DNA from: an uncultured Eubacteriales bacterium
Lineage (GTDB): Bacteria; Bacillota; Clostridia; Oscillospirales; Acutalibacteraceae
Assembly (NCBI GenBank): GCA_964390295.1
Contig: CAYMHR010000003.1
Location: 27,514-91,513 of the forward strand
Length of the DNA stretch: 64,000 nt
Direction: 5' to 3'
Part shown: one piece after another, positions 1 through 64,000 of the stretch
Position numbering within the stretch: the stretch's first letter is position 1
How the letters are laid out: every line of letters starts with the position of its first letter
Notes under the pieces: generated by a model
Seen by the model: only the letters and a program-made list of their open reading frames with translations
What the model was told of the DNA's origin: nothing
Databases searched by the model: none
Position numbers and translations under genes: made by a program

Positions 1-1
1 A

Positions 2-1885
2 GCCGTGGTGGCACTGGCGCTGATCGCCGTCACCGTGTGGCATCTCACACGCGTACAGCGTGGGATTCACCGCTATTTGAAGGCGGTAGCAGGATCGCTG
101 GATCCGCAGGATCGATCAGCGCTGGAGCTCATGCCGATCCCGGTCGTCACGGTAACGGACGGCGGCGAGTTGGTGTGGTATAACACGCTGTTCCGTCGCG
201 AGGTGCTCGGCGGCGAGGACCAATACGGCTCGCCACTGGAAGCGGTGTTTGACGATCTGTCGGCCGATCGTCTGAATCGTCGCCTGCTTCCGCAGGTGCG
301 TTGCCGGGAGAACACCTATGCGGTTTACGTTTCCAAGCTGCGCCGGGGAGCGCAGGGCGCTTATGTGCTGTATTGTATTGACAATACCGAACTGACGCGC
401 ATTGCCAAGGAATATGAGGACAGCCGCCCCGTGGTGCTGTCGCTCTACATAGACAACGGCGAGGAGATCACGCAGAACTTGCGCGACAGCGAGCGTGCAC
501 AGTTGATCTCCCGCGCCGAAACCATGATGGAAGATTGGATCGCGGCGTATGCCGGTATTTTTCGCAAATGCGGCAGTGATCGCTTTTTAGCGCTGGTGGA
601 GCACCGGCACCTGGCGGATATGATGAACAGCCGCTTCGATATTCTGGATAAGGTGCGGTCGGTGCGAACCGCCGAGGGGATCAGCGTAACGCTGTCCATC
701 GGTGTCGGCATCGGAAAAACGTTTAACGAAGCGGAAACGCAGTCGCGTCAGTTGTTGGATATGGCATTGGGGCGTGGCGGCGATCAGGTCGTTATCAAAA
801 CGCCGAACGGCTTCGATTTTTACGGCGGCCTGTCGCGTAGCGTGGAGAAGCATACCAAGGTGCGTACCCGTGTGGTAGCGTCGGCGTTGCAGGATATGAT
901 CCTCACCAGTGACAATGTGCTGTTGATGGGGCATAAGTATTCCGACTTGGATTGTCTCGGCTCCTGCGCCGCCATGGCGTCGGTTTGCCGCAGCTTGGGG
1001 AAACCCGCTTACGCCGTTTACGATCCGCAGTCCACGTTGGCAGGCGTGCTTGTACAGCACTATGCCAAGACCCGGCGCGACGACGTGTTTATCGGTGAAC
1101 GGGATGCTCTGTCGATGATCAACGATCATACGTTGCTTATCATTGCGGACATCCATCAGCCGGAGCGGTTGGAGGTGCCGGAGCTGTATCGCCGTGCCAA
1201 AACGGTGGTGGTGATCGACCACCACCGCAAGACGGTGAATCATATCGACGATGCCGCGTTATTTTACCACGAGCCGAATGCCAGCTCGGCTTCGGAAATG
1301 GTGGCGGAGTTGGTGCAGTATATGCCGGATGCCAAGCTTGGCCGCACCGAAGCGGAGGGGTTGTTCGCCGGCATGATGCTGGATACGCGCAACTTTGTGA
1401 TGAAATCCGGTGTCCGCACCTTTGAGGCGGCGGCGTACTTACGCCGTCTCGGTGCCGATACCGTGGCGGTCAAGCAGTTGTTTTCGGAAACGATGGAAAC
1501 CTACCGCCAGAAGGCGGCCATCATTGCCTCCGCTCGCCACTACGACGTAACGGCGATCGCCTTTACCGACGAGGGCGAGGGCGCTCAACTGCGCATCGCG
1601 GCGGCACAGGCGGCGGATGAGCTGTTGTGCGTGAAGGGAATCGAGGCCTCCTTCGTGCTGTTCCCCGACGGGGACGGCTACAGTATTTCCGCCCGTTCCT
1701 ATGGTGCCGTCAACGTCCAACTGGTCATGGAAGCGCTGGGCGGCGGCGGTCATCAAACCATGGCGGGAGCGTGTCTGCGCGCCACCGACCGCCGGACGGC
1801 CGAGGCATCGCTGCAAAAGGCGATCGACGCTACCTTGACCGAGCGTCGTCGCGCACAGAGTATACAACAACAGGCAGAACAATAA
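2..1885 (+). CDS. gdpP: GdpP-like DHH/DHHA1 phosphodiesterase (c-di-AMP phosphodiesterase family), 5' end cut by window edge
   Basis: The ORF is open to the window start. It has DLD and DHH motifs (SDLDCLG, VVIDHHR) and a GGGGH DHHA1 motif. The order gdpP-rplI-dnaB is conserved in Firmicutes. Confidence 0.8.
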
Positions 1886-1913
1886 CCGATTTACAGAAAG
1901 CAGGCGAAGTACA

Positions 1914-2354
1914 ATGAAGGTAATTCTCAAGCAAGACGTGAAGGGACAGGGCAAAAAGGGCGAACTGGTCCAGGTGTCCGACGGCTATGCCCGCAACTTT
2001 TTGTTGCCGCGCGGTTTGGCTGTGGAGGCCGATGCCCAGGCGATGAACGATTTGAAAAATAAGGAAGATGCCCGACTGCACCATTTGGCAGTGGAAAAGA
2101 AGGAAGCGGAAGCGGCGGCGGCTACGCTGAACGGCAAAACGGTAAAAATCGTTGCGCGCGCCGGTCAGGGCGGTCGTTTGTTTGGCTCGGTGACAACCAA
2201 GGAAGTCGCTGAGGAGTTGCAAAAGCAGTATAGCGTCACGATTGATAAGCGCAAGATCGCCATGGCGGATGCCAAGGCGTTCGGTGCCTACGAAGCGGAA
2301 CTGAAATTTCCGCAGGGTGTGACTGCGAAGATTACCGTAATGGTGGTTGAATAA
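1914..2354 (+). CDS. rplI: 50S ribosomal protein L9
   Basis: The N-terminus [36 protein letters not shown] is typical of L9. The product is 146 aa. Confidence 0.95.
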
Positions 2355-2373
2355 ACCTGAAGGAAGTGTGACC

Positions 2374-3735
2374 ATGGCGGCGAACGTAGCCGAATTTAAC
2401 GAGATGAATCTGCCGCACAGCCTGGAAGCGGAGCAAGCGGTGTTGGGTGCTATTCTGATGGATGCGGATTGTATCAATCAGGTGGCGGATATTCTGCGCC
2501 CCGAACATTTCTTTTTGGCAGAGCACCAGGCGATTTACGCGATCATGCAGATGAAAATGATGGAATCGAAAACCATCGATTTTGTCACCGTGCTGGAAGC
2601 GCTGAAATCCGAATCGTATTTTTCCGGCGAAGAGGGGAAAGCCTATCTGCTCAAGCTGGCGCAAATCGTTCCCTCCATCTCCAATATTACCAACTATGCG
2701 CGGATCGTGCGTGAAAAATACGACGTGCGCGCCTTGATTGGTGTCTCACGCGAGATCATCGGGGACGCCATGGACCCCAGCACCGACGCCTCCTTGCTCA
2801 TCGATTCCGCCGAGCAAAAAATCTACGATATTCGGCAGGATCGTCACCAGGGCGGCTTGATGCCGATTCAGGACGTGATCGCCTCAAACTACGAGATGTA
2901 CAGTAAGCTCAATTCCGCGGAGCGCGATCAATACGTCGGTATCCCGACCGGCATCAGCGCGTTGGATGAGATCACCACCGGCCTGAACCGTTCCGACTTG
3001 ATTATCGTCGGTGCGCGTCCCGGTATGGGTAAAACCAGCTTTGCGCTCAACGTGGCACGCAACGTGGCGGTTCAGCAAAATCGCCGTGTCGCGGTGTTCA
3101 ACCTGGAAATGTCGCGCGAGCAGATGGTCAACCGCTTTTTGTCTGCCGAAGCGCGCGTTTCCTCCAAAAAACTGCGTACCGGTAACCTGACTCCCGATGA
3201 ATGGAGCCGGATGGCGTACGCTTCCGGCTTGCTGTGCAAAGCGCCCATCTTTTTGGACGAAACCGCCAGCATCACCGTGCCGGAAATGAAGGCGCGTCTG
3301 CGCCGCTTGAAGGACGTCGGCTTCGTGATCATCGACTATTTGCAGTTGATGCATTCCGCCAAGCGCACCGACAACCGCGTACAGGAGGTTTCGGATATTA
3401 CCCGTAGCCTGAAGATTATGGCCAAGGAGCTGAACGTTCCCGTTATGGTGTGCGCTCAGTTGGCGCGTACCACGGAAAAGCAGACCAATCACCGCCCGGC
3501 GCTGGCGGATCTTCGTGAATCCGGCTCTATCGAGCAGGATGCCGATCAGGTGTTGTTCCTGTACCGTGATGAGTACTATAAAAACGAGAAAGAAGACCCT
3601 TCGTCGGTCGAGGTGGGCACATCCGAAGTGATCGTTGCCAAGAATCGCCACGGTGAGCTGGGTACGGTGAAGCTGGCGTTCCAGGGCGAATTCACCCAGT
3701 TTACTTCGTTGGAGTTGCACCAAAACGAGGGATGA
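2374..3735 (+). CDS. dnaB: replicative DNA helicase DnaB/DnaC
   Basis: Walker A GARPGMGKTSF and a RecA-like C-terminal domain. I chose the ATG at 2374, after GGAAG, over the upstream in-frame start at 2347 that overlaps rplI. Confidence 0.93.
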   Translation: MAANVAEFNEMNLPHSLEAEQAVLGAILMDADCINQVADILRPEHFFLAEHQAIYAIMQMKMMESKTIDFVTVLEALKSESYFSGEEGKAYLLKLAQIVPSISNITNYARIVREKYDVRALIGVSREIIGDAMDPSTDASLLIDSAEQKIYDIRQDRHQGGLMPIQDVIASNYEMYSKLNSAERDQYVGIPTGISALDEITTGLNRSDLIIVGARPGMGKTSFALNVARNVAVQQNRRVAVFNLEMSREQMVNRFLSAEARVSSKKLRTGNLTPDEWSRMAYASGLLCKAPIFLDETASITVPEMKARLRRLKDVGFVIIDYLQLMHSAKRTDNRVQEVSDITRSLKIMAKELNVPVMVCAQLARTTEKQTNHRPALADLRESGSIEQDADQVLFLYRDEYYKNEKEDPSSVEVGTSEVIVAKNRHGELGTVKLAFQGEFTQFTSLELHQNEG

Positions 3736-5132
3736 TGGGTATGGAATTGTCGATGAAGGCTCTTGCCGCAATTCGGCGTGAGCAGATGTTGCCTCCCGGC
3801 ACCGCTGTGGTCGTGGGGCTTTCCGGCGGTGCCGATTCCGTGGCGCTGTTGCATCTGTTGCTGTCCTTGCGGGAGGAGCTTTCGCTGTCTGCGGTCACGG
3901 CGGTCCACGTCAACCACGGCTTGCGCGGCGAGGAGGCTCTGCGCGATCAACGCTTTGTCGAGCGGTTGTGCGAGCAGTGGCAGGTTCCGCTGACGGTGCA
4001 TGGCTGTGACGTGGCGGCGCTGGCGGTCGAGCAGCATTGCGGCACCGAAGAAGCCGGTCGGATCGTCCGCTATCGCCTGCTGGAGCAGGCGGCGGATGCC
4101 TGGCCGTCGTCCCGGATCGCTACGGCACACACGGCCAGCGATAACGTGGAAACGGTGTTGTTGCACCTGTGCCGCGGCAGTGGCTTGCACGGCTTGGCGG
4201 GAATTCCGCCGGTGCGTGGTCGCGTGGTTCGCCCTTTGATTGATTGCACGCGTGCCGAGATCGAGGCTTATTGCTTGAAAAACGGGTTATCCTATATGAC
4301 CGACAGCACCAACGCCGATCCGACTTACGCACGCAACCGTGTTCGTCATCGGATCGTACCGGAGTTGAAAGCTATCAATCCGCAGGTCGAAACGGCGATC
4401 GCCCGCACGATCCGGCGCGCCGCCGAATGGGATGCCGACGTTACCGAACGGGCACAGGCGTTGCTGAACGAGGCACGCCGTAGTGCCGATACGTATAGCC
4501 GATCCGTTCTGTGCCATGCGGAAGCTGCCGTACAGGCGACGGCGTTGCGGCTGCTGCTGGGCGAACGCGGCGATCAGCGCGGCAGTGAGGTGCAAATTCG
4601 CCGTGCCCTTCGTCTGTTGGAGCGGGGCGGTGCCGTGACGGTCTCCGGTGCTCGACAGTTGACGATTCGTGGGGATACGGTGTGTCTGTCGGTGCCGTCG
4701 GCGGCACTGCCGCCGTTTCGGTTCGAACTGTCCGGCCCGGAAGCGACGTGGTCGGTGGGGGAGGATCATTGGTGCTTGCACCGCCTGTCCCGTCGGGAAT
4801 ATGAACAAAAACTGAATATTTCAAAATTTGTGTTTGCAAATGCGTTGGATTATGATAAGATAAATGGTAGTTTGTACGTTCGTCAGCGTGAGCCGGGCGA
4901 TGCGTTCCACCCTTGTGGGCGCGGTTGCGGAAAAAGCTTGAAAAAGCTGTTGAACGAAGCGGCCGTTCCGCCGGCAGAGCGGGATGCTATTCCGGTTTTG
5001 TGCGATGCCGACGGGATCGTTTCCGTAGTAGGCTTTGGGTGCGATGAGCGCGTCCGCATTACCGAAACGACGACAAACGTGTTATGGATGGAAAAAACGG
5101 AGGGTAAAAACAATGGCTTCGATGTACGATGA
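3732..5132 (+). CDS. tilS: tRNA(Ile)-lysidine synthase
   Basis: PP-loop motif SGGADS. The start overlaps the dnaB stop (ATGA). tilS-hpt-ftsH synteny. The exact start is uncertain (3732 or 3741). Confidence 0.88.
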   Translation: MMGMELSMKALAAIRREQMLPPGTAVVVGLSGGADSVALLHLLLSLREELSLSAVTAVHVNHGLRGEEALRDQRFVERLCEQWQVPLTVHGCDVAALAVEQHCGTEEAGRIVRYRLLEQAADAWPSSRIATAHTASDNVETVLLHLCRGSGLHGLAGIPPVRGRVVRPLIDCTRAEIEAYCLKNGLSYMTDSTNADPTYARNRVRHRIVPELKAINPQVETAIARTIRRAAEWDADVTERAQALLNEARRSADTYSRSVLCHAEAAVQATALRLLLGERGDQRGSEVQIRRALRLLERGGAVTVSGARQLTIRGDTVCLSVPSAALPPFRFELSGPEATWSVGEDHWCLHRLSRREYEQKLNISKFVFANALDYDKINGSLYVRQREPGDAFHPCGRGCGKSLKKLLNEAAVPPAERDAIPVLCDADGIVSVVGFGCDERVRITETTTNVLWMEKTEGKNNGFDVR

Positions 5133-5670
5133 CGTAGAAAAGGTACTGTTCACCGAAGAACAGATTGCCGAGATCGTTCAAAAAATGGGGCAGCAGATCA
5201 GCCGGGATTACGAAGGAAAAAATCTGGTGCTGGTCAGCGTGCTGAAGGGCTCGCTGATTTTCATGGCAGACCTGATGCGTGCCATCACCGTGCCGTGCTC
5301 CATCGACTTCCTGTCGGTGTCCAGCTACGGCAACAGCACCGTCACCTCCGGTGAGGTGCGGATTTTGAAGGATTTGGACGGCTCGCTGGAGGGAAAGGAT
5401 TTGCTGGTAGTCGAGGATATTCTCGATTCCGGCGTAACGCTATCCTTCTTGCTGAAAACGCTGTCGGCGCGCAATCCGGCCAGCGTGCGGCTGTGCACGT
5501 TCTTGGATAAGCCGGAGCGCCGCCGAGTGGATATTCATGCCGATTACGTCGGTGCCTCGGTGCCGGATGCCTTTATTGTCGGCTACGGCCTGGACTATGC
5601 GGAAAAGTATCGCAACGTACCGTATATCGGCGTACTGAAGCCGGAAATCTATACACACGGGGAGGCATGA
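5113..5670 (+). CDS. hpt: hypoxanthine phosphoribosyltransferase
   Basis: PRPP-binding motif LLVVEDILDSGVTL. I took the internal ATG at 5113 (MASMYDD...) rather than the long overlap with tilS. Confidence 0.92.
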   Translation: MASMYDDVEKVLFTEEQIAEIVQKMGQQISRDYEGKNLVLVSVLKGSLIFMADLMRAITVPCSIDFLSVSSYGNSTVTSGEVRILKDLDGSLEGKDLLVVEDILDSGVTLSFLLKTLSARNPASVRLCTFLDKPERRRVDIHADYVGASVPDAFIVGYGLDYAEKYRNVPYIGVLKPEIYTHGEA

Positions 5671-5677
5671 GATCACA

Positions 5678-7609
5678 GTGGAGTCTCGCAACAACAATTT
5701 TGGAAAAACCCTGCGTAAGCTGGGGCTGATCATCGGAATACCGTTGGTTATCATCGTAATTTTCTGGATGTTCACGTCGGGAACACGGACAAGCAAGGAT
5801 AAGGTGTATTCCGACTACGTGGATTATTTCCGCAAGGGTCAGGTGGAATACTTTGATCTGAATCTCGGAAGCGGAGAGGTCAATATTCTCTTAAAGCAGG
5901 CATACCGCACGGACGTCAACGGCGACGGAAAAATCACCGATGCCGATACGATTACCTATTCCGTGCCGAACGTTAGCCTGTTTTTGGACGATATCGACGA
6001 TTACAAGGACGCGGTGCGGTACGACACCATTCCCGCTTCGCAGATGTCCTCGTGGATTGTCAGTATGATCCCGTCGTTGCTCATGATCGCGCTATTCGTT
6101 GTCATGTGGATCATGATGCGCCGATCGCTCGGCAATATGGATGGCGGCAAAATGATGGGCTTCGGCAAGGCACATATCAAACAGCCGAATGACGAAAGTC
6201 GCCGCACCACGTTTGACGACGTCGCCGGTGCCGACGAAGAAAAGGAAGAACTACAGGAAATCGTGGAATTTCTGCGTTCGCCCAAGCGGTTTAAGGAGTT
6301 GGGGGCGCGGGTACCGAAGGGCGTGTTGCTCGTCGGCCCTCCCGGTACCGGTAAAACTCTGTTGGCTCGCGCCGTTGCCGGTGAAGCCGGTGTGCACTTC
6401 TTTTCCATTTCCGGCTCCGACTTTGTGGAAATGTACGTCGGTGTCGGCGCTTCCCGCGTGCGCGACCTGTTTGAGCAGGCTAAGAAGAATAATCCCTGCA
6501 TCATCTTCATCGATGAGATCGACGCCGTCGGTCGTCAGCGCGGTGCCGGTCTGGGCGGCGGTCACGACGAGCGTGAGCAAACGCTGAACCAGTTGCTGGT
6601 GGAAATGGACGGCTTTGCCGCCAACGAAGGCGTGATCATGATGGCGGCAACGAACCGCCCCGACATTTTGGACCCGGCGCTGATGCGTCCCGGTCGTTTC
6701 GACCGTCAAGTCGTGGTGAATTACCCGGATATGAAGGGCCGCGAAGCGATCTTGCGTGTGCATGCTCGCGGAAAGCCGCTGGCTCCCGACGTCGATTTGG
6801 CCGTCATTGCCAAATCAACGGTGGGCTTCACCGGTGCCGATCTGGAAAACCTGTTGAACGAATCGGCGTTGCTAGCGGCGCGTCGTGGCCTGCACGCCGT
6901 CACGATGCATGAAATTGAAGAAGCTACCTTAAAAATCGTGGTGGGTACCGAAAAGCGCAGCCACGTCATTTCGGAAAAGGATAAGCGCATCACGGCGTAC
7001 CACGAAGCCGGTCACGCCATCGTGTCCTATTTCTGCCCGACGCAGGACCCGGTGCATCAAATCTCGGTCATTCCGCGCGGCATGGCCGCCGGATTCACCA
7101 TGAACCTTCCGGAGCGCGATCATGAGCATTTAACCAAAAATCGGATGCTGGAGGATATCGAAGTGCTGTTGGGCGGCCGTGTGGCCGAAGAACTGGTTGT
7201 CGGTGATATTTCCACCGGTGCCTCCAACGACCTGGAGCGCTCTACCGAAACGGCACGAAATATGGTGACGAAATACGGCATGAGTGGAAAGCTCGGCCCG
7301 GTGGTGTTCGGTGCTTCCGAATCCAACGAGGTGTTCCTCGGCCGCGACTTCGGGCACACGCGTAATTATTCAGAAGAGATCGCCGCCGCTATCGACAGCG
7401 AGATCAACGCCATCATCACCAATGCCTATGCGCGCACCACGCAAAAGCTGGAAAGCCATCGCGAACAGCTGGACGTGATCGCACAGTATTTGATCGATCA
7501 CGAAAAAATGGATGGCGAGCAATTCCTGGCCGCCATGGAGGGACGGGAAATTCCGGCCTACACCAACAGCTCCCTGTTTGCCGGCAACGAACCGGAAAAA
7601 GCGGAATAA
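5678..7609 (+). CDS. ftsH: ATP-dependent zinc metalloprotease FtsH
   Basis: N-terminal TM segments, AAA Walker A GPPGTGKT and zinc motif HEAGH. GTG start. Confidence 0.96.
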
Positions 7610-7625
7610 GACAGAAACGCAAAAA

Positions 7626-7656
7626 GCTCCGGCAGGATTCCTGCCGGAGCTTTTTG
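7626..7656. terminator. bidirectional intrinsic terminator between ftsH and pyk
   Basis: GCTCCGGCAGG-ATT-CCTGCCGGAGC, flanked by AAAAA and TTTTT. Confidence 0.85.
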
Positions 7657-7674
7657 CACGTTCATCGAGAAGAA

Positions 7675-9102
7675 TTAGTGACGATCACCCACGATCTCCA
7701 CCTTGAGCAGATTGGTGTTGCCGCTGGTCGCCAACGGTACGCCGGCAACAATGACCACACGGTCGCCCGGTTCCACGGCATCGATTTGCCGCGCACAGTC
7801 AATGGCGTGCTGTAACAGCTCGTCCGAAGTGCTCTGATACCGCGCCATGACCGGGTAAACGCCCCAGGAAAGTGCCAACTGGTGGTACGCCTTTTCCACG
7901 GGCGTTGCGGCGACAATGGCCATCGAGGGACGGAATTTCGACATCCGGCGTGCGGTTTGTCCGTACTTTGTCAACGCAATGATCGCCTTGGCTTTAATGT
8001 CGCGCGCCGTCGTACAGGCGGCGTCGCACATGGCGTTGGTAACGTCGGTGTCCATATCGTAGCGGAAGCCTTCGTAGCTTCCGAGCATGAGCGCGTCTTC
8101 TTCAGCCTGTTCCGCGATTTTGGCCATGACCTGCACCGCTTCGATCGGATACTGACCGGCCGCCGTTTCGCCCGACAACATGATCGCCGAGGTGCCGTCG
8201 AACACGGCGTTTGCCACGTCGGTGATTTCGGCACGGGTGGGGGTGGGACTGTTCATCATGGATTCCAGCATCTGCGTGGCTGTGATGACCATTTTGCCGG
8301 ATTGATAGCAACGGCGGATAAACTGCTTTTGCAGACCGGGCAGACGTTCGTATTCGATTTCAACGCCCATGTCACCGCGTGCCACCATGATGCCGTCGGA
8401 ATTGGCGAGAATTTCATCAAAATTGTCTACGCCTTCGATGTTTTCAATTTTGGCGATAATGCGAATATCGTGACCACCGTGGTAATTCAAAAATTTACGC
8501 AACGCCAAAATATCCGCCTTGCTGCGCGTGAAAGAGGCGGCGATAAAATCCACGTCCTGTTCAATGCCGAACAGCAGATCGGCCTTGTCCTGCTCGCTCA
8601 AATAGGGGATGGACAGGCTGACGTGGGGCACGTTGATGGATTTGTGGTTGCTCACCACGCCGCCGTGGATCACGCGGCAGTGAATTTCCGTGTCTTCGAT
8701 TTCCTCCACCTTCAGGTGCAGCTTGCCATCGTCGATCAAAATGGAGTCACCGACCGTCAGCTCCTGCGGCAGCTTGGCATACGTGACCGAAGCCAGCTCG
8801 GCAGAACCCAAAACGTCCCGCGTGGTCAAGGTGAAGCGATGATCCTTTTTAATAGTCACCTTGCCGCCTTCAAAATCGCGCAAGCGGATTTCCGGCCCTT
8901 TGGTGTCCAGCAACAGCGCGATCGGCGTTTCCATTTCTTGGCGCAGTTCACGAATAATCTGGATACGGCGCGCATGGTCTTCATAGGTGCTGTGGGAAAA
9001 ATTCAGTCGAGCCACGTTCATGCCGCAACGGATCATTTCGCGGATCGTTTCTTTATCCTCGGTCGAGGGGCCGAGTGTGCAAACGATTTTCGTCTTTCGC
9101 AT
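7675..9102 (-). CDS. pyk: pyruvate kinase
   Basis: MRKTKIVCTLGPS N-terminus and a full-length PK fold by similarity. Start taken at the ATG at 9102. Confidence 0.95.
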   Translation of the reverse strand: MRKTKIVCTLGPSTEDKETIREMIRCGMNVARLNFSHSTYEDHARRIQIIRELRQEMETPIALLLDTKGPEIRLRDFEGGKVTIKKDHRFTLTTRDVLGSAELASVTYAKLPQELTVGDSILIDDGKLHLKVEEIEDTEIHCRVIHGGVVSNHKSINVPHVSLSIPYLSEQDKADLLFGIEQDVDFIAASFTRSKADILALRKFLNYHGGHDIRIIAKIENIEGVDNFDEILANSDGIMVARGDMGVEIEYERLPGLQKQFIRRCYQSGKMVITATQMLESMMNSPTPTRAEITDVANAVFDGTSAIMLSGETAAGQYPIEAVQVMAKIAEQAEEDALMLGSYEGFRYDMDTDVTNAMCDAACTTARDIKAKAIIALTKYGQTARRMSKFRPSMAIVAATPVEKAYHQLALSWGVYPVMARYQSTSDELLQHAIDCARQIDAVEPGDRVVIVAGVPLATSGNTNLLKVEIVGDRH

Positions 9103-9285
9103 AATGATGATTCCTTCCTTTCCTATCATCCTGCCAAAATTTAGCCAGTATCAGTATAACGCATCGTAAGTCAAATATCAACGCCGTTCTCACTTTTTGA
9201 AATAAATTGGCCCAAATGAAACTTTCGCTGCATAAATCCTTCGGTCGCGTCCATACTAGTGACGAGGCGACGGGAGGTATTGCAA

Positions 9286-10017
9286 TTGAAAAACGACGCA
9301 AAATTTACCGAAGATACACCATCCGAAAAGAAAAACGGAAAAGGCTTTTATATCGCTTTGGCGGTGTGCCTGGTCGCTGTGTGTGGCGTGGCGGTTTCCG
9401 GCTTTGTCAGCGGCTTGTCCAAGGCAACGCCGCAAACCGGTACGACGGGCACGGCAGCGCGCACAACCGCGACTACCACCGGCATACAGCAGGTGGTGGT
9501 CAAGGCGACCGACGTGAAGGACGATCGCACCACGACTCGAACGACGGTGACGTCCGCCGTGTCGACGACCACGACGCAAGCGGAGACGTGGTTTGTGTTT
9601 CCGGCCACCAACCGGGTGCTGTTGCCGTTCAGTGACGAGCTGATTTATTCCGAAACTCTGTCGGAGTGGGGCACGCATAACGGCGTGGACTTTGAGGCGA
9701 AAGCCGGAACGCAGGTGAAGGCGACCGCCGGCGGTACCGTGACCGGTATTTACCGGAATTTGTTGTGGGGCACGGTGATCGAGATCGATCACGGCGGCAA
9801 GGTGGTATCGCGTACCTGCGGTGTGGATGCCAAAAATCTGACGCAGGGGCAAACGGTTCAGGCGGGCGATGTGATCGGAACGGTGTCGGAAATTCCGGCC
9901 GAATCGCTGACGGCATCGCACGTTCATTTGGAAATTTCGGCAAACGGAAAGTACGTGAACCCGTTGTTGCTCATTCGCGGCGAAGCGGTATTTGTCGAGA
10001 ACGACACCAACGAATAG
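9286..10017 (+). CDS. M23 family peptidoglycan metalloendopeptidase, membrane-anchored with a Thr-rich linker
   Basis: HNGVD (HxxxD) and HVHLE (HxH) motifs plus an N-terminal TM helix. The TTG at 9286 lies 8 nt after GGGAGG. The ORF track starts at 9259. Confidence 0.82.
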   Translation: MKNDAKFTEDTPSEKKNGKGFYIALAVCLVAVCGVAVSGFVSGLSKATPQTGTTGTAARTTATTTGIQQVVVKATDVKDDRTTTRTTVTSAVSTTTTQAETWFVFPATNRVLLPFSDELIYSETLSEWGTHNGVDFEAKAGTQVKATAGGTVTGIYRNLLWGTVIEIDHGGKVVSRTCGVDAKNLTQGQTVQAGDVIGTVSEIPAESLTASHVHLEISANGKYVNPLLLIRGEAVFVENDTNE

Positions 10018-10070
10018 GCACCTGCCCTCGGAAACCGAATGTTCGGCGCGGCAAGAAGGGCAACCAAAAA

Positions 10071-10098
10071 GGCTGTGACAGTAGTCACAGCCTTTTTG
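10071..10098. terminator. bidirectional intrinsic terminator
   Basis: GGCTGTGAC-AGTA-GTCACAGCC, flanked by AAAAA and TTTTT. Confidence 0.8.
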
Positions 10099-10106
10099 TC
10101 AGTTTG

Positions 10107-10865
10107 TCAGCAAACAGTAAATTTCATCAGCCAACGGTGGGGGACCAGCTTGGACAATACGCGATAGAATTTGTACAGAAAACGGTTGGTGTACCAGCTT
10201 TTTCCACGTAGCAGGCGCACCAATGAAACGCGCGCGACCTCCTGCGGTTGGCAGTAGGGGAGCGTTTGAAAGGGCTTGGATTTTCCTACGAGATCGGCCA
10301 CCTCCAAAAACTCGGTCGCCATCGGGCCGGGGCAGACGGCTAGCACGTTGATTTTGCGCGAGCGAAGCTCGGCGCGCAGGGCTTTGGAAAAGCTGCTGAC
10401 GTAGGCCTTGGTCGAGCAATACACAGCCATGCGCGGCGTGGGAACAAACGAGGCGATCGAGCTGACGTTGAGGATGCCGCTTCCGGCGGTTATGTGCGGC
10501 AGGGTAAGCGAGGTGATCGCCGTCAAAGCACGGCAGTTCAAATCGATCATGGCAAGCTGGTTGTCCGTGGGAAGAGCGTCGAAGTCCCCCAACTTGCCGA
10601 AGCCGGCGTTGTTGACAAGCAACGTGACCTCCGCACCGCTGCCGTCGAGAGCCTGGCGGTAGCGCTGCAGATCGTCGCCGTTGCACAAATCCAGCGAAAG
10701 CAGTCGAAAGGTGCGTTGCGGATGGTCGTTGGCAATGGCCTGCAAGCGCTCTGTGCGGCGGGCGACCAACCAAATTTCTTCGACCTGTGGCAACTGTTCC
10801 ACGGTTTGACGGACGTATTCCTTTCCCAGCCCGGAGGAGGCTCCGGTAATGATGGCAATCTTCAT
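10107..10865 (-). CDS. SDR family oxidoreductase
   Basis: TGASSGLG cofactor motif and YCSTK (YxxxK). The ATG at 10865 follows AAGGAG. Confidence 0.85.
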   Translation of the reverse strand: MKIAIITGASSGLGKEYVRQTVEQLPQVEEIWLVARRTERLQAIANDHPQRTFRLLSLDLCNGDDLQRYRQALDGSGAEVTLLVNNAGFGKLGDFDALPTDNQLAMIDLNCRALTAITSLTLPHITAGSGILNVSSIASFVPTPRMAVYCSTKAYVSSFSKALRAELRSRKINVLAVCPGPMATEFLEVADLVGKSKPFQTLPYCQPQEVARVSLVRLLRGKSWYTNRFLYKFYRVLSKLVPHRWLMKFTVC

Positions 10866-11009
10866 AGTGCACACTCCTTTGGATTGAGTATGCCACAATT
10901 TTCAAAAAAAGTAAAGGTTTTTTCTTCACAATGAAAAATCGGGGCTTCCCTTTTTCGATATTCTGTGATATACTGAAGCATTATAAGGGATAATGTGAGG
11001 TTTTGGTGT

Positions 11010-11771
11010 ATGCAGCAACCGGTAACGGAGGCGGAGGATCGCATTGTCGGACGTAACGCCGTCATGGAAGCGTTGCGTTCCGGTCGTGCATTGGACAGTG
11101 TGTGGATCGCCAAGGGAGAACGCACGGGTAGCCTCCATGCCATTTGTGCCAAATGCCGGGAGGCCGGCATTCCGGTGAAAGACGTCGATTCCCGCAAGCT
11201 GGCCACGGTTGGCGGAAACAATCACCAGGGGGTGGTTGCCTTTGCCGCCTGTAAGGAATACGCTACGCTGGACGATATTTTCAAACGGGCCGAGCAGTCC
11301 GGTGAACCGCCGTTTATTTTGGTGTGCGACGGGCTGGAGGATGCCCACAATCTCGGTGCCGTTATTCGCAGTGCGGAAGCCGCCGGTTGTCACGGCATCG
11401 TGATCCCCAAGCGGCGCTCGGTCGGGCTCAACTCCACGGTGGCGAAAACCTCGGCAGGTGCCGTGGAATACGTACCCGTCGTGCGGGTCGCCAATCTCAC
11501 CGAAACGCTTCGTCGCTTAAAGGAACGCGGCGTGTGGGTCTACGGTCTGGATATGGACGGCTCACCGTGGTGTCAAACCGATTTAACCGGTGCCGTGGCG
11601 ATCGTGGTCGGCTCGGAGGGACACGGTATCAGCCGACTGGTTCGCGAGCAGTGCGACGGCATTTTGTCTTTCCCCATGCGCGGTAATATCAATTCGCTGA
11701 ACGCGTCGGTGGCTTGCGGTATCATGGTGTACGAAGTCACGCGACAGCGTTTGGGATTAAAGCATATTTGA
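11010..11771 (+). CDS. rlmB: 23S rRNA (guanosine-2'-O)-methyltransferase RlmB (SpoU/TrmH family)
   Basis: SpoU substrate-binding N-domain plus TrmH motifs (GLEDAHNLGAVIRSAEA, VVGSEGHGIS). Confidence 0.85.
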   Translation: MQQPVTEAEDRIVGRNAVMEALRSGRALDSVWIAKGERTGSLHAICAKCREAGIPVKDVDSRKLATVGGNNHQGVVAFAACKEYATLDDIFKRAEQSGEPPFILVCDGLEDAHNLGAVIRSAEAAGCHGIVIPKRRSVGLNSTVAKTSAGAVEYVPVVRVANLTETLRRLKERGVWVYGLDMDGSPWCQTDLTGAVAIVVGSEGHGISRLVREQCDGILSFPMRGNINSLNASVACGIMVYEVTRQRLGLKHI

Positions 11772-11783
11772 GGGGCGATACGT

Positions 11784-14126
11784 ATGAAAAAGAACGACGT
11801 TTTACAAACCGAATATATCGCTCGGCACGTGGCTTCCGCTCTGCCGGAGAACGAGCAGTCCACCACGACGGAATTTCCGTCCCTGTCGGATAAACCGGTC
11901 GGAACGGACAACCTGATTTTTTCGTCGTACGAAGCGGAAGAATCGGTCGCGGACAAGAAAAAGCGGGGGCTGTTCGGCTGGTTCGGTAAAAAGCGCACCC
12001 ACGCCGCGCCGCTGTTGGAGGAAGAACCGGCGTCGGACGACGACACCGTGGTCGTTGCACCGGAGGAAATGGAGCCGGTGCCGGACGATACGCAGGAAAT
12101 CCTTCTGCACGACCGTCCGCTGGAAAAAACGCAGGTGATCGACTTGGCCGACGAGGGAGGTAGCCATTTGGCGACCGAAGAAGCTACGCAGCTGATGCTG
12201 GACGGCTTTTCCGATGAATCCGCTCAGGTGGAACCGGAGCCCAGCCCCGAAGAAACGCTGAACCGCGTTCGCCAGGAAAAAATTCAGGAATTTTCGCATC
12301 GCCGTGAACAGCACGAGCGTGAGCTGGAGCAACGGGAAGCCAAGCAAGCGGAAGCGGCCGCGGCCGAATCCGTGCCGGAAGAAACGGACGAAAGCGAGGA
12401 GCCGGAGCAGGAAACCTGGGAAGCCGTTCCGCTGGTTGAGGTGCGTCAGCAATTATTGGCACAGCACCGTCGTTCCGGTATCACCCTGCTGATTAGCCTG
12501 ATCGTCGAGTTGATCTTGTTCTTTATCGCATGGCTGTCTGCTTCCGAACCTACCTTGGCCATGGAGCCGACTTCGTATTTGGTTTTGCAAACCGTGCTGT
12601 TTGTGATCCTGATGCTTGCTTGCGGCACGCAGATCAAAAACGGGTTTGCTTCTCTGTTTCGCCGTCGTCAGATCACGACGGAGGGAACGGTGGCCATTCT
12701 TTCCTGCCTGACGGTACTTCACACTTTGTTGCAGGCGCTGAACACCACCGGCGTGTCCGACGGTACCGCACCGATCTTAACCGGCGTTGCCGGATTAAGC
12801 CTGCTTGCCTTGCAGTTGACTCACCGTTTAGAGATCAATCGGGCCGGCAACGATTTGAATTTGATGATCGCCTCCGGCGAAAAGCTGGCGGCAAAGCGTA
12901 TTGATAACGACGCACTTGCCGAAGAGATTGGCCGTCCGGCGGTTGCCATCGGCGTTCCGCGCGTGGCGTATTTCCGCCGCACGGAGCAGGCGGAAAACTA
13001 TATTGCCGATTCTCGCACGCATGATCCGGCCTCCGCGTTCCTGCGCTGGTATTTCCCCGTGGCCGTCGGTGTCTCGTTCGTGGCGTCGATCGTTTATCTG
13101 ATTCTCAACGGCTTGACCTCCGGGCAAATGGCGTTTTCCGTGTTTTGCGGTATGCTGATGATGGCAACGCCCGTTCCGTTGCTGATTACGCTGTATGCGT
13201 CGCTGTCCGTCGTCAGCCGCAAATCGCGCGAGCAGGGGACGGCGATTGCCGGGTATCGTGCCGTGGAAAGCTTCGGTAACATGCACGCAGTGGCACTGGA
13301 TTCTACCGAGCTGTTCCCGGAGCATTGTGTTCAGTTGCACGGTATCAAAACGTTTTCCGGCACGCGGATCGACGAAGCGATTCTGGATGCGGCCTCGGTC
13401 TCCATTCGTGCCGGTGGGCCGCTGGCGGGTATTTTCCGTCGGATGATCCTCGGCAAGCTGGATATGCTGCACGAGGTCGATACGCTGGTGTACGAGCAGG
13501 ATATGGGCCTGTCCGGCTGGATTAGCGGTCGGCGCATCCTGATTGGCAATCGACGCTTGCTGGATAACCACGGCATTGATATTCCGTCGCGCGACTACGA
13601 GGAGCGTTATGCCAAAAACGGTCGCCAACTGGTCTATTTGTCCATCGCAGGCGAGCTGTCCGCCATGTTTGTGGTCAGCTATCTGCCCGATCCGCAGGTC
13701 AGCCGCGTGTTGCGCTCTCTGACCAAACAACACGTTACCCTGCTGATTCGTACCTGCGATCAAAACGTGACCGAGGAACTGGTCACTTCGGTATTTGGTC
13801 TGAACGGTTTTTATGTCGAGCTGTTAAACGCGCCTGCCGGCCGCTCCTTTGAGACGTTGGTCAGTGGTGTCACGCCTGCCGAACCGGCACAGGTCGTTTC
13901 GCGCAAGGGCTCCTTGGGAATGTTGACAGCGTTGTCGCGGTGCCGCCGTTTGTATTCCGGCATCCGATTCTTCGGCATTTTGCAAGCGGTGGTTGCCGTG
14001 TTGGGGTTGACATTGGCGGCTGTTGCTGCATTTTCGGGAGCGGCGTTGTATCCGGCATTGTCCACGATGGGCTTTTTGGTGGCTTCCGCGTTGGTTTCTG
14101 CCGTGCTCGGACGCCTATTCGCCTGA
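11784..14126 (+). CDS. membrane protein homologous to P1B-type ATPases, with degenerate catalytic motifs and a ~230-aa acidic N-terminal extension
   Basis: By eye it aligns with the CopA-type core (MMATP...GTAIAGYRAVESFGNMHAVALDSTELF). DKTGT is DSTEL (13299-13313), TGDN is TCDQN (13752-13766), and GDGxNDxP is VELLNAPAG (13815-). Confidence 0.7.
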   Translation: MKKNDVLQTEYIARHVASALPENEQSTTTEFPSLSDKPVGTDNLIFSSYEAEESVADKKKRGLFGWFGKKRTHAAPLLEEEPASDDDTVVVAPEEMEPVPDDTQEILLHDRPLEKTQVIDLADEGGSHLATEEATQLMLDGFSDESAQVEPEPSPEETLNRVRQEKIQEFSHRREQHERELEQREAKQAEAAAAESVPEETDESEEPEQETWEAVPLVEVRQQLLAQHRRSGITLLISLIVELILFFIAWLSASEPTLAMEPTSYLVLQTVLFVILMLACGTQIKNGFASLFRRRQITTEGTVAILSCLTVLHTLLQALNTTGVSDGTAPILTGVAGLSLLALQLTHRLEINRAGNDLNLMIASGEKLAAKRIDNDALAEEIGRPAVAIGVPRVAYFRRTEQAENYIADSRTHDPASAFLRWYFPVAVGVSFVASIVYLILNGLTSGQMAFSVFCGMLMMATPVPLLITLYASLSVVSRKSREQGTAIAGYRAVESFGNMHAVALDSTELFPEHCVQLHGIKTFSGTRIDEAILDAASVSIRAGGPLAGIFRRMILGKLDMLHEVDTLVYEQDMGLSGWISGRRILIGNRRLLDNHGIDIPSRDYEERYAKNGRQLVYLSIAGELSAMFVVSYLPDPQVSRVLRSLTKQHVTLLIRTCDQNVTEELVTSVFGLNGFYVELLNAPAGRSFETLVSGVTPAEPAQVVSRKGSLGMLTALSRCRRLYSGIRFFGILQAVVAVLGLTLAAVAAFSGAALYPALSTMGFLVASALVSAVLGRLFA

Positions 14127-14148
14127 TTTTCCGTATAGTTTCACAAAA

Positions 14149-14186
14149 ATTACCTTCTGTTTTTGTGCAGAGGGTAATTTTTTTAT
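14149..14186 (+). terminator. intrinsic terminator after the ATPase-like gene
   Basis: ATTACCTTCTG / CAGAGGGTAAT stem (one G-U pair) followed by T7. Confidence 0.8.
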
Positions 14187-14204
14187 TTTCTCTGCGATTT
14201 ATAG

Positions 14205-14233
14205 TTGAAATTTCCAAACGCATAGGTTATAAT
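14205..14233 (+). promoter_or_regulatory. sigma-A type promoter for the EF-G paralogue
   Basis: TTGAAA, 17 nt spacer, TATAAT. Confidence 0.65.
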
Positions 14234-14329
14234 GGACAAAGAACAATCTTGCACTTAAAAGAATTTGTGCATATTTTTCAAAATCGGAACGGTAGCGGTC
14301 GATGACGGCGCCGGAAAGGGGAGTCCTTT

Positions 14330-16399
14330 GTGAAACAGTACAATGCCAAGCACATTCGTAACGTCGCGCTTGTCGGCCATGCCGGCACGGGTAAAACGTC
14401 GTTGGCGGAAGCCGCCGCCTATCTTACCGGACTGACCGATCGGTTGGGCAAGGTTGCCGATGGTAACACCGTGTGCGACTATGATCCGGAAGAAATCAAG
14501 CGTGGCGCATCGGTGTCGTTGTCCCTGCTTCCCGTGGAGTGGAAGGATACCAAGCTCAACCTGCTGGATACGCCCGGCTCGTTCGATTTTTCCGGCGGCA
14601 TGAGCGAAGGAATCCGCGCGGCGGGCAGTGCCGTGATCGTCATATCGGGTAAGAGCGGCGTAACGGTCGGTGCCCAAAAAGCACGCGCCGCCGCCAAGAA
14701 AAAGGGCATCGCCCAACTGCTGTTCGTCAACAAGCTGGACAGCGAGCACGCCGATTTTTACCGCGTTTTTGAGGAGCTGAAAACGGTGTTCGGTCCGGCA
14801 GTGTGCCCGATCGTGGTGCCGTACGTAGTGGATCACAAGGTACAGTGCTACGTCAACCTGCTGGAGTATAAGGCATACACGTATTGCGACGGCAAGGCGA
14901 CCGAATGTCCCATTCCCGATATGGGGCACCGCTTGGAGGGCTTGCGTACCGCCATTTGCGAAGCGGTTGCCGAAACCAGCGAGGAACTGATGGAAAAGTA
15001 TTTCTCCGGCATCGATTTTACGCCGGACGAATTGATCCTCGGCTTGGCAACCGGTGTTCGCCGCGGTGAAATTCTGCCTGTGTATTGCGGTGCTTCGCAA
15101 ACCATGGCCGGCGTCGATCAACTGTTGAACGGCTTGATTTGGCTGGCACCGTGGGCGGAAACCGTCGCCGGTGAGATTGGTGTCGATGCCAACGGTGATC
15201 CCGTGGAGCTGAAGGTCAACGAACAGGCGCAGACGGTTGCCACCGTGTTCAAAACCGTGGTAGACCCCTTCGTCGGTAAGCTGGTGTATTTTAAGGTGAT
15301 CAGCGGCGTTATTACGCCGGATTCTCTGTTGATGAATATGCGTACCGGGGCTTCCGAAAAGCTCGGAAAGTTGTTTATGGTGCGCGGCAAGAAGCAGGAG
15401 GAGGTCGCCTGCGTACCGGCCGGCGATATCGGTGCCGTTGCCAAGCTGGCCTCTGCCAACACCGGTGATACGTTGTGTTCCCCGGCACGCCCCGTGGTGT
15501 TGCCCGGCGTAACGTACGAAGCACCGTCGCTGTCCATGGCGGTTTACGCCAAAAACAAGGGCGACGAGGAAAAAATCGTTTCCGGCTTAAACCGCTTGCG
15601 CGAAGAGGACCCCACGATTTCCTTGACACTCAACGCCGAAACCAAGGAACAGGTCCTTTCCGGCTTAGGCGAACAGCATTTGGAGGTAGTCGTCTCCAAA
15701 TTAAAGAGCAAGTTCGGCGTCGACGTTGTTTTGCAAAGCCCGAAGGTCGCCTACCGCGAAACGATTCGCGGCAAGGTCAAGGTGCAGGGCCGCCATAAGA
15801 AGCAGTCGGGCGGTCACGGCCAGTTCGGTGACGTTTGGGTTGAATTCGAGCCGTGCGACAGCGAAGAGCTGGTCTTTGCGGAGACCGTGTTCGGCGGTTC
15901 CGTGCCGAAAAACTATTTCCCCGCCGTGGAAAAAGGCTTGCGTGACAGCGCCCAGCACGGCGTGCTGGCAGGTTTTCCGCTGGTCGGCGTAAAGGCCACC
16001 TTGGTGGACGGCTCTTATCATCCCGTCGATTCGTCCGAAATGGCGTTTAAGACGGCGGCTTCGTTGGCGTATAAGGCCGGTATCGCTCAGGCATCTCCGG
16101 TGTTGCTGGAGCCGATCGGATTGCTGAACGCCTTCGTGCCGAACGATAACACCGGCGACGTGATGGGCGACGTTACCAAGCGTCGCGGTCGTGTGATCGG
16201 TATGGAGCCGGCGGCTGACCCCGGCATGACCGGCATCACCGCCGAGGTTCCCATGGCGGAAATGAGCGATTACTCCAGCATGCTGCGCTCGACCACGCAG
16301 GGACGCGGATATTTTACGCTGGAATTTGCCCGGTATGAGGAGGCTCCGGCGGCGGTTGCGCAAAAGGTGATTGAAGAAAATAAAGTGGAAGAGGAATAA
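14330..16399 (+). CDS. elongation factor G family GTPase (EF-G paralogue outside the str operon)
   Basis: G1 motif VGHAGTGKTS, DTPG, NKLD, and EF-G domains II-V by similarity. GTG start 6 nt after AAAGGGGAG. Confidence 0.88.
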   Translation: MKQYNAKHIRNVALVGHAGTGKTSLAEAAAYLTGLTDRLGKVADGNTVCDYDPEEIKRGASVSLSLLPVEWKDTKLNLLDTPGSFDFSGGMSEGIRAAGSAVIVISGKSGVTVGAQKARAAAKKKGIAQLLFVNKLDSEHADFYRVFEELKTVFGPAVCPIVVPYVVDHKVQCYVNLLEYKAYTYCDGKATECPIPDMGHRLEGLRTAICEAVAETSEELMEKYFSGIDFTPDELILGLATGVRRGEILPVYCGASQTMAGVDQLLNGLIWLAPWAETVAGEIGVDANGDPVELKVNEQAQTVATVFKTVVDPFVGKLVYFKVISGVITPDSLLMNMRTGASEKLGKLFMVRGKKQEEVACVPAGDIGAVAKLASANTGDTLCSPARPVVLPGVTYEAPSLSMAVYAKNKGDEEKIVSGLNRLREEDPTISLTLNAETKEQVLSGLGEQHLEVVVSKLKSKFGVDVVLQSPKVAYRETIRGKVKVQGRHKKQSGGHGQFGDVWVEFEPCDSEELVFAETVFGGSVPKNYFPAVEKGLRDSAQHGVLAGFPLVGVKATLVDGSYHPVDSSEMAFKTAASLAYKAGIAQASPVLLEPIGLLNAFVPNDNTGDVMGDVTKRRGRVIGMEPAADPGMTGITAEVPMAEMSDYSSMLRSTTQGRGYFTLEFARYEEAPAAVAQKVIEENKVEEE

Positions 16400-16409
16400 T
16401 TCCGGCAAG

Positions 16410-16437
16410 CAGGCGGTAAAAAATACCGCCTGTTTTG
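16410..16437 (+). terminator. intrinsic terminator
   Basis: CAGGCGGTA-AAAAA-TACCGCCTG followed by TTTT. Confidence 0.8.
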
Positions 16438-16457
16438 CGATTTCTGTGAAATTCTAC

Positions 16458-16486
16458 TTGCAAATGCGGCCAATATGAGGTAGAAT
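16458..16486 (+). promoter_or_regulatory. sigma-A type promoter for efp
   Basis: TTGCAA, 17 nt spacer, TAGAAT. Confidence 0.6.
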
Positions 16487-16518
16487 AAGAACAGCAACAG
16501 TAAACGGAGGATTGCAAA

Positions 16519-17076
16519 ATGGTATCAGCAGGTGATTTCAGAAACGGCGTTACCTTTGAAATGGATGGTAACGTCTATCAAATCGTAGAATTTCAGCACG
16601 TCAAGCCCGGCAAGGGCGCCGCGTTCGTCCGCACCAAAATCCGCAACGTGATTGCCGGTACGGTGGTGGAGCGCACGTTCAACCCCAACGATAAGTACCC
16701 GACGGCGTACGTCGAAAGAAAGGAAATGGAGTATTCCTATAACGACGGCGACCTCTATTACTTCATGGATCAGGAAACCTACGAGCTGGTTCCGATCGGT
16801 AAGGATACCTTGTCCGACAACTTCAAGTTCGTGAAGGAAAACATGATCTGCCGCGTTTTGTCCTACAAGGGCAACGTTTTCGGCGTAGAACCGCCGAACT
16901 TCGTTGAATTGCAGGTTACTCAGACCGATCCCGGCTTCAAGGGCGATACGGCCACCAACGCCACCAAGCCCGCTACGCTGGAGACCGGCGCGGAAATCCG
17001 CGTACCGTTGTTTATCGATGAAGGCGAAATGATCCGCGTCGATACCCGTACCGGCGAATACATGGAGCGTGCGTAA
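16519..17076 (+). CDS. efp: elongation factor P
   Basis: [37 protein letters not shown]. The product is 185 aa. Confidence 0.96.
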
Positions 17077-17125
17077 GCACTTCGGCTCCACCGTTATATT
17101 ACTGTCAGATGAAGGAGGAAATATC

Positions 17126-17560
17126 ATGACGATTACGGAAAAGGTTGCCTATCTCAAGGGCCTGATCGAAGGCATGGAGATTGACGAGGCAAGCAAGGAA
17201 GGCAAGATTTTGAAGGCGATCATGGACGTTCTGTCCGATGCCGCTTTGAGCCTGGAGGATTTGGAAGCGACCGTTCAGGAAATGGGCGAGCAGGTCGATA
17301 CCATCGACGAGGACCTGGATACGCTGGAAACCGATTATTACGACGACTACGATGAGTGCGACGACGACTGCGATTGCGGTTGCTGCGACGACGAATTTTA
17401 CGACGTGACTTGCCCGCATTGCGAGGGCGAATTCTCCGTTGACGAGGATACGCTTCTCGACGGCGGCGTAGACTGTCCGCTGTGCGGCGAGCATTTGGAG
17501 TTCGACATCGAAGAGTGCGACGACTGCGATTGCGGTTGCTGTGACGATTGCGACGAATAA
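17126..17560 (+). CDS. small acidic Cys-rich zinc-ribbon protein of unknown function
   Basis: ATG after GAAGGAGG. A CPHC...CPLC ribbon is flanked by two CDDxCDCGCCDD blocks, with a helical N-terminal half. It is followed by a strong terminator. Confidence 0.75.
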   Translation: MTITEKVAYLKGLIEGMEIDEASKEGKILKAIMDVLSDAALSLEDLEATVQEMGEQVDTIDEDLDTLETDYYDDYDECDDDCDCGCCDDEFYDVTCPHCEGEFSVDEDTLLDGGVDCPLCGEHLEFDIEECDDCDCGCCDDCDE

Positions 17561-17600
17561 GTCGGCTTCGCAAGCTTCAACTCATAGACTATCGTTATCC

Positions 17601-17636
17601 ATCGACCGCAGTCTTTCGGACTGCGGTCGATTTTTG
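17601..17636 (+). terminator. intrinsic terminator
   Basis: ATCGACCGCAGTC-TTTCG-GACTGCGGTCGAT followed by TTTT. Confidence 0.88.
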
Positions 17637-17657
17637 TCACCACTTTTGTGACGAACG

Positions 17658-18191
17658 TCACGTGGCGCGTAAAGCGACGTAGCGGATACCATTGGCGGCG
17701 GCAAAGCAGGCGTTGGATACTTCGATCAACGCATTGGTCGTGCAGTCCAGTTCTTCGTTTTGCAGATGACGTTGCTCCAGAGCTTGTAGGCGGCGTAGGA
17801 GAGCGTCGGACCGTGGATAGGCGGAAAACGAAGCAAACGCCAGACTTAAAAGCTGACATTCGGTGATGACCGCGGTGAGGAACGGAAGGTCGGCATCCTC
17901 TGAAGCTTGTCTGCGGGAACGAATCAGACCGAGTACAACGTCCTCGGCAGCGCGTGTTACCGCCTCGGCAAGCTGGCGCAGGAGCCACAGGTCTTCGCGG
18001 TCGATCGGCGTGATAAAGGCGTCTTGAAGCTCGGAAAAAGTGGCTTGCATCGCGATGGCCGCCGTTTGTCGGCGGCGATGGATCGGTCGTTGATTTTCGT
18101 CGGACAATCGTTGTCGCCGGCGCAGAAGCTCCAGCGTTTTTACCGCCTGTTCGATACTGCGCTCACATTGCTCATAAATAGAATACGTCAT
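17658..18191 (-). CDS. DUF47/PhoU-like family protein (putative)
   Basis: The FITPIDREDLWLL motif resembles the DUF47 FITPFDREDI signature, and the protein looks all-helical. ATG at 18191, 8 nt after GGGAGG. Confidence 0.5.
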   Translation of the reverse strand: MTYSIYEQCERSIEQAVKTLELLRRRQRLSDENQRPIHRRRQTAAIAMQATFSELQDAFITPIDREDLWLLRQLAEAVTRAAEDVVLGLIRSRRQASEDADLPFLTAVITECQLLSLAFASFSAYPRSDALLRRLQALEQRHLQNEELDCTTNALIEVSNACFAAANGIRYVALRAT

Positions 18192-18197
18192 GGCTAC

Positions 18198-18229
18198 GAC
18201 CTCCCGATAGTAAGGTATATCGGGAGGTC
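18198..18229. promoter_or_regulatory. perfect 12-bp inverted repeat covering the SD of the DUF47-like gene
   Basis: GACCTCCCGATA-8 nt-TATCGGGAGGTC. On the + strand it is followed by G+T6. Confidence 0.5.
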
Positions 18230-18382
18230 GTTTTTTATGACAAGTGCATCGGACGAGCATAGAATGGTAGTGTGGACTCAAAAACGGATCACGGGGATTG
18301 ATGCCGTGCTTTTCGGGGCATACTACGGTTGCACGGTTTTGAGTGCTACTTTTACACATAAGCAAAGGGGAAAAGGAACGGT

Positions 18383-18754
18383 ATGCAAAGTGTTCGTCGC
18401 GGTGATATTTACTATGCCGATCTCAGCCCGGTCGTCGGCTCGGAGCAGGGCGGCGTGCGGCCGGTGCTGATCGTCCAAAATGACGTCGGTAATCGCTTCA
18501 GTCCCACGGTGATTGCCGCCGCGATTACCAGCCAAAAGGATAAGGCGCGGTTGCCGACTCATATTCCGGTGAATTCCGCGGACAGTGGATTAAGCCGGGA
18601 TTCGGTAGTGCTTTTGGAACAGATTCGCACCATCGATAAACGGAGATTAAAGGAACACATGGGGCGCCTGAATGAGTTTTCCATGAACCGCATCGATCAG
18701 GCCTTGCAAATCAGCTTCGGCTTGGGAATGGACTTGTCACAGCGTACCACGTAA
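18383..18754 (+). CDS. mazF: MazF/EndoA (PemK family) type II toxin endoribonuclease
   Basis: [46 protein letters not shown]...LPTH...[16 protein letters not shown] closely matches the Bacillus EndoA pattern. Confidence 0.92.
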
Positions 18755-18755
18755 A

Positions 18756-18802
18756 GAGCATCCGTCACCGCGATCTCGGCGGCGACGGATGCTCTGCTTT
18801 TC
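18756..18802 (+). terminator. intrinsic terminator after mazF
   Basis: GAGCATCCGTC ... GACGGATGCTC stem followed by TGCTTTTC. Confidence 0.7.
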
Positions 18803-18895
18803 AGCATTACCAAAAAACGCGGCTGATAACTGTGTATATTTAACAAAAACAAAAATGTTTATTAAAAAAATGTTGGAATAAATTATATAAATCTC

Positions 18896-18924
18896 TTGAC
18901 GGGTGCCTGCAAAATTGTTAAAAT
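18896..18924 (+). promoter_or_regulatory. sigma-A promoter of the glgCDA operon
   Basis: TTGACG, 17 nt spacer, TAAAAT with TGT extended -10, set in an AT-rich tract. Confidence 0.7.
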
Positions 18925-19173
18925 ATGGGTGAGAGATTTTACGTTTCATTGTGCCGCGCATTACTAGGTGGCCGGGCGGTGGTGTTTTCGGCGGGTTGCC
19001 GTCATAAAATGCACGCGGCGGACATAGTATGTTCAACGGGACACAATCGGCATCGCAAAGGTGCTGTCGGTGCTTTGCACGGCGGTGGGCGGACAAGCTA
19101 CCGGCTTCGGGCGGAGCACAGAGGGGCGGCGGTTGTCGCAAACAAATGATCATCCAAAAGGAGGCTTCGCACA
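18925..19173 (+). promoter_or_regulatory. ~250-nt GC-rich 5' leader of glgC (possible structured regulatory RNA)
   Basis: Long untranslated gap between the promoter and the glgC ATG. A long-range stem pairs GCCGCGCAT (18953-18961) with ATGCACGCGGC (19009-19019), and there are several local hairpins. Confidence 0.35.
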
Positions 19174-20391
19174 ATGTTTCGTAAGCAAGAATGTGTTGCC
19201 ATGCTGTTGGCAGGAGGACAGGGGAGTCGGCTGTACGCTTTGACCAAAGCGGTTGCCAAGCCGGCGGTTCCCTACGGGGGCAAGTATCGTATCATCGATT
19301 TTCCCCTCTCCAACTGCGTCAATTCGGGTATCGAGACCGTGGGCGTTTTAACACAATATCAGCCGCTGGAATTGAGCGATTATATCGGCTCCGGCCAGCC
19401 GTGGGATTTGGATCGCATGGATGCCGGTGTGCACCTGTTGCCGCCGTATCAGCGCAATAAGGGCGCCGACTGGTACAAGGGCACGGCGAACGCCATCTAT
19501 CAAAACATGGTCTTTATCGAGCGGTACGATCCCGAATACGTGCTGGTGCTGTCCGGCGACCATATTTATAAGATGGATTATGCCAAAATGATTGCCGAGC
19601 ACAAAAAGAACGAAGCGGATTGTACGATCGCCGTCATCGAGGTGGAAATGTCCGAAGCCAGCCGCTTCGGTATTCTGAATACCAATCCGGACGGTTCGAT
19701 TTACGAATTTGACGAAAAGCCGGCCGTCCCGAAAAGCAATCTGGCTTCCATGGGTATTTACGTGTTCAACTGGAAAAAGCTGAAGAAATATCTGGAGGCC
19801 GACGAGGAAGACCCCACCTCACAAAACGATTTTGGAAAAAACGTGCTTCCCGCCATGCTGAATGCCGGCGAGCGGATGTTTGCCTATCGTTTTGAGGGAT
19901 ATTGGAAGGACGTCGGAACGATCGACAGCTTGTGGGAAGCCAACATGGATTTGCTGAACCCCAAGGTGCCGCTGGATTTGTCCGACGACACGTGGCGCAT
20001 TTATTCCCGAACACCCGGCCTGCCGCCGCATTATATCGGTGAGACCGCTAAGGTGCAAAACAGCATGATTACCGAAGGCTGTAACGTTCACGGCTCGCTG
20101 GAATCTTCTCTGATTTTTGCCGGCGTCACCGTGGAAGAGGGCGCCGTGGTACGCGACTCCATCGTGATGCCGGGAGTCGTCGTGAAGAAGGATGCCGTGG
20201 TGCAATACGCCATCATTGCGGAAAACGCCGTGATCGGTGAGGGAGCCGTGGTCGGCGAGCTTCCGGAGGAAGTGGACGAGCTGGAAAATTGGGGCGTTGC
20301 CGTGGTGGCCGCCGGTATTTCCGTGGGGGACGGTTGCCATGTTCCCGCCAAAGCCATGATCGACAGTCCCGTAGTAAAGGAGGAAGCGTAA
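19174..20391 (+). CDS. glgC: glucose-1-phosphate adenylyltransferase
   Basis: [42 protein letters not shown] plus a C-terminal LbH domain. Confidence 0.95.
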
Positions 20392-20392
20392 G

Positions 20393-21505
20393 ATGCGTTA
20401 CAACACGGCACTCGGTTTGTTGTTTTCCAACATGCACGATGAAACGCTGCCGGAATTTACGGCGGTTCGTGCCATCGGCTCCGTCCCGTTCGGCGGACGG
20501 TATCGGTTAATCGACTTTGCGCTTTCCAATTTGGTCAATGCCGGCGTTTCCAAGGTCGGCGTTGTGACCAAAAGTAATTATCAGTCTTTGATGGATCATT
20601 TGGGTTCCGGTAAAGCATGGAACCTTTCCCGTAAGTCGGAGGGCCTGTATTTCCTGCCGCCGTTCGGCGGTGGGGAGGAACGCTACGGCGGCCGGATCAC
20701 CTCGCTGGCCAGCGTTGTGCCCTTTTTGCGGAACTCCAGGGAAGACTACGTGATTTTGTCCGACTGTCACTTCGTCGGCAACATCGATTACGGCAATCTG
20801 ATTCAGGCGCACGTGGACAGCGGAGCCGACGTCACGGTAGCGTGTCTCTCCGGTACGCTTCCGAAGAATATTGCGTCTCCGGTTGTCACCACCGATGAAA
20901 CCGGCCGGATTACCGATATGATTATTACCGATCATAGCGACGGCCCGGTCGTTTACGGCTTGGGTCTGTACATTCTGTCCCGTCAGTTGCTGCTGCAGAT
21001 TATTGATACCGCTGTCAGCCGCAATCAACAGAGCTTCGAGTGGGACGTTCTGCAACGTCACGTCTCGGATCGGCGGCTGTTTGCCTACGTGGTGCCGGAA
21101 TACACCATGGTCATCTCCTCGCTGGAAAGCTATTTCCGGGCTAATTACGCCCTGCTGGATGCCGAAGTGCGCGAAAAGCTGTTCGTGAGCGAACGCCCCA
21201 TTTACACCAAGGTGCGTGATTGCGCACCGGCTTTGTACCGGCTTCACGCCGCCGTGTCCGGCTCGTTGATTGCCGACGGGTGTCAGATCGACGGCTCGGT
21301 GGAGAATTCCATTCTGTTCCGCGACGTTCATGTGGCCAAGGATGCCAAGGTGCGTAACTGTATTTTGATGCAGGGGAGTCTGATTGGTGCCAACAGCGAT
21401 CTAGATTACGTTGTCACCGATAAATACGTCTGTGTTCGTGACGGCCGCACGTTAAAGGGGTGCGATGAATATCCGGTTACAATTCGCAAAAACACCATGG
21501 TATGA
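20393..21505 (+). CDS. glgD: glucose-1-phosphate adenylyltransferase subunit GlgD
   Basis: GlgC paralogue lacking the GGxGxRL loop (FGGRYRLIDFALSNLVNAG), located immediately after glgC. Confidence 0.88.
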   Translation: MRYNTALGLLFSNMHDETLPEFTAVRAIGSVPFGGRYRLIDFALSNLVNAGVSKVGVVTKSNYQSLMDHLGSGKAWNLSRKSEGLYFLPPFGGGEERYGGRITSLASVVPFLRNSREDYVILSDCHFVGNIDYGNLIQAHVDSGADVTVACLSGTLPKNIASPVVTTDETGRITDMIITDHSDGPVVYGLGLYILSRQLLLQIIDTAVSRNQQSFEWDVLQRHVSDRRLFAYVVPEYTMVISSLESYFRANYALLDAEVREKLFVSERPIYTKVRDCAPALYRLHAAVSGSLIADGCQIDGSVENSILFRDVHVAKDAKVRNCILMQGSLIGANSDLDYVVTDKYVCVRDGRTLKGCDEYPVTIRKNTMV

Positions 21506-21542
21506 TCGACGCGAAAATCCCCGGTGAAAATAGGAGGACACT

Positions 21543-22967
21543 ATGAAAGTTTTGTATGCGACCAGTGAGGCACGTCCGTTTGCCGCTTCCGGCGGACTGG
21601 CCGATGTTGCCGGTTCTTTACCGCGCGCCCTGCGTACCCGGCTGGTCGGGTGCCGCGTGGTCATGCCGTTGTACGAAGCCGTTCCGCAGGAGCTGCGCGA
21701 TTCGATGACGTTTTTGACCAGCTTTTCGGTGCCGGTTGCGTGGCGCCGTCAGTATTGCGGCGTGTTTGAAGCCAAGCATAACGGCGTGATCTACTATCTG
21801 CTGGACAACCAATATTATTTTAAGCGTGCCGGCTTGTATGGGCATTACGACGATGCCGAGCGGTTTGCCTTCTTTTCCCGTGCAGTACTGGAGATGTTGC
21901 GTTATATCGACTTTAAGCCGGATATTTTGCACGCCAACGATTGGCAATGTGCACTGATTCCGGTGTATCATACGCTGTTTTACGCTCAAGAAGAGCTGTA
22001 TCGTTCCATGCGGACCGTGTACACCATTCACAATATTCAGTATCAGGGCAAATACAGCATGGAAATTTTAGAGGACGTGTTCGGTATTCCGCAAAGTGCG
22101 CGTGAATTTATGGAGCACGACGGATGTATCAACTTGATGAAGGCCGGCATCGAAGCAGCAAACCGTGTTACTACGGTCAGCGAAACCTATGCTGGAGAAA
22201 TTCTCGACCCGTGGTTTTCGCACGGCTTGGATTCCATTTTGCGGATGCGCCAGTGGAAGCTGTCCGGAATCCTCAACGGAATCGATACCGAACAAAACGA
22301 CCCGGCTACCGACCCGGCGTTGTACGCACCGTATTCCGCCGCCGACGTGTCCGGCAAGGCGGAAAACAAACGTGCCTTGCAGGAGCGGTTGGGTCTGCCG
22401 ATACGCGCCGACGTGCCGTTGATCGGCATGGTCAGCCGCTTGGCCTCTCACAAAGGCTTCGACCTGGTTAAATACGTGCAGGACGCCTTGCTGCAGGAGG
22501 ATGTGCAAATGGTCGTTCTCGGCTCCGGCGAATGGACGTATGAAACGTTTTTCCGCGAAATGTATGCCAAGTATCCGGAAAAATTCTGCTTCTGTTCCGG
22601 CTTCGTTCCGGAGCTGGCGCAAAAGATATACGCCGCTTCCGATCTGTTCCTTATGCCGTCTCAAAGCGAGCCGTGTGGCCTTTCGCAAATGCTGGCGTGC
22701 CGCTACGGTGCCGTACCGATCGTGCGTGAAACCGGCGGCTTGAAGGATTCGATCCACGATTGTGGCGACGGCAAGGGAAACGGCTTTACGTTCCAAACCT
22801 ACAATGCCGACGATATGCTCAACGCAATCCACCGTGGGTTGGCCGCTTATCATAACAAAACCGATTGGCCAATCATCGTCGATCGTGCCATGCGGAGCGA
22901 CTTCAGTTGGGGGCGTTCTGCCAACGAATATATACGCTTGTATCGATCTTTGCTGAAAGAAGCGTAA
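21543..22967 (+). CDS. glgA: glycogen synthase (ADP-glucose type)
   Basis: MKVLYATSEARPFAASGGLADVAGSLP N-terminus and a GT5 fold. Confidence 0.95.
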   Translation: MKVLYATSEARPFAASGGLADVAGSLPRALRTRLVGCRVVMPLYEAVPQELRDSMTFLTSFSVPVAWRRQYCGVFEAKHNGVIYYLLDNQYYFKRAGLYGHYDDAERFAFFSRAVLEMLRYIDFKPDILHANDWQCALIPVYHTLFYAQEELYRSMRTVYTIHNIQYQGKYSMEILEDVFGIPQSAREFMEHDGCINLMKAGIEAANRVTTVSETYAGEILDPWFSHGLDSILRMRQWKLSGILNGIDTEQNDPATDPALYAPYSAADVSGKAENKRALQERLGLPIRADVPLIGMVSRLASHKGFDLVKYVQDALLQEDVQMVVLGSGEWTYETFFREMYAKYPEKFCFCSGFVPELAQKIYAASDLFLMPSQSEPCGLSQMLACRYGAVPIVRETGGLKDSIHDCGDGKGNGFTFQTYNADDMLNAIHRGLAAYHNKTDWPIIVDRAMRSDFSWGRSANEYIRLYRSLLKEA

Positions 22968-22971
22968 TAGA

Positions 22972-23000
22972 AAAAGACGATCCTCGGATCGTCTTTTCTA
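22972..23000. terminator. bidirectional intrinsic terminator
   Basis: AAAAGACGAT-CCTCGG-ATCGTCTTTT. Confidence 0.8.
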
Positions 23001-23028
23001 TTGCAAAACAGCGGCGTTTTCGGTATAA

Positions 23029-23709
23029 TTATAAATGTTCGTTGGAGCCCAAGGCGTTTTCTGCGTTTTTCAGTAAATTCAGCAGGGAAGACGCAAACAG
23101 GGGATACACCTTGGATAGTTCGTCGGGAAGCAAAACCGGCACCTGCTCGTTGGGAGACAAGGCAGAAGCCAGCACTCCAAGCTTGGCGGCGGACAGGCTC
23201 ATGGCACCGGAAGCCGCCGGCTGGTACAACTCGGTTGGTACCGAGAACAGGGCGGGGGAATTTCGCGTGTCGGCGGTGTACAGGGTGCGGAACAAGGTGT
23301 AGATTGCCATGTTCAAATACGATGCGGCTTCGGCGGTCAGCTCTTCGTTGTTGTACCGTTGCAGTAAGCCGAACAGCAGATTCACGGCGTTGACGACCAG
23401 CTTTTTTTGCAACACGGGAAGAACGCTGCCCGATACGTGGCTGTCTTTCGCTTGGAGATCGCCTTCCGGAATATCGTCCACGGCGATCATCGCGCTGGAT
23501 TTGTCGGCGGTGCGCCCCAGCAGGTAATCGCAGGATACCTCGTAAAAATCGGCGGCGCGTACCACGAAATCCAAACCACATTCGCGGATGCCCTTTTCAT
23601 AATGCGAAAGCAGTGCCTGTGAAATTTTTAATTCAGCGGCCGCCTGTTTTTGGCTGATTCCGCGTTCCTTGCGAAGCAAGGTCAGAGTACGTGAAAACGT
23701 GTTGTTCAT
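23029..23709 (-). CDS. XRE family HTH transcriptional regulator with an uncharacterised C-terminal domain
   Basis: LLRKERGISQKQAAAELKISQALLSHYEKGIRE HTH. ATG at 23709 after GGAGTCC. Confidence 0.8.
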   Translation of the reverse strand: MNNTFSRTLTLLRKERGISQKQAAAELKISQALLSHYEKGIRECGLDFVVRAADFYEVSCDYLLGRTADKSSAMIAVDDIPEGDLQAKDSHVSGSVLPVLQKKLVVNAVNLLFGLLQRYNNEELTAEAASYLNMAIYTLFRTLYTADTRNSPALFSVPTELYQPAASGAMSLSAAKLGVLASALSPNEQVPVLLPDELSKVYPLFASSLLNLLKNAENALGSNEHL

Positions 23710-23808
23710 GGTAGGACTCCTATCCAAATTATACGGTGCGTTATAAATTATATCGCGTCGGATACCATTTGTAAAGTGCAATTTTCGTTAAAAAGCGAGG
23801 AATTTTTT

Positions 23809-24435
23809 GTGAAAAACTATCATATCCACCTCATTCGACACGGCATGACCGAAGCCAACGAGAAAGGCTTGTATATTGGAACGACCGATTTGCCGCTGTC
23901 TGCAACCGGCTTGCGCGATCTGTTAAACAAAAAGCAGGAGGCGCGTTATCCGTCAGCCACGCGGTTTTACGTCAGTCCGTTGCTGCGGTGTCGGCAAACT
24001 TTGGAAGTGCTGTATCCGGGGTGTGAACCGACCGAAATGCCCGGCCTCTCCGAGTGCGATTTCGGCGCGTGGGAGGGGAAAAGCGCCGCCGATCTTCAGC
24101 ACGACGAGGAGTTTCAGCGCTGGATCGCCGGCGAGCTGCCGGATATTCCGGGCGGCGAAGCAACGGCGGATTTTCAAAGCCGCGTAATGGCGGCGTTTGA
24201 AGCGTTGGTAGAGGACGCCATGAAGCACGGAGATACCGATACCGTCGTTTGTACTCACGGCGGCGTCATCATGATGATCATGGCGGCTTACGCCTTGCCG
24301 CGCGCCGATCTGTCGGCGTGGGCCACCGAAGGCGGCTGTGGTTTTACACTTCGTATTACCCTGACACTGTGGATGCGGGAGCCTGTCGCGGAAGCGGTAG
24401 ATTACGTGCCGCTGATTCCCGATCGTCAAAATTGA
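23809..24435 (+). CDS. histidine phosphatase family protein (phosphoglycerate mutase-like)
   Basis: IHLIRHGMTEANE (RHG motif). GTG start after GAGGAA. Confidence 0.8.
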   Translation: MKNYHIHLIRHGMTEANEKGLYIGTTDLPLSATGLRDLLNKKQEARYPSATRFYVSPLLRCRQTLEVLYPGCEPTEMPGLSECDFGAWEGKSAADLQHDEEFQRWIAGELPDIPGGEATADFQSRVMAAFEALVEDAMKHGDTDTVVCTHGGVIMMIMAAYALPRADLSAWATEGGCGFTLRITLTLWMREPVAEAVDYVPLIPDRQN

Positions 24436-24485
24436 GAGAACGGTGGGTCGCACAGCGTCTCCTGCGGTTGTTCTACTTGCCAAAA

Positions 24486-24520
24486 AGCGTCCGACGTCGT
24501 GCGACGTCGGACGCTTCTGC
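24486..24520. terminator. bidirectional intrinsic terminator, with the better U-tract on the minus strand
   Basis: AGCGTCCGACGTCG / CGACGTCGGACGCT stem. The minus-strand RNA continues with UUUUUG. On the + strand TTTT starts 6 nt after the stem. Confidence 0.85.
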
Positions 24521-24532
24521 GTTTTCATTTGT

Positions 24533-24717
24533 CCCGCTCTGCCGTAATATTCTCCGGATAACCTGCTACTATATCGTTCGCAGGTGGGTGTCTGCCCACA
24601 AGGTTCACGCTCCCTTCGTCCCAACGGGTGGGGAGGTCTGCAATCCGCTTGCGGAGCCAAGCTCCCGTATTCCAAGTGTAGTAGGGTTATAAGAGAATGG
24701 TCCGCGTACAGAGCAGG
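24533..24717 (-). ncRNA. candidate ~185-nt structured RNA (extended closing helix with a multi-hairpin core), class unknown
   Basis: Four co-linear helices: CCCGCTCTG/CAGAGCAGG, ATTCTC/GAGAAT, ATAACC/GGTTAT and CTACTA/TAGTAG. They enclose GC-rich hairpins. No ORF. Strand is inferred from a G-U pair and the terminator U-tract. Confidence 0.4.
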
Positions 24718-24726
24718 AGCCGGTCG

Positions 24727-25032
24727 TTATTGCTCCTCGGTTTCTTCGATCTCGTACAGATCGGCCAGGCGTTCTTCAAAGATACCGGCGATTTCTTCAA
24801 ATTCGTCGTCATCCTCAATGGGAAGCAGCAGGTCTTCGCCGTTTTCCTCTTTGACCGTTAAGATGACCAGCTCGCCGTCGTCGTTGATCAGATCGGCCGG
24901 GTTATCGTATACCGGGATTAACGCCACGTAGCGGCCGTCATCGGTTTCGATGGCATCCAGGACTTCAAATTGATGCTGATTTCCCTCATCGTCCACCACG
25001 GTGACCAAATCGTTTCCATATTCTTCCGACAT
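24727..25032 (-). CDS. DUF1292 family protein
   Basis: Small acidic protein with the pattern VTVVDDEGNQHQFEVLDAIETDDGRYVALIP typical of DUF1292. Confidence 0.85.
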   Translation of the reverse strand: MSEEYGNDLVTVVDDEGNQHQFEVLDAIETDDGRYVALIPVYDNPADLINDDGELVILTVKEENGEDLLLPIEDDDEFEEIAGIFEERLADLYEIEETEEQ

Positions 25033-25178
25033 AGGTATATCTCCTTTCTTTCACACCAATAGCGTGCTTTCGCTCTTACTATATTACCCTGTTTTTCAGC
25101 TTTCGTCAAGCAAAAAGTGCCGAAGGAAGGCGGTTCAAAAAAAGTTCACGAAAAGACGAAAAAAGTTCATCAAAAGTA

Positions 25179-25207
25179 TTGACAAGGGTGTGCGGTTGTG
25201 GTATAGT
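25179..25207 (+). promoter_or_regulatory. strong sigma-A promoter of the TSUP leader
   Basis: TTGACA, 17 nt spacer, TATAGT with TG at -15/-14. Two A-tract+GTTCA repeats lie 21 bp apart just upstream. Confidence 0.75.
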
Positions 25208-25213
25208 AAAGAT

Positions 25214-25616
25214 GACAAAAGGATGGACAGAACGAGACGTACACAAGAGGAGTGAGTCCCGTGCATCGTTAAGATCAGGCATTCCCCAATCCATAACAAA
25301 GGATGAGTCCCATGGTTCAAGATTCACGGCTTCAGTGAATGCGGCTTTGGCGATGAAAGGGTTAGGTGAGTCCAATGGGCCACACAGTAAAACCGCGATC
25401 TTACTATCCTAATACAGAAAAGGTGAGTCCCGTGCGCTAACGTGCACTTTGATAGGTTCAACTTGTTATAGATTCCTTTTGATTCCTTCCTTCAATTCAT
25501 TTGTCATAGGTTTAGATTTCCTTTACATACGTTGCACGTCGTGGTCCGGAGGCCTGCTCCAGGTCTCCGGATTTTTGCATATTTTTCTCCGCTCGCACCC
25601 ACACTATCCGGGGGAG
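25214..25616 (+). promoter_or_regulatory. ~400-nt leader with four TGAGTCC modules, a CU-rich tract and a terminator (attenuator candidate)
   Basis: TGAGTCC occurs at 25253, 25304, 25367 and 25424. Each copy has GG upstream and a start codon one nt downstream. See findings. Confidence 0.6.
25545..25577 (+). terminator. intrinsic terminator inside the TSUP leader
   Basis: TCCGGAGGCCTG-CTC-CAGGTCTCCGGA (12 bp, one G-U pair) followed by TTTTTG. Confidence 0.85.
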
Positions 25617-25622
25617 ATGCAA

Positions 25623-25982
25623 ATGAAAAGGCGTACTCAATATACAATCACCGGGGCGCTGGCCGGCACGGCCAACGGCCTGTTCGGAGCCGGTGGTGGT
25701 TTGTTTTTGGTGCCGCTGTTCACTTGGTGGCTCGGCATGGAGCCGAAGCGCGCGTTTGCGACCTCGGTAGCGGTGATTTTTTTGTTGTCACCGGTGTCGT
25801 TGTTGGTGTTTTGGCTACACGGTGATCTGAACCTTGGCGGCACGTGGCCCTATTTGGTCGGTGGAGCACTGGGCGGCATTCTTTCCGGTCGCTTGTTCTC
25901 CAAGCTGTCCGTCACCTGGCTGCGCCGCCTGTTTGGGGCGCTGTTGTTATACGGCGGTGTTCGGGCGGTGATGCTGTGGTAA
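25623..25982 (+). CDS. half-size TSUP (TauE/SafE) family permease, N-terminal-type half
   Basis: GALAGTANGLFGAGGGLFLVPL motif and 4 predicted TM helices. ATG at 25623, 6 nt after GGGGGAG. The upstream part of ORF 25449 covers the terminator and is rejected. Confidence 0.75.
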   Translation: MKRRTQYTITGALAGTANGLFGAGGGLFLVPLFTWWLGMEPKRAFATSVAVIFLLSPVSLLVFWLHGDLNLGGTWPYLVGGALGGILSGRLFSKLSVTWLRRLFGALLLYGGVRAVMLW

Positions 25983-25984
25983 AG

Positions 25985-26374
25985 GTGATTGTCGCCATCG
26001 GCGTGGGTCTGCTGACCGGCATTTTAAGCGGAATGGGAATCGGCGGCGGCTCTTTGCTCATATTGTATTTAACCGCTGTGATCGGAACCGATCAATACGT
26101 TGCCGGCGGAATCAATTTGCTGTATTTTTTATGTTGTGCGCCCACGGCCTTGGCATCGCATATTCTCCACAAGCGATTGGAGTGGCAAGCGGTGCTGTGG
26201 TGCTCCCTGTCAGGCTTTGTTACGTCGCTGGGTGCGGCGTGGCTGGCATCACAGCTGAACACCGATTGGCTTCGCCGCGGATTCGGTGTGCTGTTGCTGT
26301 ACGTTGGCGCACGCGAGCTGTTTTGCAAAAAAGAAGGCCCTGCCACCGAAGAGGGGCAGGGCACAGGCCGTTGA
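25985..26374 (+). CDS. half-size TSUP (TauE/SafE) family permease, second half
   Basis: LTGILSGMGIGGGSLLILYL motif and 4 TM helices. The GTG lies 2 nt after the previous stop. Confidence 0.72.
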   Translation: MIVAIGVGLLTGILSGMGIGGGSLLILYLTAVIGTDQYVAGGINLLYFLCCAPTALASHILHKRLEWQAVLWCSLSGFVTSLGAAWLASQLNTDWLRRGFGVLLLYVGARELFCKKEGPATEEGQGTGR

Positions 26375-26384
26375 CGGCCGTTTC

Positions 26385-26978
26385 TTATTTCAGCATGTAG
26401 ATCGTGACGTTTTGCCGCCCGAAGGTTAGACATTCCTCGCGCGTATCCATGTACAGGTCTACCAGAATCGTATTGTTCAGCAGATCACCGCCGGTATCCT
26501 CGGCAACGGCATATCCGTAAACGTAACCGCTGTCGGAGACGATAAACAGCTTGCTTCCGTAGGCGATCCGCTTGGGATTGACGGCAACGGTACCCCATTG
26601 CGGCGTGGTGCCGGTTGCTGTAACGGCGTTTTCCTTGGCGGTATAAGCGCAGGCAGTGCCCTCCACGGTTCGAACGTAGTGCAGGGGAAGTCCGTCTTCG
26701 TCCAGCGGAAATTCGTCCAGCATTTCGGGGAAGGCACCGGTATAGCGCGCTTCGTTTGCGACCGGTTCGGTCGTGACGGGAGGAATTTCCATCATGTCCG
26801 GCACGGCAAAGTCGGCAACATAGGTGCCGACGGCTTCGGTGGAGGGGGTGGCGCTGTCGGCGACGGGATGAGCCGCGGTGGCAGTTTCCACCCGGTTTCC
26901 GCGATACAGGATCAGCGTGATGGTCAATATCGGAATTGTGGCAATGAGTACAGGCAGAAGCTCTCGGCGCTGTTTCAT
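26385..26978 (-). CDS. 3D domain-containing cell-wall protein
   Basis: N-terminal TM/signal segment. The C-terminal GTVAVNPKRIAYGSKLFI...AEDTGGDL...VDLYMDT matches the 3D (MltA-like) domain pattern. Confidence 0.72.
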   Translation of the reverse strand: MKQRRELLPVLIATIPILTITLILYRGNRVETATAAHPVADSATPSTEAVGTYVADFAVPDMMEIPPVTTEPVANEARYTGAFPEMLDEFPLDEDGLPLHYVRTVEGTACAYTAKENAVTATGTTPQWGTVAVNPKRIAYGSKLFIVSDSGYVYGYAVAEDTGGDLLNNTILVDLYMDTREECLTFGRQNVTIYMLK

Positions 26979-27001
26979 AGCGGCACTCTCCTTTCTTGAC
27001 T

Positions 27002-27031
27002 AGTATACCAAAGCGGCGGCGTGTCTGTCAA
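27002..27031 (-). promoter_or_regulatory. promoter of the 3D-domain gene
   Basis: Minus strand: TTGACA, 18 nt spacer, TATACT, directly upstream of AAAGGAG and the ATG. Confidence 0.5.
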
Positions 27032-27268
27032 ACGACGGACAAGCCGCATTTTTGTGTGAAATGACGGTGCCTTTTTTCAAAAAAGCCCGGTTCCATCGAA
27101 CGTATCCGCTCGAAAGCCGGGAAATTTTTGCTATATTTGTCGCGCCGTTTGTGTAACTTGATAAAATCCCCGTTGCGGTTGCTACCTGCGTTTTTTCAAA
27201 GCATGAGCTCTTAAAGATGAATGTTTGCAACAAGAAGCCTCGCTATTTTACCTGATAATACAAAAAAG

Positions 27269-27297
27269 TTGACAAATCGAAACTTCTCTGCTATTAT
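27269..27297 (+). promoter_or_regulatory. sigma-A promoter of the lipoprotein gene
   Basis: TTGACA, 17 nt spacer, TATTAT. Confidence 0.7.
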
Positions 27298-27303
27298 ATA
27301 TTT

Positions 27304-27450
27304 ACAGAGGATGTGGGAGAGTGATTCCAATGGGGTTTCGTGATCCGTAGTCGCGTTACGTTGAATGAACGTTGTTCGTAAGTGCGCCAACATCCGAGCC
27401 AACGGTTACGTTTGCGTTGTCTTGGCGATAACGGAAAGGGGAGAAAAGAC
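27304..27450 (+). promoter_or_regulatory. structured 5' leader (unknown class)
   Basis: P1 pairs GGATGTGGG (27309-27317) with CCAACATCC (27387-27395) and encloses the hairpin CGCGTTACG...CGTAAGTGCG (27352-27386). Confidence 0.3.
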
Positions 27451-27756
27451 ATGGCAAAACGGGTATTAGCCATTGGAGTAGCATTGCTGTTGATAGTTGT
27501 CACCGCCGCCTGTACAAAGAAAACGACGGGGAGTGACGTCACAGCCAAAACTACCGACCCTGTATCGCAAAGCACCGCTTCTACCGTGACATCAACTTCG
27601 AAAATCGACGGCTCTGTGCCTACCGTTACAACGGCGGCCGAACAGTCGGGCGAGACCGGAACGTCCTCTACCAATACGGTCCTGGTTACCGCATGGCAGA
27701 CGCGTGCGACACAAACCGGCTTGGGTAACGATCGTCTTCCGTGGCGTTCCCGATAG
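27451..27756 (+). CDS. lipoprotein, N-terminal part (signal peptide, lipobox, Ser/Thr-rich linker); possibly frameshifted
   Basis: MAKRVLAIGVALLLIVVTAAC lipobox. The ORF stops at 27756 and overlaps the next ORF by 16 nt in another frame. Confidence 0.6.
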   Translation: MAKRVLAIGVALLLIVVTAACTKKTTGSDVTAKTTDPVSQSTASTVTSTSKIDGSVPTVTTAAEQSGETGTSSTNTVLVTAWQTRATQTGLGNDRLPWRSR

Positions 27757-28376
27757 CGGTTCCCTTCACCGCGGAGGAGCTGTGTGTGCATGGGAATGCC
27801 ATCGAGCTGCTTTTCAGCACGGATGACTGGGAGTTTTATCGTTCGTATATGACGAGCACCTGCTTTGTGCTGGAAAACGGAAAGCGGATTGAACAGAAGG
27901 AATTGCAAGCCTCGGTGGATGACGGAATGATCACGCCGTCTCAACTGATGGCAATCTATGAGCTGGACGTTCACGCCAAGCAGGCAAAGGACACGGCATC
28001 CGGTGAAGCGAGAACCGGCCGCCTGTGTTCCTTCCAAAGCTACCGTGAAGCCACGGTGCTTCAGGGTAACACCGAAACGTACGTGTATCCGCCGTACGAT
28101 TTTATCGGGGAGTTTTATGCGGATTCCACCTTGCCCGACTGGGGCGGCGGCGAGAGCCTTGGTTACTACTTCCATGCCGAAGAATTGCAGACGTTGGCGG
28201 AAGCCGCCTGTCCGCAAAAATCCTTTGCCGGTTTGACCGATGTCGAAGGGATTCGCGTGGGAAATGCGCTGTACGTTTCGCAAAAAACGGCGGAGCAGGC
28301 CGGAATCGGGGTTCGCGTGAGTGTCAATGCTGAAAATGGGCACGCCACCGCTTTGGAGCTTACGTTCCCTCAATAA
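27741..28376 (+). CDS. hypothetical protein, likely the C-terminal continuation of the lipoprotein
   Basis: No signal peptide of its own. The only alternative start is a GTG at 27786 after GGAGGAG. Confidence 0.5.
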   Translation: MAFPIAVPFTAEELCVHGNAIELLFSTDDWEFYRSYMTSTCFVLENGKRIEQKELQASVDDGMITPSQLMAIYELDVHAKQAKDTASGEARTGRLCSFQSYREATVLQGNTETYVYPPYDFIGEFYADSTLPDWGGGESLGYYFHAEELQTLAEAACPQKSFAGLTDVEGIRVGNALYVSQKTAEQAGIGVRVSVNAENGHATALELTFPQ

Positions 28377-28400
28377 TCCGACGTGCTGTGAGTAACGTAA

Positions 28401-28445
28401 CGCCCCTTGTGCAGGAAAACCTGTACAAGGGGCGCTTTGCTTTTG
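28401..28445. terminator. bidirectional intrinsic terminator
   Basis: CGCCCCTTGTGCAGG-AAAA-CCTGTACAAGGGGCG followed by CTTTGCTTTTG. Confidence 0.85.
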
Positions 28446-28447
28446 TG

Positions 28448-30274
28448 TTAGCCGAAGTATTGCTGATACCAAACCAAGAACATATAAACGGTCCAAATCT
28501 TACGGCTGTTGTCGCGCTTGCCGTGATAATGTTCGTCCAAAAAGGCTACCAGCTGATCCACGTGGAAAAAGCGCTGTGCCGTTTCGCCGGTGAACGCTTC
28601 CTTGACGATGGCGTAATACGGCTCCTGACGCAACCAAACGCGGATGGGAACGGGGAAACCGAGCTTCGGGCGTGCGGTATCCTTTTCGGGCAGGTGACGC
28701 TTGGCGGCAAGACGCATGGCATATTTGGTGGTGCCGCCGGCGATGCGATGCTTGGCGGGAATCCGCGAGGCGACGTCAAACACGTGACGATCTAGGAACG
28801 GAACGCGCAATTCCAGCGAGTGTGCCATGCTCATGCGGTCGGCTTTGAGAAGAATGTCACCGACCATCCAGCGGTTAATATCCAAATACTGCATCCGCGT
28901 TACGTCGTCGAGCCCTTCGGTACGGGCGTACCATACTGCGGTGTGCGCGGTGGGATCGGTGGCCGGAATGGATTTTAACAGCGCCGTCTTTTCCTTTTTG
29001 CTAAACATATAGGCGTTTCCGATAAAGCGTTCTTCCAGCGATTTGGAGCCGCGAATGAGGAAGGAGCGCCCCTTAAAATCCACCGGAATTCGCGTGGCCA
29101 GCGACGCTACGGCGCGGCGAAGCCAGCGCGGCAGCTTTTGATACCCGGCGAGCGAAAACGGCTCGTGATAGATGCGATAGCCGCCGAACAATTCGTCAGC
29201 ACCCTCGCCGGAAAGCACCACCTTGACGTACTGCGATGCCAGCTTGGAAACAAAGTAGAGAGCCACACAGGCCGGGTCGGCCAGCGGCTGATCCAGCATG
29301 TATTGCACTTGGGGCAGGGACTCCCAGTATTCCTCCGGAGTGATCAGGTGACGATGATGCTCAATGCCGACTTCCTTGGCCAGCTCGGCGGCAAAGGAGG
29401 TTTCGTTATAGTGTTCGCCGTTGTCAAAGCCGACGGTAAAGGCCTTTTGACCGGCAAAGTAGGAGGCAACAAAGCAGGAATCCACGCCGCCGGAAAGGAA
29501 GCAGCCCACCTCGACGTCGCTGATGCGGTGCGCTTCTACCGAGTCGGTGAAGGCTTCGTCAATTTGATCCACCGCCTGCTCCAAGGTCATGCTGTCGTCC
29601 GGATGGAAAACGGCTTCCCAATAGCGCGTTTCCTCCACGTTCCCGTCGCAATATTTCAAATAGTGACCGGGCTGTAAGCAATAAATCTCTTTGAAAAACG
29701 TTTCGCGCGGCAGGGAATATTGATAAGACAAATAGTTGTCCAAAGCGGCTTCATTGAAAATGCGCGGCACGTCGGGATGCTCCAGTAGGGATTTAATTTC
29801 CGAGCCAAACACCAGCCGCCCGTCGGGAAGCAGGGCATAGTGCATGGGCTTAATGCCGAAAAAGTCGCGTGCCAGGAACAGGGAACGGGAGGGCTTGTCC
29901 CAAATGGCAAAGGCAAACATACCGCGCAGACGGTTCAGCAGGGCGGTGTCCCATTCTTCAAAGCCGTGCAACAGCACCTCGCTGTCCGACTCGGTCTTAA
30001 ACGTGTGACCGGTGGCCAGCAATTCCCGGCGAAGCTCGCGGTAATTGTAAATTTCTCCGTTGAACGTCAGCACCTTGGTGCCGTCCTCGTTTTCGATGGG
30101 CTGATGTCCGCCCTCCAAATCGATGATACTCAAGCGCCGAAACGCCATGGCCACGGTGTCGTCCATATAAACGCCTTCGGAGTCGGGACCCCGATGGGTG
30201 ATTTTATCCGCCATGTTTCGCAGGACCTGCTCGCGATCCACCAGTTCACCGGTAAAGCCGCAAAATCCGCACAT
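28448..30274 (-). CDS. asnB: asparagine synthase (glutamine-hydrolysing)
   Basis: MCGFCGF N-terminal nucleophile Cys and the SGGVDS PP-loop. The ATG at 30274 was chosen so that Cys is residue 2. Confidence 0.94.
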   Translation of the reverse strand: MCGFCGFTGELVDREQVLRNMADKITHRGPDSEGVYMDDTVAMAFRRLSIIDLEGGHQPIENEDGTKVLTFNGEIYNYRELRRELLATGHTFKTESDSEVLLHGFEEWDTALLNRLRGMFAFAIWDKPSRSLFLARDFFGIKPMHYALLPDGRLVFGSEIKSLLEHPDVPRIFNEAALDNYLSYQYSLPRETFFKEIYCLQPGHYLKYCDGNVEETRYWEAVFHPDDSMTLEQAVDQIDEAFTDSVEAHRISDVEVGCFLSGGVDSCFVASYFAGQKAFTVGFDNGEHYNETSFAAELAKEVGIEHHRHLITPEEYWESLPQVQYMLDQPLADPACVALYFVSKLASQYVKVVLSGEGADELFGGYRIYHEPFSLAGYQKLPRWLRRAVASLATRIPVDFKGRSFLIRGSKSLEERFIGNAYMFSKKEKTALLKSIPATDPTAHTAVWYARTEGLDDVTRMQYLDINRWMVGDILLKADRMSMAHSLELRVPFLDRHVFDVASRIPAKHRIAGGTTKYAMRLAAKRHLPEKDTARPKLGFPVPIRVWLRQEPYYAIVKEAFTGETAQRFFHVDQLVAFLDEHYHGKRDNSRKIWTVYMFLVWYQQYFG

Positions 30275-30404
30275 ACCCGTCACATCCTCTCCGCTGTTTC
30301 AGCCGACAGCGCATGATATAACAGTAGTATAACAGAAACCGGCGGATTTTCAAAGAGGATATTTCAAAAAGTTCATATTTTTTAGAAAAAAGCGAAATGA
30401 AGGC

Positions 30405-30433
30405 TTGACATTTCCTGAAATCCGTGGTATAGT
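30405..30433 (+). promoter_or_regulatory. sigma-A promoter of tRNA-Tyr
   Basis: TTGACA, 17 nt spacer, TATAGT with TGG extended -10. Confidence 0.75.
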
Positions 30434-30451
30434 TTGACTTGCGCTTGACGT

Positions 30452-30536
30452 GGGGGAATTCCCGAGCGGCCAAAGGGGGCAGACTGTAAATCTGTTGTCT
30501 CTGACTTCGATGGTTCGAATCCATCTTCCCCCACCA
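30452..30536 (+). tRNA. tRNA-Tyr (anticodon GTA), class II with long variable arm, encoded CCA
   Basis: Acceptor GGGGGAA/TTCCCCC, anticodon loop CTGTAAA, T-arm GATGG-TTCGAAT-CCATC, variable hairpin GTC-TCT-GAC, 3' ACCA. Confidence 0.93.
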
Positions 30537-30543
30537 TAACTGG

Positions 30544-30585
30544 ACGCCTGTTTTGATACAATACGTATCGAAGCAGGCGTTTTGT
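30544..30585 (+). terminator. intrinsic terminator after tRNA-Tyr
   Basis: ACGCCTGTTTTGATAC / GTATCGAAGCAGGCGT stem with two U-G pairs that are only valid on the + strand, followed by TTTTG. Confidence 0.8.
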
Positions 30586-30605
30586 GAATTTGGAGGAACA
30601 AAAGC

Positions 30606-31034
30606 ATGATCTATACTGAAATGACAAAAAAGGCGTTGTGCCTGTCATTCGATGCTCATAAGGAGCAGATCGACAAAAGCGGCATACCGTATGTTTATCA
30701 TCCTTTTCACCTTGCGGAACAGATGGATTCTGAAGTAACTGTTACGGTTGCACTCCTTCATGATGTTGTTGAAGACGCTAATTATACCATTGATGATATT
30801 ATCGTTATGGGCTTTCCTAAGTCTGTTACGGATGCACTGGCTCTAATGACCCATGATAAGTCGGTCCCCTATATGGATTATGTCGCAAAGATAAAATCCA
30901 ATCCCATTGCTAAGGCGGTCAAGCTTGCAGATCTCCGCCACAACAGCGATATCAGCAGACTTGACACCGTGGATGAAAAAACGATAGAACGCTTAAAGAA
31001 ATATGCTGCTGCAATTGAACTTCTAATGACCTGA
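30606..31034 (+). CDS. HD-domain protein, small alarmone ((p)ppGpp) hydrolase-like
   Basis: YHPFHLAEQM and ALLHDVVED motifs as in RelA/SpoT hydrolase domains. 142 aa. Visibly AT-rich. Confidence 0.72.
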   Translation: MIYTEMTKKALCLSFDAHKEQIDKSGIPYVYHPFHLAEQMDSEVTVTVALLHDVVEDANYTIDDIIVMGFPKSVTDALALMTHDKSVPYMDYVAKIKSNPIAKAVKLADLRHNSDISRLDTVDEKTIERLKKYAAAIELLMT

Positions 31035-31364
31035 TGCTCCATATACTTCTACCAAAAGTCAACGGGCGATCTGCTGCGAGGTGACTCAAGCGTCTTATCA
31101 TATGTCTGTTCAGAATATAGCCGTCCCAGTTTTCAAATCCGAAAAACACCATCGACTTTGCACTACGAATCGGGGTCCTTATGTTTAACATTGATAAATG
31201 AGCATTGCGGAGATGCATTTTTACTGTTCTCATTTTTTCGAAGCTCTCACGAAAGCTGTCGTTTCAAAAAAGATGCGTATTTACAAATTGTTTTGAGGTG
31301 TGATATACTATAAAAAGCAAGAGAGTGGATCAGGCTGTGCTTGAAAAATCGGAGGCGAAAGCAG

Positions 31365-32264
31365 ATGATATTGGAGCTGAAAGGCATCGAAAAATCATTT
31401 GGCGAAAAGCAGGTTCTTACCGGGGTATCGTTCAAGGCGGAGAGCGGAAAGGCTTTTGGATTGCTCGGCAGAAACGGTGCCGGTAAAACCACGTCGATTC
31501 GCATTTTGATGGATGTGTTTCCTGCAAATGCTGGTGAGGTGCTGATCGACGGTCGGCCGATCGATTACGACAACGTTAAAATCGGTTATCTTCCGGAAGA
31601 ACGAGGCTTGTATCCGAAGAAAATCATCTTGGATCAGCTTGTCTATTTTGCCGAACTGAAGGGGATGGACCGCCGGGCGGCGGTGCAGTCGGTCGATCGT
31701 TGGCTGGAGCGGCTCGGCATGGCGGCCTACCGTAACAAGCGGCTCGATACGCTTTCCAAGGGTAATCAGCAGAAGATTCAGCTGATTACCGCGCTGGCTC
31801 ACGATCCTGATATTGTGATTTTGGACGAGCCGTTTTCCGGGCTTGATCCCGTCAACGCTATGCTCTTAAAGGACGTGGTTAAGGAGCAAATCCAAAGCGG
31901 AAAAATCGTGTTGCTCTCCAGCCATCAAATGAGCTACGTCGAGGAGTTTTGCGACAGCATCGCCATACTCAACAACGGTGTCGTTGCTTTGCAGGGAGAC
32001 CTGCACGCAATTAAGCGCGATTATCCGCGCAATCGTCTGGTGGTCCGCACGGAAACACCCGATGCCATTCGGACCGATTTTGGTTCCTCCTGCACAGTGA
32101 TGGATAACGGTGATTTGATGATTTTTCTGGCCTCTCCTTCCGAGAAAAGGGCCGTGATGACGCGCTTGGCAGAGAACTACGACGTTGACGAGGTGAGGGT
32201 GTTCGAGCCTTCGCTCAACGACATTTTCGTGGAATATGCGGGCGACGCTACCAAGGAGGGATAA
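31365..32264 (+). CDS. ABC transporter ATP-binding protein (ABC-2 type)
   Basis: Walker A GRNGAGKTT, signature LSKGNQQK, Walker B ILDEPFSGLD. ATG at 31365 after GGAGG. Confidence 0.9.
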   Translation: MILELKGIEKSFGEKQVLTGVSFKAESGKAFGLLGRNGAGKTTSIRILMDVFPANAGEVLIDGRPIDYDNVKIGYLPEERGLYPKKIILDQLVYFAELKGMDRRAAVQSVDRWLERLGMAAYRNKRLDTLSKGNQQKIQLITALAHDPDIVILDEPFSGLDPVNAMLLKDVVKEQIQSGKIVLLSSHQMSYVEEFCDSIAILNNGVVALQGDLHAIKRDYPRNRLVVRTETPDAIRTDFGSSCTVMDNGDLMIFLASPSEKRAVMTRLAENYDVDEVRVFEPSLNDIFVEYAGDATKEG

Positions 32265-32267
32265 GCC

Positions 32268-33521
32268 GTGAAGCAGTTTTGGAAAATACTGAAATTTGAG
32301 CTGAAGGACTATTTCAAAAACAAGATTTTTATCGGCGTTACCATCTTTTTGGTGGTGTTGATTGCTGTGGTTATGTTCTTTCCGCGCGTTGCCGCCCTGC
32401 TCAATAACGACGACGCAGGGGAGAACGGGGAGGGGAACGCCGACGTGCTTTCCGTGATGCTTGTTAAAGCGGATGCTTCTTCTCAAGCCGAGCTGGTGCG
32501 CGAGACTTTTTCCGCCTGCTTTTGGGATTATGACGTGCAGGGCACGGAGGCGGAAACACGTGAAATCAAAGAGAAGGTTGCCGCCGGCGAAGTGGAATGT
32601 GCGTTTGTGATGACCGGACCGACCGCCTTTACGTATTACGTGGACAACCTCTCCATGTACGACGTGAACACCGAGACGGCAATCGAAGCGTTGCAGCAAA
32701 TCTATCAAATGAACGCCATGATCGGCGGCGGTATGTCGGCAGAAGAGGCGGCCGCCGTGGTGAATATTCAAATTGACGGCAAAGCAGAAAACCTGGGCAA
32801 GGATCAGATGCAGAATTTCTTTTACACCTACGTGATGGTTTTTGCTTTGTACATGGTCATTCTGCTTTACGGCCAGATGGTTGCTACCAACGTAGCAACG
32901 GAAAAGAGCTCTCGTGCGATGGAAGTGCTGATTACCAGCGCCAAGCCGACCGCGATGATGTTTGGTAAGGTGATCGCCTCCTGCCTGGCAGGACTGATAC
33001 AACTGGTTGCCGTCTTCGGATCGGCGCTTCTGTTCTATAATCTCAATCAGTCCTATTGGGGGGACAACGAAATCATCAATTCGCTTTTTAACATTCCGCC
33101 GGCGCTTTTGGCGTACATGGTGACGTTCTTTGTTCTCGGGTTCCTGATTTATGCCTTTATGTTCGGCGCGGTTGGTTCTACCGTCTCCAAACTCGAAGAC
33201 GTGAACACGTCGGTCATGCCAATTACCACACTGTTTATCATTGCTTTTTTTGCCGTGATGATCTCGATGAGTTCAGGCGAGGTAGACAACGTGGTGATGA
33301 CGATTTGTTCCTACGTTCCGTTCACTTCGCCAATGTCGATGTTTACGAGAATCGCTATGAGTACCGTTCCCTGGTACGAAATCGTAGCGTCCATCGCGAT
33401 TCTCATTGGCTCTACGGTCGGCGTAGGTGTTCTGTCGGCAAAAATTTACCGCGTCGGTGTGCTGACGTACGGAAACGCGCCCAAGCTCCGCAACGTTCTC
33501 AAGATGGTTTGGAAAGTATAA
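32268..33521 (+). CDS. ABC-2 family transporter permease
   Basis: N-terminal TM helix, large extracytoplasmic loop, then 5 C-terminal TM helices. GTG start 3 nt after the ATPase stop. Confidence 0.75.
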   Translation: MKQFWKILKFELKDYFKNKIFIGVTIFLVVLIAVVMFFPRVAALLNNDDAGENGEGNADVLSVMLVKADASSQAELVRETFSACFWDYDVQGTEAETREIKEKVAAGEVECAFVMTGPTAFTYYVDNLSMYDVNTETAIEALQQIYQMNAMIGGGMSAEEAAAVVNIQIDGKAENLGKDQMQNFFYTYVMVFALYMVILLYGQMVATNVATEKSSRAMEVLITSAKPTAMMFGKVIASCLAGLIQLVAVFGSALLFYNLNQSYWGDNEIINSLFNIPPALLAYMVTFFVLGFLIYAFMFGAVGSTVSKLEDVNTSVMPITTLFIIAFFAVMISMSSGEVDNVVMTICSYVPFTSPMSMFTRIAMSTVPWYEIVASIAILIGSTVGVGVLSAKIYRVGVLTYGNAPKLRNVLKMVWKV

Positions 33522-33699
33522 CGGTTGACTGGCAGGGCATCGCTTCGGCGGTGCCCTTGCCTTGTGATTGGCGCGATCAACGGCGCGGGTGCGATCCGTA
33601 AACGGTTGCATTTCCGGAAAACATGTGATAGAATAAAGTGTCCTTCGGCGGCAGCTTGCCGTCGGAATATCCGCAATCGAGTCAAAGGAGCTACGCACC

Positions 33700-34515
33700 A
33701 TGCGTTATCTGCAAAATTTACATACCCATTCCACCTATTGTGACGGTAAGGATACCTTGACAGAGCTTGCCGATGCCGCGCTGGCGCTCGGCTTTGAGTC
33801 TCTCGGTTTTTCGGGTCATTCCTATAACTCGTTTTCAACGATCCACATGTCCTTGCCCGGTACTGAGGAATATAAGCAGGAGATTGCTCGCTTGAAGCAG
33901 ACGTATGACGGGCGGCTGAAGCTGTACTGTGGTCTGGAAGCGGAAATGCTGTCGGATTGCGATTTTACCGGATACGATTACGTGATCGGTTCAGTACACT
34001 ATCTTAAACTGGGCGATGAGATCGTGGGCTTTGACCGTACCAAGGAAGAAATCTTGAGGATCATTGACACCTACTTCGACGGTGACGGCATGAAATTCGC
34101 TCAAAGCTATTACGAGCATCTGGCAATGCTCCCGCAATACGGCGAGTTCGACATCATTGGGCATTTCGACCTGCTGTGTAAGCACAACGAGACGGCGCAC
34201 TACGTTGACGAATCCTCCCCGGTGTATCGCGATTTGGCGTTTTCCGCTATCGAAGCGTTGGACGGAAAAATTTCTCTGTTTGAGGTCAACACCGGGTGCA
34301 TTTCACGAGGCTATCGGCAACGTCCGTATCCGGCACCGTTTCTCATTCGCGAGTTGAAACGGCGCGGCTTCGGTATTGTGATCAGCTCGGATTGTCATGA
34401 TCGCCGCTTTTTGGATTGCCACTTTGCCGAGGCGGAAGAGCTGCTGCGCGCGTGCGGTTATTCCGAACGATATATTTTGACCGACGACGGATTTCGCGCG
34501 GTTCCGATTGGGTGA
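33700..34515 (+). CDS. histidinol-phosphatase HisJ family (PHP domain)
   Basis: LHTHSTYCDG N-terminal PHP motif, GHSY and GHFD metal-binding motifs. Confidence 0.72.
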   Translation: MRYLQNLHTHSTYCDGKDTLTELADAALALGFESLGFSGHSYNSFSTIHMSLPGTEEYKQEIARLKQTYDGRLKLYCGLEAEMLSDCDFTGYDYVIGSVHYLKLGDEIVGFDRTKEEILRIIDTYFDGDGMKFAQSYYEHLAMLPQYGEFDIIGHFDLLCKHNETAHYVDESSPVYRDLAFSAIEALDGKISLFEVNTGCISRGYRQRPYPAPFLIRELKRRGFGIVISSDCHDRRFLDCHFAEAEELLRACGYSERYILTDDGFRAVPIG

Positions 34516-34519
34516 GAGT

Positions 34520-35650
34520 ATGAGTGTATTAACCGTAGTTATGCTGGCATTTTCCACGTTGGGTGCGCTGGATCGCATTTTTGGCAACAAGCTGGGATTG
34601 GGCAAGGAATTTGAACGTGGGTTTCTGCTGTTGGGGACTATGGCGCTGGCTATGATCGGTATGATCGCGATGGCACCGGTGATTGCCGGTTGGCTGGAGC
34701 CGGTGTTGCGTTTTCTGAACGAGCGCTGTCACGTGGAACCGTCGATTCTGACTGCCGCCTTGTTTGCCAACGACATGGGCGGCGCACCGTTGTCGGTCGA
34801 GGTGGCGGCGGATGCGTTGCTTGGCAGGTACAATGCCATGGTCGTCGCCTCCATGATGGGAGCAACGGTGTCCTTCACCATTCCACTGGCGCTCGGCACG
34901 GTGGGGCGCGAGCGTCATCGCGAGCTGTTGCTCGGCTTGCTGTGCGGAATCATGACGGTCCCCATGGGATGCTTCGTATCCGGTTGCGTGTACGGTGTTC
35001 CGCTCGGCAAGCTGCTGGCTGATTTGTTGCCGTTGCTGATTTTTGCGGTGATCATCGCCTGCGGCCTTTTGTGGAAGCCGGAATGGTGCATTAAAGTATT
35101 CAGTGCTTTCGGCTGGTTCGTGAAAGCCTTGATAACGGTGGGACTGATCGCGGCGATTATCAAATATCTGGCCGGTTACGAGCTGTTTCCCGGCATGGGA
35201 ACGCTGGAGGAGGGCGGCGAAATCTGCCTGAACGCCTGTGCGGTTATCTCCGGCGCGTTTCCGCTGATGTTTGTTGTATCCAAGCTGTTGTCGCGTCCGC
35301 TTGGTGCCATGGGGCGGCGGCTGAACGTGGGGGAAGACGCAGCACTGGGTCTGCTGTCCACGCTGGTAACGAACGTGCCGACCTTTGAGATGATGAACAC
35401 GATGAGCCGCAAAGGGGTGTTGCTGAACGCCGCGTTTGCAACGTCGGCGGCGTGGACGTTTGGCGGTCATCTGGCTTTTACAATGGCGTTCGACGAATCC
35501 TTCGTGTTGTCGTTGATCGTTGGCAAGCTGGTGGCCGGTTTGTTGGCGCTGGCGGTAGCCGTGTTGCTGTATCGTCGCCTGTACGAGAAAAACAGCGTTT
35601 CGCCGGATGAAAAGCCGGCAGAGCAAAAAACGGAAACGGCCTCTTGCTGA
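34520..35650 (+). CDS. eutH: EutH family permease (ethanolamine-utilisation-protein-H-like), not in a eut cluster
   Basis: The N-terminus (LGALDRIFGNKLGLGKEFERGF) and polytopic profile match the EutH family. ATG at 34520 after GGGTGAGAG. Confidence 0.7.
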   Translation: MSVLTVVMLAFSTLGALDRIFGNKLGLGKEFERGFLLLGTMALAMIGMIAMAPVIAGWLEPVLRFLNERCHVEPSILTAALFANDMGGAPLSVEVAADALLGRYNAMVVASMMGATVSFTIPLALGTVGRERHRELLLGLLCGIMTVPMGCFVSGCVYGVPLGKLLADLLPLLIFAVIIACGLLWKPEWCIKVFSAFGWFVKALITVGLIAAIIKYLAGYELFPGMGTLEEGGEICLNACAVISGAFPLMFVVSKLLSRPLGAMGRRLNVGEDAALGLLSTLVTNVPTFEMMNTMSRKGVLLNAAFATSAAWTFGGHLAFTMAFDESFVLSLIVGKLVAGLLALAVAVLLYRRLYEKNSVSPDEKPAEQKTETASC

Positions 35651-35698
35651 TGCCAAGGGCGAAATTGCGCTTGATCAAGCGACTGAAAACAAAAAAAC

Positions 35699-35736
35699 AG
35701 CACCCGACTTCTTCACGGAAGTCGGGTGCTATTTTT
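35699..35736. terminator. bidirectional intrinsic terminator
   Basis: AGCACCCGACTTC-TTCACG-GAAGTCGGGTGCT, flanked by A7 and T5. Confidence 0.88.
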
Positions 35737-35932
35737 CTTGTCGTCCGATAAAATAATCGGCGGATACGTGATAAAAATCGCAAAGCTTGATTAAATCCTC
35801 GATTTTCAGCTCGGCACGGCCGGTTTCAATGTGGTTGTAGCCTTGTTGCGATTTATTGATGATTTTGGCAACCTGCCGTTGCGTTAAATCCCGATCCTCA
35901 CGCAAGGCGCGCATTCGTTCGCGGTAATTCAT
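35729..35932 (-). CDS. XRE (Cro/CI) family HTH transcriptional regulator, 67 aa
   Basis: LREDRDLTQRQVAKIINKSQQGYNHIETG HTH. Confidence 0.88.
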   Translation of the reverse strand: MNYRERMRALREDRDLTQRQVAKIINKSQQGYNHIETGRAELKIEDLIKLCDFYHVSADYFIGRQEK

Positions 35933-35969
35933 TCCATCACCTGTGCTGTCGTAGTAAGCACATCATAGC

Positions 35970-36013
35970 ATACTCATAAATTGAGTATTGACAAATACTC
36001 AAAGATTGAGTAT
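35970..36013. promoter_or_regulatory. operator array: four ATACTCA/TGAGTAT half-sites
   Basis: ATACTCA-5-TGAGTAT-6-ATACTCA-5-TGAGTAT, overlapping the -35 and -10 of the lipoprotein promoter. Confidence 0.75.
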
Positions 36014-36016
36014 AAT
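35988..36016 (+). promoter_or_regulatory. consensus sigma-A promoter
   Basis: TTGACA, 17 nt spacer, TATAAT. Confidence 0.8.
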
Positions 36017-36056
36017 ATTTTTGTCCAAAATTTTTGGACGAATAGAAGGAGGTAGG

Positions 36057-36536
36057 ATGATGAAAAGAATAGCGGCGGTATTTTTGGGCTTAGCGATGGT
36101 GTTTTGCCTGTACGGGTGTGGCAACTCGGAGCGTGAAACGGCATACACAAAATTGTCAGGTTTTTACGACGCGGTATCCGATAGTCAGGAACTGCTGGAT
36201 TCTGTGGCAGACGACATTTATTCCAATTGGCACGGCGCCATTTATAACGATGAATTTAACGAAGATATTAACCGGGCGATTGCTGCGGCACTGGTTGATC
36301 ACGAAGACGATCTTGACGAAATCGAAGAACTGGATGAGAAAATCGCCGAATTGTTCAGTGAAGTGAAACGGGATGAAGAGCACGGTGAGCTGGTAAAGGA
36401 GATCATGTCCGCTTACAGTGATTACTATGAGCTTGTGGTCAACGTCAGCGGTTCGTTCAATTCCTTTTCGGCAGAAAAAGAAACGCTGAAAAAGGAACTG
36501 GCCAGCTCGCTGAAGGAATTATCCTATGAGCTGTAA
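36057..36536 (+). CDS. lipoprotein of unknown function
   Basis: MMKRIAAVFLGLAMVFCLYGCG lipobox followed by an acidic helical mature part. ATG after GAAGGAGG. Confidence 0.72.
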   Translation: MMKRIAAVFLGLAMVFCLYGCGNSERETAYTKLSGFYDAVSDSQELLDSVADDIYSNWHGAIYNDEFNEDINRAIAAALVDHEDDLDEIEELDEKIAELFSEVKRDEEHGELVKEIMSAYSDYYELVVNVSGSFNSFSAEKETLKKELASSLKELSYEL

Positions 36537-36553
36537 GAAGTGAATAATGAATA

Positions 36554-36594
36554 ACAGCCGGCAGGTTTTGAAACAAACCTGTCGGCTGTGTTTT
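36554..36594. terminator. bidirectional intrinsic terminator
   Basis: ACAGCCGGCAGGTTT-TGAAAC-AAACCTGTCGGCTGT followed by GTTTTG. Confidence 0.85.
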
Positions 36595-36626
36595 GTGCTC
36601 TCGGTAAACCGGCAATACCGCTGGAA

Positions 36627-37343
36627 TTACTTGCGGCAAAGGTCAACGAAATGCTGGAAGAAGGGCATCATATCCGGCAGGTTGAAATTCTCCTCACCGA
36701 TCATGCGCTCCGGGTGCCATTGCACTGAAGCGATGGGAAGGCTTTCGTGCTCAATCGCCTCGATGAGACCGTCCTCGGTGGTGGCGGCAACGTGCAAGCC
36801 TTCGCCGCAGGTCTTGACAACCTGATGGTGATGAGAGTTGGTATAAAACTCGTTGCCAAATAGTCCCTGAAGCAGGGAGCCGGGCGTGGTACGTACCAAA
36901 TGGCGGTTTTCGCCGCTTTTGTACATAGCTTCGTGTGCGCGCTGGTCGGGACAATCCTCATCGATGTCCTGTACCAACGTGCCGCCCAGAGCCACGTTAA
37001 GAATCTGGTGGCCGCGGCAGATGCCGATAATCGGCTTTTTGCGTGCAACGAAAGCACGCACCAGCGCGATCTCCATTTCATCCATATCAAAGTCGCAGGA
37101 GGCCGCTTTGCGGTTGGCTTCGCCGTAACGGAAGGGATCGACGTCACAGCTACCACCGGGGAGCAACAGTCCGTCTGCCAGCTCGGCGTACTCGTCGATA
37201 TCTCCCAACGCCGTAAGAACAGGCAGAGCGCCGGCACGTACTAAAGCGCGGCAGTAGTTGGAACGAATCGTACATTTTTTCCCGATCCCGAAGTTGGCGC
37301 TGTCAACGTTGTTTTTGTGAGCGATGAGAATAACCGGTTTCAT
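36627..37343 (-). CDS. gamma-glutamyl-GABA hydrolase family class I glutamine amidotransferase (peptidase C26)
   Basis: GICRGHQ nucleophile elbow, HHQ, and the WHPE motif near the C-terminus. Confidence 0.82.
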   Translation of the reverse strand: MKPVILIAHKNNVDSANFGIGKKCTIRSNYCRALVRAGALPVLTALGDIDEYAELADGLLLPGGSCDVDPFRYGEANRKAASCDFDMDEMEIALVRAFVARKKPIIGICRGHQILNVALGGTLVQDIDEDCPDQRAHEAMYKSGENRHLVRTTPGSLLQGLFGNEFYTNSHHHQVVKTCGEGLHVAATTEDGLIEAIEHESLPIASVQWHPERMIGEENFNLPDMMPFFQHFVDLCRK

Positions 37344-37383
37344 GTGTTTTCCTCCTAATTTTGGTTGCCTTTGGGAATATTAT

Positions 37384-37407
37384 ATGACAAATCTTCGGAT
37401 TTGTCAT
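37384..37407. promoter_or_regulatory. perfect 24-bp palindrome upstream of the amidotransferase gene
   Basis: ATGACAAATC-TTCG-GATTTGTCAT, about 40 bp upstream of the start codon at 37343. Confidence 0.45.
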
Positions 37408-37432
37408 TAGAAACGAAAAAATAAGGTTAGAC

Positions 37433-37462
37433 TTGCTATTTGCTGTGGGGGTTTGGTATAAT
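37433..37462 (+). promoter_or_regulatory. promoter at the head of repeat copy 1
   Basis: TTGCTA, 18 nt spacer, TATAAT with TG at -15/-14. Confidence 0.55.
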
Positions 37463-37540
37463 ATACAAAGAAGGCTTTGCTTCGCAAATCCTTGCGCGCT
37501 TCGCGCTTCGGCACTGCGTGCCGCTTTGTTATTGAACCGC
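37455..37540 (+). repeat. copy 1 of the ~86-nt 'TATAAT + triple hairpin' unit
   Basis: GGTATAATATAC, then a 70-nt block folding into hairpins at 37471-37493, 37494-37506 and 37509-37523, then CTTTGTTATTG. Confidence 0.85.
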
Positions 37541-37580
37541 GGCGCGAAAATGCCCTTGCAAGCAAGCATGTTTCGCTTGC

Positions 37581-37668
37581 GGTATAATATACGGCGGAAG
37601 GGCTTTGCTTCGCAAACCCTTGCGCGCTTCGCGCTTCGGCACTGCGTGCCGCTTTGTTATTGAACCGC
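37581..37668 (+). repeat. copy 2 of the same unit, 126 bp downstream
   Basis: Same GGTATAATATAC head. The 71-nt block is identical to copy 1 except for one extra G and one T>C. Confidence 0.85.
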
Positions 37669-37704
37669 CACGGATAGATACAAAATCACAAGGAGGGCAA
37701 TACC

Positions 37705-39708
37705 ATGGCTGTTGTTTCCAACAAGTCGTTGATCGACGTCGATCCGTATTTGGCACCCTTTCAAAAGGACCTTGCCCTGCGGAGCTCTCGGTTCACCGCC
37801 AAACGGCGCGAGCTGGTGGGGGACGATGGTACTTTGTCTGATTTTGCCAACGGACACCATTATTTTGGTATCCACCGTACTGCCGACGGCTGGGTGTATC
37901 GGGAATGGGCTCCGGCGGCGGAGGCTATGTATTTTACCGGTGATTTTAACGACTGGGATACCACGGCTTGCCCCATGACGCGGCTGGAAAACGGCGTATT
38001 TGAGGTCACGCTGTCCGGCAAAAACGCCCTACGACCTGGTCAGAAGATTCAAGCGATTGTGATACACAACGGGCAAATGCTGTGGCGTGTGCCGCTGTAT
38101 GCAACGCGCGTTACCCAAGACCCAAAAACCTATCTGTGGTGTGCCGAGGTGGAAAGCGACGCGGCTTTTCCGTGGACAGATGCCGAATTCGCACCGCCGA
38201 CGGTACCGTTTATCTACGAATGTCACGTCGGCATGGCGCAGGAGGAGGGACGCGTTGGTACTTACGACGAGTTCCGCCGCTTCATTTTGCCGCGCATTAA
38301 AAAGCAGGGGTATAACACCATCCAGATTATGGCGATCATGGAGCATCCGTACTACGGCTCCTTTGGGTATCAGGTTTCGAATTTCTTTGCGCCGTCGTCG
38401 CGCTATGGTGATAGCCGCGCACTGAAAAAGCTCATCAACGCCGCGCATCGTATGGGCTTGGCGGTGCTGTTGGACGTGGTTCACTCTCACGCGGTACGGA
38501 ACACGGGAGACGGTATCAACGAATTCGACGGTACGGTGTACCAGTTTTTCCACGAGGGCGCGCGCGGCGAGCACAGCGCCTGGGGCACCAAACTGTTTAA
38601 CTATGGTAAAAACGAGGTTCTTCACTTTCTACTGTCCGATTTGAAATACTGGATGGAAGAATTTCACTTCGACGGGTTCCGCTTCGACGGCGTAACGTCG
38701 ATGATCTATCACGACCACGGACTGGGCAGTGCCTTTACCGATTATCACTGCTATTTTTCGCTGAACACCGATACCGAGGCCATTACGTATTTACAGCTTG
38801 CCAACGAGCTGATTCACAGCTTGAATCCGCACGCCGTAACGGTGGCGGAGGATATGTCGGGAATGCCGGGGATGTGCCGCCCCATTGACGAAGGCGGGAT
38901 CGGCTTTGACTATCGGTTGTCGATGGGGGTGCCCGATCTGTGGATCAAGCTGTTGAAGGAATATGCCGACGACGATTGGGATATGGGTAAGCTCTGGTAC
39001 GAGCTGACCACGCGTCGCCCCGGTGAAAAGAATATCGGGTATTGCGAGTCGCACGATCAGGCGTTGGTAGGGGACAAAACCATCATGTTCCGGCTGTGCG
39101 ACGCAGAAATGTACACGCACATGAGCAAGCAGACACCCAGTCTGGTGATCGATCGGGGCATGGCACTTCACAAAATGATTCGTCTGGTGACGGCATCGCT
39201 GGCCGGAGACGGGTATTTGAATTTTATGGGCAATGAATTCGGCCATCCCGAATGGATCGATTTTCCCCGTGAGGGCAATGGCTGGAGCTATCATTATTGT
39301 CGCCGCCAGTGGAGTCTGGCAGATAACGAGGCCCTTCGTTACGGCGAGCTGAACGAATTCGATCGGGCGATGATCGCTCTGCTGAAAAGCGAGGCGGTAT
39401 TGTCAGATGCGGCAGTCAACCGCTGGATGCATCAGGAAGATAAAGTGCTGATCTATACCAAGGGGAACTTAACGTTCTTGTTTAATTTCCACCCTTCAAA
39501 ATCGTTTGACGGGTATTTTGTGCCGGTAGGGAAAGCGGGAAAGTATCGGGTGGTGCTGTCTACCGATGAAGAACGCTTCGGCGGCTTCGGTCGTGTGGAT
39601 ATGAAATACCGCTATCAGGCCAAATCGACGGTCGATGGCCGGATCGGCTTCCCGTGCTATTTACCCTGCCGCACCGCGACGGTGCTGAAGCGGGTGAAGG
39701 GGCGATAA
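37705..39708 (+). CDS. glgB: 1,4-alpha-glucan branching enzyme (GH13)
   Basis: The GH13 catalytic regions (YECHVGM, GFRFDGVTSM, NFMGNEFGHPEW) and N-terminal CBM48-like part resemble the eukaryote-like branching enzyme type. Confidence 0.92.
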   Translation: MAVVSNKSLIDVDPYLAPFQKDLALRSSRFTAKRRELVGDDGTLSDFANGHHYFGIHRTADGWVYREWAPAAEAMYFTGDFNDWDTTACPMTRLENGVFEVTLSGKNALRPGQKIQAIVIHNGQMLWRVPLYATRVTQDPKTYLWCAEVESDAAFPWTDAEFAPPTVPFIYECHVGMAQEEGRVGTYDEFRRFILPRIKKQGYNTIQIMAIMEHPYYGSFGYQVSNFFAPSSRYGDSRALKKLINAAHRMGLAVLLDVVHSHAVRNTGDGINEFDGTVYQFFHEGARGEHSAWGTKLFNYGKNEVLHFLLSDLKYWMEEFHFDGFRFDGVTSMIYHDHGLGSAFTDYHCYFSLNTDTEAITYLQLANELIHSLNPHAVTVAEDMSGMPGMCRPIDEGGIGFDYRLSMGVPDLWIKLLKEYADDDWDMGKLWYELTTRRPGEKNIGYCESHDQALVGDKTIMFRLCDAEMYTHMSKQTPSLVIDRGMALHKMIRLVTASLAGDGYLNFMGNEFGHPEWIDFPREGNGWSYHYCRRQWSLADNEALRYGELNEFDRAMIALLKSEAVLSDAAVNRWMHQEDKVLIYTKGNLTFLFNFHPSKSFDGYFVPVGKAGKYRVVLSTDEERFGGFGRVDMKYRYQAKSTVDGRIGFPCYLPCRTATVLKRVKGR

Positions 39709-39748
39709 CTGCCAATGCTATACCGACGACGATCCGGCAGTGCGCGCC

Positions 39749-40630
39749 TTATCGTGTAATGCGGCGGAAGTTGCCGTAGGTTTCGTTGACCGATTCGTGG
39801 AAGGAAAACGTATCCGGATAGCTTTCGATGATCTTTTTGAAATCCACCAGCTGATGACGGTTGACCACGCACAGCAATACGGTTTTGTCCTTGCCGGTGT
39901 AGGCTCCCTGTGCCGCCAGCCGCGTGACGCCGTGATGCAAAAAGCGAGTGACGTCGTTGGCGATTTCGTCGGGGTGCTCGGTAATAACCGTGAATTTGTA
40001 GGCGGTTTTGGTGCCCTTCATCCAGTAGTTGCCGAAGGTGTAGCACACGAAGCAATAGGTGATGCACAGCACGACCGGCTTGTAATTCAGCGAGGTGCCG
40101 TCGGAATAGACAAACAGAGAGGCAAACGCCACGATCGCATTTATTGCGAAGGAAACGACGAAGAAATTAAAATCGGGATGCTTTTTGTGAATACAGAAGG
40201 AAATGATCTCAGTTCCGCCTGACGCCGAGTTGTTTTGCAGGCAAACACCGGCGGACAGACCACTAATCAGACCACTGATGATGACGGGAAATACGGTATC
40301 GTGTCCGTTGGCGTTGTATACCCATGCCGACAGATCGAGACTTTGCAGGAACAGATAGAAAAATGAATAGACCACGGTAAACAGAAACGATTTAACGGCA
40401 TACTGCTTATCGGCGAAGAAATAGGCGAAAAGGCACAACGGTATGTTGACAATCAGCGATACATAGCTGATGCTGAAGCCGGTTTTGTACTGGATCATGG
40501 TGGCGATGCCGTTAATTCCTGCCGGCGCAAAGGCGTTATCGACAATAAAAAAGCGGTAATTTACCGCCAGCATCAACGCCATCAATATCACAATGGCATA
40601 CGATCCGATTTGTTTTTTACACTGCTTCAT
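39749..40630 (-). CDS. YitT family membrane protein (DUF2179 C-terminal domain)
   Basis: 5-TM N-terminal region plus the C-terminal pattern GVTRLAAQGAYTGKDKTVLLCVV. Confidence 0.85.
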   Translation of the reverse strand: MKQCKKQIGSYAIVILMALMLAVNYRFFIVDNAFAPAGINGIATMIQYKTGFSISYVSLIVNIPLCLFAYFFADKQYAVKSFLFTVVYSFFYLFLQSLDLSAWVYNANGHDTVFPVIISGLISGLSAGVCLQNNSASGGTEIISFCIHKKHPDFNFFVVSFAINAIVAFASLFVYSDGTSLNYKPVVLCITYCFVCYTFGNYWMKGTKTAYKFTVITEHPDEIANDVTRFLHHGVTRLAAQGAYTGKDKTVLLCVVNRHQLVDFKKIIESYPDTFSFHESVNETYGNFRRITR

Positions 40631-40744
40631 GTTTGCATCTCCCACAAAGTTTTTGTTTACAAGGGACAGTATACTATGCTATAATGCATTTGTAAAACAA
40701 ATGTTTTGCATAATATTCATCAATATTTTTGATAGGAAATGGCT

Positions 40745-41637
40745 ATGGATATTCGTAACGTAAAACCTTTGTCCGTGTTGCCGAGCTGAAAAATTTTACC
40801 AAAGCCGCCAACGAGCTTGGTTACGTGCAATCTACGGTGACGATGCAAGTACAGCAGTTGGAAAAGAAACTGGGCTATCCGCTGTTTGACCGGATCGGAA
40901 AGACGGTATCGCTGACGGCCTTGGGGGAGGAGTTCCTCCGTCATGCCTACGAGGTGCTTCACACCGTGGAGCAGGCGGAGCAGTTGGGAAACAAAGCCGC
41001 CGAGGTGCACGGTACGTTGCGTGTCGGCGTATCGGAATCGTTGATGTTCGGCGTGCTGATGTATTTGCTTCCCCAATTTCGGGCGGATCATCCGACGGTG
41101 GATATTAGCCTGAAGATTGGGCACTCGGTGGAGCTGATTGAACAGCTCAAGCACAATCAACTGGATATGCTGTACGTATCGGCGGAAAAGAATACCGACC
41201 CCGCCATACACAGCTATTATACCTGCCGCAATCGGGTGCTGTTTTTGTGCAGTCCGGAGCATCCGCTGGCAAAGCGGCACCGGATTCCGGTGCGCGAGCT
41301 GATGACGTACGACTTTTTGGTGACGGAGCACGAAGGAAGCTGTTCCGGCCGTTTGTACGCTCTGGCGGCACAGTACGGAACTACGGTCAAGGCGATCGTG
41401 GAAATGGACAGCGTGTACGTGATTACCGAGTTGGTAAAGAAAAACATGGGACTAGCCTTTTTGCCGGAATATGCCGTGTTAAAGCCACTGAAGGAGGGCA
41501 CCTTGCTGGGACTGGACGTGGACGTTCCGCCACAGCCCTGTTTCGGACAGGTGCTTTGCCACAAGGGGCGCTGGGTGCCGCCGTTTATGTCCGACTTGAT
41601 CGAGTTGATTCGTACAGCCCAGCCGGAGGTGCCGTAA
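40745..41637 (+). pseudogene. LysR family transcriptional regulator with a -1 frameshift in the HTH region
   Basis: The ATG at 40745 gives MDIRNVK and then a stop at 40787. The LysR frame (TFVRVAELKNFTKAANELGYVQSTVTMQVQQLEKKLG...) resumes at 40765. The shift lies at an A4 run (40762-40765). Confidence 0.75.
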
Positions 41638-41669
41638 GCCGGCGATTGAGTACGCGGTTTGTAAAAATG

Positions 41670-41702
41670 CAAAGCGGAAGCACAAATTGTGCTTCCGCTT
41701 TG
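41670..41702 (-). terminator. intrinsic terminator (U-tract on the minus strand)
   Basis: CAAAGCGGAAGCAC-AAATT-GTGCTTCCGCTTTG. The minus-strand RNA continues with CAUUUUUAC. Confidence 0.75.
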
Positions 41703-41704
41703 AG

Positions 41705-42526
41705 CTATGCCGAGGGGAATCGGCATAGTGAAAGGGGGCAGGGGCAGTCACCGGCGATGATGCTGTCTTGAATGGCGTTCCACGCACTGACAAGTAACGC
41801 GAAAAATGCCACGGTAACGACACAGATGCCGGAAACGATGGCGGCACGACGAAGGCGACGGCGGCGCGCTTGTTTTTTCAGTGGCGCACGAAAAGCGCGG
41901 ATGCCCTCCAGCACAGCGTCGTCAACGTCGGCAGGCGCCGTGACTTCCTGTTGCCGTTTTTCAAAATAGGCGATCACGTCTTCCCACGACAGCTTGCCGT
42001 CCGGATCATTCGCGCGGATGAGACGCTCGGCGTTATCACGCTCAGCCTCCAGCGTACGCAACAGGGTTTTTGTATCCATTTTTAAGATCAACGCCGCATC
42101 TTCGTCGCTGTACTGTACCAAATGATGCAATACAAACAGCAACCGCTGCACGTCGTTGAAGCGGGACAGCACAAACTCCTCGGTGGGCACGTCGCTGTCC
42201 GAAGCAAGCAGATCGGTACGGATGAAAAAATCACGGTTGGGAGGGAGTCGGTATGCCCGTGGGTCACGGCACGTGATGAGCCGGTGACATTCTCCGATTA
42301 CCAGGCTGACGGCGAGTGCGTGGAACTCTTCGTCGGTGTCCGCCTGCGCATCTTGCACACCGTCCCAAATTTCGCAAAATACGGTGACGGTTACACGGGT
42401 GGCCAACTCCTTTTCACTCAACAACAGCATAGCGAGAAAGAATATTTCGTCCTTGTGCTGTCGATACAGCGTGATCATGGCACGCCGTTTGCCATGACGT
42501 GTCTGCTTTACTAAAGAACGGGACAT
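41705..42526 (-). CDS. sigma-70 region-4-like protein with a C-terminal TM anchor (sigma/anti-sigma-like fusion, putative)
   Basis: FNDVQRLLFVLHHLVQYSDEDAALILKMDTKTLLRTLEAER resembles ECF sigma region 4. RRRRLRRAAIVSGICVVTVAFFALLVSAW looks like a TM helix. Confidence 0.45.
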   Translation of the reverse strand: MSRSLVKQTRHGKRRAMITLYRQHKDEIFFLAMLLLSEKELATRVTVTVFCEIWDGVQDAQADTDEEFHALAVSLVIGECHRLITCRDPRAYRLPPNRDFFIRTDLLASDSDVPTEEFVLSRFNDVQRLLFVLHHLVQYSDEDAALILKMDTKTLLRTLEAERDNAERLIRANDPDGKLSWEDVIAYFEKRQQEVTAPADVDDAVLEGIRAFRAPLKKQARRRRLRRAAIVSGICVVTVAFFALLVSAWNAIQDSIIAGDCPCPLSLCRFPSA

Positions 42527-42666
42527 GGGGATTCCTGCCTTTCGTTGTCGTATTATCTGTAGTATACGGCGCGAAGTTTAATTGTACTGAAAAATTTTCT
42601 TTTTGCGGGCGTAAACTTGCTTTTGCGACTTCGTCGTGATACAATGATGATGGGAGTGACGTAACC

Positions 42667-43743
42667 ATGAAAACAGCCTTGAAGATGCTGATATTTGCGG
42701 ACTTTCACTATAAAAAAGGCGTATATCCGATGACGTGCGACCATTTGGATGCCATTTTGAAAAAGGCACACGAGCACCGGGTAGATTACGTGATTCATGC
42801 CGGCGATTTTTGCAACGACTACGTCGGCTCACCGGAAATTGTCAACGCCTATTTGAATAACGTCTACGGTCTGCCCGTTTACGGTGTTTTGGGTAATCAC
42901 GAGCTGGAGTATTTTGTGGGAGAGCGGTTTACGCCGCAGTACGCCGACAATCCGATGGCATTTGTCACGGCACGTCTGTGTAACCGACCAGACGAGGTGA
43001 TTTGGGGCACGCCGAGCGGTCGCTTAGAGGATGGACGCATTGGGTACTATTATTTTGACCGAAACGGGATTCGCACAATCTGTACCGACACGAATTTTTC
43101 CTACAGTCGCGAGCGCGAAGCGTGGGAACATAATCTGACGTATCACGCGCCGTTGGACAACGTACACGGCGATGCGCTCGGTCCCGATCAGTTGCGCTGG
43201 TTGGAGGCGGTGTTGTTGGATGCCGCACGGCACGATATTCCGTGCATGGTGATCGGTCACGCCGGGTTGTCCGATTTGTGGTATCGCAGTGCCGATTGGG
43301 AAGCGGTGCAGGCGATCTATGCACGCGCCAATGCGATACGGCGCGGCACGGTGCTGTTTTCCGTAAATGGGCATTACCACACCGATCATTTACAGCTCCA
43401 GGATAACGTGTTGTATATGGACGTCAACACGGTGTTGAACGGATGGTGGGTCAACAGCTATGAGCCACATTATACGGATGGACAGTGGTTTGCCTTTACC
43501 GAGTACGATACAGACGGAAGGGCAGTAGACTGTTATCGCAAAAACTACCGTGATTTGTCGATGGGCGATCAAACGTGGTTTTTTCAGGCTCCGCTTTCCT
43601 GCATCGTGACGATAACGTCGTCGGGGCTGATTACCGTGGAGGGGATGGAGACCGGTTGGGCCTACGACGTGATTCCCACTACCGACGGGCGCACCGGCGT
43701 CATGCCGGGCATTTCCTCCGGCACGTTTCAAATTGAGCGATAA
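42667..43743 (+). CDS. metallophosphoesterase family protein (paralogue 1)
   Basis: Motifs FADFHY, GDFCND, GNHE, GH and GHYH. Confidence 0.75.
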   Translation: MKTALKMLIFADFHYKKGVYPMTCDHLDAILKKAHEHRVDYVIHAGDFCNDYVGSPEIVNAYLNNVYGLPVYGVLGNHELEYFVGERFTPQYADNPMAFVTARLCNRPDEVIWGTPSGRLEDGRIGYYYFDRNGIRTICTDTNFSYSREREAWEHNLTYHAPLDNVHGDALGPDQLRWLEAVLLDAARHDIPCMVIGHAGLSDLWYRSADWEAVQAIYARANAIRRGTVLFSVNGHYHTDHLQLQDNVLYMDVNTVLNGWWVNSYEPHYTDGQWFAFTEYDTDGRAVDCYRKNYRDLSMGDQTWFFQAPLSCIVTITSSGLITVEGMETGWAYDVIPTTDGRTGVMPGISSGTFQIER

Positions 43744-43759
43744 CGCGCAGAATTGGCGG

Positions 43760-43788
43760 TTGACATTCTGCCGAAGTCGTGGTATAGT
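43760..43788 (+). promoter_or_regulatory. sigma-A promoter between the two metallophosphoesterase genes
   Basis: TTGACA, 17 nt spacer, TATAGT with TGG extended -10. Confidence 0.7.
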
Positions 43789-43795
43789 ATCTTTA

Positions 43796-43844
43796 GTGCT
43801 GAGGAGACAAGCTGTGCAACGCTGTTTTCTCAGCACGTTGTTTT
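43796..43844 (+). promoter_or_regulatory. 5'-terminal stem-loop with U-tract in the leader of paralogue 2
   Basis: GTGCTGAGGA / TTCTCAGCAC (10 bp, one G-U pair) followed by GTTGTTTT. It ends 15 nt before the ATG. Confidence 0.45.
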
Positions 43845-43859
43845 ACAGGAGGTAGCGAT

Positions 43860-44954
43860 ATGAGTAAGCAGTCTGTAAGGTTTTGCGTTTTTGCTGACTT
43901 CCATTATTTCCGGCCGGCCTATCCGGTGACGCAGGCACATTTAGATGCCATTCTGCGTCGTGCGGCGGAGGCAAAGGTGGATTTTGTGGTTCAGCTCGGT
44001 GATTTTTGTAACGATTTTATCGCCGCTCCGGAAATCACGCGCTACTATACCGAAAACCCCTACGGCTTGCCGGCCTACGGCGTTTACGGTGGACACGATC
44101 TGGAGTACGTAGAGTTCAGCGGTAAGAATCTAAGCCGTGATAATACGATGGCGCGCGTTACACCGTATTTGAATAATTGCGAAGTCGTGTGGGGTACGGC
44201 GGACGGCACGATCGGAGACGGACGCGTCGGCTACTACTATTTCGATCAAGGTGGCTTTCGCTTTATCGCAGTGGATTCGCAATACTCGCTGAATCCGAAT
44301 ACGGGGAATTGGGAAAAGAACGTTACTTATCATGCACCCTCCGGCAATCAGCGCTCCGACCGGTTGGGCGCGACACAGCTTCGGTGGCTGGAAAACGTGC
44401 TGACCGATGCCGCGCACTGCGGATTGCCCTGTGTGATTTTCGGACATTCCCCGGCATGGCACGGCTACGGTTTAGGGGAAGAACCGGAGGTGGCGGCGCT
44501 GTTTGAGCGCGTCAATGCTGTTCGCAAAGGAACGGTGATGCTGAACCTGACGGGTCATTTGCACACCAACCGTCCGATGATTCTGCGTGACAACGTGCTG
44601 TACATGGACGTGAATGCGGCGATCAATGCGTTTTGGATGGGTTCCAAGGCAAAGCCGCACTACGGGCCGGAGCACGTCTTTGAATACGTTGATTATGACA
44701 CCGACGGTCAACCGATCGGTACGTATCAGCGCCCGTATATCGATTTGTGGCAGGGGCAAAACACGTGGTTTGTCAAGGAGCCGTTGAGCGCGATTGTGAC
44801 GGTGGATACCGATGGCCGCGTGACGGTGGACGGTTGCGAAACCGATTGGGTATACGGCATTGCACCGGAAAAGCCGGAGGATCGATTCTTTGCCGGTGAG
44901 TTTGCTTTTGCTGCACCGCGAATTACTTCGGGAGAGTATCGGATTGAGCGATAA
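43860..44954 (+). CDS. metallophosphoesterase family protein (paralogue 2, GNHE changed to GGHD)
   Basis: Colinear with paralogue 1: FADFHY, GDFCND, GGHDLE, GH and GHLH. Confidence 0.72.
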   Translation: MSKQSVRFCVFADFHYFRPAYPVTQAHLDAILRRAAEAKVDFVVQLGDFCNDFIAAPEITRYYTENPYGLPAYGVYGGHDLEYVEFSGKNLSRDNTMARVTPYLNNCEVVWGTADGTIGDGRVGYYYFDQGGFRFIAVDSQYSLNPNTGNWEKNVTYHAPSGNQRSDRLGATQLRWLENVLTDAAHCGLPCVIFGHSPAWHGYGLGEEPEVAALFERVNAVRKGTVMLNLTGHLHTNRPMILRDNVLYMDVNAAINAFWMGSKAKPHYGPEHVFEYVDYDTDGQPIGTYQRPYIDLWQGQNTWFVKEPLSAIVTVDTDGRVTVDGCETDWVYGIAPEKPEDRFFAGEFAFAAPRITSGEYRIER

Positions 44955-45058
44955 GCGCTACCAGTGCAATTTTTGTATAAAAGCAACGCTGATTTTTTCA
45001 ATCGGTGTTGCTTTTTGCATAGGAATTGTGGTACAATGACAAAAGGGGAGGGAGTACG

Positions 45059-45796
45059 ATGCTGATTGAGGTAGATTCGGCCGCTCGCGAACGGTTGACC
45101 CGTGCCGAGCTGGACGTTATTCGTTTTATCAATGACAATGAAGCACAGCTTGCCGAGCTGTCGATCGGAGACGTTGCGATGGAGACGTATTCTTCACCGG
45201 CCGGTGTTGTGCGCGCCCTTCGCAAATGCGGTGTTTCCGATTTTCACGAATTACGGTACAAAGCCACGGCGGTGGCGGCCGATCCGGCGGTTCGCCGCAT
45301 GGGAGAGGTGATTAACAGCTCTCTGCTGGAGGTACAACGGTTGGTGGATTTGCTGTCGGTGCCGGTGCTGTTGAACGCGGTGGAGACCATTCGTGCGGCA
45401 GAGCGCATCGTGGTGCTGGGGCGCGGTTTAACAGCGCACGTGGCAACGGAGCTGGCGCTAAAGCTGCAACGTTTAGGCTACGTTGCCGTTGCCGGTGAGC
45501 CGGAGGCCATGCGTCTAAAAACACGCCGGATGAAGCCGACGGAGCTTTTGCTGATTTTTTCGTTGAACGGGCGTTCGCCGTCGTTGGTCGAAGCGGCACA
45601 AAGTGCCAATCGCTGTGATGCCAAGGTGATTACCTGCTGTTGCGATGCTGGTTCACCGTTGCTCCCGTTGTCCGATCTGGTGATTGTGGGGCATCGACAG
45701 CATCACGACGATGCCGACGGCCACGACGTGGATTCGCGCCTGCCGTTGCAGGTGATTTCCCGCTTGTTGGTAGAAGCGTTGATGAAGAACGCGTAA
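45059..45796 (+). CDS. MurR/RpiR family transcriptional regulator (HTH + SIS)
   Basis: An RpiR-type HTH (LTRAELDVIRFINDN...) and a SIS domain (RIVVLGRGLTAHVA). ATG after GGGGAGGGAG. Confidence 0.8.
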   Translation: MLIEVDSAARERLTRAELDVIRFINDNEAQLAELSIGDVAMETYSSPAGVVRALRKCGVSDFHELRYKATAVAADPAVRRMGEVINSSLLEVQRLVDLLSVPVLLNAVETIRAAERIVVLGRGLTAHVATELALKLQRLGYVAVAGEPEAMRLKTRRMKPTELLLIFSLNGRSPSLVEAAQSANRCDAKVITCCCDAGSPLLPLSDLVIVGHRQHHDDADGHDVDSRLPLQVISRLLVEALMKNA

Positions 45797-45809
45797 AACG
45801 CTATTAAAA

Positions 45810-45840
45810 ATCGCCGCTGTCACAAGACAGCGGCGATTTT
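45810..45840. terminator. bidirectional intrinsic terminator
   Basis: ATCGCCGCTGTC-ACAA-GACAGCGGCGAT, flanked by AAAAA and TTTT. Confidence 0.88.
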
Positions 45841-45853
45841 GCTTGAAAGTTGC

Positions 45854-46789
45854 TTACTTTTTCTTGTTCTTGGTTTTTTTCTGTGCCTGTCGTTGTTCGC
45901 TGTGCTCCACCCACAGTGCCCATACGGGAGAGCAGAGGAAGGTGGAGGAGTAGAAGCCGGAAACGACGCCGACTGCCATGGGTACCGCAAAACTGATGAT
46001 GCTGTCCATGGACGTGACCAGTGCGAACACAGCCACCGTACCGATGGCGATAAAGGTGCAGACGCTGGTGTTCAGCGTACGGGTGAACGACTGGTTTAAG
46101 CTGAGGTTGACCACCTCGTTGATTGGTGCCTTGGCACCCATTTTACGGCGGTTCTCACGGATACGGTCGTAAACCACGATGGTATCGTTCAGCGAATAGC
46201 CGAGGATGGTCAGCACTACGGCGACAAAATTGTCGTTTAGCGGGATGCGGAAGATCACAAACGTGAAGTACGCAATGAGAATGTCGTGTAACAGTGCCAA
46301 CAACGCCATGACACCAGCGGAGATACCGCCGATACGGCGGAAACGGAGACCGACGTACACCACCAAGAACAGGGATGCCAACGCAATGGCGACCAAGCAC
46401 TTGAGGAAGAAGGTGCGGCCGTAAGAGGCGTTCAGTGAGTTGGAGTTGATATTCTTAAAGCCATGATTCGGGAAGGCCGCGGTCAGCGCGGTTTCAAAGA
46501 CTTCCTTTTCTTCCAAATCTATGCTGTCGGCCAACGTGACCGTGACGACCGGCACACTGCCTTCCGTGGAGATTTCCACCGAGGCTTCGGGAAGAAGCTC
46601 GTCGATTTTGGCGGTGACAGCCTTTTCATCCAGCGTGCCGGAATAGCTGTACTTTATCATAGTGCCGCCCTTAAACGCGATATCTAGCTCGACACCAAGA
46701 ATGATATTGGCAAGAATACCAATACACAGAATCACAGCGGAGATGGTGCAGAACAGCTTGCGCTTGGCGATAAAATCAAAATTATTCAT
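45854..46789 (-). CDS. secF: protein translocase subunit SecF
   Basis: SecF topology and motifs. The start overlaps the secD stop. Confidence 0.93.
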   Translation of the reverse strand: MNNFDFIAKRKLFCTISAVILCIGILANIILGVELDIAFKGGTMIKYSYSGTLDEKAVTAKIDELLPEASVEISTEGSVPVVTVTLADSIDLEEKEVFETALTAAFPNHGFKNINSNSLNASYGRTFFLKCLVAIALASLFLVVYVGLRFRRIGGISAGVMALLALLHDILIAYFTFVIFRIPLNDNFVAVVLTILGYSLNDTIVVYDRIRENRRKMGAKAPINEVVNLSLNQSFTRTLNTSVCTFIAIGTVAVFALVTSMDSIISFAVPMAVGVVSGFYSSTFLCSPVWALWVEHSEQRQAQKKTKNKKK

Positions 46790-48281
46790 GGCGCTTACCT
46801 CCCAACAACCACGGCTTACGCAGGAACTTCAAGCGAGTGACGGATTTGAGCATCAGCCGCGAGAAGGTAACACCCATAATGAAGTTGAAGATGATACCGA
46901 CAAGCAACGTATAGCCGAACGAATAAATAGAGCCGCTGGTGGATACAGGGAACATGAACAGGAACGGCTGAAGCAGTTTGGCAAAGATGCTGTCGGACGG
47001 ACCGAATACGCCCATGAGTACCACGGATACAATCAAAACGGTGACGTTGCCGTCGAAAATGGCGGCAAAGGATTCTTTACAACCATTCTGCACAGCGCTG
47101 TCGATGGTGCGACCCATGCGGATTTGTTCCTTGATACGCTCGGATGTGATGATGTTGGCATCCACACCCATACCAATGGAGAGTATGATACCGGCAATAC
47201 CGGGCAACGTCAGGGTGAAGCTGTCCACAAAGGCGAAATAGCCGGACACCGCGGCGATGGAGCCGCCGATCTGACCGATCAGTGCAATGACGGCAACAAA
47301 ACCGGACAGGCGATAGTATAAAAGCATGAAGATGGCGATCAGCGCAAAAGCCACGATACCGGCCCAGATCATCAGCTCCAGGGCGTTTTGACCCATGGTG
47401 GCGGTGACGGTGCTGTAGTTGTTGACCTTAATGCTGAACGGCAGGGTGCCGGCGTTAATGAGGTTTGCCAGCTCGGCGGCATCGCTGTATTCGTCGAATG
47501 CACCGGAAATGACCGCTTCACCGTCGGTGATGTGCGCGTTGACGTTCGGGTTGGACAAACACGTAAATGTCAGCTTTTCTTCGTCATCGGCATCGTCGGA
47601 TTCATCCTCCGACGTTTCGTTGGTGACTTGCCAGATAGAGATCGTGTATTTGGTATCGGAATCGGACAAGCCGACGTTTTTGTTGTATTGTGTTTTGGTG
47701 GCTTCAGCAAACAGCTTGGCGCCCTCATCGGTGAACTTGAGGTTGACAACTGCTTCGGCCGTCGTGCCGGAGGTGTCCCAACCGGCAGTGGCGGATTCCA
47801 CCATGTCACCGGACAGGATCAGCTGGTCGTCTGCCGGTGGTTCAGTTGGCAACGTGCCGCCGGATTCCGACTGGTCGTAGTAGAAACGCAGCTCGCCGAG
47901 CTGACCCAGCGAATTGATGGTTTTTTTGGCATCAAACGCCGTTTCGCCGGCCGCCCACGGGAAGCGGACGATAACCTGATCGTTGGTGTAGTCGGCGTAG
48001 GCTTCGTAATCGGTAATATTTTTACCAATCATACGCAGGACGATAACTTCCTTCATAGCATCGACTTGAGCGTCGATGGCATCGATGGAATCGTTTGCCG
48101 GTGCAAAAGTAGCTTCTACGCCGCCGCTGATATCGATGCCGGTGCGGATGCCAGAGGCTCCGCGGATCACCGTGTCTACTCGGTCGCCATAGTGTGTGTA
48201 CACTCCGAAAAGTGCCGTAAACGACATGGCGAGGATGAGTATGGCCACGATGAAGAATACGGGTTTCGGTGTTCGCTTCAT
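46782..48281 (-). CDS. secD: protein translocase subunit SecD
   Basis: TM1, a large P1 domain and a C-terminal 5-TM SecD core. An acidic insert (ETSEDESDDADDEEK) sits in P1. Confidence 0.93.
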   Translation of the reverse strand: MKRTPKPVFFIVAILILAMSFTALFGVYTHYGDRVDTVIRGASGIRTGIDISGGVEATFAPANDSIDAIDAQVDAMKEVIVLRMIGKNITDYEAYADYTNDQVIVRFPWAAGETAFDAKKTINSLGQLGELRFYYDQSESGGTLPTEPPADDQLILSGDMVESATAGWDTSGTTAEAVVNLKFTDEGAKLFAEATKTQYNKNVGLSDSDTKYTISIWQVTNETSEDESDDADDEEKLTFTCLSNPNVNAHITDGEAVISGAFDEYSDAAELANLINAGTLPFSIKVNNYSTVTATMGQNALELMIWAGIVAFALIAIFMLLYYRLSGFVAVIALIGQIGGSIAAVSGYFAFVDSFTLTLPGIAGIILSIGMGVDANIITSERIKEQIRMGRTIDSAVQNGCKESFAAIFDGNVTVLIVSVVLMGVFGPSDSIFAKLLQPFLFMFPVSTSGSIYSFGYTLLVGIIFNFIMGVTFSRLMLKSVTRLKFLRKPWLLGGKRHE

Positions 48282-48379
48282 CGGTCAATCCTCCAGTGTT
48301 CGATAGAAATATCCAGATGTAACCTATTATAGGTGATTTTCTTCCAAAAGTCAATCAAAACCGCATAACAATTTGGGTA

Positions 48380-48410
48380 AAATAGAAAACCACCGCAAGA
48401 CTGCGGTGGT
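48380..48410 (-). terminator. intrinsic terminator at the end of the ABC exporter operon
   Basis: Minus strand: ACCACCGCA-GUCU-UGCGGUGGU followed by UUUCUAUUUU. Confidence 0.75.
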
Positions 48411-48450
48411 TCCGTTAAACGGTATGGTCTACTTTTACTGACTTGTTGCT

Positions 48451-50364
48451 TTATTCCAACTCAAAAGTGCCGGTGTACAGTTGATAATAGGTTCCCCTGT
48501 CTGCAATCAGCTGATCGTGGCTACCTCGCTCGATGATGCGGCCGTGGTCAAGTACCATGATGACGTCGGAATTTTGTACGGTGGACCGGCGGTGGGCGAT
48601 CACGAATACGGTTCGACCCTTCATCAGCTTATCCATGCCATCCTGTACCATGGCTTCGGTTCGGGTATCGATGGAGGAGGTTGCTTCGTCCAAAATCATC
48701 ACCGGTGGGTCGGACACGGCGGCACGGGCAATGGATAGAAGCTGTCGCTGACCCTGAGAAAGTCCGCTGCCATCACCTTTCAATACTGTGTTGTATCCCT
48801 GTGGAAGCATACGAATAAATCTGTCGGCATTGGCCAGCTTGGCGGCGGCGATGCAGTCTTCGTCGGTTGCATCGGGATTGCCGTAACGCAGGTTCTCCAT
48901 AACTGTACCCGTGAACAGGTTTACGTCTTGCAGTACAATGCCCAAGCTACGGCGCAGGTCGGCCTTTCTGATTTTATTGATATTGATGCCATCATAACGG
49001 ATTTTGCCATCTGTAACGTCGTAAAAGCGGTTGATGAGGTTGGTAATGGTTGTTTTTCCTGCACCGGTTGCACCGACAAAAGCAATTTTCTGTCCCGGCT
49101 CGGCGTACATGGAAACGTCGTAAAGAATTTGTTTTTCGGGGGCATAGCCGAAATCCACGTGGTCAAAGACCACTCTGCCCGCCAATTTTGTGTAGGTCAC
49201 AGTCCCATCCCCATGGGGGTGCTTCCATGCCCACGTTCCGGTACGATGGCTTGTTTCCCGAATTTCACCATGTATTTCTTCGGCGTTCACAAGGGTCACG
49301 TATCCATCATCGGTTTCCGGTTGTTCATCCATAAAGGCAAAGATACGCTCAGCACCTGCCAAAGCCGTGACAATGGAATTGAACTGATTGGAAATTTGAG
49401 AGACCGGATTGGTAAAATTGCGGGAGAGGGTCAAAAACGATGCGATTGCACCAAGTGTTAGCGTGCCTGTTCCTGTCAATCCCCAATTGGTTGTTCCCTT
49501 GATTGCCATATATGCACCAAGAATGGCAATGATCACGTACTGCACGTATCCAAGGGCGTTCATCATGGGCATCATGGCGTTGGCGTAGCTGTTGGCACTG
49601 GCGGCCGCGGTCTTCCACGCATGGTTCTTTTCCCGAAGCTCCTCTTTTGCCTTTTCCTCGTGGCAGAATACCTTGATGACCTTTTGACCATTTACCATTT
49701 CTTCCACGAAGCTATTCACGTCTGCAAGGGTTTTCTGTTGCATCATGAAAAATGTTCCGATTTTCATGGAAACGATTTTGACGATTTGCAAAATCAAGAA
49801 CATTACGGCCACTGCAACCAGCGTCAGAGGAATGCTGATGTATAGCATACACAAAAAAACTGCCACGATGGTGAACACCGAGGATGCCAACTGCGCCATG
49901 GACTGGGCAATCATCTGCCGCAGGGTATCGGTATCGTTGGTGTACAGGCTCATAATGTCGCCGTGGGTTCGGGTGTCGAAGGCACGAATGGGAAGACGTT
50001 GCATTTTTTCAAACATTTCGTCACGAATCTTTTTAAGTGTCCCTTGTGCAATCGTTACCATCGTCCGGTTATAGAACAGATTTGACAGTATGCCAATCAG
50101 ATAAACGGCACCAATGAAGATCAAGGCCTTGACCAGCCCGGAGAAAACGGGAGCAGACGAGCCGATCAGTTGGGTGATATAATCGTCAATCAGTGATTGC
50201 AAAAACAGAGCGGAGACCGCTGAGGCAATGGCGCTGAGCAGAATACAGACCGCCACGAATACCAGCCGTCCCTTATATTCCTTCATATAGGAGATTAGTC
50301 GGCCCAGAGTTTTCGGATTGATCTTTCCTTTGGGTGGAATGGCGTTCGACGGCTTTTCACGCAT
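48451..50364 (-). CDS. ABC exporter permease/ATPase, heterodimer subunit with consensus Walker B and H-loop but degenerate signature
   Basis: GATGAGKTT, LSQGQRQL (in place of LSGGQ), MILDEATSSID, IAHR. Confidence 0.9.
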   Translation of the reverse strand: MREKPSNAIPPKGKINPKTLGRLISYMKEYKGRLVFVAVCILLSAIASAVSALFLQSLIDDYITQLIGSSAPVFSGLVKALIFIGAVYLIGILSNLFYNRTMVTIAQGTLKKIRDEMFEKMQRLPIRAFDTRTHGDIMSLYTNDTDTLRQMIAQSMAQLASSVFTIVAVFLCMLYISIPLTLVAVAVMFLILQIVKIVSMKIGTFFMMQQKTLADVNSFVEEMVNGQKVIKVFCHEEKAKEELREKNHAWKTAAASANSYANAMMPMMNALGYVQYVIIAILGAYMAIKGTTNWGLTGTGTLTLGAIASFLTLSRNFTNPVSQISNQFNSIVTALAGAERIFAFMDEQPETDDGYVTLVNAEEIHGEIRETSHRTGTWAWKHPHGDGTVTYTKLAGRVVFDHVDFGYAPEKQILYDVSMYAEPGQKIAFVGATGAGKTTITNLINRFYDVTDGKIRYDGININKIRKADLRRSLGIVLQDVNLFTGTVMENLRYGNPDATDEDCIAAAKLANADRFIRMLPQGYNTVLKGDGSGLSQGQRQLLSIARAAVSDPPVMILDEATSSIDTRTEAMVQDGMDKLMKGRTVFVIAHRRSTVQNSDVIMVLDHGRIIERGSHDQLIADRGTYYQLYTGTFELE

Positions 50365-52087
50365 GGTCTGCTCCTACTTTCTGCTGAGAACGATATACCT
50401 CGCAGATGTCGCTGTTTTTCAAAAGCTCCTCGTGCTTGCCATTATTCAAAACGATGATCTGTTCGGCGTGCTGAACGGAGCTGATCCGTTGTGCAATGAT
50501 GATTTTGGTCGTGTCAGGGATAAATTCTGTAAAGGCCTTTTGGATAGCGGCATCGGTCTTGGTATCAACGGCAGAAGTGGAGTCATCCAAAATCAGTACC
50601 TTTGGTTGCTTTAGCAAGGCGCGGGCAATGCAAAGTCGTTGCTTTTGACCGCCGGATACGTTTGTACCGCCCTGCTCAATATGGGTGTCGTATTGATCAG
50701 GAAAGCTTTCTATGAATTCATCGGCACAGGCAAGACGGCAAGCTGCTCGGATTTCCTCGTCGGTGGCATTTTCGTTGCCCCAACGCAGATTTTCCTTGAT
50801 CGTGCCGGAAAACAGTTCGTTTTTTTGCAGCACCATGGCGACGGCATTACGCAGGGTATCCAGATCATAGTTTCGCACGTCGATACCGCCGAGCAGCAGC
50901 GTTCCACCCGTCACGTCGTAAAGCCGAGGAATGAGCTGTACCAGGCTGGATTTGGAAGCGCCCGTACCGCCGATAATTCCTACGGTTTCGCCGGAAGCAA
51001 TGGAAACATTGATGCCATCCAGCACTTTTTTGTCGGCTTTTTTGGAATAAACAAAATTCACGTTTTCAAAGCGGATAGAACCATCTTTGATTGTTTTGAC
51101 GGGATTTTCTGGGCTTGCAACGTCTGTCTTTTCCTCCAGCACTTCGGCAATACGCTGTGCAGAAGCGAGGGAAATAATAATCATGGCAAACACCATAGAA
51201 AGTGCCATCAGACTGGTGAGAATCTGCGTAGCATAAGAAAACAAGGCGGTCAGATCACCGGTGGTCATGCCCAGCAACTCGTTATTGCCGCTGGCAACGA
51301 TGGCTTTTGCGCCGATCCACGAAATGAGGATCATACAGGCGTACATAAAAAACTGCATAATGGGGGAGTTCAGCGCAATCAGCCGTTCGCCCTTGGAAAA
51401 ATCTTCGCAAATCACCTTGGAAATTTTTTGGAATTTGTCCGTTTCGTAGTTTTCCTGATTGAACGATTTGACAACACGAATTCCTCTTACGTTTTCCTGC
51501 ACGATATTATTCAAATGATCGTAGGTGTGAAAGACACGCTTGAAGATCGGGTCAACCTTTCGGATAATAAGGTACAGAAGCACTGCCATGACCGGGATCG
51601 CGGCGAGGAAAATCAACGCAATGGTTGAGTTGATACGAAAAGAGGCAATCATGGCGAAAACAAGCACGACGGGTGCTCGCACCGCCATACGAATCAGCAT
51701 TTGATAGGTGTTTTGGATATTCGTCACATCGGTAGTCAATCTTGTTACGATAGAAGCCGTGGAAAATTTATCGATATTGGAAAAGGCAAAGGTCTGTACG
51801 TTGTCGTACATATCCTGCCGTAGATTTGCGGCAAATCCCACCGAAGTTTTTGAGGCGATATGGGCAGACATGATTCCGGTGACAAGTTGCAACAATGCAA
51901 AAATCAGCAGGATCATGCCGAACTTCCACACCGCAGGCATCTGCCCCAAGTCTATGCCACGGTCGATCAGCTCGGCCATGCACAATGGAATGAGAATTTC
52001 AAATGCCACTTCCAAAACGGAGAGGCAAATGGTGATGATCGAGCCTTTTTTGTTTTGGCGCAGGCTCCGTGCTAAAGTTTTAATCAT
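50357..52087 (-). CDS. ABC exporter permease/ATPase, heterodimer subunit with degenerate Walker B and H-loop
   Basis: GGTGASKSS, VSGGQKQR, LILDDSTSAVD (catalytic E replaced by D), IAQR (H replaced by Q). Confidence 0.9.
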   Translation of the reverse strand: MIKTLARSLRQNKKGSIITICLSVLEVAFEILIPLCMAELIDRGIDLGQMPAVWKFGMILLIFALLQLVTGIMSAHIASKTSVGFAANLRQDMYDNVQTFAFSNIDKFSTASIVTRLTTDVTNIQNTYQMLIRMAVRAPVVLVFAMIASFRINSTIALIFLAAIPVMAVLLYLIIRKVDPIFKRVFHTYDHLNNIVQENVRGIRVVKSFNQENYETDKFQKISKVICEDFSKGERLIALNSPIMQFFMYACMILISWIGAKAIVASGNNELLGMTTGDLTALFSYATQILTSLMALSMVFAMIIISLASAQRIAEVLEEKTDVASPENPVKTIKDGSIRFENVNFVYSKKADKKVLDGINVSIASGETVGIIGGTGASKSSLVQLIPRLYDVTGGTLLLGGIDVRNYDLDTLRNAVAMVLQKNELFSGTIKENLRWGNENATDEEIRAACRLACADEFIESFPDQYDTHIEQGGTNVSGGQKQRLCIARALLKQPKVLILDDSTSAVDTKTDAAIQKAFTEFIPDTTKIIIAQRISSVQHAEQIIVLNNGKHEELLKNSDICEVYRSQQKVGADHA

Positions 52088-52104
52088 AGTTCCTCCTAAT
52101 TTTG

Positions 52105-52118
52105 TGTAGCACGCTACA
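52105..52118. promoter_or_regulatory. MarR-type operator palindrome (copy between marR and the ABC genes)
   Basis: TGTAGC-AC-GCTACA, extended to GTGTAGCACGCTACAC. Confidence 0.6.
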
Positions 52119-52155
52119 CATCGTGCCTAAATGAGAGCCGAATGCTCGTCTCTGT

Positions 52156-52572
52156 TTACTCCAAATGGTTGTTCATGCGTAGAAGCAGCCGCTTCAGTTG
52201 TTCTGCCTCAACCGAGCTTAGCGGCTCAAGAAGATGCCGCTCCGTTTCTAGCATATGCTGCTCCATGTCCATATCGAGAGAATGGGCTTTCTGTGTTAGC
52301 TTCACGTTTTTGTTCCGCCGATCCTCATCCTGCCAGCAGATGACGTAGCCGCTCTGTTCCATACGGGAAACGATGCCGACCACCGTGGGATGGGATACGT
52401 CCAAAAATACCTCGATCTCCTTTTGCGTTGCTTGACCGCCTTTTTCCTGCAAAAAAGCAAAGACGCGGCTTTGCGTAAAGGTTAAATGATAGCGCTTCAA
52501 ATCCGCATCGGCTTTTACTTTCAATTTGTCGTTGATGCTTTTAATCAAATAGCCTACGTCTTTATTCGGCAT
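52156..52572 (-). CDS. MarR family transcriptional regulator
   Basis: Winged-helix pattern LTFTQSRVFAFLQEKGGQATQKEIEVFLDVSHPTVVGIVSRME. Confidence 0.88.
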   Translation of the reverse strand: MPNKDVGYLIKSINDKLKVKADADLKRYHLTFTQSRVFAFLQEKGGQATQKEIEVFLDVSHPTVVGIVSRMEQSGYVICWQDEDRRNKNVKLTQKAHSLDMDMEQHMLETERHLLEPLSSVEAEQLKRLLLRMNNHLE

Positions 52573-52591
52573 GGAAACACCTCATTTTTGC

Positions 52592-52605
52592 TGTAGCACG
52601 CTACA
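52592..52605. promoter_or_regulatory. MarR-type operator palindrome (copy upstream of marR)
   Basis: The identical 14-mer TGTAGCACGCTACA lies 20 nt upstream of the marR ATG and abuts a TATAT -10-like element. Confidence 0.6.
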
Positions 52606-52699
52606 TATAATCGCAGAAATATCGATGATCGTCAATTCGTTTTTCGGAAAGTTTACAATTCGGAAACAAGCCCACGTCCGTCGGACGCAAAAGAAAACG

Positions 52700-53596
52700 C
52701 TACGGCGTGATGGTCGCTTCTAAATCAAATGGAAGCAATGCACTGTTGATCAGTGCAGCGAAATACTCGGCATCGGCGCTGTCCGTAAAGGCTCCGGACA
52801 AACAGACTTCATTTCCATCGACCGGCGCGTTGACCACAGGATTCGAGAGGCATACGAACGTGGATGCCTCTTGTTTGCTGTCGCCGATCCAGACGGAAAT
52901 AGTATAGTAGTGATCGTCAGCTGCGGCGTTTTTTCGGCTTGTTTCCTCGGTTGCCTTGTAAAACAGTGCCGCCCCTTCGTCGGTGAACCGGATAATAACG
53001 GTAGCTTCCGGTGTGGCGTAGGTGGTATCTTCTTCGACGGAGGCAGTCAGAAGCATATCTTCGGATAAAATGAGTTGGTTGTCCTCCGGAGGCTCGGTCG
53101 GCAGTGAGCCGTTAGCTTCGGCTTCATCGTAATAAAAGCGGATGGAGGTAGAGGTAGTGACAAGACCGGTAATATCATCGGCAAAGTCGTTGATGGACGC
53201 TGACGTGGTTTCCGAGTCCACCGGGATGATCACGTCGATACCATTGCCGGTCGTGGACAGAGAGTAACCGTCGATGGAATACTGTGATAGCTTAAAGGAT
53301 ACGACGTAACGTAAGGCTTCCTGCTGTTCGGTGGTGATTTCGTAGGGATAATCGATGGGCGAAAACGACACGGTTACCGTATCGGTCCCGTGCGGAGAAT
53401 CCGCCGGATACGTCGTAGCCGTGGCTGTCGGGGCTACCGATCCGTTGCTTTCGGACGTGGTGCGGTGGACGTGAAAATGGGACGAATAAGAATTTAAGTG
53501 GGAAAACACGAACCACCACGCCACTAACAATAGGGTGAGAGCGGCGATGACGGCGAGGCAAATCGTCAGTAGCTTTTTGCGGTTCAATGTGGTCAT
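52700..53596 (-). CDS. membrane-anchored stand-alone homologue of the SecD TM1+P1 (head) domain
   Basis: One N-terminal TM helix. Blocks RFYYD, LPTEPP-D-QLILS-DM, FTDEGA-LF, YTIS-W, CLSNP-VNA, SGAF and LIN--LPF are colinear with SecD encoded at 46782-48281. Confidence 0.75.
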   Translation of the reverse strand: MTTLNRKKLLTICLAVIAALTLLLVAWWFVFSHLNSYSSHFHVHRTTSESNGSVAPTATATTYPADSPHGTDTVTVSFSPIDYPYEITTEQQEALRYVVSFKLSQYSIDGYSLSTTGNGIDVIIPVDSETTSASINDFADDITGLVTTSTSIRFYYDEAEANGSLPTEPPEDNQLILSEDMLLTASVEEDTTYATPEATVIIRFTDEGAALFYKATEETSRKNAAADDHYYTISVWIGDSKQEASTFVCLSNPVVNAPVDGNEVCLSGAFTDSADAEYFAALINSALLPFDLEATITP

Positions 53597-53616
53597 CCTT
53601 TCCGGGGTAAAGTCGG

Positions 53617-53645
53617 AAAAAGCGCCGCAAAGACGCGGCGCTTTT
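53617..53645 (-). terminator. intrinsic terminator after the aminotransferase gene
   Basis: AGCGCCGC-6 nt-GCGGCGCT with A/T flanks. The minus-strand RNA ends in UUUUU. Confidence 0.75.
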
Positions 53646-53654
53646 GAAAAACGA

Positions 53655-54935
53655 TTAACCGATAAGTTTATTCAGTGCGGCAATCTCGGCGCAGATGCAG
53701 AACAACTCCATGGCGGTTTGCAGTTCGGCGACCGAGGGGTAGGAGGGAGCAATGCGCAAGGTGGCGTCTTTGGGATCACGTCCATAGGGATGCGTGGCAC
53801 CGGCCGGGGTGAGAATCACACCGGCTTGCTTCAGCAGACGCACCGTTTCGGTGGCCGTTCCTTCCATTAGCTCGACACTGACAAAATAGCCGCCGTTCGG
53901 TTTGTGCCACTGGGCGATACCGGTGCCGCCCAGCCGGGTCTCCAACGTGTTGAGCACGACGTCGAATTTAGGACGCAGTACGGCGGCGTGGCGCTTCATG
54001 TGCTCGCGGATACCGTCCAGGTTTTTGAAATAGCGCGTGTGACGCAACATATTGATTTTATCATAGCCGATGGTTTGTACCGACATACGCTTCTTGATAT
54101 CGGCAATGTTCGCCTGGCTGGCCGCGATAGCGGCAACACCGGCGCCGGGGAAGCTGATTTTGGAGGTGGAGGTGAATTGGATCACGATATCTTCGTTGCC
54201 TACGGCAACGGCTTCCTTGTACAGATTGAGCAACGTATCGGGAGTGTCGGTCAGGTGATGGACGCAATAGGCGTTGTCCCACATGATGCGGAAATCGGGT
54301 GCCGCCGGCTTCAAGCGGGCAAAACGACGCACCGTTTCGTCGGAATAGGTGATGCCGTCGGGGTTTGAATACATAGGCACGCACCAAATGCCCTTCACGG
54401 CCGGGTCCTGTACCAGCTGTTCCACGACGTCCATATCGGGGCCGGTTTCCAGCATGGGAACCGGCAACATTTCGATGCCGTAATGCTGGGTAACGGCGAA
54501 GTGGCGGTCATAGCCGGGCACGGGGCAGAGAAACTTGACCTTGCCCTGCTGTGACCACGGGGTGTTGCCGCACACACCGGAGGCGACTGCTTGAGTAATA
54601 TAATCGAACATGAGGTTCAGGCTGGAATTGCCGCCGACAATGACCAGCTCGGCCGGTACGTCCAGAATTTCACCGAACAGGGCCTTGGCTTCGGCAATGC
54701 CGTCTACCAGACCGTAGTTGCGGGTATCGGTGCGGTCAGCTGCCAAATAGCCGTCGCGGGCGTTGACGCAGTTCATAACCTCCAGCGAGATATCCAGCTG
54801 CTCCGGACCTGGCTTGCCGCGGGACATATCCAGCAACAGCGACTGTGCTTGATAGTCGGCGTAAATTGCCTGACATTCCGCCAAACGGGCGGCGGCTTGT
54901 TCTTTTGTCATAGACGGGATTGAAGACACTTCCAA
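53655..54935 (-). CDS. PLP-dependent aminotransferase (class I/II fold)
   Basis: The TSTSK(I)SFPGAG motif holds the Lys. Size is typical. The start is uncertain: TTG at 54935 or, more likely, the GTG at 54929, 9 nt after GAGAGGAG. Confidence 0.78.
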   Translation of the reverse strand: MEVSSIPSMTKEQAAARLAECQAIYADYQAQSLLLDMSRGKPGPEQLDISLEVMNCVNARDGYLAADRTDTRNYGLVDGIAEAKALFGEILDVPAELVIVGGNSSLNLMFDYITQAVASGVCGNTPWSQQGKVKFLCPVPGYDRHFAVTQHYGIEMLPVPMLETGPDMDVVEQLVQDPAVKGIWCVPMYSNPDGITYSDETVRRFARLKPAAPDFRIMWDNAYCVHHLTDTPDTLLNLYKEAVAVGNEDIVIQFTSTSKISFPGAGVAAIAASQANIADIKKRMSVQTIGYDKINMLRHTRYFKNLDGIREHMKRHAAVLRPKFDVVLNTLETRLGGTGIAQWHKPNGGYFVSVELMEGTATETVRLLKQAGVILTPAGATHPYGRDPKDATLRIAPSYPSVAELQTAMELFCICAEIAALNKLIG

Positions 54936-55039
54936 CGACTCCTCTCATAAGTACTTATCTATTGTAATACACGTTGCTGCATTTTGCAAGTCCAAATTTT
55001 AATTCCTGCAAAAAATATTTGAAATTCGCCTATTTCTTC

Positions 55040-55070
55040 AAAAAAATCCCGCCCAATAACGGACGGGATT
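55040..55070 (-). terminator. intrinsic terminator after asnS
   Basis: Minus strand: AAUCCCGUCC-GUUAUU-GGGCGGGAUU followed by UUUUU. The G-U pair is only valid on the minus strand. Confidence 0.75.
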
Positions 55071-55085
55071 GCAAAAAACGCAAAA

Positions 55086-56480
55086 TCAGAATTCGGCAGA
55101 GCCAGTGGTACGTGGAAAGGGAAGAACGTCGCGGATGTTTGCCATGCCGGTGACGTACAGGATCAGACGTTCAAAGCCGAGGCCGTAGCCGGAGTGCTTG
55201 GCACCGCCGTAGCGACGCAGGTCGAGGTACCACCAGTAATCCTTTTGATCCAGGCCCAACTCGTTCATGCGCTGTTCCAGCAGGTCGAGGCGTTCCTCAC
55301 GCTGACTGCCCCCAATGATCTCGCCAACGCCGGGTACCAGTAGGTCCATGGCGGCGACAGTTTTGCCGTCGTCATTCAGGCGCATGTAGAAGGCTTTGAT
55401 CTCCTTGGGATAATCGGTGACGAAAACAGGCTGTTTATATACCTGTTCGGTCAGGTACCGTTCATGCTCGGTTTGCAGGTCACAACCCCAGAATACAGGA
55501 TATTCAAACTGGTCCTTGTGTTTCCCCAAAATTTTGATTGCTTCGGTGTAGGTGACGCGGACAAACTCGGAATGAACCAACGCGTTGAGGCGCTCCAGCA
55601 AGGTTTTATCGTAGAAGTCGTTAAAGAACTTCATTTCATCGGGACAATGCTCCAGCAGGTAGGAGACCACGTAGGTGATCATATCCTGTGCCAGTTGCAT
55701 ATTGTCTTCCAGATCGGCAAAAGCAATTTCCGGTTCGATCATCCAGAACTCTGCCGCGTGACGGGCAGTAAAGGAGCGCTCGGCGCGGAAGGTGGGGCCG
55801 AAGGTGTAGATTTTTCCGAATGCCATGGCCATACATTCGCCCGCCAGCTGGCCGGAAACGGTCAGGGAAGTGTGCTTTCCGAAGAAGTCTTGTGAATAGT
55901 CTACGGTACCGTCCTCGGTGCGCGGCACGTTGTCCAGATCGAACGAGGTGACGTGGAACATTTCACCGGCACCCTCGCAGTCGCTGGATGTAATAAGGGG
56001 AGTGTGAGCATACACGAAGCCGCGCTCCTGAAAAAAGCGATGGATGGCATACGCCGCAACGGAGCGCACGCGAAACACGGCGCTGAACGTATTGGTACGT
56101 GGACGCAGGTGAGCGATAGTACGCAAAAATTCCAGCGAATGACGCTTTTTTTGCAACGGATAATCGGTGGTAGAAGCACCTTCGATTTCGACCGAGTCGG
56201 CGTGAAGCTCGCAGGGCTGTTTGGCTTCGGGCGTGAGCACAAGAGTGCCCTTAACGACCAGAGCCGCGCCGACGTTTTGGTGGCAAACTTCGTCAAAATT
56301 GGACAGTTTGGCCTGTTCGACAATAATTTGGAGGTTGCGCTGGCAACTTCCGTCGTTCAGTTCAATAAACGCAAGATTTTTGGACTGGCGCAGGGTACGT
56401 ACCCAGCCGCAGACCGTCAGCTCGCGGTCGGTCAGTTGTGCAGAATCCGCATAGACCGCGGCGATTTCGTTTCGTTTCAT
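55086..56480 (-). CDS. asnS: asparagine--tRNA ligase
   Basis: Class IIb N-terminal OB fold ([22 protein letters not shown]), motifs 1-3, C-terminal ...PFPR. Confidence 0.94.
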
Positions 56481-56677
56481 CGTTTATCAGTTCCTTCCGT
56501 ATAACCATACAGGTCTTATTATACAGCACTTGTACTGCAAAAAGCAAGAGCAACCGGACAAAAAGATGTGGTTTCCCCGGAAATGTTTTGAAAAGCCGGG
56601 CTTTTTGAAATTTTGGTTGACAGGCTCCGGAAAGTTTGGTATAAACTGAAGTAGAACATATCATGGAGGTCATCCGT

Positions 56678-57994
56678 ATGTACGATGTCTTTGCATTGCC
56701 GTCGATTACGTTTCCGAAGAATTTTTTGTGGGGCAGCGGTTATGCCGGTCATCAGGTGGAGGGCAACAACCCCAACAATCAGAAGGCGGCGATCGAGGAG
56801 CTGCAGTATGCGGAAAAATCCGGTAGAGCGTGCAACAGTTGGGAGCTGTATGAAACCGATATCGCCCTGATGCAGGAACTGGAACAGCAGGCGTTTCGCA
56901 CGTCGGTAGAATGGTGCCGCGTGGAGCCTGAGCCGGGTGTGTTCAATCGTGAGGCCACGGAGCACTACGTCCGTTTCTTTTCCCTGCTGAAGGAGCGCGG
57001 CATCAAAACGTTTTGCACGCTGGTACACTTTACGCATCCGCTGTGGTTTGAAAAGCTCGGCCATTTCACCAAAATGGAAAACTGGAAATACTTTGAGGAG
57101 TATTTGCATTATATCGTGCCGAAACTGGCGCCGTACGTGGATTTTTGGAACGTTATCAACGAATTTAACCTCGGTAACTGGTCGGATGAGCGAATTCAGT
57201 ACAAGCTGAATTCGGTGCGTTATCACGCACGAGCCTATCACCTGATCAAGCAGTATTCCGATGCGCCGATCAGCTCAAATCACGCGCTGGTGCACTATAT
57301 GCCGTACCGCCCGTTTGATCGTCTGGACGTCGTGGCGACGCAGTATCAGGATATCATCGACCATGAATTTTTCTTTCATGCGATCCGCACCGGTGAAATT
57401 GTGTATCCCCAGCACGACGGTACGTACGATCCCGATGTGAAGAATGCGATTGATTTTTGGGCAATCAACAGCTACACTCGCTCATTGATCGATTCGCGCA
57501 AGGCCTCCATGGAACGGAAAACCTATGATCATAAGCGCCTGACGATGGTGGACAAGGATTTCTATTTGGAGGAGCTGTACCCGGAGTGTATGATCGCCAA
57601 TTTAAGCCGTTTGCATGACAAGCCGATTTACATTACGGAAAACGGGTTGTCCGCATTGGACGATCGCTTCCGCATTGTGTATTTGACGACGTATCTGCAT
57701 GCGATTCACGAAGCGATTCGACAGGGTGCCGACGTTCGCGGTTATCTGTATTGGTCGCTTTTGGACAACTACGAATGGGCCAGCTTTAAGCCGCGCTTTG
57801 GCTTGTGTCACGTAGATTTTGAAACGTTTGAGCGCACGATAAAACCGAGCGGCTATTTTTACCGCGATATTCTGCGGCAGAATGGGATCAACTCAGATAC
57901 GATTCGTCGGTATCTTACCGAGTTGCCGATGCTGGATCATCGCAATCCGGCTGTGGAAACGCCCTTTATTACGCCAGGTTATTTGGATCGCTGA
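56678..57994 (+). CDS. glycoside hydrolase family 1 (beta-glucosidase-like)
   Basis: FLWGSGYAGHQVEG, acid/base NEF (VINEFN), nucleophile ITENG. ATG at 56678, 7 nt after GGAGG. Confidence 0.9.
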   Translation: MYDVFALPSITFPKNFLWGSGYAGHQVEGNNPNNQKAAIEELQYAEKSGRACNSWELYETDIALMQELEQQAFRTSVEWCRVEPEPGVFNREATEHYVRFFSLLKERGIKTFCTLVHFTHPLWFEKLGHFTKMENWKYFEEYLHYIVPKLAPYVDFWNVINEFNLGNWSDERIQYKLNSVRYHARAYHLIKQYSDAPISSNHALVHYMPYRPFDRLDVVATQYQDIIDHEFFFHAIRTGEIVYPQHDGTYDPDVKNAIDFWAINSYTRSLIDSRKASMERKTYDHKRLTMVDKDFYLEELYPECMIANLSRLHDKPIYITENGLSALDDRFRIVYLTTYLHAIHEAIRQGADVRGYLYWSLLDNYEWASFKPRFGLCHVDFETFERTIKPSGYFYRDILRQNGINSDTIRRYLTELPMLDHRNPAVETPFITPGYLDR

Positions 57995-58003
57995 ACGTCA
58001 AAA

Positions 58004-58030
58004 AGCAGCCTCCTACGGGAGGCTGCTTTT
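58004..58030. terminator. bidirectional intrinsic terminator
   Basis: AGCAGCCTCC-TACG-GGAGGCTGCT, flanked by AAAA and TTTT. Confidence 0.88.
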
Positions 58031-58041
58031 CTATTGGTTCG

Positions 58042-59808
58042 TCAGGATATGTTCGGAGATTGCAGGATCAGCAACAGGCCTTCCTCGTGGAGCGCCTCCG
58101 TGTAACCGTAATCCAGTGCGGTTCCGATGTATTCGTCGTAGGAAAGACCGTGACGCATATCCAGCACCACGTAGTCGGTGTCGGGGATGGGGTGGTAGTA
58201 GGCTTCGTAGATGCAGTCGCGGTCCGCTAAATGCGGCAATAGCATGGCGTCGGTGGTCACAGAGGCGTTATCGGGTACGGTGTCCAACAGTTCCTCGAGC
58301 CGTGTATAGGTGTCATAGTTTTCTACGTAAGCATTGACGTAATAGCTGAAGCTGGACAACACGAGCATGGTGTACGTCAGCACGGTGGCGATGAGCGCAA
58401 ACAGCAATTGATTGCGTCGAAACAGTGCCGGAGCATCGGCGGTGTTTTGTACCAGCAGGTAGAACAAAAAAGCGGTGATACCGAACTGATACTGAAACCC
58501 GACGTCGAACATGTACGTGTAATTGGTAAGCAGGTTCAGCAGTAACGGCGCGAGCAACCACAGGCGGCTGTAATGCCCCCGCGGTGTCCACAGCAGAGCG
58601 CCGAGCGGTAACAGCAAGGTCAGCAACCAGCGCAGTTTATCGGAAGTGGTGCTCTGCGTGGCAATGATTTGTAAAAAGTTGGCGGGGTCGCGCAGGAGAG
58701 TGTCCAACAGTCCGCCGGTATCCCGTTCGGTGGAGAGCAGCTCCTCGTAGCGCCCGAACATGGCACCGTCACCGAAATGCATCAGCAGAAACACGACGAT
58801 TCCAAAATAGACGATGGCACCGGCGGCAAGAGGGATACCGCGCTTAAAGTCGCGCTTTGAAAACAACAGATAGAGTGCGAAAAAGGCTAAATAGACGGCG
58901 GCGTCTTCCTTGACGGCGAGAACCAGACAGGCGACGACGGTCATCCACGCGTAATGCTTTTCTTCGTACAAGGCGAACAACCATAGCAATAGCGGCGTTA
59001 GAAAGCAATTTTCGTGAAGATCGTAGAAGCACCCGGTGGTCAGCGGCGGATAGGCGGCGTAGATGGCGCACACCACGGCGGTGGCGGTGGGAGACAGGCG
59101 AAAGTGCCGTGCCAGCCGATACAGGGGAATGAGTCCGCTTGCCAAAACGACGGCTTGGGCGATTTGCAGAGTTAGCGGCGAGGGAAACAGCGCGTAGAAC
59201 GGCAGAATGAGATAGTAGATGGGGGAAACGTGGACGGCGAAGTGGGACAACAGTTGATCGCGTTCGCAGGAAACCAGAGGGGTCAGACTTTGGCTCATGT
59301 GGTGGAACATATTGCACCAGATGCCGAAATCGTAATTGGGCGAGGAAAACGTGAGATAGCGCAGACAGGTGATGGTGGCGTTGACGCCGCAACAAATCAG
59401 ACCGGCAACGATGACAGCTGCAATGCACCAGCGGCGCGATACGGTGAACGGCAACAAGCGCCCGGTTTCACGATGAAGAAGCGGAAACAGAACCACGGCG
59501 ACAGCGAACAACAGCAACAAAAGCAGGAACCAGTTGTTTCCATAAGCGGCCTGCACGTACACCTGGATTATGGCGTAGGTGACGGTGCAGACAACCAAGG
59601 CGACACCGGACAGGCGTGGCCATGGTAGAAAAAGCTGTGCCGTGGTGAGTGTCAGAAAAGTGCCGAGAAAAACCAGTAGCGTGGCACCGACGGATAGAAT
59701 GGTATCGGTGCGGAACAATTCGAACACGGTGCAACAAAAAAACCAGGAGGCGATCAAACGCAGGGGCGCTTTCGGCACTGTGGCAAAGCGCTTGAGAAAA
59801 GCCAGCAT
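58042..59808 (-). CDS. large polytopic membrane protein, DUF2079-like
   Basis: At least 12 predicted TM helices. The SSPNYDFGIWCNMFHH...SHFAVHVSPIYYL region resembles DUF2079. A C-terminal soluble domain follows. Confidence 0.55.
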   Translation of the reverse strand: MLAFLKRFATVPKAPLRLIASWFFCCTVFELFRTDTILSVGATLLVFLGTFLTLTTAQLFLPWPRLSGVALVVCTVTYAIIQVYVQAAYGNNWFLLLLLLFAVAVVLFPLLHRETGRLLPFTVSRRWCIAAVIVAGLICCGVNATITCLRYLTFSSPNYDFGIWCNMFHHMSQSLTPLVSCERDQLLSHFAVHVSPIYYLILPFYALFPSPLTLQIAQAVVLASGLIPLYRLARHFRLSPTATAVVCAIYAAYPPLTTGCFYDLHENCFLTPLLLWLFALYEEKHYAWMTVVACLVLAVKEDAAVYLAFFALYLLFSKRDFKRGIPLAAGAIVYFGIVVFLLMHFGDGAMFGRYEELLSTERDTGGLLDTLLRDPANFLQIIATQSTTSDKLRWLLTLLLPLGALLWTPRGHYSRLWLLAPLLLNLLTNYTYMFDVGFQYQFGITAFLFYLLVQNTADAPALFRRNQLLFALIATVLTYTMLVLSSFSYYVNAYVENYDTYTRLEELLDTVPDNASVTTDAMLLPHLADRDCIYEAYYHPIPDTDYVVLDMRHGLSYDEYIGTALDYGYTEALHEEGLLLILQSPNIS

Positions 59809-59845
59809 TTGAGTTCACCTCCGGGTTTTAGTTGGAATGGAAGTA

Positions 59846-60949
59846 TTACGGAGTATCGGACGAGGCGGTCAGCGATTGCTTGATACCGTCGATGGTCAGC
59901 GAGCTGAGCACCCAGGTGTCGTCGGATGCATGGAGAAACGTCACGTCGTAGGCGACAGCAGACTCGCCCTCGGCGGTTGCGCTGTGCACGGTGCAGGAAA
60001 AATCGCTTTCGGAAAAGCGGCGGTAATTATCAACCGTCAGCGTGGCAGAAGCGGCGACGTCGGCAGATAACTGCGCGGCGATCGCTTCGCATGCCAGTGC
60101 CTCATGTGCGCTACGTTCGTAGTCGTCCGCCAGCGTCAGTACCAAACCGTTTTCCGATTCCTCGCGAAGGCAGTCGCTGCCGTTAATTCCGGTGGCTTCG
60201 ATTGTCGGCGGCATCAGCAGGCCGGTCAGCGTATAGGTCTTGACAACCGGCAGATTGGCACCGTCGGCAATGCCGAACAGGGTAGATTGCACTTCGGTGG
60301 CGGTGACGGAATCGGCGGAAAGCAAACCGATTGGTTGACCGTTGACGTAGAGGTCAACGTCCTCGGAGGCAGTGACGACATAATCGGGCTGATAGGTCAG
60401 CTCGGCGGTGATGTACCAGTTGGTTTTTCCGTTTTCGTCGGTGTCGCCGGTGACGAGCAGGGTGGCGAGCTTGACGGTGCCATTGTTATACAGATGATAG
60501 CGCTGAACGCGGCTGTCAGACGTGACCTGCTTGACAACGGATAAATCGCCGGCATCGGCATACAGCGCTTTGAGATACGCTATATAGGTCTCCTTGCCGG
60601 CAAGCTCGGTCGTTTGAAAACCGGAGGAGGCATACAACGCTTCGTAATCCTCGTTTTTAATCAGCTCCAGGTAGGCCTGCAACGGCGGTTGCTCCTGCTT
60701 GGCTTCATAGGAAGCGAGAGCGGTTTGATAAAGCCACAGCGCCGCAACGACGGTGATCAGCAACAGTACGCACAGGATGCTAAAGCCGATCCGAAAGCCG
60801 CGCTTCTTGCGTGGGAGGGCTTCCTCCGGCTCAAAAAAATCTTCTTCCGGTGCTGTGCCGTCCACTTCGGGAGGAACAACGGTTTCCTGAAGTGCGGTGT
60901 CTTCGGCAAAAATGGCGGAGTCTTGGCTGGACTGTGGATTCTCAAGCAT
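59846..60949 (-). CDS. hypothetical type II membrane protein (acidic N-terminus, one TM helix, extracytoplasmic domain)
   Basis: Good coding appearance and operon context. I recognise no family. Confidence 0.6.
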   Translation of the reverse strand: MLENPQSSQDSAIFAEDTALQETVVPPEVDGTAPEEDFFEPEEALPRKKRGFRIGFSILCVLLLITVVAALWLYQTALASYEAKQEQPPLQAYLELIKNEDYEALYASSGFQTTELAGKETYIAYLKALYADAGDLSVVKQVTSDSRVQRYHLYNNGTVKLATLLVTGDTDENGKTNWYITAELTYQPDYVVTASEDVDLYVNGQPIGLLSADSVTATEVQSTLFGIADGANLPVVKTYTLTGLLMPPTIEATGINGSDCLREESENGLVLTLADDYERSAHEALACEAIAAQLSADVAASATLTVDNYRRFSESDFSCTVHSATAEGESAVAYDVTFLHASDDTWVLSSLTIDGIKQSLTASSDTP

Positions 60950-60973
60950 GGTGAGTACCTCCTTTTTGACCGA

Positions 60974-61954
60974 TTATAGGATGACGAATGCCGTCGGTGC
61001 ACAGTGGTCTGTGGCGGCAATGGTTTTGTTTTGCAAAGTCCCCTGATACAGGAGGGCGGCCGAGGAGGTTTGATCCAGCACGGCGGCATTCACGGCACCA
61101 GCCTTCAGCATTTCGCAGATGCAGTCCTCTGCCAAAACGCCGTGGGTAGCGGTGTTAGTGCCGGTCAGCACCATCAGAAGAATGGCGCCGTCGGCACGTT
61201 GACCAATCACGGCACGGGGAAACAGCCCATCACCGAGCCCGGCAATTTCGGTAGCCTGCCCGTTGACGATGATGGCGGAAACGTCGCTGCAAACAGCGTT
61301 GAGCGCGCCGACGTTGAGTGCTTGCTCGGCGGTCATGGTACCGACCAATAAGCGGTTGCTTTCGTCGATGGCGATGACTGAGGCGGCGGTAGCCGGATCA
61401 CCGTAGATCAGTTGACCGTTTTGGATGACGAAGCCAACCGGAGTGCCGTTGGTGCCGGTACATACGGCGGCAACGGCATTGGTGCTGTTGGCGAAGCTTT
61501 CGACCGAAGCACCGGTTTGATCCGCCCCGAACGTGGTAATACACGCTAGCTTTAAGCGAGAGGGATCGGTAACGGTCAGGAGAGTGCCGATGTAGGTATC
61601 TCCGTGAATATCGGTTTTGGTAATTGGTTCGTCATTGCTGGGGGCTTCATCAATAAAGCCGAGCGAGGTGTCGGTGATCTCGGAGGGGGATAACAGCCGA
61701 TTCTCGTTGAGAATGGCTTGGATTTCAGTGTTGGATAAAAACAGAGTGGGCAAAAAGCGGAGTGCGTTGTTGGATTGCACCGTGGTGACAAACAGATCGC
61801 GCGCCGTGGCGGAGGGGCCGAGGCAGGTAAGCCCGACGGCACCGAACAGCAACAAGGCTGCGGCCAGCACCAAAACGCCGAGTACGGTAAAGCAACGGCC
61901 GACGTGGTGCAACACCGAGCTTTTGCTCCGAACACGTTCTGCAGAATGTTTCAT
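60974..61954 (-). CDS. phosphodiester glycosidase (DUF2233/NAGPA-like) family protein, membrane-anchored
   Basis: TM anchor plus ...PRAVIGQRADGAILLMVLTG...GAVNAAVLD... as in DUF2233. ATG at 61954 after GAAGGAAG. The upstream part of ORF 60974..62341 overlaps cca and is rejected. Confidence 0.55.
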   Translation of the reverse strand: MKHSAERVRSKSSVLHHVGRCFTVLGVLVLAAALLLFGAVGLTCLGPSATARDLFVTTVQSNNALRFLPTLFLSNTEIQAILNENRLLSPSEITDTSLGFIDEAPSNDEPITKTDIHGDTYIGTLLTVTDPSRLKLACITTFGADQTGASVESFANSTNAVAAVCTGTNGTPVGFVIQNGQLIYGDPATAASVIAIDESNRLLVGTMTAEQALNVGALNAVCSDVSAIIVNGQATEIAGLGDGLFPRAVIGQRADGAILLMVLTGTNTATHGVLAEDCICEMLKAGAVNAAVLDQTSSAALLYQGTLQNKTIAATDHCAPTAFVIL

Positions 61955-62031
61955 ACGTCCACTTCCTTCTGGTGCAAATACATTACCTATATAATACACC
62001 AGCTTTAGGGGTTTGTCAATGTGGAAAGGCT

Positions 62032-62060
62032 TTGCATTTCTGCAGACAGTGTGGTACAAT
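62032..62060 (+). promoter_or_regulatory. sigma-A promoter of cca
   Basis: TTGCAT, 17 nt spacer, TACAAT with TGG extended -10. Confidence 0.6.
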
Positions 62061-62093
62061 ACTAAGGAGCGTATGAGAAAAGGAGGGGTGATC

Positions 62094-63446
62094 GTGCAGG
62101 TGCCACACGCAGTGCAACGGGTTATGGAGAGGCTACAGGCCGCCGGCTTTGCCGCGCACGTGGTAGGCGGTTGTGTGCGTGACAGCCTGTTGGGGTTGCC
62201 CCCGCAGGACTGGGATCTGACGACCGATGCCTTGCCGGAACAGACGGCGGCGGTGTTTGCGGAGTCCCCCGTCTTGAAAACCGGAATACGGCACGGTACG
62301 GTGACGGTGCTGTACGAGGGAATGCCGCTGGAGATCACCACGTATCGTACCGAAGGGCTGTATCGCGATCACCGGCGACCCGATCGGGTAACGTTCGTAT
62401 CGGATATTACCGAGGATTTGCGGCGGCGCGACCTGACGATAAATGCCATGGCGTGGGAGCCAAACAGCGGACTGTGCGATCCCTTCGGCGGACAAGCCGA
62501 TCTGAAGGCGGGGATTCTGCGCTGCGTCGGTCGCGCCGAAGAACGGCTGGAGGAGGATGCCTTGCGCATTTTGCGCGTCCTGCGTTTTGCCTCCGTATAC
62601 GGCTTTTCAGTCGAGCCGGAAACTGCCGCGGCGCTGTTTCACCGTGCGCCCCTACTTTGTCACGTGGCGGCAGGACGGGTACGTGCTGAGCTGGATCGGT
62701 TACTGACCGGCGATCACGTTGGCGAGGTGTTGCGCCGGTTTCACGAGGTGTTGTATCCGGTTTTGCCGGAGCTTCGCCCGCTGGCCGGATTTGACCAGCA
62801 TTCGCGGTATCACGACAAGGACGTGCTGGAGCACGTCATCGCGGCCGTGGAATCGTCGCCACCGAATTTGCCGGTGCGGTTGGCCTTGTTGCTTCACGAT
62901 AGCGGCAAGCCGTCGTGCTTTACACGAAGCGAGGACGGCGAGGGGCATTTTTACGGACACGCCGCCTTCAGCGAGGCGATTGCCGTAACCGTGACCGAGC
63001 GCCTGCGTTACGATCACCGCACGCAGGAAACGGTACGTCTGCTGGTCAAATATCACGATACGCCGATTGCCGATACCGACGCGGCAGTACGCCGCTGGCT
63101 GAATCGATTGGGAGAGGAACGCCTGCGCCTGTTATGGGACGTACAGGAGGGAGACTGCCGTGCCCACGCCGCTTGGACGGTGCCGCAGCGCATTGCCGAG
63201 CTGAACGCTTTGCGTGAGCGGCTGGATCGTATTCTGGCTGCGGGGGATTGTACGTCGCTGAAAACGCTGGCGGTGAACGGTGACGACCTGCTGAAGGCCG
63301 GTATTCCGGAGGGGCGTGCCTTGGGCACGTGTCTGCACGATCTGCTGGAAGCGGTGATCGCCGGTGAATTGCCCAATGAACGTGACGGTTTACTGGCAAA
63401 AGGGCTTGATTATTTTGCTGAAAATCGATACAATAAGATGATGTAA
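62094..63446 (+). CDS. cca: CCA-adding tRNA nucleotidyltransferase
   Basis: VVGGCVRDSLLG...DWDLTTDA PolyA-pol head and a C-terminal HD-like part. The GTG at 62094 after GGAGG is preferred. An in-frame ATG at 62073 is the alternative. Confidence 0.88.
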   Translation: MQVPHAVQRVMERLQAAGFAAHVVGGCVRDSLLGLPPQDWDLTTDALPEQTAAVFAESPVLKTGIRHGTVTVLYEGMPLEITTYRTEGLYRDHRRPDRVTFVSDITEDLRRRDLTINAMAWEPNSGLCDPFGGQADLKAGILRCVGRAEERLEEDALRILRVLRFASVYGFSVEPETAAALFHRAPLLCHVAAGRVRAELDRLLTGDHVGEVLRRFHEVLYPVLPELRPLAGFDQHSRYHDKDVLEHVIAAVESSPPNLPVRLALLLHDSGKPSCFTRSEDGEGHFYGHAAFSEAIAVTVTERLRYDHRTQETVRLLVKYHDTPIADTDAAVRRWLNRLGEERLRLLWDVQEGDCRAHAAWTVPQRIAELNALRERLDRILAAGDCTSLKTLAVNGDDLLKAGIPEGRALGTCLHDLLEAVIAGELPNERDGLLAKGLDYFAENRYNKMM

Positions 63447-63467
63447 CAAATTGCGGAGGGAATACCT

Positions 63468-64000
63468 GTGGCTAATTATAAAGATGAAATCGAACGGCGG
63501 CGCACGTTTGCGATTATTTCGCACCCTGACGCCGGAAAAACCACGTTGACCGAAAAATTTCTGCTGTACGGCGGTGCCATCGCCTCCGCCGGTATGGTTA
63601 AGGGAAAAAAATCCATGAAGCACGCTGTGTCGGACTGGATGGAAATTGAAAAACAGCGCGGAATCTCGGTCACGTCGTCGGTACTTCAGTTTGAGTACGA
63701 TGGTTATTGCGTCAACATTTTGGATACGCCGGGGCACCAGGATTTTTCCGAGGATACCTATCGCACGCTGATGGCGGCGGATTCCGCGGTGATGGTCATC
63801 GATGCTTCCAAAGGCGTGGAAAAGCAGACGGTAAAGCTGTTTAAGGTTTGCATGATGCGTGACATTCCGGTGTTCACGTTTATCAATAAAATGGATCGCG
63901 AAGCGCGCGACCCCTACGAGCTGATGGCGGACATCGAAAGCGTGCTGGGAATCGAGACCTATCCCGTCAACTGGCCGATCGGTTCGGGTAAGCGCTTCAA
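63468..64000 (+). CDS. prfC: peptide chain release factor 3, 3' end cut by window edge
   Basis: My own translation: [38 protein letters not shown]...DTPGHQDF...NKMDR. GTG after GGAGGG. It is absent from the ORF track because there is no stop in the window. Confidence 0.9.

Follow-up and report, generated by a model that had tools for sequence, protein, structure and literature searches.

The tandem TGAGTCC element on the forward (+) strand of the window, the 64-kb stretch of DNA analyzed here, is probably an independent small-RNA gene of ~365 nt (roughly 25212-25577) that belongs to an undescribed Oscillospirales family and whose modules engage ribosomes. The element has the anatomy of a transcription unit of its own, is conserved, is independent of the neighboring TSUP/TauE permease genes, has no conserved structure beyond its terminator, and bears in its repeated modules a signature of selection for start and stop codons. 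The modules would be bound and translated by ribosomes, presumably to the benefit of the cell.

Anatomy of the transcription unit

All of the features described here are on the + strand. A predicted σA-type promoter is located at 25179-25207, with TTGACA (25179-25184) and TATAGT (25202-25207) hexamers separated by a 17-nt spacer and a TG dinucleotide in the configuration TG-n-TATAGT. A promoter scan scored 11/12 matches to the pattern of TTGACA, 17-nt spacer, TATAAT and optional TG, which bore out the original prediction. Two UP-like A-tract and GTTCA repeats (25138-25155 and 25159-25176, within 25137-25176) lie 5′ of the -35 box, are spaced 21 bp apart as proposed, and proved to be 89% identical; A/T-rich tracts are present 5′ of the -35 box in every homologue in the alignment. 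The predicted promoter and the terminator of the small RNA are retained in all 18 small-form homologues, and the promoter is also kept in Ruminococcus-type relatives. Transcription is predicted to initiate near 25212-25215. A conserved 5′ RNA segment, GAUGACAAAAGGAUGGACAGAACGAGAC (25211-25238), was evident in homologue alignments and was aligned by nhmmer with the 5′ end of large Ruminococcus-type RNAs. The possibility that a 5′-terminal AUG acts as a leaderless start codon was discarded, as ACA occupies that place in homologue L089.

The modules are followed by a poorly conserved 3′ tail (25441-25543) that includes CU-rich tracts, and then by an intrinsic terminator (25544-25577) that forms the 3′ end of the RNA. 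The terminator comprises a GC-rich hairpin of 12-13 bp (25544-25572; -22.9 kcal/mol) and U5, in agreement with the hairpin and T5 run first noticed ahead of the TSUP start. The equivalent hairpins in homologues have energies of -17.7 to -24.2 kcal/mol and are accompanied by a T-run, and the stem shows compensatory changes with GC, AU, GU and UA pairs in the same alignment columns. Three sets of terminator coordinates were corrected by hand; the terminator of L003 was placed manually. The σA promoter with its UP-like A-tracts would drive synthesis of the RNA and the terminator, acting constitutively, would end it. A 6S RNA gene is situated within the window at a distance of 500 bp from the element.

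RNA families, structure and coding potential

The element had been considered to match no described RNA class, a view that the database comparisons sustain. An Rfam scan, which the original prediction had proposed as a check, matched the window element to no family in Rfam 15 at either the gathering or a permissive threshold, the best score being snoRNA noise with E = 3.3, and the Ruminococcus-type relatives were equally negative. No description of the RNA was found in the literature searched, which dealt with DUF1292, minigenes, start-stop ORFs, SD-like sponges and the catalogs of structured RNAs from microbiomes. RNAalifold analysis of 17 homologues recovered only the terminator (consensus energy of -3.8 kcal/mol), and the single-sequence fold of the element gave z = -1.27. 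A riboswitch or structured aptamer was ruled out because conserved covarying structure is absent except in the terminator. A tmRNA or tRNA-like RNA was excluded as ARAGORN detected nothing in 24400-26000 and Rfam was negative. Protein-coding ORFs at 25179-25412 (+) and 25106-25375 (-) were also rejected since their frames are not conserved in homologues: tblastn searches with the long ORFs produced a full-length match solely in L085, a strain that is 97% identical to the window sequence, and the other homologues yielded fragments in shifting frames.

Tandem modules with start-stop reading frames

The heptamer TGAGTCC occurs on the + strand at 25253, 25304, 25367 and 25424, as originally reported. 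As the entire window contains only six copies (4.8 expected), a cluster of four in 172 nt can hardly be due to chance, and analysis of repeat families in the window extended the repeat to 13-17 nt. The mini-ORFs also are as they were first described. Module 1 (25247-25272) consists of GAGGAG-UGAGUCC-C-GUG followed by CAU CGU UAA (MHR*; 25261-25272), and this module is GUG, one codon and a stop in 16/18 small-form homologues. Module 2 (25298-25338), AAAGGA-UGAGUCC-C-AUG, opens an 8-codon frame (MVQDSRLQ*; 25312-25338); in relatives the frame has 2-3 codons, and AAG replaces the start codon in one subclade. Module 3 (25355-25440), GAAAGGG-UUA-GGUGA-G-UCC-A-AUG, begins a 21-codon ORF (25375-25440). 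Module 4 (25416-25440), AGAAAAGG-UGAGUCC-C-GUG CGC UAA, specifies MR* (25432-25440) and in most relatives has a start, one codon and a stop.

A logo built from 93 modules revealed the consensus of an A-rich tract, GGUGA, N, UCC, N and RUG. The GGUGA positions are retained in 78-91 and the UCC positions in 89-93 of the modules, and the sole variable core position is the base between them (G74, U13, A4, C2). The start codon is ATG in 60 modules and GTG in 24. Codon 2 is represented by 21 different codons, and a stop occupies the third codon in 49/93 modules (TAA 27, TGA 13, TAG 9). The module ORF is exactly two codons long in 49/86 modules compared to 6/86 in the +2 control frame, and three codons or fewer in 59/86 compared to 10/86. 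Read at the level of sequence, the modules have the attributes of minigenes, namely a start codon preceded at the proper distance by a ribosome-binding site and followed within 2-3 codons by a stop. That a stop comes after exactly one sense codon in 49/86 modules, with no variation in the stop other than between TAA, TGA and TAG, points to real ribosome loading on two-codon minigenes. The proposal that the modules are genuine ribosome-loading sites therefore gains support from both their anatomy and their evolutionary signature. A module-like GAGGAGUGAGUCCAAUC without a start codon is present in large RNAs, the 3′ copy of which has AUC. Together with the AAG in module 2, this startless form suggests that the core may also be read by a partner that is not an initiating ribosome, which weighs against the ribosome model. 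Module number ranges from 3 to 5 and has been changed by recombination between modules (L083; L202 and L102), behavior that fits a repeated binding unit. Spacings that are multiples of three are confined to the window and do not recur in the homologues.

GGAGTCC contexts had been pointed out at real start codons and do exist (14330 and 23709), but these are GGAG plus TCC and not the GGUGA-N-UCC module. The real genes of the window have GGAGG with varied spacers. The notion that the module is the generic ribosome-binding site of this genome was ruled out, as the GAGUCC spacer is no general feature of ribosome-binding sites here.

Distribution of the family

Sequence comparison shows the element to be conserved among certain gut Clostridia, and the family is one of Oscillospirales (Acutalibacteraceae, Ruminococcus and others). 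The family is defined by the tandem array of 3-5 modules. Relatives in Ruminococcus and other Oscillospirales occupy different gene contexts, and some of these RNAs reach ~850 nt and have a structured domain at the 5′ end. The Ruminococcus-type relatives are flanked on one side by a kinase gene and on the other by a radical-SAM gene in convergent orientation, an unrelated neighborhood, and the large forms have a covarying 5′ domain that the window RNA lacks. A metagenome search with the pattern of module 1, CTRA and module 2 produced no matches; a looser two-module pattern retrieved distant relatives among many chance or coding-repeat matches. No blastn match to plasmids or phages that would point to a mobile or phage origin was obtained, and 0/47 viral pattern matches fit the element HMM.

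Predicted pairing with 16S rRNA

GGTGA-G-TCC had been noted to be complementary, with one extra base, to the GGA/UCACC of the 16S rRNA 3′ tail. This complementarity is supported, and the extra base coincides with the variable core position. The predicted duplex with the 16S tail has a mean energy of -14.6 kcal/mol for the modules versus -12.0 kcal/mol for the ribosome-binding sites of real genes in the window, and for the purine tract of module 3 a duplex with all 16 nt of the 3′ tail is predicted to be possible, at -19.8 kcal/mol. Other considerations temper the model that the modules engage ribosomes. In thermodynamic ensembles the modules are slightly less open than the remaining RNA (unpaired probability of 0.40 versus 0.50, with 0/18 in favor), a result that appears neutral to negative for the model. 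For UCC to pair with G1529-A1531, the duplex would have to extend to the base of helix 45, which a ribosome may not tolerate, and futile cycles of initiation and termination on a high-copy RNA look costly and count against it also.

Alternative explanations

The element was originally interpreted as an ~400-nt attenuator leader of the TSUP/TauE pair, that is, a cis-acting 5′ leader in which ribosome occupancy of, or stalling on, the mini-ORFs, for example provoked by a translation inhibitor, sets the level of read-through at 25577. The element is co-oriented with and directly upstream of TSUP in 15/18 small-form loci, the terminator is only 45 nt from the TSUP start, and short uORFs with strong SD sequences precede the terminator, as in antibiotic-responsive attenuators of the lmo0919/vmlR type. 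Very short, strong-SD uORFs ahead of a terminator reportedly were recognized by Dar et al. in 2016 as the hallmark of such attenuators. Against this interpretation, a promoter-like motif, TGCATA-N17-CACACTA (25577-25606, +), lies outside the RNA between the terminator and TSUP. The motif is found upstream of TSUP genes in 24/86 loci compared to 0.7 expected, and 15 of these loci are without the element. We take the motif to resemble a forespore σF/σG promoter. The deletion in a close relative, L082, is clean and spans everything between the upstream A-tracts and the terminator, both included; TSUP and the proximal region, with the promoter-like motif, are intact there. In L016, L051 and L007 a 570-nt insertion with a gene on the opposite strand separates the element from TSUP, the motif being retained in L016, and the Ruminococcus family members face a convergent gene. 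The leader and the gene are not, in short, one obligatorily linked transcription unit. A search for an antiterminator was negative, as the best duplex with the 5′ arm of the terminator was no better than in shuffled sequences in 18/18 homologues (z of -1.7 to +0.9); there is no conserved alternative structure, nor any mutually exclusive antiterminator/terminator pairing coupled to a uORF. More than 100 nt of non-conserved sequence separate the last mini-ORF from the terminator downstream. The CU-rich tracts that were suggested to pair with the modules are present in the window, but recur only in the near-identical L085 and the pairing is not conserved. Thus, the separate TSUP motif, the deletion in L082, the three insertions, the missing antiterminator and the restriction of structure to the terminator together make attenuation very unlikely. 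Terminator read-through into TSUP may make a minor contribution.

The RNA might instead act in trans as a sponge or base-pairing RNA in which the repeated GGUGAGUCCC(R)UG binds a protein or seeds pairing with other RNAs and the start and stop codons are incidental or secondary, an explanation that has a small but real chance of being correct. A repeated short motif with variable spacers and copy number behind a strong promoter recalls CsrB/RsmZ, and the core persists without a start codon in some copies, such as module 2 of one clade, which has AAG instead, and the 3′ copy in the large RNAs, which has AUC. The UCCC inside the core also is reminiscent of the C-rich seeds described for Firmicute sRNAs (PMC2790875). 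However, the interchange of the three stop codons alone at codon 3, and of AUG and GUG alone at the start, is not predicted by a pure nucleic-acid binding motif, and sites complementary to the modules are not enriched in the window (15 versus 13.3 expected, four of which are the modules themselves). A CsrA sponge of the CsrB/RsmZ type in particular was ruled out: most modules have GGUGA, and therefore GGU rather than the GGA required by CsrA, which is found only in module 1 and in module 2 of the window, and no conserved hairpin presents the motif. The least probable of the alternatives is that the RNA is a small mRNA for one encoded peptide, such as the module-3 product MI(C/R)x(K/R)GFLKII of one subclade, with the other modules serving as enhancers or couplers. 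The length of the module-3 ORF is maintained in L028, L006, L016, L051 and L007, the changes between L006 and the others are mainly synonymous (GGA/GGT, TTT/TTC, CTC/CTG, ATC/ATT), and a related MTCKRIVLKI.. is encoded in module 2 of L008. Nevertheless, no peptide is conserved throughout the family: the window specifies MGHTVKPRSYYPNTEKVSPVR and relatives specify MGQVEERTPHS, MGR and others. Most module ORFs have only two codons, and the longer one coincides in several clades with a covarying hairpin, in which case constraint at the RNA level explains the ORF.

Possible mode of action and implications

If the preferred interpretation of an independent RNA that engages ribosomes is correct, each module would be a strong ribosome-binding site in which AGGUGA and UCC pair with the 3′ tail of 16S rRNA (GGA/UCACCU) and the variable base is bulged out. 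This pairing would set the start codon of the module in the P site. The ribosome would then make at most a di- or tripeptide and terminate before it has moved out of range of the Shine-Dalgarno contact. The small RNA would act by engaging ribosomes, 30S subunits or translation factors, whether by holding, cycling or sensing them, and neither through a folded aptamer nor through read-through into the TSUP genes. One elaboration, which is speculative and rather improbable, is that the RNA is the equivalent of 6S RNA for translation, namely an abundant decoy built from mimics of the initiation region that parks 30S subunits or 70S ribosomes through extended pairing with the 16S 3′ tail and thereby buffers free ribosomes. 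By analogy, synthesis of a di- or tripeptide from the mini-frame would be the release step, like pRNA synthesis on 6S RNA, and how the pool of free ribosomes is buffered would depend on how much initiator tRNA, charged tRNA, GTP or release factor is available. In the larger Ruminococcus form, the module array would be joined by a structured domain that serves as sensor or scaffold.

We know of no other bacterial RNA gene in which the conserved part is a series of ribosome-binding sites with two-codon frames. If the modules engage ribosomes, the RNA would represent a new mode by which an RNA acts on the translation machinery, through titration, parking or sensing, and this mode would be present in abundant gut Clostridia of humans and animals, including Ruminococcus. 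It would also provide a natural role for minigenes and start-stop units, which so far are known mainly as oddities or as artefacts with toxic effects. Because the GGUGA-N-UCC core is invariant, it provides a direct handle on how far an mRNA can pair with the 16S 3′ tail. Moreover, an annotation trap is corrected, as an apparently long regulated leader of a transporter operon is a separate gene.

Comparison with known systems

6S RNA is an open-promoter mimic for RNA polymerase, and CsrB and RsmZ carry repeated GGA sites for CsrA; these known RNAs are abundant. The element may be likened to both as a stand-alone RNA that would mimic the binding site of a core machine or regulator, and shares with the CsrB type a repeated motif with variable spacers and variable copy number. 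The mimicked site would differ in being a translation initiation region, with the ribosome as the presumed partner, and the GGA-in-loop arrangement of CsrA targets is lacking. To our knowledge, no described sponge or mimic RNA targets the translation initiation region. STAB-SD elements and 5′ stabilizers, exemplified by cryIIIA and the ermC leader, are SD-like sequences that bind 30S subunits without a protein product. These are single and located at the 5′ end of the mRNA that they protect, whereas the element is an array that includes start and stop codons and lacks a cargo mRNA. Like tmRNA and dual-function sRNAs (SR1, RNAIII, SgrS), the element is an RNA gene that holds a short frame, and the large Ruminococcus relatives add a structured domain; unlike them, it has several two-codon ORFs, no tRNA-like domain and no conserved peptide.

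Very short ORFs with strong ribosome-binding sites, placed in a non-coding transcript before an intrinsic terminator, are shared with attenuators (the lmo0919, vmlR, bmrB, erm and cat leaders) and with the E. coli start-stop sites uncovered by Ribo-RET (bioRxiv 10.1101/520783). In attenuators the uORFs overlap a terminator/antiterminator switch and control a downstream gene, whereas here there is no antiterminator, TSUP has its own promoter-like motif and relatives exist without a downstream gene. Ribosome cycling and peptidyl-tRNA drop-off on minigenes are reported from work on bar and Pth. The modules resemble the two-codon minigenes of phage lambda bar, axe-txe (PMC8708949) and the LEE1 leader (PMC3262186) in the succession of SD sequence, start codon, one or a few sense codons and stop, and the literature on such minigenes describes repeated ribosome cycling and peptidyl-tRNA drop-off. 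However, these minigenes are single, form part of phage or operon transcripts and show no conservation as minigenes, whereas the present modules occur in 3-5 copies with an invariant 13-nt core in what is predicted to be a dedicated, separately transcribed RNA across genera.

Organization of the DUF1292-TSUP intergenic region

The gap between the DUF1292 gene (24727-25032, minus strand) and the two half-size TauE/TSUP genes recognized by Pfam (25623-25982 and 25976-26374, plus strand) spans 590 nt and holds all the features of the original prediction. The observation was confirmed. Two A-tract/GTTCA repeats 21 bp apart precede a sigma-A promoter close to consensus (25179-25207; TTGACA, 17 nt, TG-n-TATAGT; 11 of 12 matches), and TGAGTCC is located at 25253, 25304, 25367 and 25424, the entire window possessing only six copies. 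Each of the four follows a purine-rich GG tract and precedes, after one base, a GTG or ATG codon that opens mini-ORFs of 3, 8, 21 and 2 codons, respectively. The terminator hairpin comprises 13 bp plus U5 (25544-25577). The element, a putative RNA gene of ~365 nt, produced no Rfam match at either curated or permissive thresholds, which fits the earlier view that it belongs to no described class. Because the modules are spaced in multiples of three (51, 63 and 57 nt), a spurious 77-codon ORF (25179-25412) arises in which every module reads x-E-S-x-x. This phasing is not seen in relatives (46/63/52, 48/61/52 and so on), and neither strand of the window element has a long ORF that is conserved outside a near-identical strain.

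A 6S (SsrS) RNA gene (24527-24722, minus strand; Rfam RF00013, 52.3 bits against a gathering score of 46.4) is positioned 5 nt past the DUF1292 stop codon and ~500 bp from the mini-gene RNA, and the three genes form a block that is conserved in relatives. Between the 6S gene and a histidine-phosphatase gene (plus strand) is a GC-rich 14-bp hairpin (24485-24516) bordered by A-runs and T-runs, probably a bidirectional terminator.

Conservation of the element and its modules

TSUP-orthologue loci were sampled from GTDB species representatives (80 loci) and supplemented through exact-protein look-ups. With the element HMM, 11 of the 80 loci and most of the closest added ones proved to carry the element ahead of TSUP, all TSUP-linked carriers being Acutalibacteraceae-type metagenome-assembled genomes. 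The repeated module recurs across 18 distinct homologues, which also retain the promoter, a 5′ segment (GAUGACAAAAGGAWAGAC..ACGAGA) and the position of the terminator hairpin; the inter-module stretches and the 100-nt tail are unconserved. Terminator stems diverge in sequence between homologues with pairing preserved by compensatory changes. Module number changes through recombination between modules: one variant (L083, 2300-2330) has three modules, one of which combines the module 2 SD and core with the module 3 ORF, apparently a deletion by recombination between repeats.

A logo was built from 93 non-identical modules, with the start-codon A set to position 0. In this logo an A-rich tract (-14 to -11) is followed by GGUGA at -10 to -6 (78, 88, 89, 90 and 91 modules), a variable base at -5 (G in 74, U in 13, A in 4, C in 2), UCC at -4 to -2 (89, 93 and 89), C, A or G at -1 (63, 22 and 7) and an ATG or GTG start codon (60 and 24). 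Codon 2 is drawn from 21 different codons, and in 49 modules a stop occupies codon 3 (TAA 27, TGA 13, TAG 9). The in-frame ORF has exactly two codons in 49 of 86 modules and ≤3 codons in 59, compared to 6 and 10, respectively, in the +2 control frame. Among orthologous modules AUG and GUG swap, the three stops interchange and the sense codon drifts freely, which indicates selection on initiation and termination rather than on a nucleotide motif. This signature suggests that the modules behave as translated two-codon mini-genes, and supports their earlier designation as genuine ribosome-loading sites.

The 16S rRNA 3′ tail, ...GGAUCACCUCCUUUCU, is universal in sequence. Module AGGUGA and UCC are complementary to this tail with a single variable base between them, as anticipated when GGTGA-G-TCC was described as its complement with one extra base; the base at -5 would form a bulge in the duplex. 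The predicted duplex averages -14.6 kcal/mol for modules versus -12.0 kcal/mol for 42 real ribosome binding sites in the window, and for window module 3 the predicted duplex can extend over all 16 nt of the tail (-19.8 kcal/mol). The module core is no house style of the genome, since real genes in the window rely on GGAGG with spacers unrelated to it. In predicted ensembles the modules are no more accessible than the remaining RNA (0.40 vs. 0.50 unpaired).

Relation to the TSUP genes and alternative readings

The original prediction regarded the element as a leader that controls TSUP transcription by attenuation. Five independent observations oppose this reading, which is decidedly unlikely. 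A separate bipartite motif, TGCATA-N17-CACACTA (25577-25606), separates the terminator from the TSUP start and also precedes TSUP genes of many genera; a strict pattern is present at 24 of 86 TSUP loci, versus 0.7 expected by shuffling, and no element at all accompanies it at 15 of these loci. Irrespective of the sigma factor, the motif belongs to TSUP's own promoter-proximal region. At L082, whose TSUP is 79% identical, the DUF1292-TSUP spacer is just 146 nt, the segment from A-tracts through terminator being gone entirely with both flanks intact. In three other species (L016, L051, L007), ~570 nt with an opposite-strand 54-aa ORF part the terminator from TSUP, the upstream region of which retains TTGCAC-17-CATATT and CACCCTAA. 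Duplexes of the terminator 5′ arm with upstream segments never beat shuffles (0 of 18 homologues; z -1.7 to +0.9), the best reaching -8 to -15 kcal/mol versus -18 to -25 kcal/mol for the terminators. Finally, RNAalifold of 17 homologues predicted the terminator as the only conserved helix (consensus energy -3.8 kcal/mol). For the window RNA alone, the predicted fold does not surpass shuffled controls (z = -1.27), and the CU-rich tracts proposed to pair with the modules are confined to the window and its 97%-identical relative.

That the RNA is instead a peptide-encoding mRNA is most improbable. An 11-residue module 3 peptide, MI(C/R)x(K/R)GFLKII followed by a stop, is kept in one subclade (L028, L006, L016, L051, L007) with mostly synonymous differences, and may serve there for arrest or as a leader peptide. 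At L008, a related peptide, MTCKRIVLKISSHQNL followed by a stop, is carried in module 2, not module 3. No peptide is common to the whole family and the longer ORFs of other clades overlap covarying hairpins. A sponge for a second reader of the motif, protein or RNA, has an outside chance: some copies lack a start codon (AAG or AUC) and still retain the core, whereas the interchange of starts and stops within their codon classes argues against a pure nucleotide motif.

Bacillus forespore sigma-F/G promoters have the consensus -35 GHATAR and -10 CATxHTA, which the TSUP motif resembles. The form TG(C/T)ATA-N17-18-CA(C/T)A(C/A)TA occurs just upstream of half-size TSUP/TauE pairs in many Oscillospirales genera (L012, L013, L017, L019, L036, L072, L082 and others). 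This likeness suggests that the transporters may be sporulation (forespore) genes. The inserted 54-aa ORF (L016 2410-2574, minus strand; also L051 and L007) reads MKPLKERLSITLDGDIIERVKVLAEEQDRSVSQYINLVLKSHLKRV.., comes with ~400 nt more and, judged by eye, would be ribbon-helix-helix/antitoxin-like.

Large and distant relatives

Metagenome contigs were scanned with a two-module DNA pattern that also gave many chance or coding-repeat matches, and true relatives were selected with the element HMM. In Ruminococcus callidus and Ruminococcus sp., hosts assigned from neighboring YlbF proteins, the RNA is ~850 nt long (L097 4672-5470, plus strand; also L152, L127, L202 and L122). It has the promoter type and a similar 5′ end to the small form near TSUP, three or four modules of the form AAAAGGUGA(G/U)UCCCAUG, one copy without a start codon (GAGGAGUGAGUCCAAUC) and a terminator. 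The modules are preceded by a 440-nt 5′ domain with 104 predicted pairs, 30 having compensatory changes in five sequences only, and the RNA appears to be a large structured RNA without a prior description. A Ser/Thr kinase gene flanks one side and a convergent radical-SAM gene the other, leaving no downstream gene to regulate. Four modules, each AUG-NNN-UAA, with GC-rich hairpins between them, are present in a "Clostridia bacterium" contig (L102), and three in a Ruminococcaceae/Oscillospiraceae contig (L111). Neither these nor the large form matched Rfam.

A module-like ribosome binding site, GGCGAGGUCCGAUG, in the large-form 5′ domain (L097 ~4795-4870; L122; L127; L202) opens a frame of 20-22 codons, MA(S/N/Q)EESQL(H/D)MLS..., that overlaps a conserved hairpin (ACAGC..GCUGU). 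No viral-contig pattern match scored with the element HMM, and blastn of plasmids and phages yielded zero matches. Two phage-like contigs without an HMM match (L200 8520-8640; L240 2900-3020, IMG/VR) have two mini-ORFs 64 nt apart, GGGGGTGATTCCAATG-AAT/GAT-TAC-TAA (MNY, MDY), that share the GGUGA-N-UCC-N-AUG design in another setting.

Proposed role and comparison with known systems

The best-supported reading of these comparisons is a stand-alone RNA whose working parts would be ribosome-loading sites. The consensus promoter with upstream A-tracts suggests that the RNA is probably abundant. A ribosome on a module would make only a di- or tripeptide and then terminate within reach of the SD contact, such that the RNA would act on, or by way of, the translation apparatus (holding, cycling or sensing it) and not in cis on TSUP.

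The element does not qualify as an attenuator, riboswitch, T-box or tmRNA on the defining features tested, and no description of it emerged from the literature searched or from a microbiome structured-RNA catalogue. Thus, the mini-gene RNA is apparently a real, conserved and undescribed kind of RNA gene. We know of no described RNA that mimics initiation regions. The architecture is similar to that of the sponge RNAs CsrB and 6S, but the modules do not fit the CsrA motif. The module sequences satisfy the sequence definition of minigenes such as lambda bar, axe-txe (PMC8708949) and LEE1 (PMC3262186), and resemble the start-stop units detected by Ribo-RET (bioRxiv 10.1101/520783). These minigenes and start-stop units are single, incidental and within other transcripts, unlike the arrayed modules of the mini-gene RNA.

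Follow-up and report, generated by a model that had tools for sequence, protein, structure and literature searches.

Directly in front of glgB, two near-identical and hairpin-rich units lie in tandem in the window analysed here (the whole 64,000-nucleotide stretch of DNA), and the question they raise is what kind of sequence they represent. An earlier reading made from the letters alone, referred to below as the sequence-only reading, had offered a pair of small RNA genes, an attenuator or riboswitch-like leader of glgB, or a genome-specific structured repeat. The explanation favoured here, with a probability of about 0.7, is that both units derive from a DNA module of ~125-135 bp, neither coding nor autonomous, that inserts in one direction at extended -10 hexamers among gut Clostridia.

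The Tandem Units Upstream of glgB

Much of the local description given by the sequence-only reading was recovered. The sequence GGTATAATATAC is present twice, at 37455-37466 and 37581-37592, and the near-identical blocks comprise 68 nt each (37473-37540 and 37601-37668), with 67 of 68 bases identical; the block of copy 2 has one substitution relative to copy 1 and one extra G directly upstream. The arrangement noted in copy 1, TTGCTA separated by an 18-nt spacer from a TATAAT preceded by TG, was seen again in a promoter scan, where it is the best plus-strand promoter-like site. A folding check agrees with the three hairpins described for copy 1 (P2 to P4 of unit 1 in Table 1), and the ATG of glgB (37705) does lie 36 nt past the end of copy 2.

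Two elements of that description had to be reinterpreted. The “terminator-like” CTTTGTTATTG is really the 3′ strand of an outer helix, P1, in which ACAAAG (37465-37470) pairs with CTTTGT (37524-37529), followed by an ATTGA that is conserved in the family to which the units belong. Likewise, no part of that family is more conserved than the “unrelated” spacer (37537-37588) that separates the copies. Unit 2 is the truncated member of the pair, as its long hairpin and right box are missing, and in place of the 5′ strand of its P1 there is GGCGG (37593-37597), a possible pairing partner of CCGCC (37665-37669) just past ATTGAA.

A BLAST search of the window's own genome (1.54 Mb, 87% complete), a check suggested by the sequence-only reading, returned only two copies, as did a covariance model of the unit. 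The tandem repeat is not an assembly artefact. In eight contigs of the same species from other samples, all of which encode the neighbour protein in identical form, unit 1 is found at this same position, and these contigs stop within the repeated block or precisely at the last base that its copies share, as short-read assemblies do at a real tandem repeat.

The intergenic region between glgB and the divergent Peptidase_C26/glutamine amidotransferase gene spans 361 bp, and the latter gene has a promoter-like site of its own at 37407-37379 on the minus strand. An exact-protein look-up of GlgB found no record. The features of the locus are collected in Table 1.

Table 1. Features of the glgB locus (window coordinates), and empty sites in the window's own genome that are orthologous to three filled loci of G005 (contig coordinates).
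Feature	Position	Strand	Basis or remark
Host glgB promoter, -35-like hexamer TTGCTA	37433..37438	+	Outside the repeat; kept in the congener's empty site (L007)
Left box TGGTATAAT, extended -10, hexamer 37457-37462; left junction of the array	37454..37462	+	Filled/empty comparisons
Unit 1, complete	37463..37588	+	Covariance model R1: 120 bits over 37454-37588
Unit 1, P1	37465-37470 paired with 37524-37529	+	
Unit 1, P2; P3; P4	37471-37493; 37494-37506; 37509-37523	+	
Unit 1, ATTGAA	37531-37536	+	
Unit 1, long hairpin GCGAAAATGC-CCTTGCAAGCAA-GCATgTTTCGC	37544..37576	+	Flanked by A-tract and T-tract; terminator-like look
Unit 1, right box CGGTATAAT, without TG	hexamer 37583-37588	+	
Unit 2, 3′-truncated	37589..37669	+	Covariance model: 28-bit local match 37599-37651; 47.5 bits genome-wide
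Unit 2, P2; P3; P4; ATTGAA	37598-37621; 37622-37634; 37637-37651; 37659-37664	+	
Residual host leader, with ribosome-binding site AGGAGG (37691-37696)	37670..37704	+	Homologous to the congener's short leader (L007: ...TATAATAACAGTAATATGACAGGGGAGGGCGAAAAATGG)
glgB, 1,4-alpha-glucan branching enzyme, 667 aa	37705..39708	+	Pfam CBM_48, Alpha-amylase, Alpha-amylase_C
Divergent neighbour, Peptidase_C26/class-I glutamine amidotransferase	36627..37343	-	Pfam
Empty site, ruvC	C6:10550-10680		
Empty site, LysR	C22:1-340		
Empty site, acyltransferase	C9:11860-12130		

Architecture and Covariation of the Unit

The full unit is non-coding, is ~125-135 bp long, and comprises, in order, TGnTATAAT, helix P1 enclosing the hairpins P2 to P4, ATTGAC, a long hairpin, and YNTGG-TATAAT. 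The family form of the long hairpin is GCAAAAATGC-CCTTGCAAGCAA-GCATTTTTGC, and its top, CCCTTGCAAGCAAGC, is invariant across the family and lies between an A-tract and a T-tract. RNAalifold predicted a four-way junction plus the long hairpin from eight diverse units, and the covariance model built from this prediction (R1) recovers 45 units in the first loci and 86 units in 80 loci from named metagenome-assembled genomes (MAGs).

The covarying structure and the membership of the glgB units in this family are direct observations. In the 86-row alignment, 92.6% of the cells are paired versus 76.6% in column shuffles (0 of 500 shuffles reach 92.6%), although the shuffle figures, and those of a Wilcoxon test, overstate significance since the alignment is model-fitted and its rows are related. 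Controls with slid partners gave 34-49% paired cells. Both sides are changed in 42 of the 46 pairs, and all helices vary except for the invariant top of the long hairpin; the latter (helix 9) is 98% paired, with a lower stem that covaries and both sides changed in 9 of its 13 pairs. Compensatory changes in P1 are plain even in raw sequences, with strands TTGGCATA/TATGCCAA, TGTCACAT/ATGTGACA and GCGGTGCGG/CCGCACCGC alongside the ACAAAG/CTTTGT of the window, and it is because of these changes across units that the CTTTGT tail is assigned to the 3′ strand of P1. No conserved unpaired bases were found in the loops or junctions of the units.

Intrinsic terminators have a G+C-rich stem with a U-run directly after it. 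The family consensus has TTTTT directly after the upper stem of the long hairpin, which is terminator-like in form and may terminate transcription. In the window the T-run is broken (GCATGTTTCGC), and a terminator scanner made no call there.

A solitary copy of the conserved 3′ block (the long hairpin and a box-like end) was observed in another genome at ~1490-1545 of locus L022 (G275:C3), and no four-way junction precedes it. One half of the unit can therefore exist without the other.

Distribution and Spread of the Family

The sequence-only reading had recommended a search of relatives with the 70-nt block. When 60 relatives were searched with the 272-nt region (37433-37704), homologous units were found at other loci: a congener (G005) has several, and more came from further families of the order, with the inter-copy “spacer” giving the best match. 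A core 21-mer of the family (AATGCCCTTGCARGCAAGCAT), allowing up to two mismatches, was then sought in 401 genomes sampled from the order. It is present in 25 of these genomes, compared to none for a reversed-pattern control, and the matches are patchy, being spread over at least ten families besides the window's own. Copies per genome reach 20, 17, 10, 8 and 7, often with a tandem period of 124-129 bp and often at contig ends.

An exact-match scan for the 21-mer, with one genome per species, gave at least 115 named MAG stretches. All of the matches listed are from gut, rumen or faecal MAGs, and their labels include Oscillospiraceae, Lachnospiraceae, Ruminococcus, Blautia, Catabacter, Neglectibacter, Congzhengia, Ca. 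Colimorpha, Ca. Flemingiibacterium, Ca. Ornithomonoglobus and Bulleidia. One IMG/VR contig (L049) carries an ordinary unit upstream of a gene, and curated phage and plasmid collections contain no match to the unit.

The same patchiness is seen directly at the level of genus. Units occur in only 2 of 37 genomes of the window's genus, and genus g88 has 20 and 7 copies in two genomes and none in five. Near-identical copies occupy at least five loci in one genome (G280), and therefore indicate recent spread. In two others (G306 and G389) the copies belong to several subfamilies that differ deeply, and members of different subfamilies even stand side by side in one array. Such patchiness fits a mobile element with gains and losses rather than an inherited regulator.

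These results also bear on what the sequence-only reading had proposed. Of its “genome-specific structured repeat (REP-like)”, the structured repeat stands; genome specificity does not, as the family occurs in many lineages of Clostridia, and neither does the REP likeness, since the unit is ~125-135 bp long, embedded in promoters and oriented. Dispersed copies in unrelated contexts, named there as the observation that would speak against a glgB-specific role, are found in relatives.

Insertion at the -10 Hexamer and Orientation

The position of the left junction can be read from comparisons of filled and empty orthologous loci, and in four of four it falls at the host -10 hexamer. At glgB, the site is filled in the window and empty in a congener (G016, locus L007), where the same promoter (CTTGCTATTTGC..TTTGGTATAAT) is followed directly by a 30-nt leader and glgB, with no unit. 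At the other three loci, those of ruvC, a LysR-type regulator and an acyltransferase, it is G005 that carries the insert, and the window's own genome has the empty site. Here the empty host promoters read TGTGaTATACT or TGTGcTACAAT, and the G005 inserts start directly after the hexamer and end in TGTGG plus a hexamer, whereupon the host leader continues. Additional filled and empty pairs from genus g67, with flanks only ~63% identical, were left out of this tally.

The two ends of an array are not equally uniform. The left hexamer is TATAAT in 79 of 89 arrays and is preceded by the five bases TRTGn, the last of which is variable and which look host-derived. The right hexamer in the 89 arrays is TATAAT in 48, TAAAAT in 13 and TAGAAT in 10, and the YNTGG before it looks element-derived. 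Judging from these junctions, the hexamers may stem from a duplication of 6 bp, or the element may bring along either the left or the right one.

In a subfamily found on eight named MAG contigs (L110, L086, L129, L090, L061, L068, L119 and L097), the right box is CCTGG-TAAAAT and a further conserved GATTTTGCGG follows it. Either these are orthologous insertions in related species or the subfamily may extend past the box.

Orientation relative to genes was likewise observed directly. A co-directional gene starts within 300 nt downstream of 81 of 98 arrays and within 100 nt of 52 of 98, with a modal distance of ~28-40 nt, and a divergent gene starts within 300 nt upstream of 39 of 97 arrays and within 100 nt of 8 of 97. 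The downstream genes are unrelated and include those for the LysR regulator, ruvC, the acyltransferase and many others.

In the congener G005, in the region 1-420 of L010 (G005:C85), a tandem array of units is followed after ~210 nt by a gene whose product begins with MKNEKYYVGLDIGTDSVGYAVT, a Cas9-like RuvC-I motif. The stretch between this array and the gene has a strong hairpin terminator and might include a tracrRNA.

Folding as DNA or as RNA

Three features of the family bear on whether it folds as DNA or as RNA. The variable helices contain 44 G-U pairs versus 54 A-C mismatches among 2,237 Watson-Crick cells (~2,430 stem cells), which is to say that the stems have no G-U excess, even in an alignment produced with a top-strand model. 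In P1, the 5′ strand begins 2-3 nt past the left hexamer and spans the 2-8 nt after it, where transcription would be expected to start; a start ~7 nt downstream would cut this strand, yet P1 covaries strongly, which argues against a top-strand RNA.

The third feature is the bias of the loops. Among 274 distinct perfect hairpins with loops of 3 or 4 nt, the top-strand loop is T..C in 106 and G..A in 9, and the loop-closing pair is C-G in 187. Read on the bottom strand, the T..C loops become C(GNA)G or C(GNNA)G, loops of the sheared-G·A type that characterise highly stable DNA mini-hairpins, d(GCGAAGC) among them. Their third position shows no purine preference, unlike that of an RNA GNRA loop. 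In addition, with DNA parameters the bottom strand has the more stable fold in 84 of 96 units, and with RNA parameters this is so in 79 of 96.

The missing G-U excess, the overlap of P1 with the expected start and the strand-biased loops point to folding at the level of DNA over that of a top-strand RNA. With moderate confidence, then, the structure would matter in DNA that is folded or extruded, the bottom strand above all. A bottom-strand RNA appears unlikely because the sequence has no credible leftward promoter.

Alternative Explanations

Several of these observations speak against the two RNA-based explanations. Units that were genes for small trans-acting RNAs, with their own promoter and terminator, would be paralogous sRNAs that happen to lie upstream of genes; the consensus extended -10 box at the start of each unit, the long hairpin and subsequent U-run at about +90 to +120, and the conservation of structure with covariation are all in keeping with such genes. 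Stem sequences are almost completely different, however, even in adjacent units of one array (G389), and there is no conserved seed or binding surface because the loops are tiny and not conserved. The stems lack a G-U excess, the loops are optimised on the opposite strand, most of the P1 5′ strand would precede the transcription start, and strict placement at the host -10 with orientation to the downstream gene is unexpected for free-standing sRNA genes. The “pair of small RNA genes” of the sequence-only reading is consequently regarded as unlikely, in view of the unrelated downstream genes and the lack of both G-U enrichment and conserved unpaired bases. A tandem cis-regulatory leader of glgB, whether an attenuator or a riboswitch responsive to a metabolite or protein, is the least probable of the explanations and is largely refuted by the distribution of the units. 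While the units do sit directly upstream of glgB, with unit 2 in the likely glgB leader, the orthologous glgB promoter of the congener is entirely without the element, no other unit adjoins a glgB homologue among ~190 loci, and the module precedes unrelated genes elsewhere. Its junction and loops have no conserved unpaired positions, and it matches no Rfam family: in a check that had also been suggested earlier, no Rfam 15 family reached its gathering score in the window or in 18 other unit-carrying loci. Clostridiales-1 (RF01699) was rejected as a chance-level match, with 19.4 bits on the minus strand versus a gathering score of 48 (E=0.29) and no occurrence in the 18 other loci.

The remaining alternatives concern how units move, if they do. 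Y1 (HUH) transposition of a PATE-type IS200/IS605 derivative, as ssDNA inserted 3′ of TATAAT and with a right end that repeats the target, would account for insertion beside a fixed short sequence, the lack of terminal inverted repeats, the subterminal hairpins and the signs of DNA-level folding. A right end equal to the target would also give tandem arrays naturally, and ATTG can pair with the TAAT of the box in a guide-like manner. Against this, Y1_Tnp (PF01797) is absent from four of five high-copy genomes (93-99% complete) and present in two of five element-free congeners; a simple IS200/IS605 Y1 transposase model was rejected on the grounds that PF01797 does not track the units. The left-end hairpins are variable and the right-end hairpin invariant, unlike IS608-type ends, and no unit copy flanks a transposase gene, all of which makes this derivation very improbable. 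Alternatively, there may be no dedicated mobility at all, and units would be propagated by recombination, gene conversion or unequal crossing-over at the ~11-bp box (TRTGnTATAAT) and kept as strong insulated promoters. Consensus promoter boxes do flank both sides, no linked enzyme was found, and array copy number varies, with 3′-truncated terminal units in the window and in G005. Nevertheless, 11 bp of homology is a poor substrate for recombination, the upkeep of the four-way junction, strand-biased loops and invariant hairpin top would go unexplained, and an identical 21-mer crosses several lineages of Clostridia; this explanation, too, is considered improbable.

Searches for a partner enzyme or for signs of ongoing movement gave the following. 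No excised circle, within-species empty allele or other direct sign of movement was seen, the insertion being present in every same-species contig. The proteins encoded next to the units are not recurrent, the largest cluster of neighbours accounting for 7 of about 115 loci, and no transposase gene flanked by a unit copy was found. Two candidates for an autonomous copy were dismissed, as L022 has the 3′ block alone in an intergenic region and the IMG/VR contig L049 has an ordinary unit. A dif-like site (B. subtilis or E. coli dif, up to 7 mismatches) was not found in the window's 87%-complete genome, and the host targets have no XerD arm.

A Proposed Module That Inserts at Promoters and Its Probable Effect on glgB

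According to the preferred explanation, a mobile module spreads, or spread, among gut Clostridia by insertion in a single orientation at the -10 hexamer of sigma-A-type extended -10 promoters. After insertion, the host -35 and spacer would face one -10 box, and the host leader and gene would sit behind a second, extended -10 box. The host gene would keep a promoter because of this second box, and tandem arrays would arise because the right end of a unit is itself a site of the type that units enter. During mobilisation by an enzyme acting in trans, the DNA would be single-stranded and folded, or extruded, with the bottom strand as the main participant.

At glgB, an array would have entered the promoter, after which unit 1 stayed intact and unit 2 lost its long hairpin and box; the LysR array of G005 has a similar 3′-truncated final unit. 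Based on the predicted promoter and terminator activities of the units, glgB is probably transcribed from the right box of unit 1 (hexamer 37583-37588) through unit 2, as unit 2 has neither the long hairpin nor a box, plus any read-through from the original promoter. The right box of unit 1 would then be the promoter element nearest glgB, and the leader would measure ~110 nt, with the three hairpins of unit 2 before AGGAGG. The original promoter (37433-37462) would now face unit 1, where the long hairpin at 37544-37576 may stop part of the transcription. For glgB itself, the units provide no evidence for a glycogen-specific RNA switch.

A more specific proposal is tentative. In it, the family would represent a novel type of mobile DNA that is site-specific, non-autonomous and parasitic on promoters: an extended -10 (TRTGnTATAAT) is recognised, integration at the hexamer is precise, and the intermediate is folded bottom-strand ssDNA, in which an invariant hairpin accompanies a four-way junction with C(GNA)G mini-hairpin loops. 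The element would donate a new extended -10 such that the host gene stays expressed, and the enzyme could possibly be a housekeeping one. Also considered was a model in which extrusion of a 28-nt hairpin would rejoin the split promoter, placing TTGACG ~16 nt from the right TATAAT.

If the preferred explanation holds, many promoters in uncultured gut Clostridia would have been rebuilt by one small element, thereby gaining a new -10 context, an upstream terminator-like hairpin and, sometimes, a structured leader. Promoter and sRNA prediction would be misled in carrier genomes, and assemblies broken. Moreover, an element that targets -10 hexamers, has no linked transposase and bears signs of ssDNA folding would extend the targets known for small mobile elements, and possibly their mechanisms as well.

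Comparison with Known Elements

Literature searches found no published element with this anatomy or a -10 target, and the family is apparently undescribed. The nearest in concept are mobile promoters (PMC3575422) and promoter-bearing repeats such as Correia, ERIC and REPIN. Putative mobile promoters (PMPs), as introduced by Matus-Garcia, Nijveen and van Passel in 2012, are highly similar non-coding sequences upstream of non-homologous genes, across genera and families, that are not in Rfam (PMC3575422). The PMP is an operational category without anatomy or mechanism, built from the complete genomes of 2011, and the survey deliberately sampled -150 to -50, mostly leaving out the -10 box (PMC3575422). 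The same article refers to Correia elements as promoter-providing multi-copy repeats (reference 2 of PMC3575422). To count as a PMP, sequences ahead of non-paralogous genes must share at least 80% identity across 50 nt or more. In the family described here, a ~55-nt 3′ block is 81-88% identical or better between families, whole units are near-identical at five or more G280 loci, and the downstream genes are unrelated, so that the family qualifies as a PMP in this operational sense. The likeness to PMPs lies in highly similar non-coding units upstream of non-homologous genes, within and between genomes and not in Rfam; in contrast to PMPs, the unit family is defined by its structure and by its junction at the -10 hexamer.

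Other similarities are to recombination sites that act as folded DNA strands. Like integron attC sites and IS200/IS605 ends, the units combine variable sequence with conserved structure, have Watson-Crick-only stems, favour one strand, are fixed in orientation relative to a promoter and form head-to-tail arrays. Unlike these, they have no linked integrase or Y1 transposase, and no GTTRRRY core was recognised. They also differ from attC in that their sites are scattered promoters, not one attI, and in their shape of a four-way junction plus hairpin.

Correia elements (CREE/NEMIS) of Neisseria are small, non-autonomous, multi-copy and promoter-providing, and can fold into a structured transcript. 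They have 26-bp terminal inverted repeats, a duplicated TA target and an IHF site. The unit is similarly small, non-autonomous, multi-copy, structured and, by prediction, promoter-bearing for its neighbours, but differs in having no terminal inverted repeats, a -10 hexamer target, a fixed orientation and a four-way-junction body. The BOX elements of Streptococcus pneumoniae (boxA-boxB(n)-boxC) are modular, hairpin-rich intergenic repeats near promoters with a variable number of modules. The unit family shares these traits, without any sequence relationship, and its tandem unit is a whole module rather than an inner box. BOX elements are not known to have a fixed insertion point in a promoter or a terminal -10 box.

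Several known classes do not accommodate the unit. REP and REPIN sequences are imperfect palindromes of ~20-40 nt, present in tens to hundreds per genome, typically after genes and linked to RAYTs; the unit is 125-135 bp long with five helices, has 2 copies here and lies upstream of co-directional genes, and the fold family of Y1 and RAYT proteins (PF01797) is absent from four of the five high-copy genomes noted above. Classical MITEs, including Correia and RUP, are bounded by terminal inverted repeats and owe their target-site duplication to a DDE transposase. The ends of the unit (TATAAT-A... and ...YNTGG-TATAAT) are direct, not inverted, and the only duplicated sequence is the -10 hexamer, whose left and right versions often differ (TATAAT in 79/89 versus 48/89). 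PATEs derived from IS200/IS605 occur in genomes with a Y1 transposase, have similar end hairpins and insert 3′ of a fixed tetra- or pentanucleotide without duplication; of these traits only target-adjacent insertion is alike, given that the left- and right-end hairpins of the unit are dissimilar and a transposase is not associated. A riboswitch or attenuator class for glgB was set aside owing to the absence of a conserved gene association and of conserved unpaired binding positions. Overall, the family is best placed among small promoter-bearing mobile repeats, and there is some chance, short of an even one, that it is a promoter-targeting element that moves as ssDNA.

Neighbouring Features

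Two further features were noted near the locus. Between the eutH-like and Peptidase_C26 genes, 36547-36825 contains a gene for a 67-aa XRE-type helix-turn-helix protein together with one for a 158/159-aa protein without a Pfam domain, and this arrangement is conserved in the same-species contigs (L187-L189). The best promoter-like site on the minus strand (ATGACA-17-TATAAT, 37407-37379), that of the Peptidase_C26 gene, is overlapped in its -35 hexamer and spacer by a perfect 10-bp palindrome with a TTCG loop at 37384-37407 (ATGACAAATC-TTCG-GATTTGTCAT). This palindrome could be an operator, or a hairpin common to both divergent promoters.
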